Virus record (IMG/VR): IMGVR_UViG_3300001390_000008
Location: 1 to 64,000 of that record
Origin: a virus
DNA: 64,000 nucleotides
Strand: one strand, 5' to 3'
In this document: piece after piece, positions 1 to 64,000 of the stretch
How the letters are laid out: each line of letters starts with the position of its first letter
Position numbering within the stretch: position 1 is the stretch's first letter
Program-made: the position numbers and the translations under genes
The notes under the pieces: model-generated
Told to the model about the DNA's origin: nothing
Seen by the model: only the letters and a program-made list of their open reading frames with translations
The model's database searches: none

Positions 1-52
1 CCCCCCCTACGTATACTTGAGGCGGCACCCGCTACCTTCCATACTGTCCAAC

Positions 53-457
53 TCATGTGCAGTCTTCCGGCGTTTCTACTCTAGGTAATTTACCTAAAAA
101 TCTCTGGCATAACTTCTTTCGCTCTTCTTCTGGCATATAGTTTTTTATTTTACGGAATAACTGCAATGCCTGCATTTCTGGCATTCTGTGTTCCCTGTCA
201 AATGCTAATTCTATACATAGCCCCAATATATTTTGTGGAAATATATCTTCTGTATAGTATTGAAAGACTAGCCAATAAGACCACCGGGCTTTAGTTCTTT
301 CAGGAACTAAAGCACTGTCATACCATCTGGAAAAGAACTCTATAAGAGTTAATGATTCATGTGCAGAAAAAACGGCTAAGGAGGGGGTACATGCCCCATT
401 ACCCTCCAGATAATCGTGCACTTCTTGCATTGTACTTTGGCCGGTAAAAAGAGCCAT
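53..457 (-). CDS. hypothetical protein
   Basis: 134 aa ORF, 6 bp downstream of the preceding minus-strand gene. Confidence 0.6.
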   Translation of the reverse strand: MALFTGQSTMQEVHDYLEGNGACTPSLAVFSAHESLTLIEFFSRWYDSALVPERTKARWSYWLVFQYYTEDIFPQNILGLCIELAFDREHRMPEMQALQLFRKIKNYMPEEERKKLCQRFLGKLPRVETPEDCT

Positions 458-463
458 GTCATT

Positions 464-952
464 TTAAACGCCATCAGTTATGGGCAATCTTATTATCCCT
501 GTAGCGCCCCACTGCAATACATAATCTGCGGTCACATTACTTACTGCCGCCCCAAGGTCTATAGCTAAGAGTAGAGGGGATGTAGCAGTTGTGCCGCCCA
601 CCTTATATACGACTGCCCAAGTAGCGTTACTAAATCCATTAGTCGCATCCTGTAAAAAAGTAATATCAGGGCCATCGACTTTAACTACACCGTTATCCCA
701 ATTTACAGTAATTGGGGATATCAATAACCCGCCTGTTGGGTAAGTACCTACAGCACTCACCTCGTTAAATACAACGTCTAACCAGTGCAGATCTGTGGTG
801 ACTGTATCATAGTCGGGTTGTGCTGTAAGTAGCGCACAATTAATAGTATCCGCACCCCAATCTATTGGAAGGCCTGCTAGTCCATGCAGTGTCCCGTTAT
901 CCATTAAACTTATTGCATACCCTCGAAAAGGTCTATTATCTCCTGCTGCCAT
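464..952 (-). CDS. putative virion structural / tail-fibre-associated protein
   Basis: 162 aa, Gly/Thr/Val-rich beta-type composition, at the distal end of the tail module. Confidence 0.55.
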   Translation of the reverse strand: MAAGDNRPFRGYAISLMDNGTLHGLAGLPIDWGADTINCALLTAQPDYDTVTTDLHWLDVVFNEVSAVGTYPTGGLLISPITVNWDNGVVKVDGPDITFLQDATNGFSNATWAVVYKVGGTTATSPLLLAIDLGAAVSNVTADYVLQWGATGIIRLPITDGV

Positions 953-962
953 TATACTGCTC

Positions 963-2195
963 CTATATAAATGCCTGTATGGCTAATCTTGAAGCATCTG
1001 TGCGGGCCGTTATTAGGCCACCTACTACAATACGCTTCACCCAGAATGCCTTTACTTCTCTCCCCAGTAAATCTCCTACAGTTATTGCTGCTGTTGAAAA
1101 TACAACCCCTGCCGGGGCCACATCTTCAGTAGCTACAGTAGCTGCTACCCCCGTAGTTATACCATCCCCTACCCCCACCAAATCAAGACCTAGCTCTATA
1201 CTATCATTAACTGGCTGGGTTATTACACTTATAGATACATTGTACATTGTGTTACTGCGAGTATTTTTAATATAAAAACACCTATAGTCTACACTTCTTG
1301 CATTAATATCCAAAAAGGAAATATTATCATACGTATTATTCCTAATCGAAGATATAGTTATCTGATCAGCTAAATCTACAGATGGATTAATACCATCATG
1401 GTATATATATAGCTGCCCCTCTGTATAAACCCCTACTGTATAGTTACCTGCAATACTGGCACTTACACGGGGGCTTTCTGTACCCCCAAGAGACTGCCAT
1501 GTATACTCTGGCGGGCTACCGGTATACACCCGTAAAGTACCTGCTCCTGATGGGTTACCATAGACTTCTATTATATTAGCCCCTGTTATGTTTACCGGCT
1601 GTGTAAAGTTTTGTGATAATACCCCGCTATTACTGGCTAAAGAAATCATACCACCAAGGCTAACTGCCTGATCCTCATTAGTGGCCCCACCGGAATAGAT
1701 AACTGCCAGATCACCTATAGACTGAATAGCATCAACTGAGGCTACATGCCCCCCCAAAATCCCTATAGATGCCGCGTGTGCAATAGTGGATGATTGATTA
1801 AGGCCATAAGCTAAAACTCCGGCTACTTCTATACTGCTTGTCTTTGCAAGCAACTGCAAACTAGCGGAAGATAAAACACCTGCTAGAGATATCTGCGGTA
1901 CCTTTGCTGTAAGTCCATTTGTTGTAAGTAGGGCAGCATCTTGCCCCGTCAATATAAAAGAACCAGAACTGGTAGATAAGATCCTGCTGTATAATAATGC
2001 AGCATCTGTACCTATAGTAGAAAACGCACCAGAGGCCGCCACCAAAGTAGTGGCGCTGCTATTATAAAGTAATACTGCGGCTTGCCCAGATAGAGAAAAA
2101 GCGCCAGAATCAGCAGTAAGCGTTGAGGTGCTACTAGTAATCCCTGTTGAGGAGGGTCGTCTTCTTATACTAGACGCACCACGTATTATAGACAT
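963..2195 (-). CDS. putative minor tail / virion protein (paralog of 3522..4310)
   Basis: N-terminal SG(A/S)F-x-x-x-G(Q/T)-x-A-x-LL repeats; C-terminal half aligns by eye with 3522..4310 (NITG...YGN..G.GTL; YRCFY). Confidence 0.6.
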   Translation of the reverse strand: MSIIRGASSIRRRPSSTGITSSTSTLTADSGAFSLSGQAAVLLYNSSATTLVAASGAFSTIGTDAALLYSRILSTSSGSFILTGQDAALLTTNGLTAKVPQISLAGVLSSASLQLLAKTSSIEVAGVLAYGLNQSSTIAHAASIGILGGHVASVDAIQSIGDLAVIYSGGATNEDQAVSLGGMISLASNSGVLSQNFTQPVNITGANIIEVYGNPSGAGTLRVYTGSPPEYTWQSLGGTESPRVSASIAGNYTVGVYTEGQLYIYHDGINPSVDLADQITISSIRNNTYDNISFLDINARSVDYRCFYIKNTRSNTMYNVSISVITQPVNDSIELGLDLVGVGDGITTGVAATVATEDVAPAGVVFSTAAITVGDLLGREVKAFWVKRIVVGGLITARTDASRLAIQAFI

Positions 2196-2199
2196 AAGA

Positions 2200-3513
2200 C
2201 TACACTTTAATTTCTGTTACTTTAATAAAAGAATTCGCTTTTCCTCCATATACGGGGGCACCTGCCGCGTCTGCATTTATATATGCTGTTCCACTACCTA
2301 CACCCATCCTCAGCTTAAACGTCGTTGCTATTGTGGAGTTTGAAGTATATTCAAAATCAACAAACGCACTTGAATACATAATAGAACCATAGGACATAGA
2401 AACGGCATCAGCTCCTGCATTACTATCCCTAAATAGTGCCATAGCTACTGTATCTTGCTCCCAACTGCCCCACATAACAGCCTGAACGTGCAATATACTA
2501 TTAGCATATTTGGGGGTATACAAGATTGTCGTTATTTCCTGACCTTCTGTATTTTGCGGGATTGTATTATCCCATGGAGTTAGCGCAGTAATAGTTGTTA
2601 CTGTAGTATAGTCTGCTCTTAGGTGGCCTACAACACCGGTTTGGGTAGCACTTATAGAATCCCCTACAACTTCATTTCTAACACCATAAATAACAATAGC
2701 AGTATTTGCTATAAAATTTTCTGCATCCAATGTAGGCCTAATAGTTATCCTATTTATAGAACTAACATTCTGCCAAAACATATTAGTTATATTAACCGAT
2801 AGATTAGTTGGGGATTCTCTACCAGCAAAGGATGTTGAATCGCATAATTTATATCTATTTTCTGTATACCCTTTTATATTAATATATAAATTCCCATAGT
2901 AGGAAGCTAGTGAGGCGTTAGTGCTAGCTTGACCAATAATAGCATCATTAATTGGGTAAAGTCCTACACTGCCCGCCCCATATATAGTTGCTGATTTATA
3001 GTTAGTTGAAATAATATCATTATTGATATACATCCGTATATTATCGTACCCGGTAGCAGCTTCGGTAGTTCTTGCATCTAGTAGCTCTATGTATAAATCA
3101 CCATAACCTTGACTTATATTTTGTATATCAAAAATTCCATCCACTGCTAGAATTTCTTCATATAGTTTAGTTTTTACCTGCTTTATACTTGTCGAGCCGG
3201 CTAAACTAGATTGTAGATCACCCGTAATATCATAAACACCCGTACTAATACAGGTAGTAACTATAGTAGCATTAGTCCCATAAGAAACTAAATTCTTATC
3301 TTGTGGTAAGTTTACTGTTGCTCCTGCTGTAGTAAATGTCTGTAACCCATCAATACTCTGAATAACAAATATATTACCAGCCGTTACCCCAGTAGAGGGT
3401 ATTGTAATTGCGAAAGCACCTGTGCATCTATAGGTTACAGAATCATCCCCCGCCCCTATATCCGCATCTGCTATTGTGAAAATACCTGATTTAGGTACGA
3501 TAGTAGTAGACAT
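2200..3513 (-). CDS. putative tail fibre / receptor-binding protein
   Basis: 437 aa modular Thr/Ser/Ile-rich protein; C-terminal PWDNTIPQNTEG...TFKLRMG...SFIKVTEI resembles phage fibre tip modules. Confidence 0.6.
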   Translation of the reverse strand: MSTTIVPKSGIFTIADADIGAGDDSVTYRCTGAFAITIPSTGVTAGNIFVIQSIDGLQTFTTAGATVNLPQDKNLVSYGTNATIVTTCISTGVYDITGDLQSSLAGSTSIKQVKTKLYEEILAVDGIFDIQNISQGYGDLYIELLDARTTEAATGYDNIRMYINNDIISTNYKSATIYGAGSVGLYPINDAIIGQASTNASLASYYGNLYINIKGYTENRYKLCDSTSFAGRESPTNLSVNITNMFWQNVSSINRITIRPTLDAENFIANTAIVIYGVRNEVVGDSISATQTGVVGHLRADYTTVTTITALTPWDNTIPQNTEGQEITTILYTPKYANSILHVQAVMWGSWEQDTVAMALFRDSNAGADAVSMSYGSIMYSSAFVDFEYTSNSTIATTFKLRMGVGSGTAYINADAAGAPVYGGKANSFIKVTEIKV

Positions 3514-3521
3514 ATCGGTTC

Positions 3522-4310
3522 CTACGGGTTAGTAGTTAAAGAAAGACCTAGTGAGAATGTATTTTGAGCACTGGTCAGCCTATTTTCTGCCGGGGTTACC
3601 TTCTTTATCCAAAAAGCATAACTCTCGCCGGCAAGCATTGTTCCTAATAGTAGCCCGGTACTAGAACTACTGGGGGATGCGAAGGTAAGGGCTGATAGTA
3701 CATTAGTGGTATCTTCCGTATCTGCCAGGGGGCCGAGAGCAACCCCATTAAGCCCTGCTGGATCTAGACTAACAGATACAGTATCCGCCACATCTGGCTG
3801 GGCATTAACCCATATTGTTACTTTATATGCAGTAGCCGTAGCGTGATTATTTTGCAAGTAAAAACATCTATATTCTGTATTACCTGCAAATGACTGTACC
3901 TCAGTAATATCATCAAATATATTTTGGGGCACATTTGATATAGTCACTGAATCTTGTGCAGAGGCGGCAGGAAAGTTTGCGTATATCACATCTATTATAA
4001 GATACCCTGCCGCATTTCCTACAGTGTATGTGCCGTCCCCCGTAATATTTTTCCCAGTTCCGTTAGGCGACCCCGGAGGATACCACCACAAAGCGTCTGT
4101 GGACTTTGTATATTGTAAAGTACCTATTCCTTCCGTATTGCCGTAAGCATCTACTACAGTTACCCCAGTAATATTAGTGACCCCGGCAGCACTCTGGCTT
4201 CGTACTTCATTAGGAGTTCCCGCAGAGATAGCCCCACCTATACTTGCTAAAGGGGTTATAACGGCGGGGCCAGAAAATAGCATCAATATATCTGTAATAC
4301 TTATAGCCAT
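3522..4310 (-). CDS. putative minor tail / baseplate protein
   Basis: NIFDDIT...GNTEYRCFYLQN and YAFWIKK motifs; position in tail module. Confidence 0.6.
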   Translation of the reverse strand: MAISITDILMLFSGPAVITPLASIGGAISAGTPNEVRSQSAAGVTNITGVTVVDAYGNTEGIGTLQYTKSTDALWWYPPGSPNGTGKNITGDGTYTVGNAAGYLIIDVIYANFPAASAQDSVTISNVPQNIFDDITEVQSFAGNTEYRCFYLQNNHATATAYKVTIWVNAQPDVADTVSVSLDPAGLNGVALGPLADTEDTTNVLSALTFASPSSSSTGLLLGTMLAGESYAFWIKKVTPAENRLTSAQNTFSLGLSLTTNP

Positions 4311-6781
4311 TAGTAGACTCCTATCGGTAGATATTTAGTTCCAAAATTTAAAACCTTTTCTAATTCGTCTTTCCCCCCTTGGGGGTCTAGGTTTTTTATT
4401 AGAAAATTTTTAGGCTCATCTATCTTATCCTCTATCTCAGTCATTATAGATACAAACACCCACTCTGTCTCTGTTAGGTCTTTATTTACATGAGTGTACC
4501 TGCCTATGCCAAACTTCCTATGATTGTGTCTTGGTGTGTTTAGTAACATTTTCATACTAAGCCACTCTTCTAATTCCCTCTCAGTATAAATAATCCTTAC
4601 CAACAATGTCGCAGTATCAAACCAATAATAATCCATCACATACGCAGTAGTATGCCAGTATTTATCCTCATTCCATTTTTGGTAATCTAGGTGTCTTCTA
4701 TAATCATAGTATATACGTATATTTATCGCATCATTATGCCTAGGGTTTATTAAAGGCCACATTCCTATAGGCGGTTCTACTGGCACTACATCCCACCCCA
4801 TATCAATTTTCATAAAATCACTTGTATCCTCAGTACTCCACCCGCCATCCCAAGACGTAGTAGTAAAGGTTTCCGTAGTGGCCACTATAGTTCTCCACCC
4901 AAATTGCATAGCAGAAAAATTAAACCCATAACCCCCTGTATTAATCTCCTCCTCTTCTTGTAATTCCTCTCGTAGAATAAAACTATTACCTTCTGGTGTA
5001 CTGGCCTCCACAGGAGAAGCTACCTCAACCACCTCTCTAGTATGCATAATACGCATCCCATTAGTGTTTGGGTCTTGCGTATTATATAAAAAATCATGCT
5101 CCTGTTCTAAATACAAAACTAATTTTTTACGTATATCAAAAAAATGAATAAATCTCTCAGACATTCTTACTGCATATATCCCTTCTTGCCCCCCATTATC
5201 TAACTTCCAGTCAGAATCATACTGTGTCTTAGTTCCCATTATCCATTGGTCTAGAGTAAATTGCTGCGCTCCTTCTGTGGGGTGTGTCCATTTAAGTACT
5301 ATATCCCCTGTCTCATTTTCCCCTATATAGCTGTAATGGTCAGTAAACGTTGTAGGAGTTCCCGGTGCATTAGGGTAGTCATATGCTGGGCCAAAAGTGT
5401 TGCCAGGAGAATCCCCTGAATACTTACTTATATTCCCCCACAACCCCGTCTCCCCGCGCTGATTATTACTTATGTTATATAGTAAAGAGTTCTCCAACGT
5501 AGGGTCATCAACCCCCGCAACAAATTTCTGCTTTAAATCTCTATATTTAGCAAAATGTGCAGTTACCGGTATCTCGATATCCCCTACATAATCCCTAGCT
5601 ACAATAAGCTGCCCAGTAAGCCCGGATGTTATCTCTATAGTATCTTCTTGCCAGTTGTGTGTATGCACCTCTGTATCGCCCTGCCCCGGAAAGAGACCAT
5701 ACCAGCTATCCTCTACACCTCCGTCAGTATATATGGGTAGATGATCCTTCTTCGTAGTATTTGTAAATACTAGCTTATCCCCCCATGTGCCTTCTTGATT
5801 AGCTACAGTGTCGAGAGCTATCTTTGCAGTAGCCATATCTGTTACATAGCATTTTAATAAATACTGCCCATCTTCCTTTACATTACTCTGCCCATTATTG
5901 AAGCTGTCTTCAAACCTACGGGAAGCTACCGCCTCCGTACCAGACTCATTAAAAAACCATGGTGTCTCTGGGGTGTAGGCATTGGGTTGCTGAGGAAAAC
6001 TAAACAAAGACTCCCAACCAGACGGGTTATTCCCGCCCTTCATACTCTTGAAGGAGGCCCGTTTACTATCGTCCATATCCCCCTTTTTTATTGTTTCTGC
6101 CGGGTAGGGCCTACGGTACAGTATATCTTTCAAACCATCTTTACATATAGCCAGTAGCCACTTTTCATCTATCTCTAGCAGTTCCCCTGTTATAGGGTCA
6201 TATTGCTTATTCCCGTTTGCATCTAAATCAGGAACCCTCTCTATACGAAAACATGCACCTAATACCGGTTTAGGCGCAATAGCCAGATATCTACCTTGAT
6301 AATATATTTCTTCATGTGAGGTATCTGCCCCATAATAAAAATCATCAACATGTGCGGCAAAATATCTCATAGGGGGGCCATTGTAGGATATGCGCTCACG
6401 CCTCTTCTCTATAGCCCCTGTGCGCGTCCCATTACTATCTAATAGATAGGGGCCTATCCAGTCTATATTGCCATACACTTGATCTCCGGGGGCCTTAGCC
6501 CACACCCACTTATATTGCTGAGTCTTCTTATCCAAAGCCCTATAAAGGTGCTTTATTGCGTCCTTACCGCCAGAAGTTCCGTATGGCAGGTCTTCATATT
6601 CCGGTACAGCAGGATCTGCCCATGTATTTACGGGTTTCTTCTTAGCAAATGGCTTACCCCAACCTGCAGGGTTAGAGTCATCTACGGGGAAAAACATGAA
6701 TCCCTCTGCCGGGGGGTACTCAAAATTCTGTACAAGGCTGAATGGCCCTATTACATTTTGCCCTTGCCAGTTAATAGCCAC
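4310..6781 (-). CDS. large putative tail tip protein
   Basis: 823 aa, TAATG-coupled to the next gene, inside tail module. Confidence 0.5.
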   Translation of the reverse strand: MAINWQGQNVIGPFSLVQNFEYPPAEGFMFFPVDDSNPAGWGKPFAKKKPVNTWADPAVPEYEDLPYGTSGGKDAIKHLYRALDKKTQQYKWVWAKAPGDQVYGNIDWIGPYLLDSNGTRTGAIEKRRERISYNGPPMRYFAAHVDDFYYGADTSHEEIYYQGRYLAIAPKPVLGACFRIERVPDLDANGNKQYDPITGELLEIDEKWLLAICKDGLKDILYRRPYPAETIKKGDMDDSKRASFKSMKGGNNPSGWESLFSFPQQPNAYTPETPWFFNESGTEAVASRRFEDSFNNGQSNVKEDGQYLLKCYVTDMATAKIALDTVANQEGTWGDKLVFTNTTKKDHLPIYTDGGVEDSWYGLFPGQGDTEVHTHNWQEDTIEITSGLTGQLIVARDYVGDIEIPVTAHFAKYRDLKQKFVAGVDDPTLENSLLYNISNNQRGETGLWGNISKYSGDSPGNTFGPAYDYPNAPGTPTTFTDHYSYIGENETGDIVLKWTHPTEGAQQFTLDQWIMGTKTQYDSDWKLDNGGQEGIYAVRMSERFIHFFDIRKKLVLYLEQEHDFLYNTQDPNTNGMRIMHTREVVEVASPVEASTPEGNSFILREELQEEEEINTGGYGFNFSAMQFGWRTIVATTETFTTTSWDGGWSTEDTSDFMKIDMGWDVVPVEPPIGMWPLINPRHNDAINIRIYYDYRRHLDYQKWNEDKYWHTTAYVMDYYWFDTATLLVRIIYTERELEEWLSMKMLLNTPRHNHRKFGIGRYTHVNKDLTETEWVFVSIMTEIEDKIDEPKNFLIKNLDPQGGKDELEKVLNFGTKYLPIGVY

Positions 6782-6786
6782 ACGTA

Positions 6787-7206
6787 TTATCCGTAACTTG
6801 CGGGCAAATACCCTGCCTGTATGGCCATTTTAAGGCCTTTATTAAATATATCGGGCTGTATAGCCGCTAGTTTAGCAGACCATTTTCTAGATAATTCAGT
6901 AGGTACGGCACTAGCCCCAGATTGCGCTTGTATCTCAACTCCATCCAATTTAACAGGCCCGCCAAGTAAGTCCTGCTCATCTTTTGCTTCATCTATATCA
7001 AAGGCCATTCTATTAATGCGCCCCCCTTGATCAACCATCACAATCATGTGGACAACTTCTATTTCCAAAACCCCCGTACCATTATACTGCTCAGGTGTAT
7101 GGTCTTTTTTATAAATCCCGGTTTCCGTAACTATCTGATACTCTACTATCCGGTATAGTTCATCCCTGCCGTGATAAGGTTGTGTGGGGGAGAATTCGTT
7201 AGGCAT
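6787..7206 (-). CDS. hypothetical protein (tail module)
   Basis: 139 aa ORF, tightly packed. Confidence 0.6.
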   Translation of the reverse strand: MPNEFSPTQPYHGRDELYRIVEYQIVTETGIYKKDHTPEQYNGTGVLEIEVVHMIVMVDQGGRINRMAFDIDEAKDEQDLLGGPVKLDGVEIQAQSGASAVPTELSRKWSAKLAAIQPDIFNKGLKMAIQAGYLPASYG

Positions 7207-7214
7207 ATCATATA

Positions 7215-8531
7215 CTACGGATTATCTGGTGCGGCATAGGAATCAGACCCTTCTACGGAGGGGGCGGTTAATCTCAATGTACCTACCTGCTTTCTATTAA
7301 GCAGAGCAGGAGGCTTAGTATATGTTGCAATTATCGTAGCATTCTTAAATTTAACTATCCTGCCATTAATTCCTATCTCAGTATCGAAGGCATAGGGGTA
7401 TACACGGTAAGTTGTGGTATATGTAACCTTTATTAATCCTGCTATTTTTATCACAAAGCCTGCTATATCTGTAGCAACTATCTCACCTGGTTGTACAATT
7501 CTGTTTTGTGGCCTTCCCTTGTACTCACTAGGGTTAAGCCAATTAACCTCTTTTACTGTGTACCCTTCCTGCCTAAATATTACAGTAACCCTTCTGTTCC
7601 ATTGATCGACTATATCAGAATCCTCTTTTATACCCATCCTGCCCTGTGGAGGGTACTTTACATTCCTGCCATTCACCCCCTTAAAATTTATAGATTCATG
7701 TATAACCCTATAATTACCTTTTTGTGGGGTTAGCAGAGAGCCGTCTGTGACCTCTATCTTAGCCTCTACATCAGGATATACCCTTATGAGTGCAGAAGCT
7801 TCTAATACTGCGGTAGATGGCATACCTGCCTCAGTATACGTAGTTATAGCAGCAGGCCCATCTGCATCCACCTCTATCACTAGTCTCCCTACCCCACTAT
7901 TTCTACTTATATTAGCTAATTCGTATTCACACTTGGGGGCTTGTAAGGATATCGTAGCAAAGTCCCCGGAGGATGCCTCATACACCACTATTATCGCATC
8001 CTCATAAGGTATATATTTCTTAACATTTGCCCCGAAGGGGTTATATATAGACTGAGGAGATGGGGGGCCTGAATAGTCTGTTTCATAGGGGCAGCCCCAC
8101 CCCTCATAGAGAAATTTATACAATGTATATCTAGCTTTGTATGTGACCTTTATAACACCAAACCCTATTTTACTTGAGTCTATTGTATTAGTAGAGCCGT
8201 TAAACGATAAAAATGTTGTAGTTATATTTCCAGAAACATCATGGAATTTACCTAATAGCGATATAGCCACACTATAGGCTTTAGGGTAGGTTAGACGTAT
8301 CTGCTTGCTATTGGTAAAGGATAATATTTCTTCCACCTCCTTTACAGTACTTCCTAGCTTAACTAGTTGCCCTGAGCTCTCCCATACTTTCCCGGTACGT
8401 TCAGGGTAAACCCTTAGGTATTGCGTTCTTAGGGAGTACTTAGCCCGGTCATCAGCCTCTATCAGCAGAGATTGCTCTGCTGCACTACTGCTAAAATCTA
8501 CGGTAATAGTACTGGTTAGTCTCGTGCTCAT
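7215..8531 (-). CDS. putative tail protein with two internally repeated domains
   Basis: LLIEAD..YLRVYP..GQL..EILSF..TYP repeated as LVIEVD..LIRVYP..GSL..ESINF..KYP. Confidence 0.55.
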   Translation of the reverse strand: MSTRLTSTITVDFSSSAAEQSLLIEADDRAKYSLRTQYLRVYPERTGKVWESSGQLVKLGSTVKEVEEILSFTNSKQIRLTYPKAYSVAISLLGKFHDVSGNITTTFLSFNGSTNTIDSSKIGFGVIKVTYKARYTLYKFLYEGWGCPYETDYSGPPSPQSIYNPFGANVKKYIPYEDAIIVVYEASSGDFATISLQAPKCEYELANISRNSGVGRLVIEVDADGPAAITTYTEAGMPSTAVLEASALIRVYPDVEAKIEVTDGSLLTPQKGNYRVIHESINFKGVNGRNVKYPPQGRMGIKEDSDIVDQWNRRVTVIFRQEGYTVKEVNWLNPSEYKGRPQNRIVQPGEIVATDIAGFVIKIAGLIKVTYTTTYRVYPYAFDTEIGINGRIVKFKNATIIATYTKPPALLNRKQVGTLRLTAPSVEGSDSYAAPDNP

Positions 8532-8806
8532 ACTACTTTATTACAGGATATTATATTTGTCTGCCGTAGTTGTACATCACTTGGGCGTTTTCTACTCCCA
8601 CCTCGTAATGCGGGTAGATGTCTACGGTTACCCTTTAGTTGTATTGACGGGTCATCATTTAGTTTTATTCTTTCCCTGAAGTACTCTATAGGGTTACCCA
8701 GAGTTACCCCAGGGTGGCCCCAATCTGCCTCCTCTATACCCATTTCAATCAGGTGCTGTTTTTCCTGCCGGGTGAAAGGTGCATCTTTAATTCTGGTAGT
8801 AGCCAT
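8528..8806 (-). CDS. hypothetical protein
   Basis: 92 aa, GAGGA RBS, ATGA overlap with the next gene. Confidence 0.6.
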   Translation of the reverse strand: MATTRIKDAPFTRQEKQHLIEMGIEEADWGHPGVTLGNPIEYFRERIKLNDDPSIQLKGNRRHLPALRGGSRKRPSDVQLRQTNIISCNKVV

Positions 8807-8819
8807 TACGGATTCCTCA

Positions 8820-8841
8820 TGTCAACCCTAAGCAGATTCTC
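8820..8841. repeat. direct repeat copy, downstream flank of HNH-1
   Basis: TGTCAACCCTAAGCAGATTCTC, 20/22 identical to 9550-9571. Confidence 0.85.
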
Positions 8842-9496
8842 TACGCATTGAAGGTGTAGGAGTTGTTACCGCCTTTTTATGAGACCAGTTAAGAGCTAAC
8901 ACCCTTTTATTAATAGTGGAGCTAGGTATTCCTGTACGGCGAGACCACCCCGCTAAAGTATCCGTAACACCATCCACTGTAAGACGTACATTATTGCTTT
9001 TATTACTAGCTTGCTCTATAGAAGAAGCCCATTTACAATTACTAGGGGTGTAATCACCATTAAGGTTTTTACGTTCTAAGCTATATCCCTCTGGGCGTGG
9101 CCCCATATCTTTTAAGAATTGTGTTATATCTTCCCACCCATCACATACCTTTATCCCCCTACCACCATACCTACCCCATCTATTATTTTTAGGGTTGGTG
9201 CATCTATCATGCATGTTATGCCATATATGGTACAAAGGATGGTAACTTTTTCCGTGAGTTTTCTTCCCTACTTTTTGTAGGCACCCACATGATTTTGTAT
9301 GGCCACTTTTAAGATTATTGCCTTGTATAGTAACCCTTACCCCGCAATCACATAAACAATCCCATACAGGGGGGGAAGAGCCCTTTATGTATCTTTTTAC
9401 CAAAAGCGCATTAAATTTTTTATCGCATAAATCTATTATCCACTTCCATTGAGTACCATATCTACCCCTACCAAGATATCCTATTTTACCTTCCAT
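8828..9496 (-). CDS. free-standing HNH-family homing endonuclease
   Basis: WDCLCDCG...TKSCGC; WHNMHDRC; YGGRGIKVC; DMGPRPEGYSLERKNLNGDYTPSNCKW; start reassigned to ATG 9496 behind GGAGAG. Confidence 0.85.
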   Translation of the reverse strand: MEGKIGYLGRGRYGTQWKWIIDLCDKKFNALLVKRYIKGSSPPVWDCLCDCGVRVTIQGNNLKSGHTKSCGCLQKVGKKTHGKSYHPLYHIWHNMHDRCTNPKNNRWGRYGGRGIKVCDGWEDITQFLKDMGPRPEGYSLERKNLNGDYTPSNCKWASSIEQASNKSNNVRLTVDGVTDTLAGWSRRTGIPSSTINKRVLALNWSHKKAVTTPTPSMRRESA

Positions 9497-9526
9497 AATT
9501 GCTCTCCATACATTAATGAAGAACAT

Positions 9527-9555
9527 AATATAGCTAAGAAGTATCACCGTGTCAA
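9527..9555 (-). promoter_or_regulatory. sigma70-like promoter of HNH-1
   Basis: TTGACA-N17-TATATT. Confidence 0.7.
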
Positions 9556-9571
9556 TCCTAAGCGGATTCTC
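9550..9571. repeat. direct repeat copy, upstream flank of HNH-1
   Basis: TGTCAATCCTAAGCGGATTCTC. Confidence 0.85.
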
Positions 9572-10553
9572 CGTCAACCCCAACTATAACCTTATTATTC
9601 GACAAAGAAGCTGTGCCTGCTGGGATAGTCCTCTTTTGCCATATAGGTATAGCTGCTGGTGAGGTTGTAAATACCAGGGTATCCCCATTTGCAAAAACAC
9701 CGGCAAAGGCGGTATTAGTAATGGTGAAATAGGGCTTACTATAATCATTATTAGTTGGGGTAGCACCGGAACTTGTAGTGCCTGAACCCACAGAACCAAG
9801 AATATCCCCTACTATGCTGAATGAAGTAGCATCAGAAAAGGTTAGTGTCCACTGCTGCTCAACAGTGCCTATACTATCCATAGCAAGATAGACCGAATCA
9901 AAGGTTCCTGAACCCGCCACTGTAGCTACTACAGTACCATTTAGTGCCTCAACTGTCCCCGCCTGTATTACTGAGGATACTCTGGTATTTGCTGCTATAT
10001 ATCCATTAACCAGTGCGGGGGTAAAGCTTAGTGTAGCTACATCGCCTACATAGGTTACCACAGCATTGATGGTTATATATTCTTCCTTACCTACCACATC
10101 ATTGACATCTGTCATATCTGAGATGCGTACTAACATATTATTTTTGAAATAGGCTAAATTAAAATCTTCTGTAAGTACAGTAATACTCGTAACACCGGCT
10201 AATACATCTGCATCAAGAGTACCGCACCCATATTGCTGCTCAGCCCCAGATATAGCGGCCTCTGTATCCGTAGAGGTGCCCGGAAATATAGTTACAGCAT
10301 CCGCACCGGGCGTATTTGTTTCTATAAATACTCGGGTCTGTAGTAACTGTAGGTCTGCATCATTAGCTATGTGGCAATGTGATTTCCTATATTTTGTAGA
10401 TCCTGTACTTCTCTCTGACTGTGAAACATCAGGCCATAGGTTATTCTTTGCATTATCTATGATGGCATTTTTTGTCATTCTGCCGCCATTATTAGTGGTG
10501 TCGTCATTAGTTTCTGACTGGCGCCATATCATTTCTGAAGCTACGATACTCAT
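9558..10553 (-). CDS. putative tail/baseplate structural protein
   Basis: NNLWPDVS..R..G..KYRK and AIPIWQKR motifs, related to 3522..4310. Confidence 0.65.
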   Translation of the reverse strand: MSIVASEMIWRQSETNDDTTNNGGRMTKNAIIDNAKNNLWPDVSQSERSTGSTKYRKSHCHIANDADLQLLQTRVFIETNTPGADAVTIFPGTSTDTEAAISGAEQQYGCGTLDADVLAGVTSITVLTEDFNLAYFKNNMLVRISDMTDVNDVVGKEEYITINAVVTYVGDVATLSFTPALVNGYIAANTRVSSVIQAGTVEALNGTVVATVAGSGTFDSVYLAMDSIGTVEQQWTLTFSDATSFSIVGDILGSVGSGTTSSGATPTNNDYSKPYFTITNTAFAGVFANGDTLVFTTSPAAIPIWQKRTIPAGTASLSNNKVIVGVDGESA

Positions 10554-10563
10554 AATCTATCCC

Positions 10564-10947
10564 TCAAACTGTCATTAATTTAATAGTGCAAGTGTAATAA
10601 TCGCCCGGATCTGCATTATTCCTCTTTATTAATGCATCTGCAATAAAAGCAGGGGATTCATGGTGACGAAACTTTACCAAAAATGTTTGATACCCGGTAT
10701 CCAGAGAATACGCTGCTCCAGCCACATCAGCAAGTGCACGTACCTGATCCACCTGTGTCTTGGTCAACCACCCCTGATCTTCTTTAGCCACTAATGTAAT
10801 AGAGCGCCCTAAACTCAACTGCTGATCACGGACTACTAGATTACCCGCCAATGTTCGTTTAACAGAGGAGGCCACAGAACTATAGGTATCTTCGTCCTCC
10901 CATATCATGTGGGTGCTAAGGGTAACGCCTCCTAAAGTTATTGCCAC
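10564..10947 (-). CDS. putative distal tail protein
   Basis: 127 aa directly after the tape measure; WEDE..RTLAG..ITL motifs. Confidence 0.6.
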   Translation of the reverse strand: MAITLGGVTLSTHMIWEDEDTYSSVASSVKRTLAGNLVVRDQQLSLGRSITLVAKEDQGWLTKTQVDQVRALADVAGAAYSLDTGYQTFLVKFRHHESPAFIADALIKRNNADPGDYYTCTIKLMTV

Positions 10948-13900
10948 TATGCTATACCTTTTTCAAGTCCGTTCATTACATCTACAAAAGTCTCAACGGC
11001 ATCAGCCGCCCCGTATAAGGTGGATTCCTTGCCATTAAGAGTAATGTTTAAAGTAGTTACATTACCTACCTTACCAGACCCGCCACCGACAAGCCCCCCT
11101 CCAGCAAACGCGGGTAGCCCGCCTTTCATTTTTGGCCTACGCCCTGTTTTTGCAAGTGCTTGCAATCCTGAAAAAAAGCTGCCACCAAAGAACCTTGTGG
11201 TTATAGCATCCATAACAAACTCACCGTTAGATAACCATGCAGGTATAGAATCACTTGTTGAGGAGCCTGGCCCACTTACCTGCCCCCCAGAAGAGTACCC
11301 TACAATATTGTCGCCTGTATTAGTTACCTTACCATCAGCCCCTACTACACTGGTTATTATACCCCTAAGCTTTATATCCATCACGCCTAAAGCATCTATT
11401 CCTGTTTGTATCTGTACAGGATCAGGCTCAAGCTCCACCGGTAATTTCAGATTTGCAGCCTCTATGGCCCCCGCAACAGATTTAGCATATTCATAAGCAT
11501 TATTACTGTCAAAATCTATTTTAAGCTCTTCCTTTAACTTAGCATTAAACACTTTACTATAATTATTTGCATTAGCATTAATACTATCAAAGTCCAGTTT
11601 AAACTCTTCTTTGAATTTAGCGTTAAACACATCACTGTAGTCTTTTGCATTAGCCCCACCCGCCGCTATAAGTGCATCATGCCATTTAGTAAACCGATCT
11701 AATGCAGAATCACCAAAGGCCTGCCCATACTGAGTGCCCGCCTCTCTACCCTGTGTATAGAAATCTTTTCCTTGTGGGCCTTTTACCTTTAACTCAACGG
11801 GAAACTCAAAATCGTTAAATGTTCTTAATGCTGCATCTGCCCTTCTCTTCGCATCTAATGGATCTATTGTAAGACCAATCGTTATTTTACTGTCAGGGCT
11901 TTCTTCAAGATTACGTACCCCCTCTAAAACGGCAGTATCGTCTGGGGTTAAGTCTACGATAACTTTGGGGGGGTCACGATTAATTAGCTCTTGTATATAC
12001 TTGAAAGTATTTGCAATTTCTATATCTATTGGATCGGCAGCAAATGCTAGCTGTAATTTCTTTACAAGATCTTTACCCTCATTATCAAGTAATTCAGGCA
12101 GTATTTTTACAGGAATAGTAGTATCTGCTGATGCGGGGGAGAGAACAAAATCAAGCAACCCGGATAGTAGGCCTTTATCTTTATTGTCTATACTGGCTAC
12201 TATAGTAGCGTTTATCTTACGATTATCCTCAAGATTCTTTAGTGTGGTTAAATCATCCCCAACTAAAGAGATATCCACAGTTACTGGTACCTTTTCTGCA
12301 CCAACAGAGGTGTTAAGGCCACTATTAATGGCTTTTTTTATATCATTATCTATTTCATCCCCGTTAATATCTACATTTAACTCATAAGTGTCTGTAGCCC
12401 TTTTAAACCCATCTTCTACCCCATCCTTTATGCCGTCAGATACCGTTTTAGAGGTGGTACTTTTAAAAGCCTCTATCTTTTCTTTAGAGGGTATCCATGG
12501 ATTATTTGTTATATTATCCGGGGTACCTATAGCCCTGTGGGCATCTCGTGTTTTTTTACCCCCCTTTAACCCGGCATCACGATCAGCCTCTGCCTTTGTT
12601 AGCCTCTTTACGGCTTCTCTGTAAGCATCTATATCAACTACATCTTCTTTTGTAATAAACTTCGGGAAAGCCTTCTCTAATTGCTCACCTCTATAATTTA
12701 TATTAGACAAATAGTTAGACAATTCTTTTAATTTTTCAAGTACATTCTCCAATTTAGTTTCTAGGTAGGTGAGTACCGTAGTGAAATCCTCTGCCTGTTT
12801 TATTGCCGCAGTCTTTATAGTTTCTGCTGTACTACTAAGACCTGCCTCTAACTCTTTATCAAAAGCTAAGTAGTCCTTCTTGAGTTGCTCAAATTCCTCT
12901 TTAGGTATAAGGAATTCTGACTCTCCTGCATAATTAATCCTACGCAAGTCCTTTAGTTCATTTAATAGCCCCTGTCTACTCTTAAATTCTTCCTTAGAAT
13001 CCTTGCGTAAGGCTCGGGCACGATCTACCTCTCCTTTTTGTGTCGCAGCATCGACGTCCTTAAGTAATTGTAGCGACCTCTTCCTATTTGCTACTAGTTT
13101 TTCTTCTAGTTCATTACGACGTAAGGTAGATATCTCGTTAAGATTGTCCCCTTCAAGTAATTTTAACTGTTCTTTTAATTCAGCCTCTACTGCCTTTCTT
13201 GACCCTTCCCCACGTATTTTTATTTTTTCTTTTGCCTGCTTACGCAATAGATCTTTTTCTTCCTCTAAAGAATCGCTTAGCTCCTTACGGGCTTTTTCCC
13301 CACTTATAGTTAATTCACGATCTTTTAGCCCCTGATCGAAGTCTACAAGAAAATCTTGCAAATTATCCCTAAGGGCAACAAGCTCATTACCTACATTATT
13401 ATATGCAGATATAGCTGATTTTTTGTAAGCTAATGTAACACTTGTCAATTCTTTTTGTTTTGCTACAGCTTGTGCCAGGGCGACTTTTTCTATCTCTAGT
13501 GCAGAGGCTGATTTTTTATATGTTTCTATTATATTTACCCCAGATATATTTAACCCTTTCTGCGCCTCCATTGCTGCTTTTAAAGCTATACTAAACTGTT
13601 TTATTTTAGCAGCATCCATACTCCCTATAAGCTTATCAATTAGCTTCTGCTGTGTGGGGTTTATATTAGATACACGTTCAGGTTTAAATTGGTCACCACG
13701 ATTAAGGTATTTATTAAGATTATCGCTAGCTGCTCGGTAATTATCGTTTAGCTTACTCCATCTATCATTTAATACTCCAAGCGTCTCCGTCTCATTCTCT
13801 AAATCCCTTTTATTATTAGGGTCTACTAAACCCCCATCTACCGGTATCCCAGCTAAATTTCTATATTGATCTATTTCTTTAATTATTTTTTCTTGTGCTT

Positions 13901-16127
13901 CAAAGGCCTCTAATGCTGCTTGTTTAAATTTAACATAATCTAATGTGGTACTACCCATAGTCTTCGATATCGTCCCCCCAAAAGCATCTAGTATAAGTTG
14001 TACATATTCATCCATGTTTTCTTTTGCATTAGCGGTGCTTTCGGCTACCCCATCCATACTTTCTTTTAACGTAGATAGCCTATCGCCCAGGGTGCCCAGT
14101 TCTTCCTCTATATTGCCAACCTCTATAAAATATGGAGCACCAGCATACTTATAAGATTTTAGCTTTTTATACCTATTTGCTAATCTTACAAAAGCCTTTT
14201 CAGTTTTATTGTATTCCTTTTGCAGGCCGCTTTGTCTATCTTCATCTTCTTTAATCATATCTTGCAGACCTTCCATGGCTTGCCCGTATTTAGCTATTTC
14301 AGCAGTCATCTCCTTTAATATGGTTATCTGCTCTTTCCCACTAGTAAACTCACCAAAAGGATCTTCAGATGTAGGAACCCTGCCATTACGTATCTGATCA
14401 TTAAGTTCCCTGACAGCATCCTTAGATTTTTGTATTTTATTTTCATAGGCCTTTTGCGCTACCCTTGCTCTGCGTTCAAGTATGCGTGTCTTAGTGCTCA
14501 TAAAGCCGAACATTTTTTTTATGGTATTCCAGTTATCATAGATAATTGAACCTACTGAGGCTAGTATTACACCTATCACAGTAAATGCAACGGCAAATCT
14601 AGCCAGAAATCCAGCTACTTTACCAAAACGAGTAACTTTTAATATGGCTGCTTTACTAGCTGCTGTGTAGGCGATGATTGACCCTGTGGCGGAATCTACT
14701 GCTGTGGTTACCCTGGTCATTGCTACAGTAGTAGCTACAGCACCCTGTACTATCATGGCAAATGCAAGTCGGGCAGAGAACCCCATAAATATAAATAATG
14801 TAAAAATCCTCTTTACCAACCTTATAATTGGTCTAAGGACACTGAGGGTTAATGCTACAGACATACTAATAATCCATGTACTTACGTTATAGCCGATAAC
14901 CCCCGCTATTACATAACCTAAAGATCTCCATACCGCAGTAAATTTTACCAAAGCAGATACGGCCTCGCCTAAACTATCAACTACTACATTAATATTTTTA
15001 CCAAATCCAATAAAGAAATCCTGTAATGCAGGATCATTTAATGCATTTATAATACGTACTATATGCTTTTGTAGTGTCTTTAATGCCTCGCTGCCTGCAT
15101 CAATAGCCAGTGCACCAAAAGCACCTTTAGCTATTAAAAGCTGCTGCACAACAGACTTAGTTATAGTGGCGTACTCGTCAGCAGAGGATGTTGCTTCTTT
15201 ATACGCCTTTCTACCTATAGCTAATGCACGGTCAAGCTGGGTTACACTATTACCCGCATCATTAACCTGTTTAGCAAATACAGATAATGATCTGCTGCCC
15301 GCCCCTGCAAGGTTAATCATTTGCCCTATCTGTTCACTTTTAGGCAACCTGCTTATCTTGGTACTAATTATACGCAGGGCTTCCATGTTCCCTTTAGTGG
15401 CTATTATATCCTGCCAGTACCCTTTGGTAACCCCCAACACATCAGCAAATTTTTGTGCATTTACAAGGAATCGTGGGAATAGCTTAACGTAGAAGGTGGC
15501 ACCAACTTCATTCGTATTACCTAGCTGCTTTGTGGCTGCCGCTAGAGCAAGAACCTCTGTTATCTGATCACTGGCTACCGGGCCTATACGTTTAGTGATA
15601 TCAAGAAGGTCTTTAGCATTAGCCACTGTATTGTTTGATAATGCATTCATTACATCAAACACACGACCAACTTCATCAGGGCCTATATTGAATATTGCCG
15701 TTGCCTGCGAACCAAACTCAGCTAATTCCTGTGAGGTCAGACCTAGAGTGACGGTTGCTATTGCTACAGATTTAGTAAAGCTCTCGATAGCAGAGCGGCC
15801 AAAATCACCAAGGCCTAACTGCCCGGCAATAGCTGCTATCACACCGAGCTCTTTAGCGGCAATACCTATTGTTCTGGATAGGTTAAGGAGGGAGGTAGAC
15901 AGCCCTTTTATAGATTCATCAGTAAACCCTGTGGTCTTCTGAACATCCTTCATCTGCCTTTCAAATTCGGCAGCAGCTTTTACAGGGAATACTATTACAG
16001 CACCGGCGGCGAATGCCGCAGACATAGCGCCTACGACACGTATTACCGTAGACTCCATATTTTTTAATTTTTTTGTGGCCCTGTCATTAACAGCTACGTT
16101 AATGTTCATATTAGCTTTACTGGTCAC
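10947..16127 (-). CDS. tail tape measure protein
   Basis: 1726 aa; AAEFERQMKDVQKT TP901-like core, coiled coils, C-terminal GPGSSTSDSIPAWLSNGEFVM. Confidence 0.95.
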   Translation of the reverse strand: MTSKANMNINVAVNDRATKKLKNMESTVIRVVGAMSAAFAAGAVIVFPVKAAAEFERQMKDVQKTTGFTDESIKGLSTSLLNLSRTIGIAAKELGVIAAIAGQLGLGDFGRSAIESFTKSVAIATVTLGLTSQELAEFGSQATAIFNIGPDEVGRVFDVMNALSNNTVANAKDLLDITKRIGPVASDQITEVLALAAATKQLGNTNEVGATFYVKLFPRFLVNAQKFADVLGVTKGYWQDIIATKGNMEALRIISTKISRLPKSEQIGQMINLAGAGSRSLSVFAKQVNDAGNSVTQLDRALAIGRKAYKEATSSADEYATITKSVVQQLLIAKGAFGALAIDAGSEALKTLQKHIVRIINALNDPALQDFFIGFGKNINVVVDSLGEAVSALVKFTAVWRSLGYVIAGVIGYNVSTWIISMSVALTLSVLRPIIRLVKRIFTLFIFMGFSARLAFAMIVQGAVATTVAMTRVTTAVDSATGSIIAYTAASKAAILKVTRFGKVAGFLARFAVAFTVIGVILASVGSIIYDNWNTIKKMFGFMSTKTRILERRARVAQKAYENKIQKSKDAVRELNDQIRNGRVPTSEDPFGEFTSGKEQITILKEMTAEIAKYGQAMEGLQDMIKEDEDRQSGLQKEYNKTEKAFVRLANRYKKLKSYKYAGAPYFIEVGNIEEELGTLGDRLSTLKESMDGVAESTANAKENMDEYVQLILDAFGGTISKTMGSTTLDYVKFKQAALEAFEAQEKIIKEIDQYRNLAGIPVDGGLVDPNNKRDLENETETLGVLNDRWSKLNDNYRAASDNLNKYLNRGDQFKPERVSNINPTQQKLIDKLIGSMDAAKIKQFSIALKAAMEAQKGLNISGVNIIETYKKSASALEIEKVALAQAVAKQKELTSVTLAYKKSAISAYNNVGNELVALRDNLQDFLVDFDQGLKDRELTISGEKARKELSDSLEEEKDLLRKQAKEKIKIRGEGSRKAVEAELKEQLKLLEGDNLNEISTLRRNELEEKLVANRKRSLQLLKDVDAATQKGEVDRARALRKDSKEEFKSRQGLLNELKDLRRINYAGESEFLIPKEEFEQLKKDYLAFDKELEAGLSSTAETIKTAAIKQAEDFTTVLTYLETKLENVLEKLKELSNYLSNINYRGEQLEKAFPKFITKEDVVDIDAYREAVKRLTKAEADRDAGLKGGKKTRDAHRAIGTPDNITNNPWIPSKEKIEAFKSTTSKTVSDGIKDGVEDGFKRATDTYELNVDINGDEIDNDIKKAINSGLNTSVGAEKVPVTVDISLVGDDLTTLKNLEDNRKINATIVASIDNKDKGLLSGLLDFVLSPASADTTIPVKILPELLDNEGKDLVKKLQLAFAADPIDIEIANTFKYIQELINRDPPKVIVDLTPDDTAVLEGVRNLEESPDSKITIGLTIDPLDAKRRADAALRTFNDFEFPVELKVKGPQGKDFYTQGREAGTQYGQAFGDSALDRFTKWHDALIAAGGANAKDYSDVFNAKFKEEFKLDFDSINANANNYSKVFNAKLKEELKIDFDSNNAYEYAKSVAGAIEAANLKLPVELEPDPVQIQTGIDALGVMDIKLRGIITSVVGADGKVTNTGDNIVGYSSGGQVSGPGSSTSDSIPAWLSNGEFVMDAITTRFFGGSFFSGLQALAKTGRRPKMKGGLPAFAGGGLVGGGSGKVGNVTTLNITLNGKESTLYGAADAVETFVDVMNGLEKGIA

Positions 16128-16437
16128 TATACATCTCCTTTAAGGTATCAAGATATTTTGTCAGACTATCTTTTTCACCAAAAACACCAGCTATGGCCTG
16201 AGCCGTATCGACCACCATGACAGTTCTTTCTTTTGCTATTCTCCTATTTATAGACTTTGTACACAAATCTAACTTATCCAGAGTCATATTAAGTATTTCT
16301 GACTCTCTATAGCCGTGTTTTACGAGGAGCGTTATGCTGTCAACGAAAGTGCTGCCAGCGTCCTCTTTTAAGCTATACTGTCGCTTTTTTCGGGTTGGCT
16401 CAGACCGACGCGGGGCAGTACGCTCTTCAAGAAAAAA
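16117..16437 (-). CDS. tail assembly chaperone -1 frameshift extension (gpGT-like)
   Basis: In-frame slippery T TTT TTC at 16437-16431; the -1 frame stays open to TAA at 16117 and encodes LLVKHGYRESEILNMTLDKLDL. Confidence 0.75.
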   Translation of the reverse strand, partial: FFLEERTAPRRSEPTRKKRQYSLKEDAGSTFVDSITLLVKHGYRESEILNMTLDKLDLCTKSINRRIAKERTVMVVDTAQAIAGVFGEKDSLTKYLDTLKEMYSDQ

Positions 16438-16826
16438 CCTTTATTTACCTCAAATTGCTTGGTAACTAAAGTAATCATATCGTCTAGTTCCAGGTTTTCT
16501 ACATCTTCTGGGTCTAGATCGCATAAATCAGCACTAAGGTAGATTATTCTAGAGGCCGCTTTAGTAAGTAGCGGAAGTATCATATCCGGCTTCATAAAAT
16601 CAACTTCTTTAGGCATATCCCCGAAATTTTCTATATTCATTTCTACCATAACAAAGCCAATGAAATCCATGACACGACCAATATTTTTAGCCCTGCACTT
16701 AAAAATCTCTACTTCTTTACCATCTTTCATTATGGCAGTTATCTTGCCTTCATCAGACATAATATTTGCTGTCTCTGCCATTGCTTTAGCCGAACTGGCT
16801 TGTGTCTTTTTTTTCTGTCTAGTCAT
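16368..16826 (-). CDS. tail assembly chaperone (gpG-like)
   Basis: Lies between major tail and tape measure; contains the slippery heptamer. Confidence 0.8.
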   Translation of the reverse strand: MTRQKKKTQASSAKAMAETANIMSDEGKITAIMKDGKEVEIFKCRAKNIGRVMDFIGFVMVEMNIENFGDMPKEVDFMKPDMILPLLTKAASRIIYLSADLCDLDPEDVENLELDDMITLVTKQFEVNKGFFLKSVLPRVGLSQPEKSDSIA

Positions 16827-16851
16827 AATTACACCTTTATCTCAATTTAAT

Positions 16852-16887
16852 AAAAAAGGACGCACCCCAAAAAGAGATGCGACCTTT
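16852..16887 (-). terminator. rho-independent terminator after major tail gene
   Basis: GGTCGCATCTC-TTTTT-GGGGTGCGTCC followed by a T run. Confidence 0.7.
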
Positions 16888-16915
16888 ACATTACCGCTAA
16901 TTAATTGTCCTCAAA

Positions 16916-17773
16916 TTACACGCCCTTTACTGTCTGGCTAAAGAATTTAGAGGAACCAGAACGTGTATCGTCTAGTAACAATGATCCTGTTAGCTCAAAA
17001 CTACCAATTTCCTCGTTAATAAGACCATAGCCTGTCAACGGGTCAAGATCCGCTTTAAACATATCTACAACAACAGGATCTCCTCCTTCTGTATTTAGAC
17101 CGGAAAAGCGTATCCACCGCTGCTGTGATGTCTTGGTAAAGGCGGCCAGGTTATCCAACGAACCGTGATCAAATGTAATATATAGAGGGTTTGTGTTTGC
17201 CAGATTGACTGTTGCCCCTCGCACTGTTTGTTTATCCGTATCATAGATATGGATATCGCCGGTTGCCAGATCTACCCAACCATTTAATGAATTAACTGTA
17301 TCTGAATCTGTATCACCAAACTGGTAGGTGGTGGTAGGTACCGCATCATCACTAATAACATAGGTTGCTGTAGTGATATCCGCATAGACCGTCCCTGTTG
17401 CATGATTAACGATAGGAACCACAGTCTCGCGTGATCTTGCCCCGGTAAGAGGTATACCTGACAATGCCGCAGTTATTTGGAATGCTACAGATACCGCTGC
17501 GGGGATATTTGCTGTAGCCCCCCAGAAGCCGAGTGCTAGATTTTCCATGTCCATGTCTTCCAATGTCATGGTAAATGTGCCTTTCTTTTCCTGCACGATA
17601 GTTAAGTCAACTGCACGAGAGCCCGACATTGATTCTTTATGCTCGAATTTAGTTGTCTCAATAGAAATCTCTAAACTAGGTACATTACCCACGCGAACAA
17701 AGCCGCCTGGATCTCCTGTAATTGCGTCTTTTTCTGCAACATAAATGTTGCCCTGCCCAGAATAATAAGCCAT
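16916..17773 (-). CDS. major tail protein
   Basis: YYSGQG...VGNVPSLEISI..EHKESMSG.R..D...F.G.NT motifs typical of siphovirus tail tube proteins. Confidence 0.85.
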   Translation of the reverse strand: MAYYSGQGNIYVAEKDAITGDPGGFVRVGNVPSLEISIETTKFEHKESMSGSRAVDLTIVQEKKGTFTMTLEDMDMENLALGFWGATANIPAAVSVAFQITAALSGIPLTGARSRETVVPIVNHATGTVYADITTATYVISDDAVPTTTYQFGDTDSDTVNSLNGWVDLATGDIHIYDTDKQTVRGATVNLANTNPLYITFDHGSLDNLAAFTKTSQQRWIRFSGLNTEGGDPVVVDMFKADLDPLTGYGLINEEIGSFELTGSLLLDDTRSGSSKFFSQTVKGV

Positions 17774-17784
17774 GATTTATATCC

Positions 17785-18255
17785 TCAATTAGATGAAAGT
17801 CCGATTACCGGGAGATCAGTCTCCCATGTTTGGCCATAAAATATTGCACCTTCAATGTCCGTCTCTATTGGAGTTTCACCAGATAAAATCCAAGGCCGAT
17901 TATTAACACCTCTATATCCTAACACAATATCACGCACTTCATCCAATAGGTCTGTGGCGATAGGTTTAGTGTCTGTTGTAGCAGCATACTTGTAATTTAT
18001 CCCAACTACAACAGTAAAGAATGCAGTTAAATATACTGCACTTCTATTTAATGGCTGCCCCCGCCCACCATCTTCCTTGTTGCTAATGCCCTCAAATGTC
18101 ACACCAGCGAGAGGGTAGCCTACTGCACCTACGAAGGTAAAAAGTTCTTCTAGATTAAACACAGAGAAGCCCTTAGCATCAATAGATGGGGCGGTTTTAA
18201 CTAAAGTAACCAACTCTGTCATCATCTCCGCGACAGTTGCCGATGGCTTACCCAT
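17785..18255 (-). CDS. putative tail terminator
   Basis: Size and position between tail completion and major tail genes. Confidence 0.65.
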   Translation of the reverse strand: MGKPSATVAEMMTELVTLVKTAPSIDAKGFSVFNLEELFTFVGAVGYPLAGVTFEGISNKEDGGRGQPLNRSAVYLTAFFTVVVGINYKYAATTDTKPIATDLLDEVRDIVLGYRGVNNRPWILSGETPIETDIEGAIFYGQTWETDLPVIGLSSN

Positions 18256-18803
18256 TAAATGCGCCTCTTTATATTCTTTAATAGAGTTAATTCAAAAGTC
18301 TTAGCATCACGTTTAGATATGCCCATAAAAGGTCTTGCTGGAATTGTAGCCCCGCTTGGTGTTTTTCCGCCAAAGTTTTGTACGCCGGCATAAACTGCTG
18401 CCGCACCACGTATTCCAATAGAAAACACACCAAAACCCCCATTAATTCGTACATATGGGGGTAGCCGTTTAACAACATCTATTGCATTGCGTAGCTTACC
18501 CGTATCTACTAATGCCTGCGTTATCCCGGTAGTATTTACCTTACGCCGCCTAACAGTAGATTGTTTCGGCCCCCGCCAAAAACGGCCATCAGGCCCTCTT
18601 TGCGCATTACGATTTTTCCCTCTCGGGGCAAACCTTTCTATTGTCTTAGTAAGAAAATACTGCTCCAATAATGTCTTGGATAAGCCGACACGTACCCCCA
18701 TTCTTGCGCCACGCAACATACGCAATACCCTACCTTCCCCGGTAATAGAGGACTTAAAGAATCCCTTATTACTTCTGGTTTGACTAGGGTATAGTAAAGC
18801 CAT
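18255..18803 (-). CDS. virion morphogenesis / tail completion protein (Mu gpG / P2 gpS-like)
   Basis: GPDG..W; LVDTGKLRNAI; YAGVQNFGG; IPARPFMGIS. Confidence 0.85.
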   Translation of the reverse strand: MALLYPSQTRSNKGFFKSSITGEGRVLRMLRGARMGVRVGLSKTLLEQYFLTKTIERFAPRGKNRNAQRGPDGRFWRGPKQSTVRRRKVNTTGITQALVDTGKLRNAIDVVKRLPPYVRINGGFGVFSIGIRGAAAVYAGVQNFGGKTPSGATIPARPFMGISKRDAKTFELTLLKNIKRRI

Positions 18804-19427
18804 TTATAGCTCCGTAGAACGTACTGCATACAACCCATCATAGGGTGTAAAAATATGTTCATTTACATGTGTATATATAATATCCTGTAGGGGCTTGGAC
18901 ATATCCACAATATCTTTTTTATTGTGCGTTGCTGCATGTGTATGGTGTACATATACAGCAGCAGAGATTGCCGCCTCTTTAAGCCAACCAGGTATAGAAG
19001 CAGACCCTTCTTTAAACCCGGCAGTATACTTTACTGCTATGCCGGAGTAGGAGGTGTTTAGGCTGCCTAATATGCGTAATGTGCCCTTTTTTCTATCTAT
19101 AAAGTGATATAGGCTATCTATCTGGGTTAGCCCTGCTATATCGTCCAGTAATGCCTCATTAGCTGAGGTATTATATACTTCTATTGCATCACCGGTCAGG
19201 TGCCTCTGTGTAAGAAATAAAGTATATGGGGTAAAAGTATCATATAGGCCCAGTGTATTATTAAAATAGTCTATGCGGGTCTTATAGAATAGTTTAGTAC
19301 GCAATATTGACTCTATCATCGTAGTTGCCGATTCAAGAGAAGACTGGACAGAGTCAGTATTACCTACACCTACCATGTTCTGTAGATTCATTCTCTCCAG
19401 AACATCATTTACGTCGGCTAATATCAT
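18804..19427 (-). CDS. head-tail connector/adaptor
   Basis: VKYTAGF...IPGWLKEA motif; position after capsid genes. Confidence 0.75.
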   Translation of the reverse strand: MILADVNDVLERMNLQNMVGVGNTDSVQSSLESATTMIESILRTKLFYKTRIDYFNNTLGLYDTFTPYTLFLTQRHLTGDAIEVYNTSANEALLDDIAGLTQIDSLYHFIDRKKGTLRILGSLNTSYSGIAVKYTAGFKEGSASIPGWLKEAAISAAVYVHHTHAATHNKKDIVDMSKPLQDIIYTHVNEHIFTPYDGLYAVRSTEL

Positions 19428-19443
19428 CTATTTACCATGACGG

Positions 19444-19734
19444 TTAGGTACCCTTTTTACGACGGGTAGTCTTCTTCTCAACCGGCTCCACAGTAGGGTT
19501 CTTTTTTCTAGGGCTGGTTGTTTCTTTACCCATGTATGGGGCAGCTAGCTTATCCGATGTTTCTACAAATACCGGATGATCATTATTAGCACTGTCATAC
19601 CATACATGTGAGTCTAGATTAGCTGCTACCTCTTTAGAGACTGTAACTATATCCCCTTTCTTGATAGGACTTTTTGATAGTAAAGGTGACCCGAAATTTT
19701 CTGCACCTACTAAAACACGTTTTATATTAGCCAT
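19444..19734 (-). CDS. hypothetical head-associated protein
   Basis: 96 aa, basic tail, AGGTG RBS. Confidence 0.65.
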   Translation of the reverse strand: MANIKRVLVGAENFGSPLLSKSPIKKGDIVTVSKEVAANLDSHVWYDSANNDHPVFVETSDKLAAPYMGKETTSPRKKNPTVEPVEKKTTRRKKGT

Positions 19735-19772
19735 GATTCTTCACCTATTACTTATTTGAAGTTGATTACAAA

Positions 19773-20033
19773 TTACTGTTTAGGGTAGATAGTAAATAGA
19801 ACCGTATTGCCGGTCGTAACTGTAGTTACCTGTACAACATCTACTGCAGTTACTGAGGCTACCACAACACCCGGTACCCCTGCGGTGTATTCGATTGCTT
19901 TAACCTCATCGCCTACCTTAACCCCTACGATAGCAATATTGGTATTAGCTGCCACTCCTGCCGCTGTAGCATTCCATACACCCTGTAGCTGGCGTATTGC
20001 GTGTCCCTGATGTGCTTCTCTATTCCAAGCCAT
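19773..20033 (-). CDS. putative capsid decoration protein
   Basis: 86 aa Val/Thr/Ala-rich beta protein directly after the major capsid gene; AGGAG RBS. Confidence 0.55.
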   Translation of the reverse strand: MAWNREAHQGHAIRQLQGVWNATAAGVAANTNIAIVGVKVGDEVKAIEYTAGVPGVVVASVTAVDVVQVTTVTTGNTVLFTIYPKQ

Positions 20034-20175
20034 GTTTATATCTCCTAATTATTAGGCTTAAGGGGCTGAAGCCCCTGTCACCTTAAATGTTAGTATACCT
20101 GTTCTCATGTTAATTAATGTTTAGGTAGAGCCCGCTTACCCCTTCCATAATACTTTGCAACAGGTCTTTTAATCA

Positions 20176-21117
20176 TCAAATATTAGTATATTTGACAGTC
20201 GCTGATTCATCATCCCACTTACAATCAATACGCATTGTCAGGACAATAATGATCAGGCGGGCACGAATATCTTTTTCAGTTTCAACGCTTACATCACGCT
20301 GGATACCAAATAAAATATTCTTGGGGAAAGTAAACAAACCCGTAGCTGCTGGCATCAAAGGGGAGGCCTCTACAGTGGTGCCGTATGCCACCAACTTCCC
20401 ATCCCCGGATAATGCTGAGTCACCATACCCCGTGGCACGTTTTGCAACATTAGCACGATATTTAATCGTATCCTGTACAGGGATAAACTGTCTCAAGTTA
20501 CTCAATACTCGTAAGTATTTCTGAGGCATAGTCAATAGGCCCTGCTCAAATACATCCGGGCTAATACCCACAGAGGCATTATCATAAACATTAGATACGG
20601 CGGTTTTTAACAAACCATCATTTAATGCCAGATAGGCATCGCCAGAAGCAGTATCTGCGGTTAATGCCCACGTCTCTAGATCCTCTGCTGCGCGTTCTGC
20701 TATCAGGCGCATAACATGATCCTCAAAAGAACGGCCTTCAATATTATCTTCCAAAAGATCATAAGGGATATGCACCTCGGCCATAACCTCTTTACTTGTC
20801 AAAGTGATTTGTGAAGTAACCGGCTTAGAGCGATCCGCTGCCGCGAGATAACGACTGTTAGTGCCTGCATCTGCTGCAAATGGGGGTGTCCCTTGCGGGG
20901 CCGCCTTCATAATTCTCTGACCAAAACCAAGACGATTAATCTTATGCGTTGGCGCAGGCATACGAATTACGCGGGCCTGATTAAGAATAGTAGGCTGTTC
21001 CACAATCATATCAATAAATGTATTTGCCTGCGTAGGGTTAAGCGAACCGCCATTTGCGTCCAGATCCGCTATAACGATATCTGCACGTTTGGCCAGTTCT
21101 TTATTAGTTAAAGCCAT
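20176..21117 (-). CDS. major capsid protein (HK97 fold)
   Basis: GGSLNPTQANTFI; EDNIEG; position after scaffold; AGGAG RBS. Confidence 0.9.
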   Translation of the reverse strand: MALTNKELAKRADIVIADLDANGGSLNPTQANTFIDMIVEQPTILNQARVIRMPAPTHKINRLGFGQRIMKAAPQGTPPFAADAGTNSRYLAAADRSKPVTSQITLTSKEVMAEVHIPYDLLEDNIEGRSFEDHVMRLIAERAAEDLETWALTADTASGDAYLALNDGLLKTAVSNVYDNASVGISPDVFEQGLLTMPQKYLRVLSNLRQFIPVQDTIKYRANVAKRATGYGDSALSGDGKLVAYGTTVEASPLMPAATGLFTFPKNILFGIQRDVSVETEKDIRARLIIIVLTMRIDCKWDDESATVKYTNI

Positions 21118-21150
21118 GTGTATTTCTCCTGTTACAATTAAAAGTTACGG

Positions 21151-22596
21151 TTATCCGAGTTGACTGCCAAACATCCCGTTAAAACAGCTTTCTTCCCCGC
21201 TATTTCTACGAATGTTGTCTTCATCCTCAGAAGTATCATCATTATCTGAACGGGTCACCGTACTACCACCTAGCTCATCTACTTCCTGTTTAAGTGTCTC
21301 AAATTTTTCCTTGAAATCCTTACGCATAGCACTAATAGCCTGAATAACAGGGTCATCAGACTCGTCATCATCCTGTGTAGTGCCTTTTTCTTTACCTCCT
21401 AATACATCACGCATGACTTCAGAAACAATATCCTTCATTTCACCACGGGTGACATAATCCGGGTTATCTTCTGTATTTTCCTCAGAAGTTTTTTCATCAC
21501 CTTCTGTAGTAGTGTCCTTCGCCTCTGATCTAGATACCTTCTCATCATTAGATGTTTTTGCATCCTTATCAATTTTATCCTCTTCTGCTGTTTTGGCAGA
21601 ATCTTCGCGTTTTGCTTTTAAATCTTTATCTTTTTGTGACATGGTATGTGTCTCCGGTTTAGCGTTACGTTCTGCACTTGCTTGTTTGATAACTGCACGG
21701 GGCAAGCTATCCATCAGGCTAACAATGTATGAAGTAAAATCATTCGTTGCATTTTGAACAAGTGTTTTTCTTTCGTCAAGGGGAAGTCCACTATAAATTA
21801 TAATATTTTCCAAAATACTCTGTAGAATATAAATAGCATCCCACGACTTATCAGTGAATTCGGGATCAGCTAAAGCTGTTGCAAAATTAAGATGCCCCCA
21901 GCCCCAATTCCCGTATGCCTGCTCAATAACCGAGCGATACACCATTGCAGGAACATCCGTCTTTTCTGTACGCGAAACTAAACCAGTAACGCCTTCAGCA
22001 ATACGTACTTTCCGTACTTCGTTATCTTCAGGAACCTCATGTCTGGTGACGATTGCCCCGCCTTCCAACATTTCAATACCATCAGTTTTGTAATTTACGC
22101 CACGACTATCAAGCCACCCCTGTACCTCTTCCATAGTCTCGAAGCCATCCATCTCCAGACCAACAAGAGTAACCCCAGTTATGGCGGGCGCATCTCTGGC
22201 GACAAAAGATGCCGCATCTACATTAGCTGTGTAGCCCCCACCTAAATCTATGGGAGCTATATCTTGTATATCGTCAGATTCCTTTCGTTTAAGAAAGTAG
22301 TTCCCTTCTTCATCAGTACGTAGCTCGTAATCCTCAGACATACCAAACTGAATCATCAGGTCGGCGGCCTCCCCTTCAGTAACCCCAAAAGGAAGATCTA
22401 TAGATAAAAGTGAATTATCACTTCTCTTTTTCCTACGTTTACGCGTGGGAATTATGTCTTTTCCGCCATTAGCACTTCTCAAAACTTTAAATCCTGTCCT
22501 ATTTGCCGGTAATCCTACAACAGAAAGGAACTCTGGTTCAACTAATTTCATTAACTGTGCTTTCTGCCTCTCTACCTTCTTTGTCTTCTTTGCCAT
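21151..22596 (-). CDS. scaffolding protein with N-terminal protease-like segment
   Basis: EFLSVVGLPAN at the N-terminus; acidic/coiled C-terminus; precedes the capsid gene. Confidence 0.7.
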   Translation of the reverse strand: MAKKTKKVERQKAQLMKLVEPEFLSVVGLPANRTGFKVLRSANGGKDIIPTRKRRKKRSDNSLLSIDLPFGVTEGEAADLMIQFGMSEDYELRTDEEGNYFLKRKESDDIQDIAPIDLGGGYTANVDAASFVARDAPAITGVTLVGLEMDGFETMEEVQGWLDSRGVNYKTDGIEMLEGGAIVTRHEVPEDNEVRKVRIAEGVTGLVSRTEKTDVPAMVYRSVIEQAYGNWGWGHLNFATALADPEFTDKSWDAIYILQSILENIIIYSGLPLDERKTLVQNATNDFTSYIVSLMDSLPRAVIKQASAERNAKPETHTMSQKDKDLKAKREDSAKTAEEDKIDKDAKTSNDEKVSRSEAKDTTTEGDEKTSEENTEDNPDYVTRGEMKDIVSEVMRDVLGGKEKGTTQDDDESDDPVIQAISAMRKDFKEKFETLKQEVDELGGSTVTRSDNDDTSEDEDNIRRNSGEESCFNGMFGSQLG

Positions 22597-23177
22597 TACT
22601 TATCTCCCTCACTAATCACGAAATTATATCTATGTGAATGTTCAAAAGCCGAATCAGTTACTGTGTGTATACTAATTGTATGGCTGTGCCCATTAGACAT
22701 AGAGGTACCACCAAACATAACATTACCTTCATCATCAAGCCAGATAAAAAAATTATGTACATGGCCGTCATAAGGGTCTGGTTCTGTTACACCGTATCTG
22801 GAATTGTCTGAGTTTACCTGCACATCTATATTAAAAGTGTTTACCAGGGCCTCGTAAGAGTACCCATTTAATTCACCACTTAAAATTTTCTGCCAAACAT
22901 CATCAGCTTCGACATACATACCCACGACCCAAGATCCCTCTATGAAGGTGGGGTCGCCTTCCCGTGCTATGAATGATTCTATAACGTATAAATCCTGTCT
23001 GTCCACTTTATCATGATCAATATCCTTAAGAAAACCATTAATCATGAAATGATATGCAAAATCTTTTATAGACTCTTCTGTATGAAAATCGCCATAAGTG
23101 TTAGTTGTATTTGGTATCAAAACCTCAGCAAACACTATCCTATGAAAGCCTTCACTATCTATAACCATCTCTTTCAT
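22596..23177 (-). CDS. XkdF-like prohead serine protease
   Basis: RIVFAEVLIP..D.H..IESFIA..GSWVVG..WQKILSGELNGYSYE; C-terminal HxH repeats. Confidence 0.85.
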   Translation of the reverse strand: MKEMVIDSEGFHRIVFAEVLIPNTTNTYGDFHTEESIKDFAYHFMINGFLKDIDHDKVDRQDLYVIESFIAREGDPTFIEGSWVVGMYVEADDVWQKILSGELNGYSYEALVNTFNIDVQVNSDNSRYGVTEPDPYDGHVHNFFIWLDDEGNVMFGGTSMSNGHSHTISIHTVTDSAFEHSHRYNFVISEGDK

Positions 23178-23289
23178 AAACGTACCATGCCTCTAAAACT
23201 TACAGATAGGCTATGTAGAGAGGATAGACTAATAATAAGAAAATCAACAGTTATATCCTGTTTGACTATAAAGTTATGTATATGTTGCA

Positions 23290-24900
23290 TTATTCCTGGC
23301 CGTGCTCTACTGCTTGTGAAACGGCCCCCGTTTCCCCGACTTTTTCTACTTTTTTTACAGTGCCGTCTTTAATACCTGATAGTGCAGCCGCTTCACCTTC
23401 CCCGGTTTGCTGAGTACTACCCATGGTTTTTATAGACAATGAAATAGGTACATCCATCCACTCTTCATAATACTCCTCCCCTTTCTCTGGGTAGAGCGGC
23501 AGCGATAATTGCATTGTCTCATTAATCATCATGATTGCAGATCTTGGGGTTACACCCCCCATTACATTAACAGCAGTCAACGTCTTAACTACCTGATCGG
23601 GGTTAGTTACACTGGGGCCACGGCTTTCCAATTTCACCGTTTTCAGATTTAGCCCACTTGGGTGATTAATAAAATTTTTATTAGCAAATTCATCATGAAT
23701 CTTACGCTCAGGCAGGAATACTTGGGTCTCTGCCACATACATACTAGTCTGGGCTGTACTGAAGTTTACATCCTGCGACATCCCGATAACTACCGGCGGT
23801 AGTCTAAAAGAAGATCGTACTTTATTTATATTTGAGTCATCATACTCTTTAAACAAACCGTCACTCGGCCTTTCAGATGTCAATTTGTCTACCTGTATTC
23901 TTGCTATGCCCTTATCATCCAATCCTGTAGTTTCAGGTATGGCTTCTATTAGTAGAATTTGGTTTTGCCTGTCCTTACCGACCCCTTTTGCTTTTAATAG
24001 CCTATTAAGATCTTCAAATGACTGCTTGGTTAGTCGCCCACCGGCCACAGATAAAATCATGGGGGGTACAGTATTATCCTCGAAATACCTAAGATTCACC
24101 TCCTCCGATTCACGGCTACCTAATATGGAGGGGAGCTGGGATACCCACCTAGGGAGCCCATAAGAATCATCCGAGTATTGTCTATGATGTAACAATTCTG
24201 TAGCCATATCTTCTTTTTTTATTATATATGCAATACTACCTTTGCCATCTGCTTTAGTAGCATATTTGCCAGTACGGTAATCCATATCACGTGGATCACC
24301 GAACTCTTTAAAATAGGTTTTAGTTGATCCGGTTATTTGTATAAACTTTCTAAATTTTTTACGTTCAGTTATCCTACTACGCCCACCACCCCGAAGTATC
24401 TCAGTAGTTATTGTAACGCTTTTGCCTGATTTGCGTAGTAGGCGTATGTTAAATGCACTGGCATGTTTTATTAAAGTGGGCTTTCTTCTAGCATTGCGTA
24501 TTACTTCATAAAAACCAAAGCCATATCGTTCATAATCTTTTACCACCTTAGCCTGTACGGTCATAAAAGATTCATTTACATTAGCTGCTGTTATAAATGA
24601 CTGTAATATTTTTTTCTCTTCTTCGTCTACCTCTACGCCCTCTTCTATCGGGATTACCCTCGAACCGAAGCGCACAACATTGGTTATCATCGCTTCTATA
24701 CACTGGGGTACTATATTTGACTGGTCAACAAACCCTGATAAAGAAGGGATGTAGTAGGGTGTGGCTAATATTATATCAGCTACATCTGCCCCGAAATTAT
24801 CTGTATCCTCAGACTGTCTGGATATGTCATTTCTCTTCTCCCTACTTGCCATCCTTCGTATTCTAATACCATCATTCTTACTGCGGCGTGTACGGTTCAT
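23290..24900 (-). CDS. portal protein
   Basis: DYERYGFGFYEVIRN; YGLPRW; NLRYFED; FRLPPVVIG. Confidence 0.92.
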   Translation of the reverse strand: MNRTRRSKNDGIRIRRMASREKRNDISRQSEDTDNFGADVADIILATPYYIPSLSGFVDQSNIVPQCIEAMITNVVRFGSRVIPIEEGVEVDEEEKKILQSFITAANVNESFMTVQAKVVKDYERYGFGFYEVIRNARRKPTLIKHASAFNIRLLRKSGKSVTITTEILRGGGRSRITERKKFRKFIQITGSTKTYFKEFGDPRDMDYRTGKYATKADGKGSIAYIIKKEDMATELLHHRQYSDDSYGLPRWVSQLPSILGSRESEEVNLRYFEDNTVPPMILSVAGGRLTKQSFEDLNRLLKAKGVGKDRQNQILLIEAIPETTGLDDKGIARIQVDKLTSERPSDGLFKEYDDSNINKVRSSFRLPPVVIGMSQDVNFSTAQTSMYVAETQVFLPERKIHDEFANKNFINHPSGLNLKTVKLESRGPSVTNPDQVVKTLTAVNVMGGVTPRSAIMMINETMQLSLPLYPEKGEEYYEEWMDVPISLSIKTMGSTQQTGEGEAAALSGIKDGTVKKVEKVGETGAVSQAVEHGQE

Positions 24901-25247
24901 ATTCTGCCCTCATAAATATAACCCTTAGCCTTCAATATGTCATTAAGGCACTCGTTTGAGTCATTGGGGCCTAAGTATAGAGACACCTTCCATCCGCCCG
25001 CACCTATGGTATGCACTTTAATAAAACAGCGTTTATGTATTGTTAATGTTTGTACGTGTTTTCTAACCTGGCCTGCTTCTGTGTTTGCTGTGGTCTTATA
25101 TGCGTCTGGGGTATCTACCCCATGTAGCCTAGCACGTACTCTTTTATGCAGCCCATCTATCCCCAAGTCTACCATTAGTACTAAATCATCACCAGAATGA
25201 ACCTCAACCACATCAACGTGATACTGTTTAGTACATAGCTTGCTCAT
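24897..25247 (-). CDS. SNase/thermonuclease-like protein
   Basis: VVEVHSGDDL..VDLG...RVRARLHGVDTPD; LNDILKAKG. Confidence 0.75.
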   Translation of the reverse strand: MSKLCTKQYHVDVVEVHSGDDLVLMVDLGIDGLHKRVRARLHGVDTPDAYKTTANTEAGQVRKHVQTLTIHKRCFIKVHTIGAGGWKVSLYLGPNDSNECLNDILKAKGYIYEGRI

Positions 25248-25348
25248 GTAATGTATTACTCGCCAGTAGAATATAGATGCATTTCTGCATTATAGGCAAA
25301 ATAATCAGGATACTACAAGGAATAAAAACTTATTGAGGAAATAAGCCG

Positions 25349-25690
25349 TTAGTTATCTGCAAATTTTATTCTCTTAACCCACTCAGGCAAGTGGTCTGAT
25401 TTCCAGAGCTTTACAGATTTTGATTTGTTACTGTAGCAACACCATACATCATAATAGTTGTGCATTTTTACAATTTTTAAATAAGACAAATCCTCGCGGC
25501 CTATGCCATAAGGCATTTTCCTGCCAACAATACTTACTACTGTCTTATCGAATCTTATATGGCAATACCCTATACCATTATCGTATATTAGTACCACACC
25601 ACTTAGGGGCATCCCTTCCTGTGGGTTTCTGGCAGGCCATATACTTAATTTCTTTTCCTTAGTCCACGCATATTTTGCAGCCGATTTCAA
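25349..25690 (-). CDS. hypothetical protein
   Basis: 113 aa ORF in operon context. Confidence 0.55.
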   Translation of the reverse strand: MKSAAKYAWTKEKKLSIWPARNPQEGMPLSGVVLIYDNGIGYCHIRFDKTVVSIVGRKMPYGIGREDLSYLKIVKMHNYYDVWCCYSNKSKSVKLWKSDHLPEWVKRIKFADN

Positions 25691-25695
25691 AATTG

Positions 25696-26184
25696 CTATC
25701 TCTTAGTAAATATAGCTTCTGTTGCATCTGGTATTGCTACTTCGCCCAAGCCCTCTGTACCAATATAGGTATCATCATCTATAGCTAGATCCAAAACCGG
25801 CTCTATGTCTGTATAATCGTACATGTTGGTATCAAATGTATCTATATACCGTAGTAGGTCTGCTATTTCGCTGTTTCCATCTACTGCATTTATAGAGTCT
25901 ACTATATGCAGTTCTCTGATATTACCTACAGATTTAAACAGATTCTCAACTAACTCATTAACTTCTTCGTTTTCCCCGTCTGTGCTACTACTATAATTAG
26001 CTAAAGAAGTCATGATATCTAGAAGAATAATCCGTAATATCTGAGAATTGGCCTCTAAATCAAGTATTCTACTATGTAGGGGGCTTATCTCTGCCTTTAT
26101 CATAGCAGAAACACCTTCTTGCGTTAAAAGTACAGGATCGCCCTTCTTTTCCCTGGATACTCTAACAATACGGTCTTTACCCAT
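25696..26184 (-). CDS. hypothetical acidic protein
   Basis: Start reassigned to ATG 26184, which overlaps the upstream stop. Confidence 0.6.
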   Translation of the reverse strand: MGKDRIVRVSREKKGDPVLLTQEGVSAMIKAEISPLHSRILDLEANSQILRIILLDIMTSLANYSSSTDGENEEVNELVENLFKSVGNIRELHIVDSINAVDGNSEIADLLRYIDTFDTNMYDYTDIEPVLDLAIDDDTYIGTEGLGEVAIPDATEAIFTKR

Positions 26185-26536
26185 GCCTTTTCCTTCTATG
26201 TCCTCTTTTTGTCGATTTTTCATCATTTCCTGCAATGAAATACCATTCTTTCTGTAGATAGGGCATACCCGGATGATCACAGGGCATAAATATACTTTTT
26301 AGCATATTTTCGTCATATTTACCCCTTTTCCACCTAAAAGACCAACATCCAGAGATAGTTACTGATTTTTCAGCTAAAACACCATTATCTACTAGTGTTT
26401 TTTCTATACTGCCCCTAAGCCGGTCTGTATCTATAAATCCTAGATGAAAATACTGATATTTCTTATCAAAATCCATGCCGTTGCCAAGTCTCTTATTGAC
26501 AACCACTGAAGCCTTCTTTCGTCTTTGTCTTCCCAT
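26177..26536 (-). CDS. hypothetical protein
   Basis: 119 aa, abuts neighbours, basic termini. Confidence 0.6.
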   Translation of the reverse strand: MGRQRRKKASVVVNKRLGNGMDFDKKYQYFHLGFIDTDRLRGSIEKTLVDNGVLAEKSVTISGCWSFRWKRGKYDENMLKSIFMPCDHPGMPYLQKEWYFIAGNDEKSTKRGHRRKRHG

Positions 26537-26959
26537 CTAAAGTACATCCACGAGTATACCATTTTCCGGTTCTATGGTTAGGGTATCACTGTATTTCAAT
26601 AAACCTACTGTACTCTGTGGTAGCTGAAGAGACACCCATATATCTGAATTACTCTCATTAAACCCTACTAAGTCCCTAGGTACATTAACGAGTATCTTTA
26701 ATACTGTATAGGAGTGTGGAACATCTATAAATATCCTGCCTACCTTAATACATTTAGCGGCATAATCAATTTCATAGGGAATACCGTATATTATCTTTCC
26801 TTCTTTTTGTGTCTTGTCCCACATTACATGTATATGCATTAATAGGTTATTATCTTTTAGAGGCCGGGTACTATCATCTATATAGTCCACATCTTTTTCA
26901 GGTTTTTTACCTTCAGCTACTACAAGTAATGAAGTTCTATTAATTATTATATTACTCAT
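26537..26959 (-). CDS. hypothetical protein
   Basis: 140 aa ORF, packed. Confidence 0.6.
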   Translation of the reverse strand: MSNIIINRTSLLVVAEGKKPEKDVDYIDDSTRPLKDNNLLMHIHVMWDKTQKEGKIIYGIPYEIDYAAKCIKVGRIFIDVPHSYTVLKILVNVPRDLVGFNESNSDIWVSLQLPQSTVGLLKYSDTLTIEPENGILVDVL

Positions 26960-26985
26960 CCTTTTTCCCTGCCATAAATATATAA

Positions 26986-27447
26986 TTAATAAAAACCACC
27001 ATCTTCCCTCCTTATAAAAGATTGCCTATTTTTCTTTTTACCCCTATCCTTATCTTCCCTTTTTACTTTTGCATTTACTGTGTTAGTAGTAAGCTGCCTG
27101 AGTCTAGTTAATTCCTTATTAAGCACTACTACTCTTTTTTGTAAAATATTGCTTCTTTCACTTATAGTAGACAAAGTGTTCTGCAATGAATCAAACTTTT
27201 CTATGCAGAGCTTTGCATTGTCTTCTATGACTTTTTGATTAAATTCTGCTTTTTCCTTTTCCTCTAAATATTTACCACTTAATTTTAGCAAGGCATTCTC
27301 TAATTCAATTACCCTATCACTGTCCCTTTCTTTAACAAAATTATACCCCTCTATGTAGCCTTTCTCATACCCTTTCTCGCCCGCATCTTCTATTGCCTGG
27401 CGCACCCCGTCTTTATCCCCCTGATTTAGTCGTACACGTATATTCAT
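26986..27447 (-). CDS. hypothetical coiled-coil protein
   Basis: 153 aa, GYEKGY motif, ATGA overlap. Confidence 0.6.
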   Translation of the reverse strand: MNIRVRLNQGDKDGVRQAIEDAGEKGYEKGYIEGYNFVKERDSDRVIELENALLKLSGKYLEEKEKAEFNQKVIEDNAKLCIEKFDSLQNTLSTISERSNILQKRVVVLNKELTRLRQLTTNTVNAKVKREDKDRGKKKNRQSFIRREDGGFY

Positions 27448-27845
27448 AGCTGTAATAGCATTACTTCTTTCAGTTTACTGTTGTGTAGTTCTATTGCATC
27501 ATCGCCCGCACCAATATAACAGGATAGTTCTACACGTGTAGTGTACCCGCCATGAAAAGGAACCCCAAGACCAATAGTAATGGGTTCTACCGTCTCTATA
27601 CTAACTCCATCTATATTAAATACTTTTCCATTGAATGATGGTGCATACTTTTTAGTATACGGGTTGTTACCCTTACTACCAAAAGCTAATAGTACTTTTA
27701 TTTCGTCTTCTGCTTTATTGAGCAAGAGTTTTACCTCTGCAAGTTTCCTATTACTTTCTTCTAATCTACCTTGCATATCTACTATCATAGATATTTCAGG
27801 GTCTTTATCCCTAGCACTTTTTTTGTGTATTCTTACATTATGCAA
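27444..27845 (-). CDS. hypothetical protein
   Basis: 133 aa ORF, coupled to next gene. Confidence 0.55.
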   Translation of the reverse strand: MHNVRIHKKSARDKDPEISMIVDMQGRLEESNRKLAEVKLLLNKAEDEIKVLLAFGSKGNNPYTKKYAPSFNGKVFNIDGVSIETVEPITIGLGVPFHGGYTTRVELSCYIGAGDDAIELHNSKLKEVMLLQL

Positions 27846-27864
27846 AATACTTTCCCCTATTACC

Positions 27865-28143
27865 CTAATATACCGCTGCCATAAACCCTTTACGCAATCT
27901 CATTATTCTTTTTTCAATAGTATGTATGGTCGAATCACACCTACTTACAATATCTTGACGGCCTGTAAGCAGCATGTGACTCCTGTGTTCTTTTAAATAG
28001 CCTATGTATGCCTCCCAGTATTCTATGCGGCCAGATGTTGTTATGGCTGTCCTACTGGCTAGTTTATGCAGCCTGTTATCTAGAATACCTTGCATAAAGC
28101 TTATTTTTCTATGTGCTGGCTGTTTTACTATAACTGAATGCAT
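27865..28143 (-). CDS. hypothetical protein
   Basis: 92 aa ORF. Confidence 0.55.
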   Translation of the reverse strand: MHSVIVKQPAHRKISFMQGILDNRLHKLASRTAITTSGRIEYWEAYIGYLKEHRSHMLLTGRQDIVSRCDSTIHTIEKRIMRLRKGFMAAVY

Positions 28144-28145
28144 AA

Positions 28146-28433
28146 TTACATACCTTTAAACTGTGGGTTTTTCCTTAATACCGCTATCTCTGCTTCTGCA
28201 ATACTTATTGTTATTTCTTTATCGGCTAGTCTAATAGCCTCTTCCAGAGGCCTCCCCTCTAATCTATTTTTAATTATATGTAATACAGATACTAAACCAA
28301 TATAATCACCTATTTCCATTACTTCCTGTAAGGATACGCCCCGCTTTCCTAGCACCTCTCTAAGTAATGAAGTATATTCTAGTAATACTCTCGACAGGTC
28401 TAGATCGCTACATAGCATTTCTCTGCGTATCAT
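28146..28433 (-). CDS. hypothetical protein
   Basis: 95 aa ORF. Confidence 0.55.
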   Translation of the reverse strand: MIRREMLCSDLDLSRVLLEYTSLLREVLGKRGVSLQEVMEIGDYIGLVSVLHIIKNRLEGRPLEEAIRLADKEITISIAEAEIAVLRKNPQFKGM

Positions 28434-28579
28434 TATTACTCATCTCCTAAACTATTTGTAAAGCCGCATTATACCTCTAGCCGGGGGGCACATCAACTAT
28501 GATTTGTATATAGTTAGCTATTAAATAGCTTCTACCATAATAACAATTATCCACAGCAATGCATTAATTGTAATCAATG

Positions 28580-28789
28580 TCATTTTAATACCTCATAAAG
28601 TTCTTGAGTCCAGTCTTTAGGCGGGGCAATATGGTATAAAAATATTTCTTTTCCTTTTTCTGTACGCCAAAGTGACATCGAATAATATTTCTTTGGTTCA
28701 TGTGAATAGCCATAAACCCAGCCGTCGTTATCTGTAGCCATAAATTTAACCCAATTTGGAAATTTAATCTCTACTTGCATTGTTCTCAT
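28580..28789 (-). CDS. hypothetical phage protein
   Basis: PNWVKFMATDNDGWVYGYSHEP motif; start reassigned behind GGGG RBS. Confidence 0.6.
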   Translation of the reverse strand: MRTMQVEIKFPNWVKFMATDNDGWVYGYSHEPKKYYSMSLWRTEKGKEIFLYHIAPPKDWTQELYEVLK

Positions 28790-28849
28790 CGTTTTTCCCC
28801 ACCATATAGTTGTTAGCCACAACCGGCCCATACCAGTTGTGGCACACAA

Positions 28850-29020
28850 TTATTTCTCTACTTCTTTAACACTAATTTCACGCCCATCGTAGACAGTACG
28901 ATCTGCGCTACCACCATCCTGCAGGGTTAGTTCTTCGACTGACTTTCCATTATCAGTAACAGAAATTTTCACTTCTTTCGTATTCGCGCAGTGCGCTGTA
29001 ATAACAACATTTGTAGTCAT
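28850..29020 (-). CDS. small hypothetical protein (absent from ORF track)
   Basis: 56 aa MTTNVVITAHCANTKEV...VYDGREISVKEVEK, translated by hand. Confidence 0.6.
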   Translation of the reverse strand: MTTNVVITAHCANTKEVKISVTDNGKSVEELTLQDGGSADRTVYDGREISVKEVEK

Positions 29021-29117
29021 GGTTAGATGCCCTTTTAAATTGCAGTGGATAATAAATTATCATACCAGACAGCACCCACTACACTATACTTGCTGGTAAA
29101 TTCAATCAATTTGGGAA

Positions 29118-29483
29118 TTAAATTTCAAATGACCCTCGGAAACTAGGAGGAGAATCTATGTTGCGGATAAGGCAGTGATCTTTCATGTTTCTAATTCGCC
29201 TTACTAATTCTTCAAACTCACCGTCTCCTAAATCATAGAACCTAACATACGCCCTCCTCTTGTACACCCCAGTTAGAATGATTGTATTGTTCCCTCGAAT
29301 TCCTACATCAGCATCAACTCGTGTGTATTCTTTAAGTTCTGCTACTTTTGATGCAACAAAGCTCCTATGCTCATTAATCATTGCACGGAGTTGGTTTACT
29401 GAAATCCATAATTGAGCATTTTCTTCTTCAAGTGCTGTTATGCCTAGTTTATTTTTAATCCATTCCATCATATCTGCCACCAT
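29118..29483 (-). CDS. hypothetical protein
   Basis: 121 aa ORF. Confidence 0.6.
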   Translation of the reverse strand: MVADMMEWIKNKLGITALEEENAQLWISVNQLRAMINEHRSFVASKVAELKEYTRVDADVGIRGNNTIILTGVYKRRAYVRFYDLGDGEFEELVRRIRNMKDHCLIRNIDSPPSFRGSFEI

Positions 29484-29731
29484 TTTCGTTCAATATCCTC
29501 CTCTACCACATTACAGAGAAGGCGTATATGTTCTTTTGGTATCCTGACCGTTGGGTTTCCATGCTCACTATACAGTTTAAGATATCTGCGTATTTCCGCG
29601 GTTAATAGCCTAGCTTTGGTTTTGTTCATTAACCCCCCTCTACTCTCAATAAGATTATCAAGATAATATGTTTCGAGGCCGCCGCCCAAATAACCCATAG
29701 CTCTCTTTATTAATTGAAATGCTTCTTTCAC
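29468..29731 (-). CDS. hypothetical protein
   Basis: 87 aa ORF, coupled. Confidence 0.5.
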   Translation of the reverse strand: MKEAFQLIKRAMGYLGGGLETYYLDNLIESRGGLMNKTKARLLTAEIRRYLKLYSEHGNPTVRIPKEHIRLLCNVVEEDIERKWWQI

Positions 29732-30069
29732 CTACCATAGCTCTTTAAAAACTCAACCACATTTTTAGTATTACGAATCCACCGTGTCATCTGGTCTATG
29801 TCAGCCGATGGGTTCCCCTTAAGTATGGACACATACACTTCATCCTCCCCTAATGTAATAATTTTATTAAGTAGGGTAGCCATCTGCATACAATCATTTC
29901 CTTTTATCTTGTTATGCACTATTACTGATATACGGCATCTATCCGCCCTGGCTGACATTGCTTCTACCATTCCATATAACTCAGAAAATGTGGGGGTAGT
30001 CTGCGCTCTAGCATAAGCGGATAATACTAGTAAAATAAATAGACCCTTTGCTATATTTTTTATCTTCAT
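29728..30069 (-). CDS. hypothetical exported protein
   Basis: Signal-peptide-like N-terminus MKIKNIAKGLFILLVLSAYARA; two Cys. Confidence 0.6.
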   Translation of the reverse strand: MKIKNIAKGLFILLVLSAYARAQTTPTFSELYGMVEAMSARADRCRISVIVHNKIKGNDCMQMATLLNKIITLGEDEVYVSILKGNPSADIDQMTRWIRNTKNVVEFLKSYGR

Positions 30070-30071
30070 TT

Positions 30072-30503
30072 CTAATCTCCATGTTGTTCATGTACGTCCC
30101 TCATGTCTTTAGCCTTTGTAACTGCTACTACGGCATCTTTCATAAGTTCTGTGCTGATATAAACACTATACTTCCCCCGTGGAAAGTTATAGCCCCTCTC
30201 ATTGTTTATAATAGTTTCCAGTATATCTGTCATCCTGGCCAGCAGCCTGTCTCGCGCCCATCTTTCATCAGCACATGGTGGGTGACTGTTGCCGCCTATC
30301 GTCCTTTCCAGCGCCAGTAGCCTGTTCTCTAGCTGTGTGATGGTATCGCTACATTCTTTTTGTGCAGAAAGTAGCCCAGCATTAGCCCAGACCCTTTCCA
30401 GGAAATCGCGCTCTACCCTTATTTCTCTATGATAGTCGCACTCTCTAATCCATTGGCCGCCGTCCTCATCAGGCGGTATACAATCACAACTTGGCATCCC
30501 CAT
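30072..30503 (-). CDS. hypothetical protein
   Basis: 143 aa, GGAG RBS. Confidence 0.6.
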   Translation of the reverse strand: MGMPSCDCIPPDEDGGQWIRECDYHREIRVERDFLERVWANAGLLSAQKECSDTITQLENRLLALERTIGGNSHPPCADERWARDRLLARMTDILETIINNERGYNFPRGKYSVYISTELMKDAVVAVTKAKDMRDVHEQHGD

Positions 30504-30505
30504 AA

Positions 30506-31018
30506 TTATTCTCCTATATTTTGTTTTAGATTATTTATAGCTAATTCAAGCCTGTTCATTAATGGTATTGTGCCACACGTTTCATCAACAATATCTGATG
30601 ATAGAAATGGTGTTGCAGCTTCGATTAGCTCATTAACTAGATCAACATATCTGTTATGAGATTCCTGAGCTTTTAGCAATCCAGCATGACTGCAAAGTTT
30701 TTTTAGCCCAGTCTGCTCTGCATCTAAAATCGCATTTGCAAACTGTATGCAAAATTTATCTGCTGCTGGATGATTAAGATGGTGTGCATCATTCAATTTT
30801 GCTATTTCAAGTATTTTTTCTGTATTCATCTTTTCCAATACTCCAATCACATTATCTATCAGTAGGGTAGCGTCGTTTAGCTCTATCAACCCGTCTCCCT
30901 TATCTATTTCTTCCTTGCGGTCTGCATATAGGACATAATCCCCCTCTACACACTCATCCATTGGGGGGGCCCAGAAGCTATTAGACCTGTATCGTTTTAT
31001 ATACCCATCGCCCATCAC
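30506..31018 (-). CDS. hypothetical protein
   Basis: 170 aa, GGAGG RBS, EGDYVLYAD motif. Confidence 0.6.
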   Translation of the reverse strand: MMGDGYIKRYRSNSFWAPPMDECVEGDYVLYADRKEEIDKGDGLIELNDATLLIDNVIGVLEKMNTEKILEIAKLNDAHHLNHPAADKFCIQFANAILDAEQTGLKKLCSHAGLLKAQESHNRYVDLVNELIEAATPFLSSDIVDETCGTIPLMNRLELAINNLKQNIGE

Positions 31019-31187
31019 TTACCTCCTTTGTAGCTAATTTACCCCCATATAATCCACAAAGTAACAATGGCCGCAATTGCTATTACCACTAAAGCGACTA
31101 TTGCAAAATTTTTCTCACTCTGAGAAAGTGTTTCTGCCACTCTTTTTACTGGTTCCTTATTCATTTTAATCCCCTTTTATATAGTTA

Positions 31188-31427
31188 TCAGGCTTTTCCC
31201 GAAGCTACATCGGAAACAAAGCGGTGGCATTCATCATGCACCCCCTCCAATATGGCTATCGCCGCATTTACACTAACCTTTTCATTACTTATAACATCTT
31301 CAATATGCATCATTGCTGTAACACCTGCGTAAAATGCCAATCGCATTTCATTAATTTGTATATCTGCCGCATCTTTAGGCACCACCTGTGCTAAAAACGT
31401 ACTCCATTGTTCCTGTATTGTATTCAT
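31188..31427 (-). CDS. hypothetical phage protein
   Basis: EMRLAFYAG motif. Confidence 0.6.
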   Translation of the reverse strand: MNTIQEQWSTFLAQVVPKDAADIQINEMRLAFYAGVTAMMHIEDVISNEKVSVNAAIAILEGVHDECHRFVSDVASGKA

Positions 31428-31435
31428 TTAAATTA

Positions 31436-31705
31436 TTACTCCTCTGCAATTCCTTCAAATTCAATACACATGTAACGTAATCTTTTTGCATCTTCTCTGG
31501 TCAATATCCAACAATCCCAATGCCCATATTTGCTCTTATAATTAAAGATATATTTAATGCCAACCCATACCCTTTTCCATAAAGGCCGCCACTGGTTTAA
31601 ATAGACCTCTGTATGTAATTCCCCGTCTTCCTTATCCAGCACAAACCGTAACGTATGTTCAGAACTACCACACCGGCACTCAAAATAATGTGTTCCATCT
31701 AGCAT
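31436..31705 (-). CDS. hypothetical phage protein
   Basis: FECRCGSSEH..WKRVW..IKYIF motif. Confidence 0.6.
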   Translation of the reverse strand: MLDGTHYFECRCGSSEHTLRFVLDKEDGELHTEVYLNQWRPLWKRVWVGIKYIFNYKSKYGHWDCWILTREDAKRLRYMCIEFEGIAEE

Positions 31706-31710
31706 CTATT

Positions 31711-32031
31711 TCACCTTTCCCTTTCTTTATATTTGACTATTAAAGCTAGTGCATTTAGGTACTCGCCTTTAACACTAAGCGATTCTTTGTTGTAGTACGA
31801 GGAGGCCCCCATTACATTTGTTATGTAGGACAGGCTATATACTAGTTCGTTAATACTACCACGATGTTTTTTTACTTTTTCATTAAGTCTACCTTTATCC
31901 CTTACTAATTCCCTGTAATCATCGCATAATAGCCCATAGTCTGTTTTCATATTCTGTATTGTCCTAAGTAACCGGGTAATACGCTTCTCTTTATCTCTTA
32001 TTTCAATAAGTGCCTTATCGTATTCAAGCAT
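31711..32031 (-). CDS. hypothetical coiled-coil protein
   Basis: 106 aa, GAGG RBS. Confidence 0.55.
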   Translation of the reverse strand: MLEYDKALIEIRDKEKRITRLLRTIQNMKTDYGLLCDDYRELVRDKGRLNEKVKKHRGSINELVYSLSYITNVMGASSYYNKESLSVKGEYLNALALIVKYKERER

Positions 32032-32191
32032 GATATTTAATTCCTCTTAGTTGTTTCATACCAATCTCCTGCTAAAAGTGGCGGGTTAGGGTAGAATCGA
32101 ACTACCTTTTTAATCCAAATCGGTTCATATATCACCAGTGCTATAGTAGCTTTATACTTGCCTACTAACCCGTGTGTATTTTCCTCGTATC

Positions 32192-32512
32192 TTAGCTGCC
32201 AACAATCTCGTGGGTTCTCTCCCATACAAACTCATCAAGTGGGAAGTGCTTTTCGCATTTAATACAAAATGTTCCACCATAAAATTTAGGATCTCGCGCA
32301 TATGTTTCCGCAATCGAACGAGCCATTTTTGTGACGGCTCCACATTTATTATGAACATAATAAAGTCTTAATGGCCGTACATATCCCTTTGCTCGTTCTT
32401 CTGGGCATAGCACAACATAACCTTTTTGTTGGCCTGTTTTTGAATCAATGTCCCTATGGTCATCTGTCACAGGGCCGCCGTCTGCTAAACAAATTTTTTC
32501 TTTATCGCTCAT
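32192..32512 (-). CDS. hypothetical Zn-binding phage protein
   Basis: GQQKGYVVL..EERAKGYVRPLR..H..CG..AETYARDP..TFC..C. Confidence 0.65.
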   Translation of the reverse strand: MSDKEKICLADGGPVTDDHRDIDSKTGQQKGYVVLCPEERAKGYVRPLRLYYVHNKCGAVTKMARSIAETYARDPKFYGGTFCIKCEKHFPLDEFVWERTHEIVGS

Positions 32513-32729
32513 TTTTTAATTTCCCTTTGTTTTCTCTGCACTCTTTCTGCGCTTTTTCAATAAATGGCTGTAATTTTGCAACAAAATCATACTCAACCAT
32601 TAAATTAACAGTGTTCTCGGTTAGACCGGGGGCTTGTTTATAAACATAGCCAGCATCATCCAGTATCCGTTTGAATATAGGGAGCTTCCAATCATCTATC
32701 ATTACTCCTACTTTTTTACTCATGACCAC
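32502..32729 (-). CDS. hypothetical phage protein
   Basis: IDDWKLPIF motif. Confidence 0.6.
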   Translation of the reverse strand: MVMSKKVGVMIDDWKLPIFKRILDDAGYVYKQAPGLTENTVNLMVEYDFVAKLQPFIEKAQKECRENKGKLKNER

Positions 32730-32953
32730 CCCAAAACGGATAGGGTGGTGTGCTTTATATTTCGCTTTTTCATATCAGTATTTCCTCAACAATAATAAAC
32801 TCAACTCCATGACATTTTAAACATTTCCGCTCCTGTATAAGCGGGGCATCTTTAGGGATATGGTGCATGGTATTCGTCGAACTCCAGCGTTTGTGGGGTA
32901 CTCCTACATTTTCCCATTCATGTGGGCAATCCCAAAGAGGCTGTGGCGTATAA

Positions 32954-33325
32954 CTAATCGTCATTTTTGACCCCAAGTGTATAAGTAATTTTCGCGTATG
33001 CGCGTTCACTTGAATCAGGTACTATCGCTCTGAGATGTTCTTCTTGCCTAACAAACTCTATAAACCTGTTAATATCAAGAAATTCTGACCGCCTATTATC
33101 GTTTCTTACGCTTACCCAGTATAGTATTCCAGCGTACCCGTACCTCCAAAAAAGTTCTGCTACTTCTGGTAGGCACTCATCTGGTACGTACTCACCATCC
33201 GCAAATGCCCAGGCCCACGTATCATTCATATTGAGCGTTTGCTCTGCCTTTGGGTCTTCTTCATCTAGGTAGTAAAACGCTAAAGTTAAAAGCTCTTCTG
33301 CTTCTTTCTGTTTAAACATTGCCAT
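32954..33325 (-). CDS. hypothetical protein
   Basis: 123 aa, LNMNDTWAWAFADGE. Confidence 0.6.
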   Translation of the reverse strand: MAMFKQKEAEELLTLAFYYLDEEDPKAEQTLNMNDTWAWAFADGEYVPDECLPEVAELFWRYGYAGILYWVSVRNDNRRSEFLDINRFIEFVRQEEHLRAIVPDSSERAYAKITYTLGVKNDD

Positions 33326-33377
33326 CTCTAATTACCCCCAATATTCCCCTGAGTTCTCGGATTGTCTCATTCTGCAA

Positions 33378-33629
33378 CTAGTCATCTTTGACCCTATAGG
33401 CATATTCACCATTTTCTGCCCTCATTAGGCCCATGCTTATATCATACCCATCAAGGTTCTTCGGTGGCTTTTCCATACCAATATCCATCCATGTGTTAAG
33501 TAAATAGGCTGCAGAATCAATTCGCATTTGTAAGTACGCCCCATCAGGTAGGTTTTCATCGACCATTTCAAACGAGCCAAGAAAAAAATCTCTATTCCTG
33601 TCCAGCCACTTCAAGTTTTGTTTATTCAT
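33378..33629 (-). CDS. hypothetical protein
   Basis: 83 aa, LPDGAY motif. Confidence 0.55.
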   Translation of the reverse strand: MNKQNLKWLDRNRDFFLGSFEMVDENLPDGAYLQMRIDSAAYLLNTWMDIGMEKPPKNLDGYDISMGLMRAENGEYAYRVKDD

Positions 33630-34159
33630 TTTTCAATTTCCTCCACGAATTTAACTTGTCCTAGGCAACTGGACATAGCTGCTTGTACTGCGTCATCAAG
33701 TGTATTGTAGCTCTCACAAGCAAGATAGTTAGGGTACTTGTTTCTCCAGCATACCTCAGGTTCACATTTCACTCCCTCATCATCCATACCATCGTCAAAT
33801 GATATTAAGTGAGATAAATCCTTAATCTTTGTTACTGGGGCTATTTCATCCCAGCCATTTAGCATCCCAGAAATATCTTCCGTAATAAACTTCCCTTCAA
33901 ACATACCGCGATAGATACACCCAAAATCTTTAAACGGTGAGCCCGCTATTTTAACCAGTACTGGCTCCCCTACATCAGCAGCCCATTCTTCTACTTCCTC
34001 GATGAGGCGGTATCTAAAATTAGCGTTTACATTTTTAGATGTTTTCCGCCTCCACTTTGGCTTTGTTGGCGTCGGGTATGTATCCGCCCATTCAACATAC
34101 TTGCCATCTTCAAGCGCCTGTGCCGTCTCGACAAAGGTTAAATCTGTATATTTTTTCAT
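33626..34159 (-). CDS. hypothetical protein
   Basis: 177 aa, AQALEDGKYVEW...FRYRL motif. Confidence 0.6.
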   Translation of the reverse strand: MKKYTDLTFVETAQALEDGKYVEWADTYPTPTKPKWRRKTSKNVNANFRYRLIEEVEEWAADVGEPVLVKIAGSPFKDFGCIYRGMFEGKFITEDISGMLNGWDEIAPVTKIKDLSHLISFDDGMDDEGVKCEPEVCWRNKYPNYLACESYNTLDDAVQAAMSSCLGQVKFVEEIEK

Positions 34160-34499
34160 GTTATTGCCCCTTCTTGTGTCCCATCATTTAAATTTATCAA
34201 GCAATAGATGGTAACCGCCGTCCTTGGCAGTAAATTAAATTATCAATCCTTGTTTTTAATGGCATCCAAGGTCAATGCTGTGTTCGCCAAATTCAGCGCG
34301 GATTGGCTCAACTGCATAACCTCGTGCGCTTTAAAAGACTTATCAGGATTGTCAATAAGATCGTTTATCTTCTTTATAGTTTCTTCTATATTCATCTGGT
34401 TCTACCTCAGTTAAATGCCACGTTTTTGCTTGTCGTGACTAACAAGTAAATCAAATCTACCTTATGGGATGTGTACTTTTCCTGTCATTGCCCCTTATT

Positions 34500-34709
34500 T
34501 TATGGCTGCTCAACAGCACTATTAATCAAGTCTATTCGTATGGCTATTTTATCACCTGTGGATCTTTCATTATAATCAAGCATTGCATTTACTTTTCCAT
34601 CAACAATAATGCCGCTCGCCCACACATCACAATGATTATCTACACGCATAACAAAGACGCCCTTACGGGGGTGGTCAATCAAATATGTTTTACCGTTTTC
34701 TAGTTTCAT
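34500..34709 (-). CDS. hypothetical protein (paralog of 45610..45846)
   Basis: LENGKTYLIDHPRKG. Confidence 0.6.
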   Translation of the reverse strand: MKLENGKTYLIDHPRKGVFVMRVDNHCDVWASGIIVDGKVNAMLDYNERSTGDKIAIRIDLINSAVEQP

Positions 34710-34903
34710 GTTATTCCCCTTTTCAATAGATCTTTTGCCCCTGCTGCATAACCGGCTTTATATCTTTCTTTACAAGTGCATTCATACTCCCCATCAAGGA
34801 AGTCCTGAAATTTAGCTGCAATTTCTCTAATGGTAGAATTATTGCTAAACCCCATTTCATGCAGTAGCTCTTCCTGTGTCATTGCAGAAATTGGAAGTAT
34901 CAT
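34706..34903 (-). CDS. hypothetical protein
   Basis: 65 aa, ATGA overlap. Confidence 0.5.
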   Translation of the reverse strand: MILPISAMTQEELLHEMGFSNNSTIREIAAKFQDFLDGEYECTCKERYKAGYAAGAKDLLKRGIT

Positions 34904-35185
34904 GTTATTTTCTTCCCTATGTATGTTATATTCTTCGGATTAGTGCACACTAACTAAATAACTCATCGGGCCAATCAATGCTCAGGAAATGAGTTATGTG
35001 TGGTATCCACGTCTTCATTGACACGTGGTCATACCCAAAAACGTCAACCCAATCACCGTTCAGCAAGGTTCCTAAATACAGCAGCTTTCTTCCAGTAGCA
35101 GAGGATTCAACTAATACAAAATAAGTCCCACCTCCCGCCGGTGTTTTACTCACTGGTAATAGGTTGCCAATAATTTCATCACTAT

Positions 35186-35404
35186 TCATCTTGTGTCCCT
35201 CTCTATCAGTACCCCTATGGCGGGTTTCTTGAAATGGCCAACAGGAAATACATCTAGCCTGGTACGACAAAATCCGCACCAGCAAAAACCGACTGCCCCT
35301 GACTCCAGTGGCTCTTTAAGTTCATACGTCTCAAGAAACAAATGGCCACAACTGCATTGTGCTGGGTAAATTACATTCATATTAGTTCCCCCTGCTATAG
35401 CCAA
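35186..35404 (-). CDS. hypothetical Zn-ribbon protein
   Basis: CSCGH and CWCGFC motifs. Confidence 0.5.
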   Translation of the reverse strand: MAIAGGTNMNVIYPAQCSCGHLFLETYELKEPLESGAVGFCWCGFCRTRLDVFPVGHFKKPAIGVLIERDTR

Positions 35405-35415
35405 CTCTTTTTGAG

Positions 35416-35688
35416 TTATACCAAGCGCACCCCATCTTCTGAATACCCATGAACCCAGAGCCTTTCGTTTAAATAATCGCCTTTTCCACTTTCAAGTGTC
35501 AATGAATATAATGGCGTCCCGTCACAATCACGAGTATGCTTTGCTGTGAACAGTCTCACACCATTACTAAGTTCAACCAGTACCCCAAGCCCGTATTTGT
35601 GCGGTGTGGCGTTATTCACCTGCCTATATGTACGACCTTGTTGGTCGTTAGGGTCTTTTAAATCCGCAACATTTATCATTTCAATCAT
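35416..35688 (-). CDS. hypothetical phage protein
   Basis: GVRL...HTRDCDGTPLYSL motif; GGAG RBS. Confidence 0.65.
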   Translation of the reverse strand: MIEMINVADLKDPNDQQGRTYRQVNNATPHKYGLGVLVELSNGVRLFTAKHTRDCDGTPLYSLTLESGKGDYLNERLWVHGYSEDGVRLV

Positions 35689-35830
35689 ATCAATCTCCTT
35701 TAACCTTAACCATTACATTTACAGAAGCACCCCGTGGCCTTAATTCAACGGCTATTAGTGTTTTGCTTTCATGGGGGGCTACCCCATTTATACTTAGCAC
35801 TATGTTACCGCTTCATTGCACCACGGGACG

Positions 35831-35912
35831 GGCCGGAGGCGGGAGTCGAACCCGCTCATTCCAAAACCAGCCCACTCTCGTCAGAGCTGCGTCTATCTTC
35901 CGCCAGTGCTTC
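35831..35912 (-). ncRNA. degenerate tRNA-like element
   Basis: Perfect T-arm GCGGG-TTCGACT-CCCGC and D-arm-like TGGCGGAAGATAGACGC, but no valid anticodon loop or acceptor pairing. Confidence 0.4.
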
Positions 35913-35963
35913 TGTAAATATAATCTTCATATGTCATACCAATCTCCTGTGGTGGTTACTTGC

Positions 35964-36176
35964 TTACGATTCAATATCAAAGCACGTTAAGATAATTCCT
36001 TTACTGCTTTCTGTCATTGCCTCTAATCCTTTAATAATTGACCCCCACTTGCCATTATTAATTTCTCTAACAACTTCAACATGCACTGGTAAATCGTCAT
36101 TTTTTTCAGCTAAATATTGCTTTAGTTCTTTAACTGTAAATCCGTCATTTTCTTTATTCATCATAGTTGGGCACAT
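35964..36176 (-). CDS. hypothetical protein
   Basis: TVKELKQYL..DDLPV motif. Confidence 0.5.
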   Translation of the reverse strand: MCPTMMNKENDGFTVKELKQYLAEKNDDLPVHVEVVREINNGKWGSIIKGLEAMTESSKGIILTCFDIES

Positions 36177-36194
36177 GTTTTAATCCTGTAGTGG

Positions 36195-36416
36195 TTATTT
36201 GCCAGCCCTGTATGGTTTAACCGTATCAACCAGACCATCATATTCATCTGGCAGCAATGTATTTTCATACCCATGTATTTGCGTCTGGTCAATGAAGCCG
36301 ATAGCAGTGGTGATTACCTTATCTTTAGCGGCCATTTCAGCATCTACCTCAGATTTCTGGTAAAACAATCTGCTCTCTTCTGTTAATCCAGCCCCGCCGA
36401 AATATCTTGTTTTCAT
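36195..36416 (-). CDS. hypothetical protein
   Basis: 73 aa, coupled. Confidence 0.55.
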   Translation of the reverse strand: MKTRYFGGAGLTEESRLFYQKSEVDAEMAAKDKVITTAIGFIDQTQIHGYENTLLPDEYDGLVDTVKPYRAGK

Positions 36417-36703
36417 TTCATAACCTCATTAGCCCGTTGTATAATTTCTTTTGTCGCGCCAAGGATTGTGTAATCAGCTATACCAATAAGTGCGTTTACA
36501 TACTCCTGTAATTCCTGTGACATTTCTTTAACCGTGCCTCTTAGATCGCTTATCAGCCTATCACTGGCTGCTATTTCTTCTTTGTGGTCTTTGAATAGGA
36601 CTACAGTTTCTGTTTTTGCGTGGTGATACTTACCATCGCAATCATACACAGTTGCACTATAGTGTTTAATCATTTCACCAGCTCCCTTGTTTCTGCACAC
36701 CAA
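36413..36703 (-). CDS. hypothetical protein
   Basis: 96 aa ORF. Confidence 0.55.
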   Translation of the reverse strand: MVCRNKGAGEMIKHYSATVYDCDGKYHHAKTETVVLFKDHKEEIAASDRLISDLRGTVKEMSQELQEYVNALIGIADYTILGATKEIIQRANEVMK

Positions 36704-37347
36704 TTATCTTCATTATAAGCCTGTGGCAGGCGGCCAGTTCTTTAATTGCTTTTTCGCCCTCTTTAATTCTGCTGGCGGCCCATTCAGGCTCTCGCAGTAT
36801 CATTTGCTGTATGTTGCAATTATTTCCGCCAGAATCAACATATGTGTTGCTCATTTCTCCCCCCTAATAGAGTTTGTTATATTTTGGTTGCACACTGGAT
36901 TTACACCAGTCGGCATTAATATGTTCGTTTCCATCTGGCCCGGATAGCTATCCTGCCTGTACTGGCCAGGTATCGCAATTCTGCGAATTTATATATTTTA
37001 GACCAGTTTCCCGTACCTGCTACCGCGTATAGCAGTTCGGTGCAACCAAAATATAAAATTTCTCATTTCTCCACTTCAATCGGCTCAATATCTACACCAG
37101 ACCTTAACCCAATTGTAAAAAACCTTATCTTTAGTATCGAAAGATGCACATACCGCAGCCCCAAAAACTGCATTAATTATTATATAAAGTAGATATTCCA
37201 TGATTTACTACCCCTATGAATTCTATACCTATAAAATTAGAAATTAAATTCTGGGTGTAGAGTGAATTAGTGCTTTTACTTTTTGTAATTGATTTCAATA
37301 TATGTTTCATCTTTACGCCCCCCTTGAGTCCACTTGATTGATAACCC

Positions 37348-37377
37348 ATTATATATCTTTGTGTCTTATGCTGTCAA
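37348..37377 (-). promoter_or_regulatory. sigma70 promoter
   Basis: TTGACA-N18-TATAAT. Confidence 0.7.
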
Positions 37378-37399
37378 CTATGGTATTCTATATAGACGA
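37372..37399. repeat. direct repeat copy, downstream flank of HNH-2
   Basis: TGTCAACTATGGTATTCTATATAGACGA, 25/28 identical to 37855-37882. Confidence 0.85.
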
Positions 37400-37807
37400 T
37401 TCATATTTTTTTCTACGTGTACACCATTTTTTTCTACTATCGTTATACCATCTGAATATAGTACGTGATGATACCTTACAAGCTTCTGCTGCATCATCTG
37501 TTGTATTATATTCTATCCCATGTATTACCCATATAAATGACGTTGATCTATTGTTAGCTTGTTCTACACTTGTAGACCATTTACAATTATTTAAATTATA
37601 GTTACCATTATTATTTTTCCTATCTAAAGTTTTGCCCTCTGGTTTTTCCCCCATGTCTTCTAAAAAATTTTCAAATTTTTCCCATCTTTTACATACTCGT
37701 ATTCCTCTAGCCCCATAATATTTATTATTAATATTTTTAGTTCTAGTTATCATACTGCTCCATATATTGTATGTACTTGTTCCTGTCATGCGATGTGTTG
37801 TACCCAT
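37388..37807 (-). CDS. free-standing HNH-family endonuclease
   Basis: WSSMITR; YGARGIRVCKRWEKFENFLEDMGEKPEGKTLDRKNNNGNYNLNNCKW; start reassigned to ATG 37807 behind G-rich RBS. Confidence 0.85.
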   Translation of the reverse strand: MGTTHRMTGTSTYNIWSSMITRTKNINNKYYGARGIRVCKRWEKFENFLEDMGEKPEGKTLDRKNNNGNYNLNNCKWSTSVEQANNRSTSFIWVIHGIEYNTTDDAAEACKVSSRTIFRWYNDSRKKWCTRRKKYESSI

Positions 37808-37831
37808 TACTCCCCCCCCTTCGTTTTTATT

Positions 37832-37860
37832 ACTATAATATACCAGTTTATTTATGTCAA
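37832..37860 (-). promoter_or_regulatory. sigma70 promoter of HNH-2
   Basis: TTGACA-N17-TATAGT. Confidence 0.75.
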
Positions 37861-37882
37861 CTATGGTATTATATGTAGATGA
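37855..37882. repeat. direct repeat copy, upstream flank of HNH-2
   Basis: TGTCAACTATGGTATTATATGTAGATGA. Confidence 0.85.
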
Positions 37883-38119
37883 ATTGAAAGTGGCTATGGC
37901 GCGGAGAGTTACTACAGAAAAAATTACAGATTTTTTATGTATGGCTACGCTCAATTTATTGTAATATTATAATATACTTATATGCCAGCATGTAAGCTGA
38001 TCTAAACAATTAATTGCAGCACCCCTAATGCTACTATTAATAAAAATAGATCGTTGATTTTCACTTATTGGCATGCACCTTGCATTATGAAATTATATGC
38101 CAACTTAATAATTAACAAT

Positions 38120-38152
38120 AAAAAAAATGAGCCACCAATTACGGCGGCCCAC
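38120..38152 (-). terminator. rho-independent terminator
   Basis: TGGGCCGCC-GTAATT-GGTGGCTCA followed by a T run. Confidence 0.7.
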
Positions 38153-38230
38153 ATTAAATACTAATTATTACAGCCGTAGAATTTTGGCTGTAATAACCAG
38201 GATAATAATAATCAAGATTACTATATCCAT

Positions 38231-38434
38231 TTAACTATGCACCCACCCAGTCGGATCAATACCACATAATATATTTTCCCACCATACAATGGCCGTATCA
38301 TGTACGCCCACCATCGGGCTTATTGAGCGCCTGAATGCAAGATATGATATGCCCTGCCCCTTATATTCCCATAGATAGAATAGTGCCTTAGATTGTTGCT
38401 TATTCAGTTTCATGCGATGCGCTCCATAGACCAT
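38231..38434 (-). CDS. small early phage protein
   Basis: ISYLAFRR...GIDPTGWVHS; real start probably MKLNKQQ. Confidence 0.55.
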   Translation of the reverse strand: MVYGAHRMKLNKQQSKALFYLWEYKGQGISYLAFRRSISPMVGVHDTAIVWWENILCGIDPTGWVHS

Positions 38435-38619
38435 ACAGGGCTATCGGCGGGCAGCTTATCCATAAAACATAATATATCATCATAATTATGAATGTATGTA
38501 TTACCGCCCATAATATCTCGCAAATATTTATGACGCGAATCGTCCGCGTTTGTTGTATAAACTTGCTGTATATTATTATCATCAAGATAAAATGTACTTA
38601 CATTAGTTTGCTTTTTCAT
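38410..38619 (-). CDS. hypothetical protein
   Basis: 69 aa, AGGGG RBS. Confidence 0.5.
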   Translation of the reverse strand: MKKQTNVSTFYLDDNNIQQVYTTNADDSRHKYLRDIMGGNTYIHNYDDILCFMDKLPADSPVWSMERIA

Positions 38620-39053
38620 TTTTGTTACCCCTGCTTTAATAAAATAACTTACTATATTGTATATCCCTAGGTACGTGGTTTCTCCACCACAACAAAGCTC
38701 TCTTTAGTCAGAGTCTTATCCATAAACATTTTAGAATCCCCGTAGCGAGCGATCCATTTACTACCGCGTTCGATGCTCCATGTTATGCAGTGTACTGCCA
38801 GCGGGTTATCCTTCTCTATTACTTGATATTCCATTTTGTTACCTCACATATTTAATAAGTAGATAAACGGCGGTAACGACTATAATCGCTGAGTATAGAA
38901 TTGATACAAAATCGTGTATTAACATTTTACCCGCCTTATTTAAGATAGCCGTTTTTTATACAATAGATAATTGTACAAATTGCGGCCCCCGTTATTATTA
39001 ATGCAATAATCATTTTAGTTTCCCCTGTTTAAATTATTTACTAGCCATACAGT

Positions 39054-39083
39054 ATTATACCCACATTTTGCAATTAATGTCAA
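39054..39083 (-). promoter_or_regulatory. consensus sigma70 promoter
   Basis: TTGACA-N18-TATAAT, overlapping a 16-bp palindrome. Confidence 0.8.
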
Positions 39084-39106
39084 ACATAATTCTACAGATT
39101 AATTAG

Positions 39107-39321
39107 ATATTTTGAAATCGCTTGCAAAATAGAATATTAGAATATTAGAATTTAATTACATTATTATATTATTATATTAGAACTTAATTACATTATTACA
39201 TTAGAGTTTAATTACATTATAATATTAGAATTTAATTACATTATTATATTAGAATGTTAGAATAGTATTCAGTATACCCTGCGAGCAGTATTCGGTATGC
39301 CCTGCGAACATAACCGGGTGT
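39107..39321. repeat. modular AT-rich repeat locus 1
   Basis: ATATTTTGAAATCGCTTGCAAAAT, tandem TTAGAATTTAATTACATT units, two CCCTGCG-N9-SGGTRT boxes. Confidence 0.8.
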
Positions 39322-39344
39322 CCCCCCATTTATAATTTTGGCGT

Positions 39345-39371
39345 AAAAAAAGCCCACGTATTAGGTGGGCT
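39345..39371 (-). terminator. rho-independent terminator after the radC-like gene
   Basis: AGCCCAC-CTAATAC-GTGGGCT followed by a T run. Confidence 0.8.
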
Positions 39372-39397
39372 AAACAACCATGAGGCAAACTATAAAA

Positions 39398-39880
39398 TTA
39401 TATTAACCCATGCTCAGAAAACGTGTAAGTATCTTCTCCAATGATTATATGATCTATCACCCGCACGTCTATAAGTGCTAGCGCGTCCTTTAGTCTTATA
39501 GTCAGGGCCTTATCCGCTTCTGAAGGTGTACTGATACCGGCTGGATGATTATGCGCCAGTATAACGGCGGCGGCATTATGTTCCAGCGCCCGCTTAACTA
39601 CCTCTCTAGGGTATACACTGGCCCCATCTATTGTACCGTGAAACATAACATCAAAAGATATTACACGGTGGCGGTTATCCATAAACAGCACCGCGAATAC
39701 CTCGGATTCATTGTGCGCTATACATGCCCTTATATAATCCTGCGCATGTTCGGGTGATGTGAGGCCCACAGATTCACGGATAAAATATTCCTGTGCATTG
39801 TCTATTAATATAGTAGCCAATGCGGCGGCCTCATATGTTCCGTTGATTATAAACTTACCGTCTTTTGTTTTGGTTATCAT
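39398..39880 (-). CDS. radC: RadC-like JAB/MPN domain protein
   Basis: [15 protein letters not shown]; [15 protein letters not shown]; AHNHPAG..PSEAD; VRVIDHII. Confidence 0.92.
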
Positions 39881-39881
39881 T

Positions 39882-40121
39882 TTATTGCCTCGCACTAATC
39901 AGATGCAGGTTAACGCTATCTAGCACCTGTAAGGCTAGTTTATCGTACTTGTGGCCTAGTAGATCATCGGTAACTATAGGTGTACTAGAGGGGCATTGTG
40001 TTAATAATTGTGCCATTATTTCAAGCACATTTATTTTTGACTCAGTAGTCGCGTATTGCCAGTCAATACTTTTTTGCAGATTATCGTATGACTTAGCTGT
40101 TTGGTTGTTTGCGATACTCAT
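39882..40121 (-). CDS. hypothetical protein
   Basis: 79 aa, GAGG RBS. Confidence 0.55.
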
Positions 40122-40431
40122 TTTATTGCCTCGTTTATATATTTATATTTATATTTTGAAATTATACACTAACATATTTTGAAATTGATTACAAACATTT
40201 ATTTAATGACAATATTTACCGCCCATATTCCGCCTGTATTCCCATATCTTTATTTTCTGCTTTCCGCATTCATTCGGCGGGACACAACCTAACTTCCCCT
40301 CATAATCTGTTCCTTTGTTTTTTAAAGTTTCTGTAAGTATTAATTTACCCTTGCGGTATATTTTATGTATACATTTACTCACGTAGTCCCCCTTGATTTT
40401 AATTAGCTAAGATGTAGTATTTATTTGTTCT

Positions 40432-40691
40432 ATTATTAGACCATAATTTGTAATTAATTACAAGAAAACATTTTTATACGAACATAAATTTAATCTATAT
40501 TAGAATTTAATTACATTATTATATTAGAATTTAATTACATTTTGCAAGCGATTTCAAAATATTATTATATTATAATATTACTATATTATTAACAGTGAGG
40601 CGGGATTCTGCGAATGGTATTAGGTATGCCCTGCGGGGGCGAGTAGGTATAGTAAGGTATGAGGCCCGGCCCCGCGAATACTTGAGGGGGG
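40432..40691. repeat. modular AT-rich repeat locus 2
   Basis: About 130 bp near-identical to locus 3; CTGCG-N9-AGGTAT boxes at 40606 and 40629. Confidence 0.8.
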
Positions 40692-41005
40692 GGGTATATA
40701 ACTACTTACCCCTTCCCTCTATTCTCCACACTGCTATAGATATGTAGGCGGCGTATAGCATACACAACTCAACTCTAAGAAGAGTCAATCTACTATAGAG
40801 AATTACTACTTTAAATATATTTTTTATACTAACCACCATGACTCCTTTTTTTTGGGGCGCATATATCCTTATGTATATTATACTACTATAGCAAGTCAAG
40901 TTTAAGTTAAATAAATATTATTTTATGTAATCAATGTCAAATAAAATTTACTATTAAATTATTATAGATAAATTCAATTTTGGTTGTCGACGGAAAATTT
41001 GCTAC

Positions 41006-41131
41006 AAATAAGTAAATAAGTAAATAAGTAAATAGACAAAACAGGGTATATACTGCCACACGTAATTAATTACAAATAAGTAAATAGGTAAATACAAAAA
41101 GGGATATACTGTCACAGGTAGACAATTACAA
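41006..41131. repeat. AAATAAGT tandem repeats and a duplicated ~50 bp unit
   Basis: (AAATAAGT)x3, then GGG(T)ATATACTG(C/T)CACA...AATTACAA twice. Confidence 0.65.
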
Positions 41132-41788
41132 CTAATATAAAAGACTAGCTGTTTATATCTATCTCTCTATTACTCTCTATCTATATATTATGTTATGTGG
41201 CCCCCCAAACTTTAAACATACATTCTCTGTAGGAGAAGAACTAATATAGCGATGCAAGTAGACGCCCACCCAAAAGTTGCAGTAATGTTTTTATCCCTTA
41301 TCCCTAGATATACGTTGATTATAGATACAGCAAACCACACATAAAGAACAATATTCGCTATTACTTTAGTGTCATAATAAGTCATTTCATTTTCCCCTGT
41401 TTAGATATAGCAAAATAGTGAGTAGTTTTCCATCATGCTCAGGATGTCGAATGCTTGTTTCATGTACGCTCCTAAGGGAGAGAATCCGATAGTACTGGTC
41501 GGCTGCCATCCTTTTTATCACATAGCCTGATCCCGTGATCCGTTTGTTATCCTACGCTATAATAAGCAAGGGACTAAAATACCCGTGAGGGCTATAGCTG
41601 CATTTCACTAATAAGATTCACCGCCAGGGTGCGCGTCATGTTTTCCCGCACTCTATTTAATGTTTACTCCTATTTAATACCAAATAACCAGACTCAAGTA
41701 TAACCCTGTCTATATTAGTAGCCATAATTGCCGCAAGCTCTAAAAAGTCATAAGTAGGATAATCCATGTAATGCCCCCTATAGTTTAA

Positions 41789-42052
41789 TTATACACAGTA
41801 TATATTTATATGTTTACTTTCCATTGAATACCCGTGCCCGATTGACCCGCCGCCTTTAGATAATCTATGCCCTGTTTTGTCTGATATGATTTTACAGGCC
41901 TCGGCATAGTTCCCCTTAGTTGATGCTGCGTTTATTTTATCGTTATGCCCTATATATAAGGGTTTATTATGACCTAGTAACTGGTATACCATCACTGTTC
42001 GATTAAACCCTCTAGCACCCCTCTCTGATCCCATATAGATAAATGTTTTCAT
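41789..42052 (-). CDS. hypothetical protein
   Basis: 87 aa, AGGGG RBS. Confidence 0.6.
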   Translation of the reverse strand: MKTFIYMGSERGARGFNRTVMVYQLLGHNKPLYIGHNDKINAASTKGNYAEACKIISDKTGHRLSKGGGSIGHGYSMESKHINIYCV

Positions 42053-42101
42053 GATATGCCCCTATCAGTATTTGCGCCTAGATAACTGCACTATCTAGTT
42101 G

Positions 42102-42383
42102 TTAATAACTCAATCCTAGGTTATCAAGGCGCGATTCATATCTGTGTAAGATTAAACCAGCCTCTATTAATACGCTGGTATCATAATCAATCAATACTTG
42201 ATGCCAGTAGTCACCTGTACCAATACTGGCGCTCGGTTTATAGCCCCATGATGCAGGGGTATATTCACCGCGATCATTTAATTGATCGCAGATTGAAAAA
42301 TGCAGGTTCATACTTGATCCCCATGGATCTGCAATATCCCGCACAAGCTTATATTCTGCCAGCAGTTCTTTATAGGTATACAT
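42102..42383 (-). CDS. hypothetical phage protein
   Basis: DPWGSSM..F.IC..L motif; GAGG RBS. Confidence 0.6.
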   Translation of the reverse strand: MYTYKELLAEYKLVRDIADPWGSSMNLHFSICDQLNDRGEYTPASWGYKPSASIGTGDYWHQVLIDYDTSVLIEAGLILHRYESRLDNLGLSY

Positions 42384-42423
42384 AATAATTACCTCAGTTT
42401 GGGGGTATCAGGCCGCTGGTGTA

Positions 42424-42639
42424 TCATCTTTGTTTCCCTTTATTTAAATCGTAGTGCTTAGCGTTTCTTTGTATATCCGACCAGCCGTCGAGCATGTTCA
42501 GAAGACCGTGTAGAGCATCAAAGTTAGATTTTCCAACGCGCAATATATCAAGCCCATGAACATGCCTGGCTAGAATTAAGCGTTGTTTTTCTAACAGTTC
42601 AAAGTCTACACCTTGAATTACTAAAGTCTTTTTAGTCAT
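42424..42639 (-). CDS. hypothetical protein
   Basis: VDFELLEKQR..LHGLLNMLD. Confidence 0.6.
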   Translation of the reverse strand: MTKKTLVIQGVDFELLEKQRLILARHVHGLDILRVGKSNFDALHGLLNMLDGWSDIQRNAKHYDLNKGKQR

Positions 42640-42890
42640 ATTACCTTCCCCATATTAATAGCTTCTTGCAGTGCCTTCGCTATAGTTATTTCCAGAACAT
42701 CTCTATCTAAAACTATTTGCCCCATGAACTCATGAGACGTAACATAGCGTATACTGGTTATTTCACCACTATAGTTAGTTGTGGTTAAAATGTCGGTTAT
42801 CTGTTAGACATAACGGAGGTCTTTGATCTGCCTATTGCGATTAGTTAATCGTTGAAACTTTTGCCCTATTTTATATTTTGGTGTTTTCAT
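42636..42890 (-). pseudogene. small phage gene interrupted by in-frame TAA
   Basis: MKTPKYKIGQKF...RYV*QITDILTTTN...RYVTSHEFMGQ; TAA at 42806-42804; the frame ends in an ATGA overlap with the next gene. Confidence 0.65.
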
Positions 42891-42902
42891 GATATGCCCC
42901 TA

Positions 42903-43118
42903 TCAGTTATGCCCCTGCTTATACCATGACGTTTCAGCCATCCGCATACGGTACTTTTTATACCTATTACAAATTCTCCTCCGATCTTTTTTAACTGGTT
43001 TTAAGCCGTACAAATTAACTCCCTCATATTTTAGTTGCCCGTATAACTCACGTATTGGCCACAATTTTTCATCGTGTAACATACAGACATGTCCGGCAGC
43101 ATCGCGGCGCGGATTCAT
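42903..43118 (-). CDS. hypothetical protein
   Basis: 71 aa ORF. Confidence 0.45.
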   Translation of the reverse strand: MNPRRDAAGHVCMLHDEKLWPIRELYGQLKYEGVNLYGLKPVKKDRRRICNRYKKYRMRMAETSWYKQGHN

Positions 43119-43198
43119 CTATCTGGTTTAGTAGCCAGTGTATATTTGTTTCCGGTAAAGTTTTCATTTTAATCAACTGCCTCCCATTCTATATTTTA

Positions 43199-43645
43199 TT
43201 ACTTAGGTGTCACTTTTAACTGATCTGGTTTTTGCGTGGTGTGCCCAGTAATAGTAATCTTATCAACCTCTTTTTCTGATAACACCTGCTTAACTTTACC
43301 CATAGGCACAGTAGCCGTATTAAAAAAATCCTTCTTCGATACCTTGCTAAAGAATTTTTTTATATCAACACTATTAGAGGCCCGTATTGGCGGCGTATAT
43401 ATTTCACCCACCCCCTTACTAGTCTCTACTAAACGTGCCCCGGCCTCTACCATTCTGGTTTCCAGCTTTTCCTCATTCTCTTTAATACGGGCCGCCAGCA
43501 TTTTCTGGAGTTTCATATCTTCAGATATTTTATTGACTAACACCTTAAGGTCTTTCGTATCTGTGCTTGTCTGTTTACGTGCCCTGTTATTACTAGTTGT
43601 CTTTGCTACTGTACTTTTACGTGTACGTGTTCTTACTTGTGCCAT
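43199..43645 (-). CDS. hypothetical basic protein
   Basis: 148 aa, GAGGA RBS, basic N-terminus plus coiled coil. Confidence 0.65.
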   Translation of the reverse strand: MAQVRTRTRKSTVAKTTSNNRARKQTSTDTKDLKVLVNKISEDMKLQKMLAARIKENEEKLETRMVEAGARLVETSKGVGEIYTPPIRASNSVDIKKFFSKVSKKDFFNTATVPMGKVKQVLSEKEVDKITITGHTTQKPDQLKVTPK

Positions 43646-43814
43646 GTTTCTGTCCTCTTTGTTTATGTATCTATTATATGAAATTAATTACAAAATATAT
43701 AATTAAAATTATCTATAACCCTATTAATAAATACCTATCTAATTGAGCAAAAAGGGTACGATGTTGCACATTTTGCCCAGTTTCACAGTTTAATAGCATT
43801 ATTGCTATTTTTAC

Positions 43815-43997
43815 TTACCCCTCCTCATATGAGTCAAAAGGCATTCCTATGGCCTCAACTAATTCATCATCATCCAGATCTTTTAGCCTTTTTATGATAG
43901 CTTCTCTAAACATAATTGGTGTAATATCTTCGCCGCCTTTACTAATTGAGTGTGGTATGGCGAAGGCAATGTCATAAGCGTGGTTATATGTAATCAT
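43815..43997 (-). CDS. hypothetical protein
   Basis: YNHAYDIAF...PFDSYEE. Confidence 0.55.
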   Translation of the reverse strand: MITYNHAYDIAFAIPHSISKGGEDITPIMFREAIIKRLKDLDDDELVEAIGMPFDSYEEG

Positions 43998-44299
43998 AAT
44001 ATTTTCCTAGCCCATCGAGGCAAATTTGAGTTTGTGTAATACCATAAATCGTATAGGCCGTTATGCGTTTCAATTCCAAAAACCCACCGATTATTTAATT
44101 TTTCTAAGTACAGCCGGGTATCCCTAGGCTCAACCTTACACACCTGATAAATCATGAGATAAAGTGCGGATGGCATGTAGATAGATATTTTACCTACATA
44201 TTCAGTTGCATTATCTTTATACAAATACAGTTGCCTGCCTTTTTTTTCTTTGCCCTTTCCTCTAATAATTATTGGCCACTTTGGCGTATCGAAAATCAT
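43994..44299 (-). CDS. hypothetical protein
   Basis: 101 aa, ATGA overlaps. Confidence 0.5.
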   Translation of the reverse strand: MIFDTPKWPIIIRGKGKEKKGRQLYLYKDNATEYVGKISIYMPSALYLMIYQVCKVEPRDTRLYLEKLNNRWVFGIETHNGLYDLWYYTNSNLPRWARKIL

Positions 44300-44641
44300 G
44301 CAATAAATATTACTGCGAAAGAAAACCCCACCTTAAGGATATAGTAGAGTATAGTTAACACTAATGATATAAACGGCGAGGCTATTATTACCACTGCTAT
44401 AATAACAAACACCACCGCCATGCTTTCAGATTCATCATAGTTCATCAGTGCTTGCCCCATCTTTCATTTCGTCTACAGACATCACCCAGTCCCCGCCAAA
44501 ATACTCCTGATATTCCGTAGCTAGATAGTCGGCATCTTCCTTACATGGCAGCCCCCAATCTATTACATGCACTTCATCCAGTCCAAGTTCCCTACCTATT
44601 ACCCTCCAATACATAATTTTACCCCTATTTATAAAACAGTT

Positions 44642-45244
44642 TTAATGCGGTCTACCGTCTATATCAAATTCATACTCATTATTTTCTATAGTTTCTTCTA
44701 CAGATTCGTTTGATGTGAGGTATTCATAATCGTTTTGCAGTCGTGTATAGATCCATCTCATTAATTTCCTTAGCTCTTCTGCAATACTCTTTTCAGTATC
44801 AGCAAAAGTATCGGAGTATCTAGTACACCCCAGATCAACATCAATATCTGTACAATATTCATGGTAATAGTATCCCCTGTGTTTAATGTTAGCGGTTAAT
44901 CTATAAAAATAAGGCAGCTGTACTTCCCTCAATTTTTTTGCAATCGCCTGCAATATTTCATCTTTAGGGGCATATTCTTCTATGGCCTTAACTGATCCCT
45001 TCTTATACTGATAGCTACCCTCAAAGCAAGCACCATCCCCTTGATTCCAGAAACCAGTAAAGAGGATTTTATCTATCTCTATTCCCATCAGTGCGGCGGC
45101 TGTAGTAACGTCTTCATCTATGCCTTCGTGCCAAAGCTCATACCCTGTATTGATGTCTCGTAAATTATCTAATACAGTGGCCTTTACTTCGCCGGGCAAT
45201 TCAGCATATTTATATAAATTAGTATGTGTTGTTTGTACTCTCAT
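44642..45244 (-). CDS. conserved acidic early phage protein
   Basis: YKYAELP..K; GFWNQGDGACFEG; WIY..L..DYEYLTS..NEYEF. Confidence 0.7.
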   Translation of the reverse strand: MRVQTTHTNLYKYAELPGEVKATVLDNLRDINTGYELWHEGIDEDVTTAAALMGIEIDKILFTGFWNQGDGACFEGSYQYKKGSVKAIEEYAPKDEILQAIAKKLREVQLPYFYRLTANIKHRGYYYHEYCTDIDVDLGCTRYSDTFADTEKSIAEELRKLMRWIYTRLQNDYEYLTSNESVEETIENNEYEFDIDGRPH

Positions 45245-45422
45245 TTTGACATTTCCTCTATCTTGCTGCTGACTTTACTACTATGGGTTCACGGCTACTC
45301 TCTATTGTATCCGCATAATACCGGGCCTGTTCATAGGTGTGGAAAGTGCGGCCAACTATGCGCATCTTCCCGCCTTCGCTAAAATAAATAACATAATAAC
45401 TATGAGGAAGTTTAGCCATAAT

Positions 45423-45617
45423 CTACCCTCTTTCAGTCGCTTTTTCCCAAATAGTATTCAATATATCGCTTTGCTTCCTAGACAAACCGATACTTTTAAA
45501 TAATTGATCATTAATTGAGTCTATAAAATTAGTCTCCCAATCAGATAACCTTGATTCCCTAGCCTCACAATCTTCTACCATTTGTTGCCATTCTTCTTGG
45601 TCTTTAAAATTAGGCAT
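45423..45617 (-). CDS. hypothetical protein
   Basis: LSDWETNFIDSI..LSRKQ..L..IWEK. Confidence 0.6.
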   Translation of the reverse strand: MPNFKDQEEWQQMVEDCEARESRLSDWETNFIDSINDQLFKSIGLSRKQSDILNTIWEKATERG

Positions 45618-45846
45618 TAGTTTCTTCCGCGCTTACTATAAAACTACGATGGATAATAATTTCATCCCCCGGCCTTTTTGTAATATACCCACATAATGTT
45701 TTTGTCTTACCTTTTATAATTACACAGTAAACCGCCTCATCTTTCTGCGATTTTACCTCTACCGTGAAAGTGCCTTTACGTGAGTGTGTTATTAAATACC
45801 TTTTACCATTTTCTAACTGTATATCTGATTTGTTGCTTTTATTCAT
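45610..45846 (-). CDS. hypothetical protein (paralog of 34500..34709)
   Basis: LENGKRYLITHSRKG. Confidence 0.6.
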   Translation of the reverse strand: MNKSNKSDIQLENGKRYLITHSRKGTFTVEVKSQKDEAVYCVIIKGKTKTLCGYITKRPGDEIIIHRSFIVSAEETNA

Positions 45847-46100
45847 TCACCCTTCCCCCACCCATCAGATATATCGATCTCAGTAACCTCAACCCCTAAA
45901 AGACTAGCCCAATCGTCTGCGGTACGTTTAGGACACCTATATATCTCATTCGTATAATCTAGCCATTTTGTTTCCCCATTACAGCCTATTATCTTAGCCT
46001 GATAACTTATTTTAGGGGCAGTTCCGTGCCTTGGTATTCTAGAGTCTGGCCTGTACTTAACCAACACTACTTTTAATTTATTACTCGTTGTCATAATCAA
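45843..46100 (-). CDS. hypothetical protein
   Basis: 85 aa ORF. Confidence 0.5.
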   Translation of the reverse strand: MIMTTSNKLKVVLVKYRPDSRIPRHGTAPKISYQAKIIGCNGETKWLDYTNEIYRCPKRTADDWASLLGVEVTEIDISDGWGKGE

Positions 46101-46240
46101 CCTCTAATGATTCATAAGGGTATCTATTATCGTCTATCCCACAATTGGGGCAAAATCCAACCTCGTCATGTTTCCCCTTAGACGCCCATTCATGCCCACA
46201 TTCCGGGCATCTATAGTGATTAGCATACATAAAGTAAGGC

Positions 46241-46465
46241 TTAGGCATTATCATCTAACTCCCTTAGTACCATGTCTGCGTAAAGGTCTGTATCATCTAC
46301 TGATACCGCCCAGCCACTTAACAAATTAAGCCCAAAGTACCTATGTATACGATAACTGTCTTCCTCTTCGTGCTTTAATACTACACGAACACAACTCTCT
46401 GTAGTTATCTTACATATTACTGTAAGCCCCTCCTCCCATTCTTTCCTAAGTTCTTCTAGTGTCAT
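46241..46465 (-). CDS. hypothetical protein
   Basis: 74 aa ORF with RBS. Confidence 0.5.
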   Translation of the reverse strand: MTLEELRKEWEEGLTVICKITTESCVRVVLKHEEEDSYRIHRYFGLNLLSGWAVSVDDTDLYADMVLRELDDNA

Positions 46466-46682
46466 TTATCCACACCTCTTTATTAATTATGAAATACGCC
46501 CCTTCTAACCACAAAGCTACTTCAAAGAGGTTATCAAAATAAATTATAGGCTGGTGCTTGTCGCGTATTACAAAATTATCATTTACTACAGATCGACTAA
46601 CTACCTCTACCTCCAAATTTAAAGCCTCCGCTAACTGCTCAATTCGTATCCATGTCTTTACTGTTTTTGCTGCACACGCCAT
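46446..46682 (-). CDS. hypothetical protein
   Basis: 78 aa ORF. Confidence 0.5.
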   Translation of the reverse strand: MACAAKTVKTWIRIEQLAEALNLEVEVVSRSVVNDNFVIRDKHQPIIYFDNLFEVALWLEGAYFIINKEVWINDTRRT

Positions 46683-46767
46683 TTATCTACTCTCTTTTAT
46701 TAACTGTTATGTATATTATATTGTAATTAATTTCAATTTACCAATAGAAACTTTTTATGGGGCCATT

Positions 46768-47013
46768 TTATTTTCCTTTTAATAGCGCATTTAACTTAAC
46801 TACACAAGCGGGTATATTACAACGAAAAACATAGTCATACGAATAGCGCCCTATGGGCGGCTGTAGCTTCAAACTGTCCCCGGTTCTTGACCGTATTTTA
46901 CACCAGTAGTCAAAATCCCCATCTGATGATAAATAATATTTTTCATCAGATGTCATTATGTGTCCTTTTTTAGAAATAATGTCCTTTGTTGTATATTCCA
47001 TTTTTACCCCCAA
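46768..47013 (-). CDS. hypothetical protein
   Basis: 81 aa ORF. Confidence 0.5.
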   Translation of the reverse strand: MGVKMEYTTKDIISKKGHIMTSDEKYYLSSDGDFDYWCKIRSRTGDSLKLQPPIGRYSYDYVFRCNIPACVVKLNALLKGK

Positions 47014-47402
47014 TTTGCGGCTTTGTACCCTGGAGCTTCATCTAACAAATCTTCCATGATGGTTACCAGGATCTTATAAGCGTCGGTTTGGTAGTAGTCG
47101 TCAGTTTCGCAAGACTGATACTCTAAACAGCTAAGGTGCTTAGCTATCTGCCCCGTAGACACCGAGACACTACGCTTTACAAGTTCCTTGCACTGGTTAA
47201 TATACATAAAATCCGCTTCGTCGGGCTCCCTCTCGTAACGTGCGCTAACTGACCTAATGTTTTCCTCGGCTAAAATTTCAGCTATTTTTTCAGGCTCAAA
47301 TATGCCCCGCCCCGCTAAAATTCCATAGTTACAGCATTTGTGGGCCGCTGCATAACTTGCCAGTGCTGCGATAGTTTCGGCTTGTACTAAAAATGCACTC
47401 AT
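47004..47402 (-). CDS. conserved early phage protein
   Basis: MSAF..; ENIRSV..RY; CLEYQSCE; GAGG RBS. Confidence 0.7.
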   Translation of the reverse strand: MSAFLVQAETIAALASYAAAHKCCNYGILAGRGIFEPEKIAEILAEENIRSVSARYEREPDEADFMYINQCKELVKRSVSVSTGQIAKHLSCLEYQSCETDDYYQTDAYKILVTIMEDLLDEAPGYKAANWG

Positions 47403-47491
47403 AATTTTTACCTCACCTTAATAGTATTAATCTTTATACCAATAGCCATAAATACAACGCCAGGTTTAGATGTAAATCCGTCATTATATGC

Positions 47492-47831
47492 TTATTATTA
47501 AACCATAATTTGTAATTAATTACAAGAAAACATTTTTATACGAACATAAATTTAATTTATATTAGAATTTAATTACATTAGAATATTAGAATTTAATTAT
47601 ATTATTATATTTTGCAAGCGATTTCAAAATATTATTGTATTAGAATATTATGATATTAGAATACTCTAATATTACTAGTGATACGAAATCTCTGCGATGG
47701 CAAGTGGGTGTCGTAAATATGACTAGTGGTGAGAAATCTCTGCGACCAGAGATGGGTGTGAGGTACAGCTCTGCGACCAGAATCGGGTGTCGTACTAGTG
47801 GTGGAAAATCTCTGCGGTGGTGAATGGGTGT
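47492..47831. repeat. modular AT-rich repeat locus 3
   Basis: Copy of the locus 2 core plus four CTCTGCG-N9-GGGTGT boxes (47690, 47738, 47769, 47810). Confidence 0.85.
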
Positions 47832-48112
47832 TTATTTTACTAACCTAATAGCAGATCTTAATATTATATTCTCTTTTTGTATTCTTTCAATATCTACTTC
47901 CATCCCAGCAGCCCACGACATTAAAAGATTAAAAGAATCTTCTACATCGGTGCCTTTTACTGCTTCCTGTACATCAAAAATATGGTCTTGTATACTCATG
48001 TTTGCCACTCCTTGCTAATGTATTAAAAACTGTGTGTGCAGTAATCGGTATCCCAATATACGGAGGCCCACGTATTTATGTCTAAATGCCCCATATAATT
48101 ACCTCACCTTTG

Positions 48113-48310
48113 CTAGCCATATTCAGATATTATTTCTATTGCCCTTTTTCTTAGTAGCTTAAGACTGCTACAGATTATTTCCTCCTCAATATTTCCATTA
48201 GCCTCATACTGCAATTTGTATAGATTTACATCTATTTTAGAAATATCCACTGAATAATAAGAGAAGCCCTCTATATCTAATGTAGCTTTAAATATCGTTA
48301 TTAATGCCAT
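48113..48310 (-). CDS. hypothetical protein
   Basis: 65 aa ORF. Confidence 0.45.
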   Translation of the reverse strand: MALITIFKATLDIEGFSYYSVDISKIDVNLYKLQYEANGNIEEEIICSSLKLLRKRAIEIISEYG

Positions 48311-48513
48311 TTGTTTTACTGCCCCGCCTTCTGCATATCTAGATATATTTAGTCAATGTGGTGGATTACTTTATCTGCTATCTCACTGGCAATTTCAGAT
48401 ATATATTCTTTTTCTTCACAGTCGCTTCTCTCAATTGCCTTCATCTTCACTTCCTCGTGTAGTTTTAGCGAACATGTTGCATTACAGTAATGCTCGGTAT
48501 GTATGCGTGGCTG

Positions 48514-49230
48514 TTAGGCATCAGAAATTCTGTCCTTTGCCGTATTAAAATAATCATCATCCAATTCAATACCAATAAAATCTCTACCTGTTTTTTTGCA
48601 GGCCGCGCCAGTTGTCCCAGTCCCCATAAATGGGTCTAAAACAACTGAATCAACTTTGCTAAATAATCTAATTACTTTTTCTGCTAATTCCTGCGGAAAT
48701 ACCGCGCCATGGTCTTTGCTTACTTTCTTTCCGCGCTTTATACTCCAAACATTTGAAAGCACCCCTCTATCAAACTGTGCAGTTTTAAATGACCTGCTTT
48801 CAGGCGCACTGTTTTGAAGCACAATCAAAACCTCAAATTGGCTATTCATTACGCCTTTCCCTATTGCAGGCTGCGCGTTTAACTTATCCCATATAATAAA
48901 TTCTTTTACTTTGCCGCTAAATTCACCAAGCAGTTTAAAAAGAGCAGGTTTGTTACCTGTGAGGAATTGCACATTGTAAAAAACCAAATCAGAAACCCTT
49001 AAACACTCATTTAAAACTTTCTTGTTAAACTCAAAATAATCGTCAATAGGCAAATTATCGTCAAAGCTTTTATATTTTGTACTTATCTCTTTAACTATCT
49101 GCCTAGAGCAATATTTACCATTTCTAATCCTGAGATTCATATTGTACGGCGGGCTGGTTAATACAATATCAACACTTCCGCTTGGTATTTCTTTCATTTT
49201 TTCTAAACAATTACCTCTTAATAATTTCAT
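48514..49230 (-). CDS. site-specific DNA methyltransferase (N4-C/N6-A, beta class)
   Basis: TSPPY catalytic motif; HGAVFP; VLDPFMGTGTT SAM-binding motif; FIGIEL. Confidence 0.92.
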   Translation of the reverse strand: MKLLRGNCLEKMKEIPSGSVDIVLTSPPYNMNLRIRNGKYCSRQIVKEISTKYKSFDDNLPIDDYFEFNKKVLNECLRVSDLVFYNVQFLTGNKPALFKLLGEFSGKVKEFIIWDKLNAQPAIGKGVMNSQFEVLIVLQNSAPESRSFKTAQFDRGVLSNVWSIKRGKKVSKDHGAVFPQELAEKVIRLFSKVDSVVLDPFMGTGTTGAACKKTGRDFIGIELDDDYFNTAKDRISDA

Positions 49231-49235
49231 TTGTT

Positions 49236-49586
49236 TTACTGCCTCGCCTTTTTTGCTATTTCTACTAGCTCATTCCAGTCACGATGGCCTGTGTTACAAT
49301 GCTTTATAGCTAAAACTAATAGTCTACCCCGCTCAGGTTCAAGAGAGAATATGTAATTTCTAAGCCCCTGCATTTCTGCGGTCTGTGTTCCGGCCCCGCC
49401 GCAGATACACTTCTTTCCGCTTACTGGCTTTCCCTGCCCGGCACAAACACTACACATAGCCGACTCTTTAGTACACTCTATGTGTCTCAATGTAAATTCA
49501 ACCATTTCATCCGCACCTAGATTATCCCATCTATTTAACTCATCTGCCTGCTTATTCCAGGCTTCTATAATATCGTTAATTTGCAT
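49236..49586 (-). CDS. hypothetical protein with Cys motif
   Basis: WNKQADELNRWDNL; CSVC..CICG. Confidence 0.6.
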   Translation of the reverse strand: MQINDIIEAWNKQADELNRWDNLGADEMVEFTLRHIECTKESAMCSVCAGQGKPVSGKKCICGGAGTQTAEMQGLRNYIFSLEPERGRLLVLAIKHCNTGHRDWNELVEIAKKARQ

Positions 49587-49682
49587 AGTAATTAGCTCCA
49601 GCCGACGTAGTGTGCGTCAGTATTTTCGTTAAATTTAAGCTCATGTGCCCCGCCCATTACGCGGCTGAGCATGGCGTTATAT
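49583..49682 (+). mobile_element. integron attC-like recombination site
   Basis: GCATAGT-N5-GCTCCAGCCGACGTA ... TACGCGGCTGAGC-N5-GTTATAT; the arms pair with two extrahelical bases. Confidence 0.75.
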
Positions 49683-49694
49683 TGCTCGTTCCCC

Positions 49695-49736
49695 GCTTGG
49701 ACTGCTTCGCCGCCAGTTAATTCAGTCGTTATAAAC
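49695..49736 (+). mobile_element. truncated attC (right part)
   Basis: GGACTGC-TTCG-CCGCCAGTTAATTCAGTC-GTTATAA. Confidence 0.55.
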
Positions 49737-50271
49737 CTTTCTGCTCAACAGTAACAATAGTATCGTTATGCCATCCGCCATGCGGTACTAGCAGTATTTC
49801 AAGTTGCTTAAAACCCGCTGTTTTTCCTATCCCACCGCTATTCCATCCGCATGTAATCGCCTTCCCTTTTGGCCTTACAATTCTGCTGATTTCTTTTTTC
49901 ATACTGCCCCAAAAGCTTGCTTGTGTTGTTTGCATATTCACACTCATATTAAGCGACTTATAACATTCACTTACTTGTCTTGGCGAATATGGCGGGTCAA
50001 AAAGAACAGTATCAATACTTTCATCTTCAAACATTTTTAAAAAATCAAGCGCATCTAAATGGTGACATGTATCAAATTCAGTATTCAGGTCATTAGTCAC
50101 GGTTGCTAGTTTATTACTATTTGCAAACGGATCAATGCTCTTGCCTGATAAATGCCTTTCTATTAACTCTCCTATAGGTTTTATACTAAATGTGTTTTTA
50201 TTAGGCATAGCCCAAACACGGCTTATAACAAGTCGCTCAACCGGACTCGTCTCTTCATTCGCTTCACTCAT
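49729..50271 (-). CDS. DNA adenine methyltransferase-like protein
   Basis: IDPFAN; TNDLN; LFDPPYSPRQ; HGGWHNDTI. Confidence 0.85.
   Translation of the reverse strand: MSEANEETSPVERLVISRVWAMPNKNTFSIKPIGELIERHLSGKSIDPFANSNKLATVTNDLNTEFDTCHHLDALDFLKMFEDESIDTVLFDPPYSPRQVSECYKSLNMSVNMQTTQASFWGSMKKEISRIVRPKGKAITCGWNSGGIGKTAGFKQLEILLVPHGGWHNDTIVTVEQKGL
50221..50270 (+). mobile_element. truncated attC (left part) inside the MTase 5' end
   Basis: GCTTATAAC-AAGTC-GCTCAACCGGACTCG; GCTTATAAC is complementary (8/9) to GTTATAAAC at 49728. Confidence 0.6.
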
Positions 50272-50693
50272 TTCACCATGCTCCTTGCTCTCCTGAGTAG
50301 TTTATCTACGCCCCCAAAAGAAGTGGGGTGCACGAATCTTGGGTTTTCTATTACGGCAATCATCTCACCTATCAGCTTGCCTCGGGCGGCTATTTCTTCC
50401 TCGTGCTCTGCCCTTGCCTCCTCAAACAGTCGATTACCATCAAAGGTTGCCGCTTTGTAGCCTTTTGACCAATCCTCTTCAATCTGCTTCATGTGTTCTT
50501 GCAACCTTGTAGCTGACTCTTCTGGTTTGTTCAGAGTCTCTACCCCTTTTTGCAGGGCCATATACAAAAAACTATTTATAGACATGTTCCTATGCTCTGC
50601 CTCCCTTTTTATCTCACCATATTCTACTCTGGGCATCCTGATGGCCGCTGTAGAGAGTGCCCGTTTACTTGTTAGAGGTGCTTGTTTAGTCAT
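50268..50693 (-). CDS. ribbon-helix-helix (Arc/HicB-like) domain protein
   Basis: AIRMPRVEYGEIKREAEHRNMSINSFL. Confidence 0.6.
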   Translation of the reverse strand: MTKQAPLTSKRALSTAAIRMPRVEYGEIKREAEHRNMSINSFLYMALQKGVETLNKPEESATRLQEHMKQIEEDWSKGYKAATFDGNRLFEEARAEHEEEIAARGKLIGEMIAVIENPRFVHPTSFGGVDKLLRRARSMVK

Positions 50694-50712
50694 ATCAATT
50701 TCCAGTGTTGTG

Positions 50713-50916
50713 TTAACCAGAATCGCTCAGGTACATGATAACCCTATTATGGTTAAGTCCGAATTTATCAACTATAGCGAAAAAAGCCTCGTCGTTATAA
50801 GCTATAGATTCACCTCGATGCAATCTTCCCTGGTTTTCTGCTTTCATCCCCTCAATCTCTGCCAGAGCACAAACTGCCTGAGAATTAATAAATGCTATCA
50901 GCTGCTCTTTGTCCAT
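50713..50916 (-). CDS. hypothetical protein
   Basis: EIEGMKAENQ.R...G.SIAY.DEAF motif. Confidence 0.6.
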   Translation of the reverse strand: MDKEQLIAFINSQAVCALAEIEGMKAENQGRLHRGESIAYNDEAFFAIVDKFGLNHNRVIMYLSDSG

Positions 50917-50917
50917 A

Positions 50918-51130
50918 TCAATCACCTGCTACCTGTTCGTAATCTTTACATTTCTTCGCGGCAATAATATGCTCCCTATATTCCTCTAGTGACCCATAAT
51001 TATCCATTTCCCAATAATTTTTATTGCATGATATTGTCGCACCATACCCAGGGGTAGCTTCAGAATACCCTGGGCAACCCATGTCAAAATAGAAATGTTT
51101 GCAAAACACACATAAAACATCTTCACTCAT
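50918..51130 (-). CDS. hypothetical Cys-rich protein
   Basis: CVFCKHF; GYSEATPG; C..Y. Confidence 0.6.
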   Translation of the reverse strand: MSEDVLCVFCKHFYFDMGCPGYSEATPGYGATISCNKNYWEMDNYGSLEEYREHIIAAKKCKDYEQVAGD

Positions 51131-51131
51131 A

Positions 51132-51332
51132 TCAATCTCCTAATTTATTAGCTAATTCCCTGAAATGTATACCGTCCAACCTCATGTCCTCGGCTAACTT
51201 ATCAAGATAATGCTCAAGCTTCCGTGTGCTTATCGTTTTCTGGGTTTCGCAAATGCCATATAAAACATTAAGCCTGGTGCCTGACACTAAAGAAGCCGCC
51301 TTCACTACGGCGTTTCGTTTCACATATGTCAT
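51132..51332 (-). CDS. hypothetical protein
   Basis: Bounded by junction repeats. Confidence 0.6.
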   Translation of the reverse strand: MTYVKRNAVVKAASLVSGTRLNVLYGICETQKTISTRKLEHYLDKLAEDMRLDGIHFRELANKLGD

Positions 51333-51333
51333 A

Positions 51334-51555
51334 TCAATCTCCTGAACTATCTGTTTGCTGACTACGCAGCTGCAAATACTCGATCAATCCTAATGCCTCC
51401 TTAGCAACATCATTAATTTGTATAGTGCAATAGCCATCTCTGCCCAGTTCGTCCTCACCATAAATTTCATAATCATTAGATTCAATCTGGTATGGTTCTG
51501 CTGCCCCCAGCTCGGCTAGCATCCATTTAATAGATGCAATGTCATCTTCAGTCAT
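51334..51555 (-). CDS. hypothetical acidic protein
   Basis: Bounded by junction repeats. Confidence 0.6.
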   Translation of the reverse strand: MTEDDIASIKWMLAELGAAEPYQIESNDYEIYGEDELGRDGYCTIQINDVAKEALGLIEYLQLRSQQTDSSGD

Positions 51556-51556
51556 A

Positions 51557-51793
51557 TCAGCCTCCTGTCTCTAGAAACCTCTGAATTATTTCAAAATCTT
51601 CAAATGGCATTTTGTTGCCTACTGCCTCCAGCTTTGCATAAGCCGCATCTTCCCACGTTTGGTTTCGCAGAATAGACAATTCAAAGGCTAACCGCCTCAC
51701 GATATCCCTGCCCGGCTCCAACATGTTTTCATCACTCATTAGCCGCGCTATTTCTATCTCAGTTACTTTTGTTTGCAGTTGTTTACTATCCAT
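51557..51793 (-). CDS. hypothetical protein
   Basis: Bounded by junction repeats. Confidence 0.6.
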   Translation of the reverse strand: MDSKQLQTKVTEIEIARLMSDENMLEPGRDIVRRLAFELSILRNQTWEDAAYAKLEAVGNKMPFEDFEIIQRFLETGG

Positions 51794-51794
51794 A

Positions 51795-52007
51795 TCAATC
51801 TCCGAATAGCTCTATTAATTCTCTTGCCCTTGTACTTGCACAATTACAAGTAAATGGGTGCTTACATATTTTTGGCCCCCCGCAATTACTGTTATATAGG
51901 TCTTCGAGGGCGGAATACAGTTTGGCAATATCACGGCTATATTGCTTCGTCATGATTAAGTATTTTTCTTTGTAGTCGATTTCATATTCTGGCATATTAG
52001 TCCCCAA
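51795..52007 (-). CDS. hypothetical protein
   Basis: CGG..C.H...C.C motif. Confidence 0.55.
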   Translation of the reverse strand: MGTNMPEYEIDYKEKYLIMTKQYSRDIAKLYSALEDLYNSNCGGPKICKHPFTCNCASTRARELIELFGD

Positions 52008-52009
52008 AT

Positions 52010-52327
52010 TTACCCTATATTGCTATATGTGGGTACCTCTTCATCTACTGCTGTCTGTGGTCTTGGCCCATTCTTTTTTTTCCACCATAAGCTATATTCT
52101 TCCAGCCATTCAAGTGTGTATGGGTTAAAATAACTATCATATTTTTTTGAATAGATCTTATCCACCTGCCTACGATACCCGCACCAGGGGCAATATTTAA
52201 AAATAGGGGCAGTGTACTTAGGTGCGGATTCGCGGCCACAACAATATATCGTCATATCCTCTATTTCATGTATGCCTATGCGCCAATCAGGGCAATCACA
52301 AGTTTTCAAATGTATTCTATTTTCCAT
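52010..52327 (-). CDS. hypothetical Zn-finger protein
   Basis: FKYCPWCG; YSKKYDSYF..EWLE. Confidence 0.6.
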   Translation of the reverse strand: MENRIHLKTCDCPDWRIGIHEIEDMTIYCCGRESAPKYTAPIFKYCPWCGYRRQVDKIYSKKYDSYFNPYTLEWLEEYSLWWKKKNGPRPQTAVDEEVPTYSNIG

Positions 52328-52554
52328 TACTTACCACCTGTATGTAATTTATGTTTAGGTCTATTGCGTAATTGCCATTTAGTTTTTTTAGGTCTGGCAT
52401 ACTCTATAATAGTGCGAGGGGGCAGGCCCCAAGCTATCTGTATTCCGTGCAGTAGGCATATAGGTATATGGTGCCCCGTATTATTTTTAATTGATCTGGA
52501 GAGCAAATACGCCCGCCACTCTATACTGTATGGTTCAATCATATTGTGATTACT

Positions 52555-52740
52555 CTACTCTACCGCCTCGTGTTGATTAAGCTCATCACATTCAATGCAA
52601 ACAAAACTACAGTTTTCTTTTTTACACCCGACACCCCCAAAGCTAATGGAGAAAGGTTGTGTTGAATTATTTGCAATCGGATAGATCTGCGCGTTAGGGT
52701 TATAATCAAGTAATTCTTTTATCAAATCTCGTACAGTCAT
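52555..52740 (-). CDS. hypothetical protein
   Basis: MTVRDLIKELL behind GGAG RBS. Confidence 0.6.
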   Translation of the reverse strand: MTVRDLIKELLDYNPNAQIYPIANNSTQPFSISFGGVGCKKENCSFVCIECDELNQHEAVE

Positions 52741-52759
52741 ATTAATCTCCAAAATTGTA

Positions 52760-52836
52760 TGGTGGACTAGCAGGGACTCGAACCCCGATAGTATGGATTA
52801 TGAGCCCACTGCATTTTCCAATTATGCTACCAGTCC
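52760..52836 (-). tRNA. tRNA with CAT anticodon (Met or Ile2)
   Basis: Full cloverleaf: GGACTGG/CTAGTCC acceptor, GCAT D-stem, CTCATAA loop, GGTTCGAGTCC T-arm, encoded CCA. Confidence 0.92.
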
Positions 52837-53034
52837 ACTGCATTTTTATGTAACTCGCCTGTTCTTTTTTAAATACTTTTGGGGTGTCTTCTATTACTTT
52901 CCTAGAATATGAAATTGCTTGCAAAATGTTATTTGTCGCACTGCCGCCCCCAATACTTTGTCGTTGCCGTGCTGCCCCTTTAAATTCCCCTTAACTAAAT
53001 AGAATGCCTAGTTTACACTATGAATTACATATAG

Positions 53035-55962
53035 TCAATGTCTATCCGTATCACTTCGCTCACCTGCATCACTTCTGCCGTCGTCATGCATATCACTATC
53101 TGTCCCCCCATTTGGCATAACCCACGAAGAGGCCCTACTAAGTAATAAATTATATGCACCACATAAAGAATCGGCTGCATCCTTTGCCCCGATTATACTA
53201 TGATCAACTTTTCCTTCTTTACCTTTATTTTCATCAAATTCTAAAGACAATAATTCTTCCAGTAGTACGGGCTGATTATATAGCAGTATGCGCCCATCAT
53301 AAAAGGCATCACGTAATTGGCGGTAAGGGGTGGGGGATCTGTCTACGGATATAAGGCCGGTCTTCATCCCCTGTCTCTTCCATGCTTGCCTGGATTCAAC
53401 ACTATTATACCCATCATAACTGACCGCCTTAATAGGATACCCATATGTGCTATATAGTAGCTTTATCCATGAACGTATATTTGCCACATCTACTTCATTA
53501 CCGTGGTCTGGCTGAACGGTCATACACATTTCCATGGATACAAGGGGCAGTGCCTCCTGCTCCCCGTCCACCCTCTCTACCCATTGTAGGCCGTCAAACC
53601 TAACCATACATATCCCTGTTCTATCTTGTGTAGAGCTTAAATCAATATGTACATATCTGGGTTTACCTGGATTACTACAAAAATGCCCCTTAATAGGTAG
53701 AGGTAGGCCTTGGTGCCTTAGTATTATGTTATCTTCCGGTAAGAAGGACTTTAAGCCCGCTTCTTCGCCTTTTGCCACACATTGCATAACCTTCTGGGGC
53801 TGCCTTATAAAAGGCGATATAGCGTTCGTAGAGAGGCCGGATATATCCCGTAGTGCTTTGGTGGGGTTTTTAACGAATTGCTCTCTGTACTCCACGGGCA
53901 CCTGTATAACGCGGCCCCCAATAGCCTTCTCATTATCCCCCATAACACGCACAGACATAGCTGCATCACTACCAATAAACAAGTTAAACTTATCCCCACA
54001 AAACCTGTTCTGCGGAACTACTTCATATTGAGCATACCCGAACACAAAAGTAGTGCTTATGTGCTCCCTGCGTACAATCTCTTCTAAGCGATCGGTGTAG
54101 TCCCCCTTGTACCTTGTAGAAGATGAGCAGATAATCATCCCCACCTGTGGGCCTGGCAGGGTAAACCGGCTTTTACGACGTGTGCTAAGGGCATCATGTA
54201 TAGCTTCTGCCTGATCATACTTAGATGATCTGCCCATACTGACGCGTACCTTCTTTGATCTCTCAATAACACTCATGAAATTTACTTCATCTATTAGAGC
54301 AAAAATCATAGCTTCGCCTAATGCCGCATCATCATCTGCCCCGCCTGGAACCACACGAATGTTTTGTTCTACAAAATACATTTCAGAATCTAATAGTTTA
54401 TCGGGCCTCATGTTCTTGCGAAACCACGGCATAGTCTCTATATACTTTCGTAGGGGGGCATAAACTACTTTCTTGGTAACGTGTGGTTTTGCCGCTTGAA
54501 TAATAAATAGAATAGAAGTAGCAGAGGGTAGGCCCCAATAGGTCTGGGGGGTTTTCATGCACCCTAATATATGCAAATGATAGGCTATTGTAATTTTAGC
54601 TAATTCCGTGTTGTGTGTGACAGTAAAATCGCCCAGCAAATATCTATGATCCCCCCCAATTACAACCCCATAATAATTACCCTTTCCTATAGGCTCTACC
54701 TTAAACCCTGTTACAAGTACATCTTTTTTCTGCCCCCTTACCGGTGCCTTTTTATTAATTGATAATGTAGGTATTAGATGACAATCGCCACTTATAAATA
54801 CACGATAATAGATGCCAGTAAATCCTGTTGATTTTATACCTTTAATTACCTCTTTCTTATATGCAGCGAACCCTAATGATCTGCATAAATAAACAGCCTG
54901 ATCTGCAAAGCATTCATCCTTAGCTATAAAATCAAACCCACCACATGATAGGCGGCCACCCCCGTCTAATATCCCGGCTAATAATTGTAATCTATTTTTC
55001 CTGCTGTTTATTAAATACTCTTTTGGTATCCTTCTTCTATGTAGATAATCCGTTAATGACTCTCTTATATCGGCAAATCCCAAAAGGCTAATATCCCATG
55101 CACCTCTGTCGTAGTTTACCTGTCCTATCTGTACATGCTTCTTTACCCGCTCTAGGCAAAGTAATTTATTACCCCCCAAAGACAGAGCACTACGGTATTT
55201 ACAACCATCCGCTAAATACAGACCTATGGTGTAAGGGTCAAATACTTTAATCTCCAGGAACTCTACGCCTACACGATATTGTTTATGCAAGTGTTTAAAT
55301 GTCTTTGATTTATTCAAATATTCTTTTACTGTAATATTTACTATATCCCCTGCATACCTGTCCCCACTTCTTATTTTAGTACGTTTAAGGCTCAGTATAT
55401 GATCTGCATTACATGTCCATGATTCCCCTTTAACAGGGGTAATACGGTACATATCGCCATAACTTTCATTAGCTTGTAATACTGGTTGCGGGTTTGACTC
55501 CGGCCCCATTAAAACATCGCCCTTGTTTATATTCTGGGATAGCTTTATACCCCCATCATATAATAGTACAGGGACGTCCACCCCTAAGCACTTTCCGGTA
55601 CCTGTTGCGCGAGAGAATATAGCCTGGTCATAATGTTTATCCGCGCCTTTCCACCAATGGCTATTAAGCTCAATAACCGCCTCTCTTACTTTAGGCCATA
55701 GTTTTAGATCTGTGGAGCCCATAAACTGATCAGAATCTATAAATTCTTCTATGGATACGGGGGGCTGTTTTAAGTGTTCTATGAAATTTAAAAAGTTATG
55801 GTTATTATGCATTGCTGCTTGCTTTATTGCATGAACATAAAATTCAGCAAACATTTTATTATTTAATGTACTAACAGAGGCCTCGGCAGCATCTATCATT
55901 AACTGCGCTTTTCTTGTCAGATTACCGCTCTGGGTAGCCAACTTTCTTTTACGTCTAGTCAC
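53035..55962 (-). CDS. terL: terminase large subunit with intein
   Basis: Walker A ATGTGK|T, Walker B ALIDE, nuclease HIDLS..D, DH...KDAADS. Confidence 0.92.
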   Translation of the reverse strand: MTRRKRKLATQSGNLTRKAQLMIDAAEASVSTLNNKMFAEFYVHAIKQAAMHNNHNFLNFIEHLKQPPVSIEEFIDSDQFMGSTDLKLWPKVREAVIELNSHWWKGADKHYDQAIFSRATGTGKCLGVDVPVLLYDGGIKLSQNINKGDVLMGPESNPQPVLQANESYGDMYRITPVKGESWTCNADHILSLKRTKIRSGDRYAGDIVNITVKEYLNKSKTFKHLHKQYRVGVEFLEIKVFDPYTIGLYLADGCKYRSALSLGGNKLLCLERVKKHVQIGQVNYDRGAWDISLLGFADIRESLTDYLHRRRIPKEYLINSRKNRLQLLAGILDGGGRLSCGGFDFIAKDECFADQAVYLCRSLGFAAYKKEVIKGIKSTGFTGIYYRVFISGDCHLIPTLSINKKAPVRGQKKDVLVTGFKVEPIGKGNYYGVVIGGDHRYLLGDFTVTHNTELAKITIAYHLHILGCMKTPQTYWGLPSATSILFIIQAAKPHVTKKVVYAPLRKYIETMPWFRKNMRPDKLLDSEMYFVEQNIRVVPGGADDDAALGEAMIFALIDEVNFMSVIERSKKVRVSMGRSSKYDQAEAIHDALSTRRKSRFTLPGPQVGMIICSSSTRYKGDYTDRLEEIVRREHISTTFVFGYAQYEVVPQNRFCGDKFNLFIGSDAAMSVRVMGDNEKAIGGRVIQVPVEYREQFVKNPTKALRDISGLSTNAISPFIRQPQKVMQCVAKGEEAGLKSFLPEDNIILRHQGLPLPIKGHFCSNPGKPRYVHIDLSSTQDRTGICMVRFDGLQWVERVDGEQEALPLVSMEMCMTVQPDHGNEVDVANIRSWIKLLYSTYGYPIKAVSYDGYNSVESRQAWKRQGMKTGLISVDRSPTPYRQLRDAFYDGRILLYNQPVLLEELLSLEFDENKGKEGKVDHSIIGAKDAADSLCGAYNLLLSRASSWVMPNGGTDSDMHDDGRSDAGERSDTDRH
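54610..55590 (-). mobile_element. intein (class 1, LAGLIDADG) in terminase Walker A
   Basis: CLGVD...CNADHIL...VTHN|T, 327 aa. Confidence 0.9.
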
Positions 55963-56009
55963 AGTAAATTATCTAAATTGTGGGCGGCTTTTTCTAAAAC
56001 ATGTACTTT

Positions 56010-56765
56010 TCATATTATCTGTATTTCTTGTTCCTCTTCCCCAAGAAAATCTTCATTAGTAATCGACTCTATATCTTTTGCTGTCATGGAGTCTGTACCC
56101 TCATTAAGGATAGCTTTAGTAATGGCTACCATTTTTTCTATATCGCTTTGCCCTTCATTCTCCACCGACTGATACCGAAGAACATCAAGAACCCCCGCAC
56201 TATTAAGAAACCGAAACTGATCATTCTTCGATGCTAGTGCAGTGCGCAAGGCTGCTAGCCGCATATTCATAGGGGCTTTTTTCATTGTAGCCATCCTCAA
56301 ACTCATGGCCTGTAGCTCCTGATAGAACCCTAATGTATCGCCTATAAGGTGGTTAATATCTAGATTTTTAGCCTCATCCTGTAGACGCCTACGCAATTCT
56401 TTTCTGTCTCGCATAATCGTATGTATAGAGACATCCATCTCCTCTGCTATAGTGTCCAGAGACACGCCCCTCATTAACATACGATGAACCATCTTTAGTC
56501 TATACTCTTTAGCATAAGACTTAGATCCAACTGCTATACCTGCTATTCTATCTTTTATATCAAGTACATCTTCCTGAGAGGGATCTGGGGTATTAGTTTT
56601 GTCTCGCACACTGGTATTGAGGTCTGCATCTATTAGTCGTAGCCCTTCTGCTTTACTTGCTGACGAACTACTCCCTAGCTTTACTCGCCTCTGTCTACGC
56701 TTTCCTTTCGGGGCTTCTTGCATCAAATACTCCCTATAACGCTGGATACCCCTTTTATAGCACAA
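56010..56765 (-). CDS. putative terminase small subunit (HTH)
   Basis: RGVSLDTIAEEMDVSIHTIMRD HTH; directly upstream of terL. Confidence 0.7.
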   Translation of the reverse strand: MCYKRGIQRYREYLMQEAPKGKRRQRRVKLGSSSSASKAEGLRLIDADLNTSVRDKTNTPDPSQEDVLDIKDRIAGIAVGSKSYAKEYRLKMVHRMLMRGVSLDTIAEEMDVSIHTIMRDRKELRRRLQDEAKNLDINHLIGDTLGFYQELQAMSLRMATMKKAPMNMRLAALRTALASKNDQFRFLNSAGVLDVLRYQSVENEGQSDIEKMVAITKAILNEGTDSMTAKDIESITNEDFLGEEEQEIQII

Positions 56766-56882
56766 AAAAACAAAGGCTACATTAATAAAGCAATAAGAAG
56801 AAAGCTATATCCCACACAGCTAAAGGCCCCGCCCCTTATATAAATTAGAGGCAGAGCCCTTTTTACTACTATTTTTTTACTT

Positions 56883-58253
56883 TTACTTCTTTTTACTTCC
56901 TTTACCTTTACCTTTTGTTTGCTTCTTAACATTAAGATTCTGTGCTGCCCACTCAGCCATAATGTGCTCGAATGCTTCATTTTCATTTGTAAGGCCGAGC
57001 ATTTCCATGCCTGCTTCCAAATACCCTTTAGTAATATCTGCGGCATCTTCCTCCAGACGAAACTTGAAAGTAATACGCTTAACCAGCTTGCCCGCTTTAC
57101 GGCCAACTTCAACATAGCTTTCTTTAATAGTTTCCTTTAAGTCCACCACCGTATTTTCTTTAGCAAGCAATATCAACTCTTCGGCATTATCCATATCCAT
57201 GACCTGTGCAATGTCGATAGCCTTAGTCCAACCAACAGCACCAAGCTCTTCGGGGGATAAGCCGAATTTATTCCACTTAGCGTAAATTTTTATCAAATGC
57301 ATAGCTTTACGGTAGTGTACCCCCAGCTCTTTTTCTGTATAAAGAGCGAACCCTTTATTGCCCGCATACTCATCATTCAATTCTTTGTATGCTTTGCTTA
57401 TGTATACATGATACAAAATACCGCCTAGCTTATAATCGGAGTTAGAGGCCTCTTCCGCTATCTCTTCAGCCAGTTCACATAAATCATCAGCAGCATTGAT
57501 CAGAGCAAGTATTTCTTCATCCTCTTCATCTTCTTTAAGTATGAGAATGCCCTTGCTATCTACCTCACTAGAAGACTCATTACTATCCTTCTTCTTTTTC
57601 TTACCCTCTTTCTTACCCTTCTTCCCTGACTTAGCTGTTTTCTTTTTTTCGTCTTTTTTACTATCCTTTTTCTTCTTACCCTTAGCTTTACTTTCAGTAA
57701 TAGGCTCTTCGGCTTCCTCAGCTTCCTCAGCTTCTTCGGCCTCTTCCTCGCCTGCTTCTTTAGGTATATAAGAAATACGCTGAATTTCCTTATGCTTTAA
57801 GCGCAAATACCCTTCCTCATTACCGTCATCAATATCTACACTGGCTTTTAGTAGCTTAACTACTTCACCAATTATCTCTTCGCCATTACCATCCACAAAA
57901 GTATAAGTATTACCGACTTCAAGACTATCCACTGTAGTTTCTGGTGGGGTTTCCTCTGGCTTGGTGGGCGTACCCTCTACCTCCCCAGAAATTTCATCCG
58001 CGTAGACTTCAACATTAATAAATTCCTTGTTGTTTTTTGTCTTACGCTTTTCTGGGTCATAATCAGGGTTCGGTACCGGCAGGCCGTAGCAGGGCTCATC
58101 ATCATCCTCCCCTGCGTCCACTACAGCTATTGTGTATACCGTGCCTTCTTCCAGCAATTCAGCATTATCTGGTTCATCCCCTTTGTCCCCCGTAAATCCT
58201 ACAAATACTACTTCTTGGCCTTCAACAAATTCATTACTCTTAGTTTTACCCAT
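56883..58253 (-). CDS. hypothetical protein with acidic and Lys-rich low-complexity tracts
   Basis: 456 aa; EEA repeats, poly-K, folded C-terminal domain; GGAGG RBS. Confidence 0.75.
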   Translation of the reverse strand: MGKTKSNEFVEGQEVVFVGFTGDKGDEPDNAELLEEGTVYTIAVVDAGEDDDEPCYGLPVPNPDYDPEKRKTKNNKEFINVEVYADEISGEVEGTPTKPEETPPETTVDSLEVGNTYTFVDGNGEEIIGEVVKLLKASVDIDDGNEEGYLRLKHKEIQRISYIPKEAGEEEAEEAEEAEEAEEPITESKAKGKKKKDSKKDEKKKTAKSGKKGKKEGKKKKKDSNESSSEVDSKGILILKEDEEDEEILALINAADDLCELAEEIAEEASNSDYKLGGILYHVYISKAYKELNDEYAGNKGFALYTEKELGVHYRKAMHLIKIYAKWNKFGLSPEELGAVGWTKAIDIAQVMDMDNAEELILLAKENTVVDLKETIKESYVEVGRKAGKLVKRITFKFRLEEDAADITKGYLEAGMEMLGLTNENEAFEHIMAEWAAQNLNVKKQTKGKGKGSKKK

Positions 58254-58349
58254 TTTACTGCCTCCTGTTCACCATTCACCGAATAGGTAAGTGTAGCTGC
58301 CCTTAATTATCCGATATTATTACATAACTATGAATTCTATGCAACTAGA

Positions 58350-58898
58350 TTATTTGCATAATTGCATAGAACATCCGTTTAGCGCATCAATTCTGTACTT
58401 TTTCCTAGCTTTTCTACAATCTATATAAGCTATGCCCATTTGCATTAGAGCAAAAGCATCCGCTTCATCATTGTGCGGGATATTGTACCCCCATACATCC
58501 ATGATTGATTTAATAACATCATCTTTAGTTGAATTCCCCTTTCCTGTAGCAAATTTTTTAAGACTGTGCGGCGGGACTAATAATACATCAACCCCTCTCC
58601 TATATGCAATCAATTTCAATAATCCAAGCTCACCTATATCAAAAAATCGGCCAACACCGCCCCCCCTTTTCTTAGGTATACCCATAGCATACCCCTCATA
58701 AACAACTAAGGGCGGGGCCTTATAGTAGATGACCATAGTATTTAATATAGACTCAAAAGACTCCGCCACAAAATCCAGTCTGGGTGCCCCCCTGGTCTTT
58801 GGTCTTATCCTGCCTGTATGCACCTCACCGGTACTGTCAGTATACGCAAAACCAGAGCTGGTCAATGAGGGGTCAAACCCAACTACATTACTATTCAT
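58350..58898 (-). CDS. ruvC: RuvC-like Holliday junction resolvase
   Basis: GFDPSLTSSG; VYEGY; LKKFATGKGN..K; NDEADA. Confidence 0.9.
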   Translation of the reverse strand: MNSNVVGFDPSLTSSGFAYTDSTGEVHTGRIRPKTRGAPRLDFVAESFESILNTMVIYYKAPPLVVYEGYAMGIPKKRGGGVGRFFDIGELGLLKLIAYRRGVDVLLVPPHSLKKFATGKGNSTKDDVIKSIMDVWGYNIPHNDEADAFALMQMGIAYIDCRKARKKYRIDALNGCSMQLCK

Positions 58899-58924
58899 AT
58901 ATTACCCATTACACTTATTATTTA

Positions 58925-59170
58925 TTACATGTCATAAATAATAGAGGCCTCACGACTAGCGCACATTTTAAGTTTATTTAATATCTTCAACTCTCTTGAG
59001 TGGTATTTAATATCAATATCTATTTTACTAACTTCTTCAGCCAACTTAACTAATCTGTTAAGCAGCTTAGTTTTATGATAAATCAATACATTAATTTCAT
59101 TAAATTTAATTTTGCGTTCAATACTACCCATGTTTGCCAGCTCTTCAATAAAGACTTTTTCATTAAACAT
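58925..59170 (-). CDS. hypothetical protein
   Basis: 81 aa, GGGGG RBS. Confidence 0.5.
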   Translation of the reverse strand: MFNEKVFIEELANMGSIERKIKFNEINVLIYHKTKLLNRLVKLAEEVSKIDIDIKYHSRELKILNKLKMCASREASIIYDM

Positions 59171-59209
59171 TACTACCCCCTTATTATTTCCGTTTTACCC
59201 TAACCGCAT

Positions 59210-59503
59210 TCACTGATATTCAGTCTTGGTGGGTCTCGGTATTGCTATGATAGTAAGACCCCTCTCGCGGAGAAGACTATATAGATCCACTGCACTACTA
59301 CTATACTTACCATTCTGCTTTTCTATCCAGTCTACCTGATCCTGGTATAAATAGATGGCAGTAGGTCTAGGGACAACTTTCAAATATTTGTAAATCAGGC
59401 CAAAAATATCACCCATTTTTGGGGGCGGATCACGAAAAGGGTATTTATGGTATGTTACCCTGGTCTTTCCTATTGTCAGCATATTGTAATGATAATAACA
59501 CAT
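59210..59503 (-). CDS. hypothetical protein
   Basis: 97 aa, GGAG RBS. Confidence 0.5.
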   Translation of the reverse strand: MCYYHYNMLTIGKTRVTYHKYPFRDPPPKMGDIFGLIYKYLKVVPRPTAIYLYQDQVDWIEKQNGKYSSSAVDLYSLLRERGLTIIAIPRPTKTEYQ

Positions 59504-59586
59504 AGTTTACTCCCTCTATTGATGTAAATAATACTATAGATATCAACTACACAAAGCCTAACTTTTTACTTAAGTACGACATTCTC

Positions 59587-60516
59587 TTAATCCTTCCAAG
59601 CAAAGCACACACTGCACATCTCACAACTCACAGCCCGCTTATCCCCCTTTGTACGACATGCTTTATAGGGTAATTTACCTCCCTCTCTGGCTATTTTTAA
59701 CTCCATTGCTTCCTCTTTATAATCCTCTATTCTACACAAATATTCTTGAGGATCTAGGACAAATTCCTTGAAAGGTGATTTACCGAATACATAACTCTTA
59801 GTAACATAAAATACGGACACTTGTTGGTGTATTGCATACCCCATTTCTTTTGCCAGCCACCAGTAAAATATAATCTGTAATATATGCGCGGGCAATGGTG
59901 CAGTTAATGCCTCCCACGCTTCATGCTTTATAGACTTGATTTCACTAAGATATAGCAGACCGTTTATCAGATGGGCTAGATCAACCGCCCCACTTATCAT
60001 GTACTCGTCATTTGTTAATAGTAGTTCTTCATACTTGGTAGGAAGCTCTCCACATTTAGAGCAGGTTGCTGGCCCTTTCTTTGTGGACATAGCCTTATTG
60101 TATGTCCCTACTACCTCTGTCCCCCCACAATAGCACTGCCATCTACCATATATTTCCTCTGGGTTATTTCTTATTGCTTTAGCCTTAACATAGTCATGTA
60201 TGGCATTACCTATAGCGAAAGTAACCCCAGTATTATCGTAGAGTGCCTCACCGTGTAAATCTACCTTTGTAACGTATGACAAGGCAACCATACGCATACA
60301 CTTACCTATAATATCAGATACATGGGTATACTCACCGTACCTAAACCCATTCATCTTAAATACCCCAGATAGCCTGCTTATAAGCACCTCTGGATCATCC
60401 ATGGGTAGTATTATCCCATCGGTTTCACACCCTTCTTTATCCCGTCTATTACGGCGTTTAAGCATCCTGGATACACTAACCCCTCCCGAACTTACCCTTG
60501 GTATTCTTCTAGCCAC
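59587..60516 (-). CDS. Cas4-like / RecB-family PD-(D/E)XK exonuclease
   Basis: HVSD..C.R; G.AIH; GAVD..EIKS; Q..FY; C-terminal Cys cluster. Confidence 0.8.
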   Translation of the reverse strand: MARRIPRVSSGGVSVSRMLKRRNRRDKEGCETDGIILPMDDPEVLISRLSGVFKMNGFRYGEYTHVSDIIGKCMRMVALSYVTKVDLHGEALYDNTGVTFAIGNAIHDYVKAKAIRNNPEEIYGRWQCYCGGTEVVGTYNKAMSTKKGPATCSKCGELPTKYEELLLTNDEYMISGAVDLAHLINGLLYLSEIKSIKHEAWEALTAPLPAHILQIIFYWWLAKEMGYAIHQQVSVFYVTKSYVFGKSPFKEFVLDPQEYLCRIEDYKEEAMELKIAREGGKLPYKACRTKGDKRAVSCEMCSVCFAWKD

Positions 60517-60528
60517 TAACTCACTCCT

Positions 60529-60882
60529 TTATCTCTCTATAAAATGTAGTGCATAAGTAGGAATAATAGCTATCTCCATCTCGGGGGCTCCCCTTTCATC
60601 AATGAACTCTATAACTATGGCTGGTATCTCTGTATTACATAGAGCAGCCTCCTCTATCTTGTTAAGCATATCTCTGGTAACACTAAATGATTTATTCTTA
60701 GTAGTCTTTGCCTCTATGCGGATAATACCATAGCACCCTTTAACATCACCTTTTTGGTGCCCAGACCCAGAACCGGGAACTAATGCACCTTTAAACCTAT
60801 TTGCTAATTCTAGCTCCTGTTTGGGGGAGCGTACATGGGATACACTCTGCTTACCCCGTTCGCTTTTAGGTATCTTAAGCAT
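60529..60882 (-). CDS. small PD-(D/E)XK nuclease (Hjc-like resolvase)
   Basis: QE..LA; PGSG..KGDV; IEAKTT. Confidence 0.75.
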   Translation of the reverse strand: MLKIPKSERGKQSVSHVRSPKQELELANRFKGALVPGSGSGHQKGDVKGCYGIIRIEAKTTKNKSFSVTRDMLNKIEEAALCNTEIPAIVIEFIDERGAPEMEIAIIPTYALHFIER

Positions 60883-63062
60883 TAAGTAATCCTACATATA
60901 AACTCATTAGGCATACCTAACTTTTCTGCCTGCTTGCGTATAATGTGGGTACGTAATTCCCAATATATATCGGGCTCCTCACGTAACATTTGTATAGCAT
61001 CTTCCTGTAGACTAAACTTAGTTTTATAGTCTAGAAATTCTAACCACTGATTTGCCCCCGCCCCACCCACAAAACCAAACTTCTTTGCTACTGAAAATAC
61101 AGTACGTGCATCATCTACATCCCCTACACCCATACCTGTTTTTTCATCAGGATCCCTTATTATAGTAAACTCACCTGTGCGAGGGCCGTTATTCATTTTA
61201 TTTTTAGTTATAGTATATGAATGTTCATTATGTGTGATGGTTTCCATTGCATTAGTATCGTTACCTTTTATCTCCCTATTTTTCATAATAATATCAAAAC
61301 TAGTAGCGTGGCCCAGCGCCCGGCCCCCTGGAACCTTTCTAGGGTTCATACCATGACCTCCAATATCACTCCTAAATTGATTGGTATTAACTAGTGTTAC
61401 GTAGTGATTTCGCCGCCTTTCCTCTATCATAATAGAAGTAGTCTTGCGTACAAACTCTGCAATAAGCCTGGCGTGGAAGGCAACAAGATGATCTTCTGCG
61501 CTGGATTCTCTTTCTTTCATTGGTTCCATAGCTGCGATAGAATCTACGACTACTAGGGAGGTTTCTACGGACTGTAGTATAGCATCTGCAATATCAAGTG
61601 CCATCTCACCTGTCTCGCATTCAATAACCTCTAAAGCATCTATATCCACCCCCAACTTTTCTGCCCATACACTTTCAAAAGTACCTTCGGTGTCTAGTAC
61701 AATAACTTTTTGATCTGGAAATTGCCTCTGTGCATTAGCTATTATCTTATTAGACAACATACTATTATGTGTAACTATATAGTCTTGTGTAATGTATAAA
61801 TTGTCTTCTGCCTCAATGCTAATACAGACCATATCACAATCTTCATCTGGCACTATATGTGAGATGGATCTTACTGGCCCTCTACGCTTTCTACCGCCAT
61901 AAGCCTCTACCTTTTTCTTACACGCCTTAAATGTGGGCACCCCCAAAGGCAGCACAATAGAAACTGTTTGCTCGTACACCTCATCTTCTTCTCTGTAACT
62001 TTGACTAATAGATGCAGTTCCCCCTAGTGACTGGGCTAACTCCTGAACACCTAATGCTAATTGCCTTGAGTACGAGTGATATCTAGCCCCTGCATAATGT
62101 TTATCTTCTTCCTTATTTAAATATACTGTAGACCCATCACAATCCATTAACCCGTTTAATAAAGAAATTCTGTCATCAATAGAGGCTCTTAAGTAGACTT
62201 CTGGGATAAACTTATCCCTAGATAATTTTCCCCATATACCTAAAACTCTAAGACTACTTATTGTCGTATTCCTTTTCTTTTTTTCTACATCAAATACCTT
62301 CCAGTGTCTAGTACCCTCCACGTAGGTTCTTTCTGCTACGATTACCCCACTGCCTCGTATTAGGCTATTTACATAAGCTAAAACATCTACATCATTTGTT
62401 GCTATATCTATACTCCCGGCCAAATTACCATTAGCTAACATTACCCCCATAAGGTAAGGGTTTATAGGTAGATTCTCACTATCAAAAACCACAGGAGATA
62501 CCAAAGGTATCCTATATTTACACATACCAGAATTCTTATCCCTTAGCCTACTATGAAATAATTCATCAGTTGTTTTTATAAAATGATTACCTGAGGTATG
62601 CGCTTGTTTCCTAGACTGAACATGCCATAGATGATCTTTCCCAACTACAAGCTCAGACTTATCAGTAAACGCTACTTTGTATGTGTGTATTCGCCCTCTC
62701 GGATATACTCCCGTGACTCTGGTTGCATGTCCGTCTGCCCCAATAACTAAATCGCCTACGGACAAATCTCCAAATAAACACCACCCATCAGGGGTCAGTA
62801 TATTATCCGTATATTTTTGGGCCTTCCCACAGTGTTTTTCCCCGAGTATGTGTGAGGATCTACTACACCCTATTCCACCTAGTGTTGAAAAATCTAGAAC
62901 AAAGATGCCCATAGAAATTCTATCTGGCTGTAGTATCTGCGAGCCCTTCCTTACAGAAGTATCCCCATACCTTTTTCTGACTTGATTTAGTGTATCCTTT
63001 AGCTCATTAGTCTTTTTTTCTTTCTTAACTGACTTCTTAGTAGACTTTCTACGCCTAGCCAT
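60882..63062 (-). CDS. recA: RecA/UvsX-like recombinase with intein
   Basis: LD..LGG; GEKHCGK|S; DTEG; VVDSIAAM; NQFR; PGGRAL; start reassigned to MARRRK. Confidence 0.9.
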   Translation of the reverse strand: MARRRKSTKKSVKKEKKTNELKDTLNQVRKRYGDTSVRKGSQILQPDRISMGIFVLDFSTLGGIGCSRSSHILGEKHCGKAQKYTDNILTPDGWCLFGDLSVGDLVIGADGHATRVTGVYPRGRIHTYKVAFTDKSELVVGKDHLWHVQSRKQAHTSGNHFIKTTDELFHSRLRDKNSGMCKYRIPLVSPVVFDSENLPINPYLMGVMLANGNLAGSIDIATNDVDVLAYVNSLIRGSGVIVAERTYVEGTRHWKVFDVEKKKRNTTISSLRVLGIWGKLSRDKFIPEVYLRASIDDRISLLNGLMDCDGSTVYLNKEEDKHYAGARYHSYSRQLALGVQELAQSLGGTASISQSYREEDEVYEQTVSIVLPLGVPTFKACKKKVEAYGGRKRRGPVRSISHIVPDEDCDMVCISIEAEDNLYITQDYIVTHNSMLSNKIIANAQRQFPDQKVIVLDTEGTFESVWAEKLGVDIDALEVIECETGEMALDIADAILQSVETSLVVVDSIAAMEPMKERESSAEDHLVAFHARLIAEFVRKTTSIMIEERRRNHYVTLVNTNQFRSDIGGHGMNPRKVPGGRALGHATSFDIIMKNREIKGNDTNAMETITHNEHSYTITKNKMNNGPRTGEFTIIRDPDEKTGMGVGDVDDARTVFSVAKKFGFVGGAGANQWLEFLDYKTKFSLQEDAIQMLREEPDIYWELRTHIIRKQAEKLGMPNEFICRIT
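61764..62822 (-). mobile_element. intein (Ala-start, class 3-like) in RecA Walker A
   Basis: AQKY..ILTPDGW; DHLW; MVCISI; VTHN|S; 353 aa. Confidence 0.88.
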
Positions 63063-63390
63063 TATCACTCTCAGTACTAATGTACTGCTCCACTTCATTC
63101 TCAAGCATCTCACTTACCTGATCTGCAATAGCCTCATAAGTCTCGTTCACCATTTCTTTATAACATGGCATCATAATAGATACATCTACCCGCAGGAACT
63201 CATACTGAGCTAAACTACGCGTTACCCCTGCCTTAACACTGACATAGGCGGGATCGACATCAAACACTTCAACCTCTTTTGTTACTAGTTCGGTTTCCTC
63301 GCCCTTTACTACTGAAGTAGTTACCGTCTTTGTAGACATAACTACTATCTTTTCCTTACTTTTTCTCTTACGCTTTTTCCGCTCTGCCAT
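63055..63390 (-). CDS. conserved hypothetical phage protein
   Basis: GVTRSLAQYEFLRVDV motif. Confidence 0.7.
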   Translation of the reverse strand: MAERKKRKRKSKEKIVVMSTKTVTTSVVKGEETELVTKEVEVFDVDPAYVSVKAGVTRSLAQYEFLRVDVSIMMPCYKEMVNETYEAIADQVSEMLENEVEQYISTESDNG

Positions 63391-63401
63391 TATCTTGCCC
63401 T

Positions 63402-63947
63402 CTATATTTTTTGTTTACGATATGCCTCGATACCCTGCCACATAAGATGCACTGTTTGTACATGCTCGGTAAGAAAATAGGTATACTCTTTTTCGTGGTT
63501 CCTTAGTATTGTTGCAATCACTTGCAATTCCCCAACACTATAATGATTAAATCCCCTTATAGTATCCTGTAAAATAGGGGGTGGTATCATTTCATCCTTT
63601 ATCCATCGCTTAAATGCTAGAGGGGTTTTACCCAAAGCGTTAGCCGCTTCCGTCATATTATAGACAGGGACTACGATAGGGTATTCTAGTTTATCCCCAA
63701 CAACCTCCTTATCCAGAGCATCAAATAACAGCCCACGGGTAAGCTTACTTTCTTTCTTTGGGTTATTACGTCTATAGTTTTTTCTATTACCCTCCTTTAC
63801 CCGCTCGCGATACCCCTCATTACTACTGTATTTTTCCCGTCGGGGGCTATGACTATCCTCGCCTTCTTTAACTCCGCCCCTCTTCTTATTACCTCTGTTC
63901 GTAGCTTGCTTGTGTTTATTTTTCGTGTGCCTTTGCGTGGGTGCCAT
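63402..63947 (-). CDS. putative MerR-like HTH DNA-binding protein
   Basis: YNMTEAANALGKT..FKRWIKDEMIP; GGAG RBS. Confidence 0.65.
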   Translation of the reverse strand: MAPTQRHTKNKHKQATNRGNKKRGGVKEGEDSHSPRREKYSSNEGYRERVKEGNRKNYRRNNPKKESKLTRGLLFDALDKEVVGDKLEYPIVVPVYNMTEAANALGKTPLAFKRWIKDEMIPPPILQDTIRGFNHYSVGELQVIATILRNHEKEYTYFLTEHVQTVHLMWQGIEAYRKQKI

Positions 63948-64000
63948 TGGTATATCTCCGCGTTGCTTTCCTCGTATTCGGATATGCGTTTAAGGAATTT

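Follow-up and report, generated by a model that had tools for sequence, protein, structure and literature searches.

Mitochondrial mORFs have been described in fungi, in atp6 of Allomyces macrogynus and in atp6, atp9, cox2, and nad3 of Glomus (PMC3630166). In each case, a conserved gene carries an endonuclease ORF inserted at its 3' terminus, and this terminus is duplicated before and after the ORF (PMC3630166). The ORF in Glomus atp6 has no stop codon and shares its reading frame with the native end, which has been displaced (PMC3630166). Free-standing homing endonuclease genes are also known from phages and include the seg and mob genes of T4 and the HNH genes of mycobacteriophages (PMC3706429, PMC10448857). 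The junctions described for phage HNH insertions are either precise or accompanied by a 35-bp loss (PMC3706429).

The locus described here contains HNH-1, a putative nuclease gene of a dsDNA phage. HNH-1 is best explained as a free-standing homing-endonuclease-type cassette situated behind a tail gene, the arrival of which duplicated the 22-bp boundary (estimated probability of approximately 0.58). As in the mORFs, HNH-1 lies between two copies of a host-gene terminus, and the copy that adjoins the gene completes it. The distribution among relatives is sporadic, as it is for mORFs, and HNH-1 likewise has no stop codon of its own and runs in phase into the displaced terminus. The differences are that the duplication spans 22 bp (4 codons, the stop codon, and 8 nt) rather than tens to hundreds of bp, that the enzyme belongs to the HNH family rather than to the LAGLIDADG or GIY-YIG families, and that the host is a dsDNA phage. 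In addition, the repeat also carries the −35 element of the incoming gene, and the same layout is shared by cassettes that do not encode a nuclease. The HNH-1 cassette may be regarded, by analogy, as the functional phage counterpart of a mitochondrial mORF.

HNH-1 resembles the free-standing homing endonuclease genes of phages in being a single-gene cassette with its own expression signals between conserved genes, in its presence or absence at the same site, and in its position at a boundary where the downstream gene content changes. Unlike those genes, the ORF ends in a duplicate of the terminus of its neighbor. No published phage ORF that ends in a duplicated copy of a neighboring terminus was found in the literature searched. 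A first-pass annotation of this DNA had treated the duplication as a departure from known homing. That claim of novelty fails, since the fungal mitochondrial mORFs have the same architecture (PMC3630166); what was not found in the literature is a phage example.

The DNA analyzed is the first 64 kb, hereafter called the window, of a 93.8 kb IMG/VR virus record that is rated as 98% complete. No DNA-level relative of this phage was detected in the phage collection searched. All of the genes treated here are on the minus strand. The order in the tail module is a 1726-aa tape-measure ORF, a 127-aa ORF, a 331-aa ORF, HNH-1, a 92-aa ORF, and a 438-aa ORF. The features of the HNH-1 locus are as follows.

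9561..10553, minus strand: tail-module gene encoding 331 aa (PHROG 6128/9261/24675), the native 3' end of which is the upstream repeat copy.
9550..9571, minus strand: upstream repeat copy, consisting of the last 4 codons and stop codon of the tail gene and then 8 nt ending in TTGACA.
9527..9555, minus strand: promoter-like site TTGACA-17-TATATT, the −35 of which belongs to the repeat and the −10 to the insert.
8831..9496, minus strand: HNH-1, 222 aa, HNH family (PHROG 374), with the ATG at 9496, a GGAGAG ribosome binding site (RBS), and the stop codon at 8828-8830.
8820..8841, minus strand: downstream repeat copy, consisting of the last 3 codons and stop codon of HNH-1 and then 8 nt ending in TTGACA.
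8808..8831, minus strand: candidate third, degenerate copy of the tail-gene end, which overlaps the downstream repeat and reaches the RBS of the next gene.
8531..8806, minus strand: 92-aa gene downstream of HNH-1, with no family match and absent at this position in 80 of 80 related loci.

The two 22-mers, which read 9571..9550 and 8841..8820 on the minus strand, are identical at 20 of 22 positions. The first-pass annotation had reported this pair and had assigned the upstream copy to the 3' end of the tail gene (...GESA*) and the downstream copy to the 3' end of the HNH gene (...RESA*). The coordinates, the identity, and both assignments are confirmed (ORFs 9561-10553 and 8831-9496, respectively), and the frame of ...RESA* within the downstream copy is identical to that of ...GESA* in the tail gene. 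With 3 or fewer mismatches allowed, the repeat has exactly 2 matches in the window versus none in 100 dinucleotide shuffles. The 22-mer is found only at the same 2 places in the whole 93.8 kb record. Since the copies in the window differ at only 2 of 22 positions, these differences do not distinguish the foreign copy from the native one.

The native copy was identified from homologues of the tail gene. A total of 210 homologues were found. With the query set aside, 119 were listed, and almost every one of them has a ...GES[A/E/S]* terminus. The recurrence of this terminus in the listed homologues indicates that the upstream copy represents the original end of the gene and that the ...RESA* of HNH-1 is derived. 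The surrounding gene order was compared in 80 related loci from IMG/VR, each of which contains a tail-gene homologue at an amino-acid identity of 60% or less. The tail-gene homologue is followed by a downstream neighbor within 10-100 nt in 80 of 80 loci, and this neighbor is a recognizable homologue of the 438-aa gene in approximately 15 of them. An HNH gene between the tail gene and its neighbor was found in 0 of the 80 related IMG/VR loci, and a TTGACA directly 3' of the tail-gene stop codon was also found in 0 of 80. The HNH-1 cassette is regarded as a lineage-specific insertion because it is missing from these 80 loci. The 92-aa gene at 8531-8806 may itself have entered at this boundary at an earlier time.

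The edges of the insert are defined by the orthologues of HNH-1 (P0121). Orthologue P0122, recorded as GMQ91711.1 from the MAG BMS9Abin11, is 76% identical to HNH-1 and is collinear with it up to ...MR, after which the two proteins terminate in ASLG* and RESA*, respectively. The point of divergence is the first base of the downstream repeat. The divergence of a 76%-identical orthologue exactly at the start of the repeat indicates that HNH-1 has no stop codon of its own. The homology of P0241, which is a member of the same 90% cluster as P0122, ends at the same point. P0241, which comes from a Logan contig of 1929 nt, was called from an upstream TTG and has an extended reading frame. When the first 10 residues of P0241 are placed against window positions 9497-9577 (minus strand) in the same frame, 7 of the 8 positions that span the repeat agree. 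The single difference could be synonymous in the reading frame of the tail gene. The match between this extension and the repeat suggests, at the level of protein sequence, that a tail-gene end and TTGACA are also located upstream of P0241.

A more distant orthologue, P0123 (57%), ends in ...GESE*, and the tail homologue P0062 likewise ends in ...GESE*. P0123 and P0062 are each recorded on a single contig of 3609 nt and are very probably neighbors. If so, the two copies of the terminus covary between phages. The two nearest orthologues of HNH-1 appear to occupy the same site behind the tail gene. HNH-1 would then be sporadic at one site, being absent from the 80 related loci, apparently present with P0241, and probably present with P0123 and P0062. 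The downstream copy in the window is still identical at 20 of 22 positions whereas that of the orthologue has decayed, which would call for either a recent event or gene conversion. Scans of IMG/VR with HNH-1 and P0123 returned nothing closer than 49%, and the metagenome family members, among the matches listed, are all at 45% identity or lower.

The expression signals of HNH-1 are divided between the repeat and the insert. The TTGACA-17-TATATT site agrees with the sigma-70 consensus at 11 of 12 positions and is the best promoter-like site within 8400-10700. Only five TTGACA-N16-18-TAnnnT sites, this one included, are present on the same strand of the window, and the TTGACA hexamer itself is found there just 16 times in 64 kb. 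The TTGACA of the downstream copy has no −10 element at 16-18 nt. The spacing of 17 nt between the upstream TTGACA and a TATATT in the inserted DNA had been noted in the first-pass annotation and is confirmed. Its further proposal, that the −35 is taken from the target and the −10 and RBS are brought by the insert, is borne out by the positions obtained in the promoter scan. The cassette contains a single ORF, with 53 nt of non-coding DNA before the ORF and none after it.

The profile matches for HNH-1 are PHROG 374, 3377, 2081, and 953, which are labelled as HNH endonuclease, with E-values from 1e-58 to 6e-14, and the best of these is PHROG 374. No family was found in Pfam-A (E up to 10) or NCBIfam (E up to 1). 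The structure predicted for HNH-1 has a pLDDT of 93. The top match to the whole model in VIA-align is the PacI HNH restriction enzyme (3m7k_A; Z of 5.9, rmsd of 2.5, 73 residues), and the same chain is the top match to the core alone (Z of 5.7, rmsd of 4.1, 78/98 residues), with both values being weak and under the trust level of 8 set by the tool itself. For the core, 14 of 48,161 chains reach a Z of 2, and four of these are HNH enzymes. Nothing significant was returned for HNH-1 by Foldseek against the PDB or by a profile search of PDB sequences, and the weak, non-significant rows from Foldseek include I-HmuI, PacI, Gme HNH, McrA, and Cas8-HNH. In family alignments A3 and A4, no variation is seen at R142, N153, or N165, and very little at H81. 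The family motif reads [D/E]-R with an invariant Arg; from the motif, rather than from a structural superposition, we take this position to be equivalent to the D-H (general-base His) of I-HmuI-type enzymes. The missing Pfam HNH match and the Arg at this position both speak against the homing-endonuclease explanation of HNH-1. Membership of HNH-1 in the HNH fold is plausible.

Additional bracketed cassettes were found in the same genome. A seeded scan at spacings of 250-2000 nt returned 3 direct pairs versus 0 inverted pairs, with approximately 0.15 pairs per shuffle. HNH-1 constitutes the fourth pair, which was missed by the seeded scan because its repeat has no exact 9-mer. The additional features are as follows.

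37391..37807, minus strand: HNH-2, a 139-aa paralogue of HNH-1 that is 46% identical in the core.
37855..37882, minus strand: upstream repeat copy of HNH-2, 25/28 identical, ending in TTGACA and followed by 17 nt and then TATAGT.
37372..37399, minus strand: downstream repeat copy of HNH-2, containing the HNH-2 stop codon and the −35 of a TTGACA-18-TATAAT site for the next genes.
48298..49250, minus strand: methyltransferase cassette with an ORF at 48514-49230 and 33-nt repeats at 49250..49218 and 48330..48298.
42044..42907, minus strand: 838-nt cassette with a perfect 26-nt repeat that contains a stop codon, an RBS, an ATG, and 2 codons.

The repeats of HNH-1 and HNH-2 both end in TTGACA, and with only 16 such hexamers on the strand this shared boundary is unlikely to be due to chance. 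No close orthologue of HNH-2 was found for a comparison of boundaries. Each repeat of the methyltransferase cassette contains the last 4 codons and stop codon of the upstream gene, a 5-nt spacer, an ATG, and 3 codons. The presence of the ATG and 3 codons in the repeat indicates that the first codons were copied from the start of the downstream gene, and that the start has been borrowed. A simple boundary duplication explains these repeats without integron attC sites. The cassette at 42044-42907 has two small ORFs and may represent a nuclease cassette that has decayed, since its initial 28-codon ORF (42890) shows weak similarity to the N-terminus of HNH-family proteins. The repeat sequences are locus-specific and mutually unrelated. 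Repeat bracketing in this phage is not specific to nucleases.

The frequency of this layout within the HNH family was determined for 103 family loci from IMG/VR, metagenomes, and genomes, each locus being searched for a direct repeat with one copy upstream of the start and the other around the stop codon. Mismatched locus pairs served as the null and gave a mean score of 7.6 and a maximum of 13. The scores for L088, HNH-2, and HNH-1 are 20, 19, and 16, respectively, and every other locus scored 13 or lower. In a wider scan, the ranking was unchanged and L189 was added. Over both scans, the HNH-1 pair scored 16-17, and the null had a mean of 7.6-9.4 and a maximum of 13-15. Flanking repeats are missing in approximately 98 of the 103 metagenomic and genomic family loci. 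They were found in 0 of 12 family loci from isolated or annotated phage records, the hosts of which are Pantoea, Ralstonia, Streptococcus, Pseudomonas, Staphylococcus, Burkholderia, Vibrio, Klebsiella, and Gordonia. The first-pass annotation had named a lack of flanking repeats at homologous HNH loci as the observation that would speak against its reading. The outcome is mixed: most of the family does lack the repeats, and the nearest orthologues appear to have the signature, which is also present at the unrelated loci L088 and L189. The repeat-bracketed layout is recurrent but uncommon and is not a rule of the family.

At L088, the upstream gene and an HNH-type ORF share their last 13 residues through a 42-nt duplication. 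The copies have 8 differences in 42 nt, all of which are at third codon positions. The probability that a random choice of 8 of the 42 sites would fall entirely at third positions is approximately 2.5e-5 by simple arithmetic. Differences confined to wobble positions are expected for two diverged functional alleles and not for a freely drifting copy. The differences in L088 (806-847 and 1566-1607) are unevenly distributed, with all seven third positions differing in the last 19 nt and one in the first 23. This pattern could mark the edge of a conversion tract or a deliberate recoding of the target. In L189, the duplication is degenerate, spans 31 nt, and is in frame, and the C-terminal tail of the nuclease copies the C-terminal region of the upstream gene. 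L171, in which the last 4 residues are shared in an AT-rich context, is too weak to be counted as bracketed, and L187, which has a 24-nt repeat around a three-ORF block, is too different to be counted.

In four large AT-rich phages (L170-L174, approximately 2800-3540), a family member immediately follows the same conserved gene. The nucleases of these phages, which are orthologous, are collinear up to ...SFTY[K/H] and then have different ends, and the downstream genes also differ. The same pattern of a variable tail is present, and it is located at a mosaic boundary.

The claim in the first-pass annotation that the target was duplicated and the stop codon borrowed holds, on the basis of the native upstream end, the lineage-specific insert, and the divergence of the orthologue at the first base of the repeat. 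If HNH-1 arrived as a homing-endonuclease-type cassette, the upstream copy, which still ends the tail gene, would supply the consensus −35, with the −10 and RBS coming from the insert. The downstream copy would be the displaced boundary, and HNH-1 would read three codons into it and terminate at the old stop codon of the tail gene. The duplication may have been produced by imprecise or one-sided break repair, by illegitimate recombination, or by template switching between co-infecting genomes, and the left junction may have formed at TTGACA microhomology. The TTGACA ends of both HNH repeats could reflect microhomology with the −35 of the cassette itself, or selection for expression. The duplication would have been retained because, where there is no spare intergenic DNA, only an insertion that duplicates the boundary keeps the neighbors and the newcomer expressible. 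Once formed, the cassette could be carried by ordinary homing into the corresponding site of relatives.

If this explanation is correct, compact genomes can accept a gene safely by copying the bases of a boundary, with the newcomer borrowing a −35, a start, or a stop codon, and boundary-copying insertion occurs in phage and not only in organelles. The exact edge of a mobile cassette would then have an annotation signature, namely an ORF in which the final codons match the end of the gene before it. The same signature would also mark the likely target of the nuclease, at or near the repeat.

The presence of three other bracketed cassettes in this genome suggests a process that is broader than homing endonucleases. 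In the broadest form of this proposal, insertion with boundary duplication operates throughout the lineage and places single accessory genes, among them nucleases and a methyltransferase, between closely packed genes, the 22-33 bp that are copied contain a stop codon, RBS, start, or −35, and the repeats permit looping out and re-entry of cassettes that need no integrase. A length of 22-33 bp is close to the minimal homology for single-strand-annealing recombinases. We consider this form unlikely.

The HNH enzymes themselves could instead have made the duplication. HNH-1 or HNH-2 would nick the two strands at positions 22-28 bp apart, the cassette would be joined to the ends, and fill-in synthesis would duplicate the interval. 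In favor of this mechanism, the repeat is short and adjoins the insert directly at both ends, and both of the HNH loci are bracketed by repeats that end in TTGACA. A link to the cut of the HNH enzyme was also implied by the first-pass annotation, and it is undercut by the methyltransferase cassette, which is bracketed in the same way without a nuclease, and by another small cassette of the same kind. The length of the repeat varies (22, 26, 28, 33, and 42 nt), approximately 110 other loci of the family have no repeats, and the cassette encodes no joining activity. The wobble-only differences at L088 also fit two diverged alleles better than a filled-in gap. We consider this mechanism unlikely.

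A slip in register would account for the repeat without any duplication at the time of insertion. Two tandem units of approximately 22 nt, the tail-gene end and a degenerate version of it, would have existed beforehand, and out-of-register homologous recombination during homing or replication would have added a unit around a cassette that was inserted without duplication. The evidence for this proposal is the collinear third unit that adjoins the repeat. The local alignment of 8831..8808 with 9583..9562 has a score of 13, a value that is reached in approximately 4 of 10,000 random windows, and the 11-mer family (D1) of this candidate has 3 copies. The parts of the third unit that lie outside the 22-mer are individually weak, however (p of approximately 0.1 and 0.025), and the candidate is no more than suggestive. 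The third unit could be left over from an earlier cycle, or it could have served as the substrate for a slip in register. HNH-2, the methyltransferase cassette, and L088 have nothing similar, which excludes register slip as a general cause, and we regard it as improbable for HNH-1.

The repeats could also be the sites of Campbell-type crossovers through which circular single-gene cassettes are gained and lost by the action of a phage or host recombinase, in the manner of an integron without attC. Four cassettes of 0.5-0.9 kb are present in one genome, each with repeats of 22-33 nt, and a circle joined at one copy would be a complete expression unit, with the stop, the −35 or RBS, and the start provided by the repeat. 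The PeSL cassettes of T4-type phages and integron cassettes have one shared repeat family across many loci. The cassettes described here are similar to them in that small accessory genes are bracketed by a repeated regulatory sequence, with possible gain and loss. Unlike those systems, every pair of repeats in this phage is found at one locus only and derives from the gene boundary at that locus, and a cassette could re-enter only at its own site. In addition, no recombinase is tied to the repeats. Reversible exchange of this type is considered improbable.

Chance similarity, or a repeated regulatory site with no connection to the insertion, would be compatible with the consensus −35 hexamer in the repeat but is all but refuted by the absence of matches in 100 shuffles, by the 16 nt before TTGACA being the coding end of the tail gene, by the missing −10 behind the downstream copy, and by the coincidence of the orthologue boundary with the repeat.

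Other types of element were considered and rejected. The cassettes resemble transposon or IS insertions in having short direct repeats of the target at both ends of the insert. Typical IS target-site duplications are shorter than the repeats found here. A transposable element is rejected since there is no transposase, there are no terminal inverted repeats, and duplication lengths of 22, 26, 28, and 33 nt occur in one genome; with L088 included, the length is not fixed within 22-42 nt. On the explanation favored here, direct repeats on either side of a nuclease gene in a phage are not necessarily a sign of transposition. A group I intron around HNH-1 is rejected because 8500-9900 has no Rfam match at E up to 1. 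A dispersed regulatory repeat is rejected because the repeats of HNH-1 and HNH-2 are each confined to their own locus.

The tape-measure gene contains an internal 78-nt tandem duplication (11487-11642) with 77% identity between the units. In several related phages, a TTGCAA-type palindrome is located just 3' of the tail-gene stop codon (L004:4503-4540, L021, L025, and L069). This palindrome resembles family D3 of the non-coding modules of the window (39107-39128 and its copies) and may be a regulatory site common to the phage group.

Follow-up and report, generated by a model that had tools for sequence, protein, structure and literature searches.

The window analysed in this study, i.e. the whole stretch of 64,000 nucleotides (positions 1 to 64,000 of IMG/VR record IMGVR_UViG_3300001390_000008), belongs to a 94-kb (93.8-kb) phage genome from a hydrothermal-vent metagenome, which is 98% complete and has a G+C content of 39%. 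The minus strand of the locus carries MTase1 (48514-49230), encoding a 238-aa N6/N4 DNA methyltransferase, a 116-aa orphan ORF (ORF116, 49236-49586) and MTase2 (49729-50271), encoding a 180-aa DPPY DNA methyltransferase. MTase1 matched PF01555 with an E-value of 4e-37 (128.8 bits against a gathering cut-off of 26.7) and shares 74-76% identity with methyltransferases from phages Y7 and SHOU24. MTase2 had no Pfam match and matched the PHROG profile phrog_11619 (E 3.6e-54), with DPPY invariant in the alignment. The phrog_11619-type family has at least 8000 members, which are mostly 165-170 aa long and start with M-x-I-N-R-V-W, and MTase2 bears an N-terminal extension of 14-16 residues. No partner endonuclease was found near MTase1 or MTase2; both proteins fit the orphan anti-restriction methyltransferases of phages (N6_N4_Mtase PF01555 and the small DPPY methylases of phrog_11619) and would most likely protect phage DNA from host restriction by methylating it. 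ORF116 matched nothing in Pfam or PHROG, a search of 5.8 billion proteins gave no homologue for it, and related-locus searches with ORF116 and ORF141 revealed no relatives. BLAST comparison of 50,697 phage records with the region and with the 200-nt spacer gave no meaningful match, and an Rfam search of 47000-52000 returned no attC family and nothing relevant. The sequence-only reading of this DNA had noted that no integrase is present in the window; this extends to the whole 98%-complete genome, in which neither a tyrosine recombinase nor IntI was detected.

A covariance model, R1, was trained on 33 attC sites adjoining integron integrase (IntI) genes, with all sequence of the window and of Pseudoalteromonas phage PH101 left out; R1 is not the IntegronFinder model. 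In integrase loci (1.01 Mb) it gave 162 matches, all except one on the array strand, and the sole off-strand match was the reverse reading of a strong site. The scores of true array members in these loci reached down to 17-20 bits. Unrelated phage DNA (481 kb; 962 kb of strand) gave 0 matches, and the validated sites of PH101 and Tetrasphaera phage TJE1 were recovered on the strands published in the supplement of PMC9892861. Separate profiles of the R''-L'' (5') and L'-R' (3') halves were also run genome-wide. A rule-based attC scan, which found 47 matches against 54 in shuffles and hence no enrichment, was too crude and was set aside for the covariance model; it overlooks site A, described below, because it demands AAC. 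Core heptamers GTTRRRY were likewise not enriched (149 observed, 185 expected).

Over the 93.8-kb genome (188 kb of strand) R1 gave a single match, site A, at 49583-49682 on the plus strand, which is the attC top strand. It covers model positions 1-86 and scores 19.5 bits (E 0.014), a value in the low tail of real attCs, with R1 E-values being rough, and just below the 20-bit cut-off that Qi et al. applied with their own model. These coordinates are identical to those at which attC geometry had been proposed from the letters alone. In order, the site consists of R'' GCATAGT (49583-49589), the 5-nt spacer AATTA, the L'' arm GCTCCAGCCGACGTA (49595-49609), a 48-nt centre, the L' arm TACGCGGCTGAGC (49658-49670), the 5-nt spacer ATGGC and R' GTTATAT (49676-49682). 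The L'' arm, GCTC[C]AGCCG[A]CGTA, pairs with L', and its register agrees with the consensus GYTC[C]AGCGG[A]C of the 33 real sites. Folding of the bottom (minus) strand formed the stem, with the extra C and A of the left arm appearing as bulged G and T and the R boxes unpaired; fold and sequence thus agree with the degenerate R'' and the two extrahelical bases described in the sequence-only reading. An imperfect L''/L' stem with extrahelical bases, 5-nt spacers and a significant covariance-model score (R1) are all present, and what is lacking is the reverse-complementary pair of R'' (RYYYAAC) and R' (GTTRRRY) with its AAC/GTT triplet: R'' is without AAC and complementary to R' at 3 of 7 positions, and R' has GTT with one departure from RRRY.

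The best half-site matches of the genome, sites C and B, both lie within 670 bp of site A and on the same strand. Site C (50223-50247, plus strand; GCTTATAAC begins at 50221) is an attC 5' half composed of R'' TTATAAC, the spacer AAGTC and L'' GCTC[A]ACCGG[A]C, and stops after L''. Its positions 50225-50247 formed the top 5'-half profile match genome-wide (E 0.075; runner-up E 12), and 21 of 24 of its positions are identical to the top strand of the validated attC2 of PH101. The 22-mer pattern common to site C and PH101 was found in only 4 IMG/VR contigs; at loci L090 and L091 the pattern is covered by an R1 attC match, and PH101 was verified with the model at locus L002. Site B (49703-49734, plus strand; GTTATAAAC begins at 49728) is a weak 3' half-like sequence with an L'-like CGCCGCCAGTTAAT, a spacer and R' GTTATAA. 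Its positions 49709-49732 gave the top 3'-half profile match genome-wide, yet with an E-value of 2.3, which is not significant alone; aligned with the right half of an aadA-type attC, 26 of 30 columns are identical, and it showed no attC-like fold and no covariance-model match. We rejected the idea that sites B and C are the halves of one opened attC: their R boxes are complementary at 7 of 7 positions, but TTATAA is palindromic, so that complementary cores carry little weight, and the L arms pair poorly. At 48513-48519 (plus strand) stands GTTAGGC, a canonical R'-type core without adjoining attC arms and without an R1 match. Taken together, the sequence evidence supports the assignment of sites A-C to attC-type sequences.

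These sites overlap the signals of the genes. The TAA stop of MTase2 is the complement of TTA in GTTATAA (49728), and that of MTase1 lies inside GCCTAAC, the complement of GTTAGGC (48513), as had been read from the sequence; only 2 of the genome's 150 ORFs terminate in RYYTAAC. The earlier assignment of the ribosome-binding site and start codon of ORF116 to attC DNA also holds: GGAG belongs to the L'' arm and ATG to the R'' box of site A. The N-terminus of MTase2 had likewise been attributed to attC DNA; this stands for residues of about 9-16 (SPVERLVI), encoded by the minus strand of site C, and not for all 17. Within the family, the corresponding extension motif [SN]P.[EQD]R[LIVF].I occurs only in the closest relatives of MTase2. 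The evidence supports the view that a stop codon, the extension of an N-terminus, and both the ribosome-binding site and the ATG of the next gene are now provided by attC DNA.

The top strand of sites A-C is antisense to the phage genes, as the sequence-only reading had stated, and this is the opposite of usual cassettes: in bacterial arrays the longest ORF lies on the R1 strand in 51 of 59 intervals and on the bottom strand in 8 of 59. Unlike in typical bacterial arrays, the attC bottom strand is the one that carries the genes in PH101, L090, L173 and the present phage (intervals: 2 of 14 against 51 of 59; Fisher p 5e-7), and in PH101, as here, the experimentally defined bottom strand is the gene strand. 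Phage TJE1 shows the canonical orientation. The bottom-strand orientation of genes is not discussed in Qi et al. (PMC9892861).

The closest metagenomic relatives of MTase2 have strong attCs on both sides and, like MTase2, a TAA stop in an R box. In L173, a phage-like contig, a methyltransferase 82% identical to MTase2 is flanked by antisense attCs scoring 27.3 and 21.4 bits with R1 and has its stop within GTTAGGT. In L172, L178 and L176 an R box also stands at the stop of the MTase2 relative, and comparison of L173 with L176 shows that the family occurs in both orientations relative to attC. At 80 IMG/VR loci around homologues 65-85% identical to MTase2 there were 0 attC matches; most of the MTase2 family is therefore not cassette-borne, and most phrog_11619-type members are, unlike MTase2, without attC flanks. 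A cassette gene would lie between a preceding R' and its own attC. MTase2 occupies the place that the body of an inverted cassette would take, with an L'-R'-like half (E 2.3) on one side and, on the other, an R''-L'' half (E 0.075), at the two positions where L173 has full attCs. Support for its proposed cassette position comes from the closest relatives, which real attCs flank in this same arrangement; in the present phage itself there are only half-sites with palindromic TTATAA cores. MTase1 had also been taken for a cassette, a proposal that is not supported: at its stop there is no more than a 7-mer core, and no attC was found in the flanks of its closest relatives in phages Y7 and SHOU24. 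A 55%-identical relative of MTase1 in L178 likewise ends within an R box.

Clusters of attC sites with methyltransferase cassettes in virulent phages were described by Qi et al. in 2023 (PMC9892861), so the idea of phage CALINs carrying such cassettes is not new. The CALIN phages of that study are Pseudoalteromonas phage PH101/H101, Tetrasphaera phage TJE1 and Polaribacter phage P12002L, in the last of which R1 found no match at E 1 or better. As in those phages, the present locus has attC sites without an integrase and with a DNA methyltransferase between them; unlike them, it has one full-geometry site with a degenerate R'' and otherwise halves, and its sites overlap start, stop and coding sequence, whereas theirs are intergenic. 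IntegronFinder defines a CALIN by at least two attCs close together without an integrase, and here one full-length match and two half-sites were found, with no integrase. Site A shares the R''-L''-L'-R' plan, the extrahelical bases and the spacing with the sedentary chromosomal integrons of Vibrio, Pseudoalteromonas and Shewanella, unlike which the present phage has no IntI, attI or Pc promoter and has its ORF on the bottom strand. A preprint (bioRxiv 10.1101/2022.09.11.507474) reports that IntI can insert cassettes at non-att GTT sites. Recombination between an attC and a genomic GTT as outlined there would leave one complete attC and one GTT core, which resembles site A together with GTTAGGC at 48513; the core at 48513 is, however, a bare 7-mer.

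The attC identity, strand and layout of these sites and the flanking of relatives by attCs are direct observations. We consider that 49583-50247 is probably the worn remnant of a phage-borne attC cluster without an integrase, i.e. a decayed CALIN. Worn attC sites surround MTase2, which makes it very likely that the gene was acquired as an integron cassette. It would have reached the phage lineage as a gene cassette of the integron type, through insertion by a host IntI during infection or through recombination with another attC-bearing phage; arrival mediated by IntI is what we infer, and on the present data it would look the same as ordinary phage-phage recombination. The gene stands inverted, with its ORF on the attC bottom strand, and so shares its reading direction with all other phage genes. 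Erosion may then have left site A with its L stem, extrahelical bases and R' and without the AAC of R'', the site upstream of MTase2 with only R''-L'', and a third site with only an L'-R'-like half. In this scenario the complement of the R' core would have become a TAA stop, the R''-L'' half an N-terminal extension with an ATGA overlap coupling MTase2 to the upstream gene, and the next ORF would have drawn its GGAG and ATG from the L'' arm and R'' box of site A. Recombination activity has presumably been lost, and current mobility is unlikely.

That the sites still work, so that a host IntI could gain, lose or swap methyltransferase cassettes during infection through site A, perhaps together with GTT cores, is unlikely. 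Site A does retain the structure read by IntI (L stem, two extrahelical bases, 5-nt spacers), phage attCs of its sequence type reached control levels of recombination with IntI1 (PMC9892861), insertion at non-att GTT sites is reported in the preprint mentioned above, and L178 has its MTase1-like and MTase2-like genes in another order than the window. However, the R boxes of site A are unpaired and the AAC/GTT triplet is broken on one side, no second complete site exists in 93.8 kb, B and C being halves, and recombination would disrupt genes, since the sites are tied up in coding sequence and start signals. Nor were variant joints seen: contigs of the source metagenome over 48000-50700 showed no alternative joint or excised form, contigs being blind to rare excision products.

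A chance resemblance, in which attC sites are mimicked by a commonplace imperfect hairpin and by the AT-rich heptamers of a genome with 39% G+C, is already disfavoured and seems highly improbable. It would account for the unenriched GTTRRRY heptamers and loose-scan matches, for a 171-nt RNA fold that is not unusual (z 0.19), for the self-complementary TTATAA and for the E-value of site B. It is hard to reconcile with a sole full-model match in 188 kb of strand (E about 0.01) when 962 kb of strand from control phages gave none, with three independent best matches co-locating on one strand (a chance of about 0.0075 each), with the identity of site C to a validated phage attC, and with the strong attCs at the same two positions around homologous genes elsewhere. 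Very unlikely to the same degree is that the hairpin is primarily an RNA element, a translational coupler or attenuator hiding the GGAG of ORF116 until a 26-codon leader ORF (49592-49672) has been translated, with secondary attC likeness. On the mRNA strand the 3' stem arm does hold GGAG, 9 nt ahead of the ATG, and the leader ORF spans the hairpin and stops 5 nt ahead of the ATG of ORF116; it has no evident ribosome-binding site, the minus strand has no terminator-like tail, and the R' box, the spacers, the consensus-matching positions of the bulges and sites B and C would be left unexplained. Such an element fits the decayed CALIN as a later co-option and hence is not a true rival. A terminator was also considered for the hairpin and rejected, the gene strand being without a T-run. 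As for the decayed CALIN, points against it are that the R'' of site A, a defining box, is missing, that site B has an E-value of 2.3, and that the 80 homologue loci and the MTase1 relatives are without attC.

With this locus an uncultured vent phage joins the short list of phages with integron recombination sites, and a very widespread small phage methyltransferase is tied to integron cassettes through relatives with intact sites. Captured attC sites may decay and then be put to new use, serving as a stop codon, as the extension of an N-terminus, and as a ribosome-binding site with its start codon; through such decay and reuse, standard attC finders would undercount past traffic from integrons to phages. 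The sequence-only reading had gone further and proposed a mobile phage pool of inverted cassettes, for which a locus with one full-geometry site lacking the AAC of R'' and two halves offers no evidence of current mobility. A related and rather doubtful, though not negligible, possibility is that marine phages of integron-rich hosts keep a "mirror" cassette pool, with DNA-modification genes (methyltransferases, Mom-like) on the attC bottom strand that are swapped by host IntI between phages and host arrays during infection. If so, phage transcription would both read the genes and expose the recombinogenic strand, the window would be a fossil of such traffic, and the opposite orientations in L173 and L176 would be relevant to the formation or inversion of cassettes. 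The stretch itself was present as contigs, at about 730-875x, in two sequencing runs that are probably from the source sample, and two further runs of the same studies contained small identical fragments of it.

The region carrying the two methyltransferase genes is best read as a decayed CALIN (a cluster of attC sites without integrase). The virus record IMGVR_UViG_3300001390_000008 is a single sequence of 93,804 bp, 98% complete according to CheckV, and the window is its first 64 kb. Every long ORF is on the minus strand, the replication protein shares 47% identity with the Pseudomonas PaMx31/SM1 group, phages of ~93 kb, and the public runs containing the stretch are hydrothermal-vent metagenomes, probably the source sample. 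In gene order, the region comprises ORF141 (50268-50693, minus strand), the 180-aa DPPY methyltransferase MTase2 (49729-50271, minus strand; phrog_11619, E 4e-54, no match in Pfam), a gap of 142 nt, an orphan 116-aa ORF (49236-49586, minus strand) and the 238-aa N6_N4 methyltransferase MTase1 (48514-49230, minus strand; PF01555). The absence of an integrase, noticed earlier for the window, extends to the whole genome, in which neither an IntI nor a tyrosine recombinase was found. Elsewhere, the replication protein and a RecA-like protein (53035-55962 and 60882-63113, both minus strand) probably both contain inteins; relatives of the former align in two pieces over 65% of the length and it has a Hom_end-associated Hint domain, and the latter has a LAGLIDADG domain.

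Virulent phages with attC clusters have been described, with the tested sites printed in the supplement (Qi et al. 2023, PMC9892861), and because the start of one of them, PH101_attC2, is nearly identical to window sequence, a covariance-model test was built. Eighty IntI loci were pulled from GTDB genomes using an alignment of three integron integrases, and the model, R1, was trained on 33 attC top strands from their arrays and three prophage- or plasmid-type integrons, leaving out PH101 and window sequences; its structure (17 pairs, R-box and L-box) was fixed from pair counts on aligned attC strands. Applied to 1.01 Mb of IntI loci, R1 gave 162 matches at E <= 1, all but one, a strong site read in reverse, on the side and strand of the array, and true array members scored as low as 17-20 bits. 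No match at E <= 10 was obtained in 481 kb of phage DNA surrounding MTase2 homologues. R1 also recovered sites outside its training set, four in PH101 (31-41 bits) and three in the phage TJE1 (22-29 bits), and the strand calls agreed with the published bottom-strand primers.

R1 found a single match in the whole genome, site A (49583-49682, plus strand; 19.5 bits, E 0.014, model positions 1-86), which remained the sole convincing one when filters were switched off for 47500-51500. The sequence-only reading had placed an attC at exactly these coordinates, and each motif that it quoted is where it was said to be. Site A is in register with the consensus GYTC[C]AGCGG[A]C ... CCGCTGAAC-N5-GTTRRRY, both bulges included; its R'' is GCATAGT against an expected RYYYAAC, so that AAC, the triplet pairing with GTT at the cleavage box, is missing. 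As single-stranded DNA, the minus strand folds into the stem described earlier, with one T and one G bulged, the terminal 12 nt on each side, R boxes included, being unpaired; on the gene strand, no terminator tail follows the hairpin. A 26-codon ORF (MLSRVMGGAHELKFNENTDAHYVGWS; 49592-49672, minus strand) spans this hairpin and stops 5 nt short of the ATG at which the 116-aa ORF begins; the GGAG of the latter lies inside the 3' stem arm. The 26-codon ORF has no clearly recognisable RBS and may be a translational coupler.

Could the resemblance be fortuitous? The first crude tests pointed to chance, as GTTRRRY heptamers were not enriched (149 observed, 185 expected) and the matches of a loose rule-based attC scan did not outnumber those in shuffles. 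The two attC halves were also searched for on both strands of the genome, with profiles built from sequence alone. The best match of the R''-L'' half lay at 50225-50247 (E 0.075; runner-up E 12), within site C (50223-50247, plus strand), and that of the L'-R' half at 49709-49732 (E 2.3), within site B (49703-49734, plus strand); both adjoin site A on the same strand, and for each the probability that a top match would by chance land so close (within 700 bp) on this strand is ~0.0075. The half at 50225 is identical to the top strand of PH101 attC2 at 21 of 24 positions, and a 22-mer pattern common to site C and PH101 attC2 was found in four IMG/VR contigs only; R1 matches cover it in the compared loci L090 and L091, and PH101 (L002) was verified by the model. 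At 49728 and 50221, the complementary cores once taken as the signature of a cassette are present but carry little information alone because TTATAA is palindromic. Genome-wide, this palindrome occurs 46 times where dinucleotide shuffles predict ~93 (z about -4.8), a scarcity that may stem from restriction-site avoidance.

Orientation was scored as the strand of the longest ORF between consecutive attCs, relative to the R1 top strand. Of 59 intervals in eight bacterial arrays, 51 had this ORF on the top strand, compared with 2 of 14 pooled phage intervals (Fisher p 5e-7; few arrays, perhaps non-independent). The genes were rightly called antisense, since the attC top strand of the window is plus and its genes are on the minus strand. 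In PH101, the genes share a strand with the published bottom-strand primers; TJE1 is canonical, and bottom-strand orientation is thus no universal phage rule. At least ten attCs (12-38 bits) lie on one strand at 433-4276 of L090 (IMGVR_UViG_3300020047_003700), a phage contig that encodes an endolysin; the ORFs there, among them a Mom-like DNA-modification gene and an N6_N4 methyltransferase, are on the attC bottom strand, with several stops in R' cores and the methyltransferase start within an attC.

The MTase2 family is very large (at least 8000 proteins), mostly of 165-170 aa with the N-terminus M-x-I-N-R-V-W-A-M-P-N. An N-terminal extension with [SN]P.[EQD]R[LIVF].I, which is L'', spacer and R'' read antisense, is confined to the closest relatives of MTase2 (78-85% identity). 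Metagenome loci of relatives were scanned with R1. In L173 (Ga0208299_1002336), a phage-like contig of lambdoid type with NinB, RusA, PAPS-reductase-like, HNH and three methyltransferase genes, an 82%-identical relative (2915-3552) lies exactly between two attCs (27.3 and 21.4 bits), antisense to them as in the window, and the R' core GTTAGGT, read as its complement, provides the TAA stop of this gene; another N6_N4 methyltransferase follows immediately after an attC. This unit is probably an intact, clean inverted cassette in a phage. The stop also falls within an R box in three other loci, L172, L178 and L176. In L176 (Ga0114919_10169066), a 78%-identical gene (178-730) ends within R'' of an attC (26.9 bits) located on its own strand, and the family therefore occurs in both orientations. 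Homologues bounded by attC cores, as the sequence-only reading had anticipated, thus exist, and the layout of the window is therefore an eroded form of a real cassette layout.

A methyltransferase cassette would have been captured in inverted orientation, through a host IntI or through recombination with another phage bearing attCs. The attC sites have been eroded since capture, and their DNA has been co-opted for gene signals. The sequence itself shows that the complement of R' supplies the TAA stop of MTase2 and that, as proposed earlier, the L'' arm and R'' box of site A supply GGAG and ATG to the 116-aa ORF. The attC origin suggested for the MTase2 N-terminus holds for residues ~9-16 only, which are encoded by R''-L''; its ATG overlaps the ORF141 stop in ATGA. 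The idea of a phage pool of currently mobile cassettes is not supported, since the genome has no second complete attC, site A has no AAC, sites B and C are halves and no IntI is present; source-sample contigs gave no alternative joints. Orphan phage methyltransferases have an anti-restriction role, and by analogy these probably share it. Earlier work (PMC9892861) already described CALINs in phages that hold N6_N4 methyltransferase cassettes, and their recombination by IntI1; new here are an additional uncultured phage with attC sites, the erosion and exaptation of such sites, the tie of the phrog_11619 family to attC cassettes, and the bottom-strand orientation common to the window, PH101, L090 and L173.

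The attC link of MTase1, also proposed as a cassette, is thin: its stop carries a GTTAGGC core (2 of 150 genome ORFs end in the RYYTAAC form) and one relative terminates in an R box, but no attC accompanies either of its two closest relatives among phages. In L178 an MTase1-like gene lies upstream of an MTase2-like gene, the opposite of the order in the window. A 33-nt direct repeat (48298-48330 and 49218-49250; 88% identical, 0 expected by chance), not coincident with attC boundaries, flanks a 920-bp unit of MTase1 and a 31-codon ORF. Each copy holds an ORF's last five codons, TAA, AACAA and the next gene's ATG and first codons. Ahead of the lower copy stands a relic of six codons, MQKAGQ*, resembling the C-terminus of the 116-aa ORF (..KKARQ*). 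The arrangement looks like the insertion of a module in which a junction for translational coupling was duplicated.
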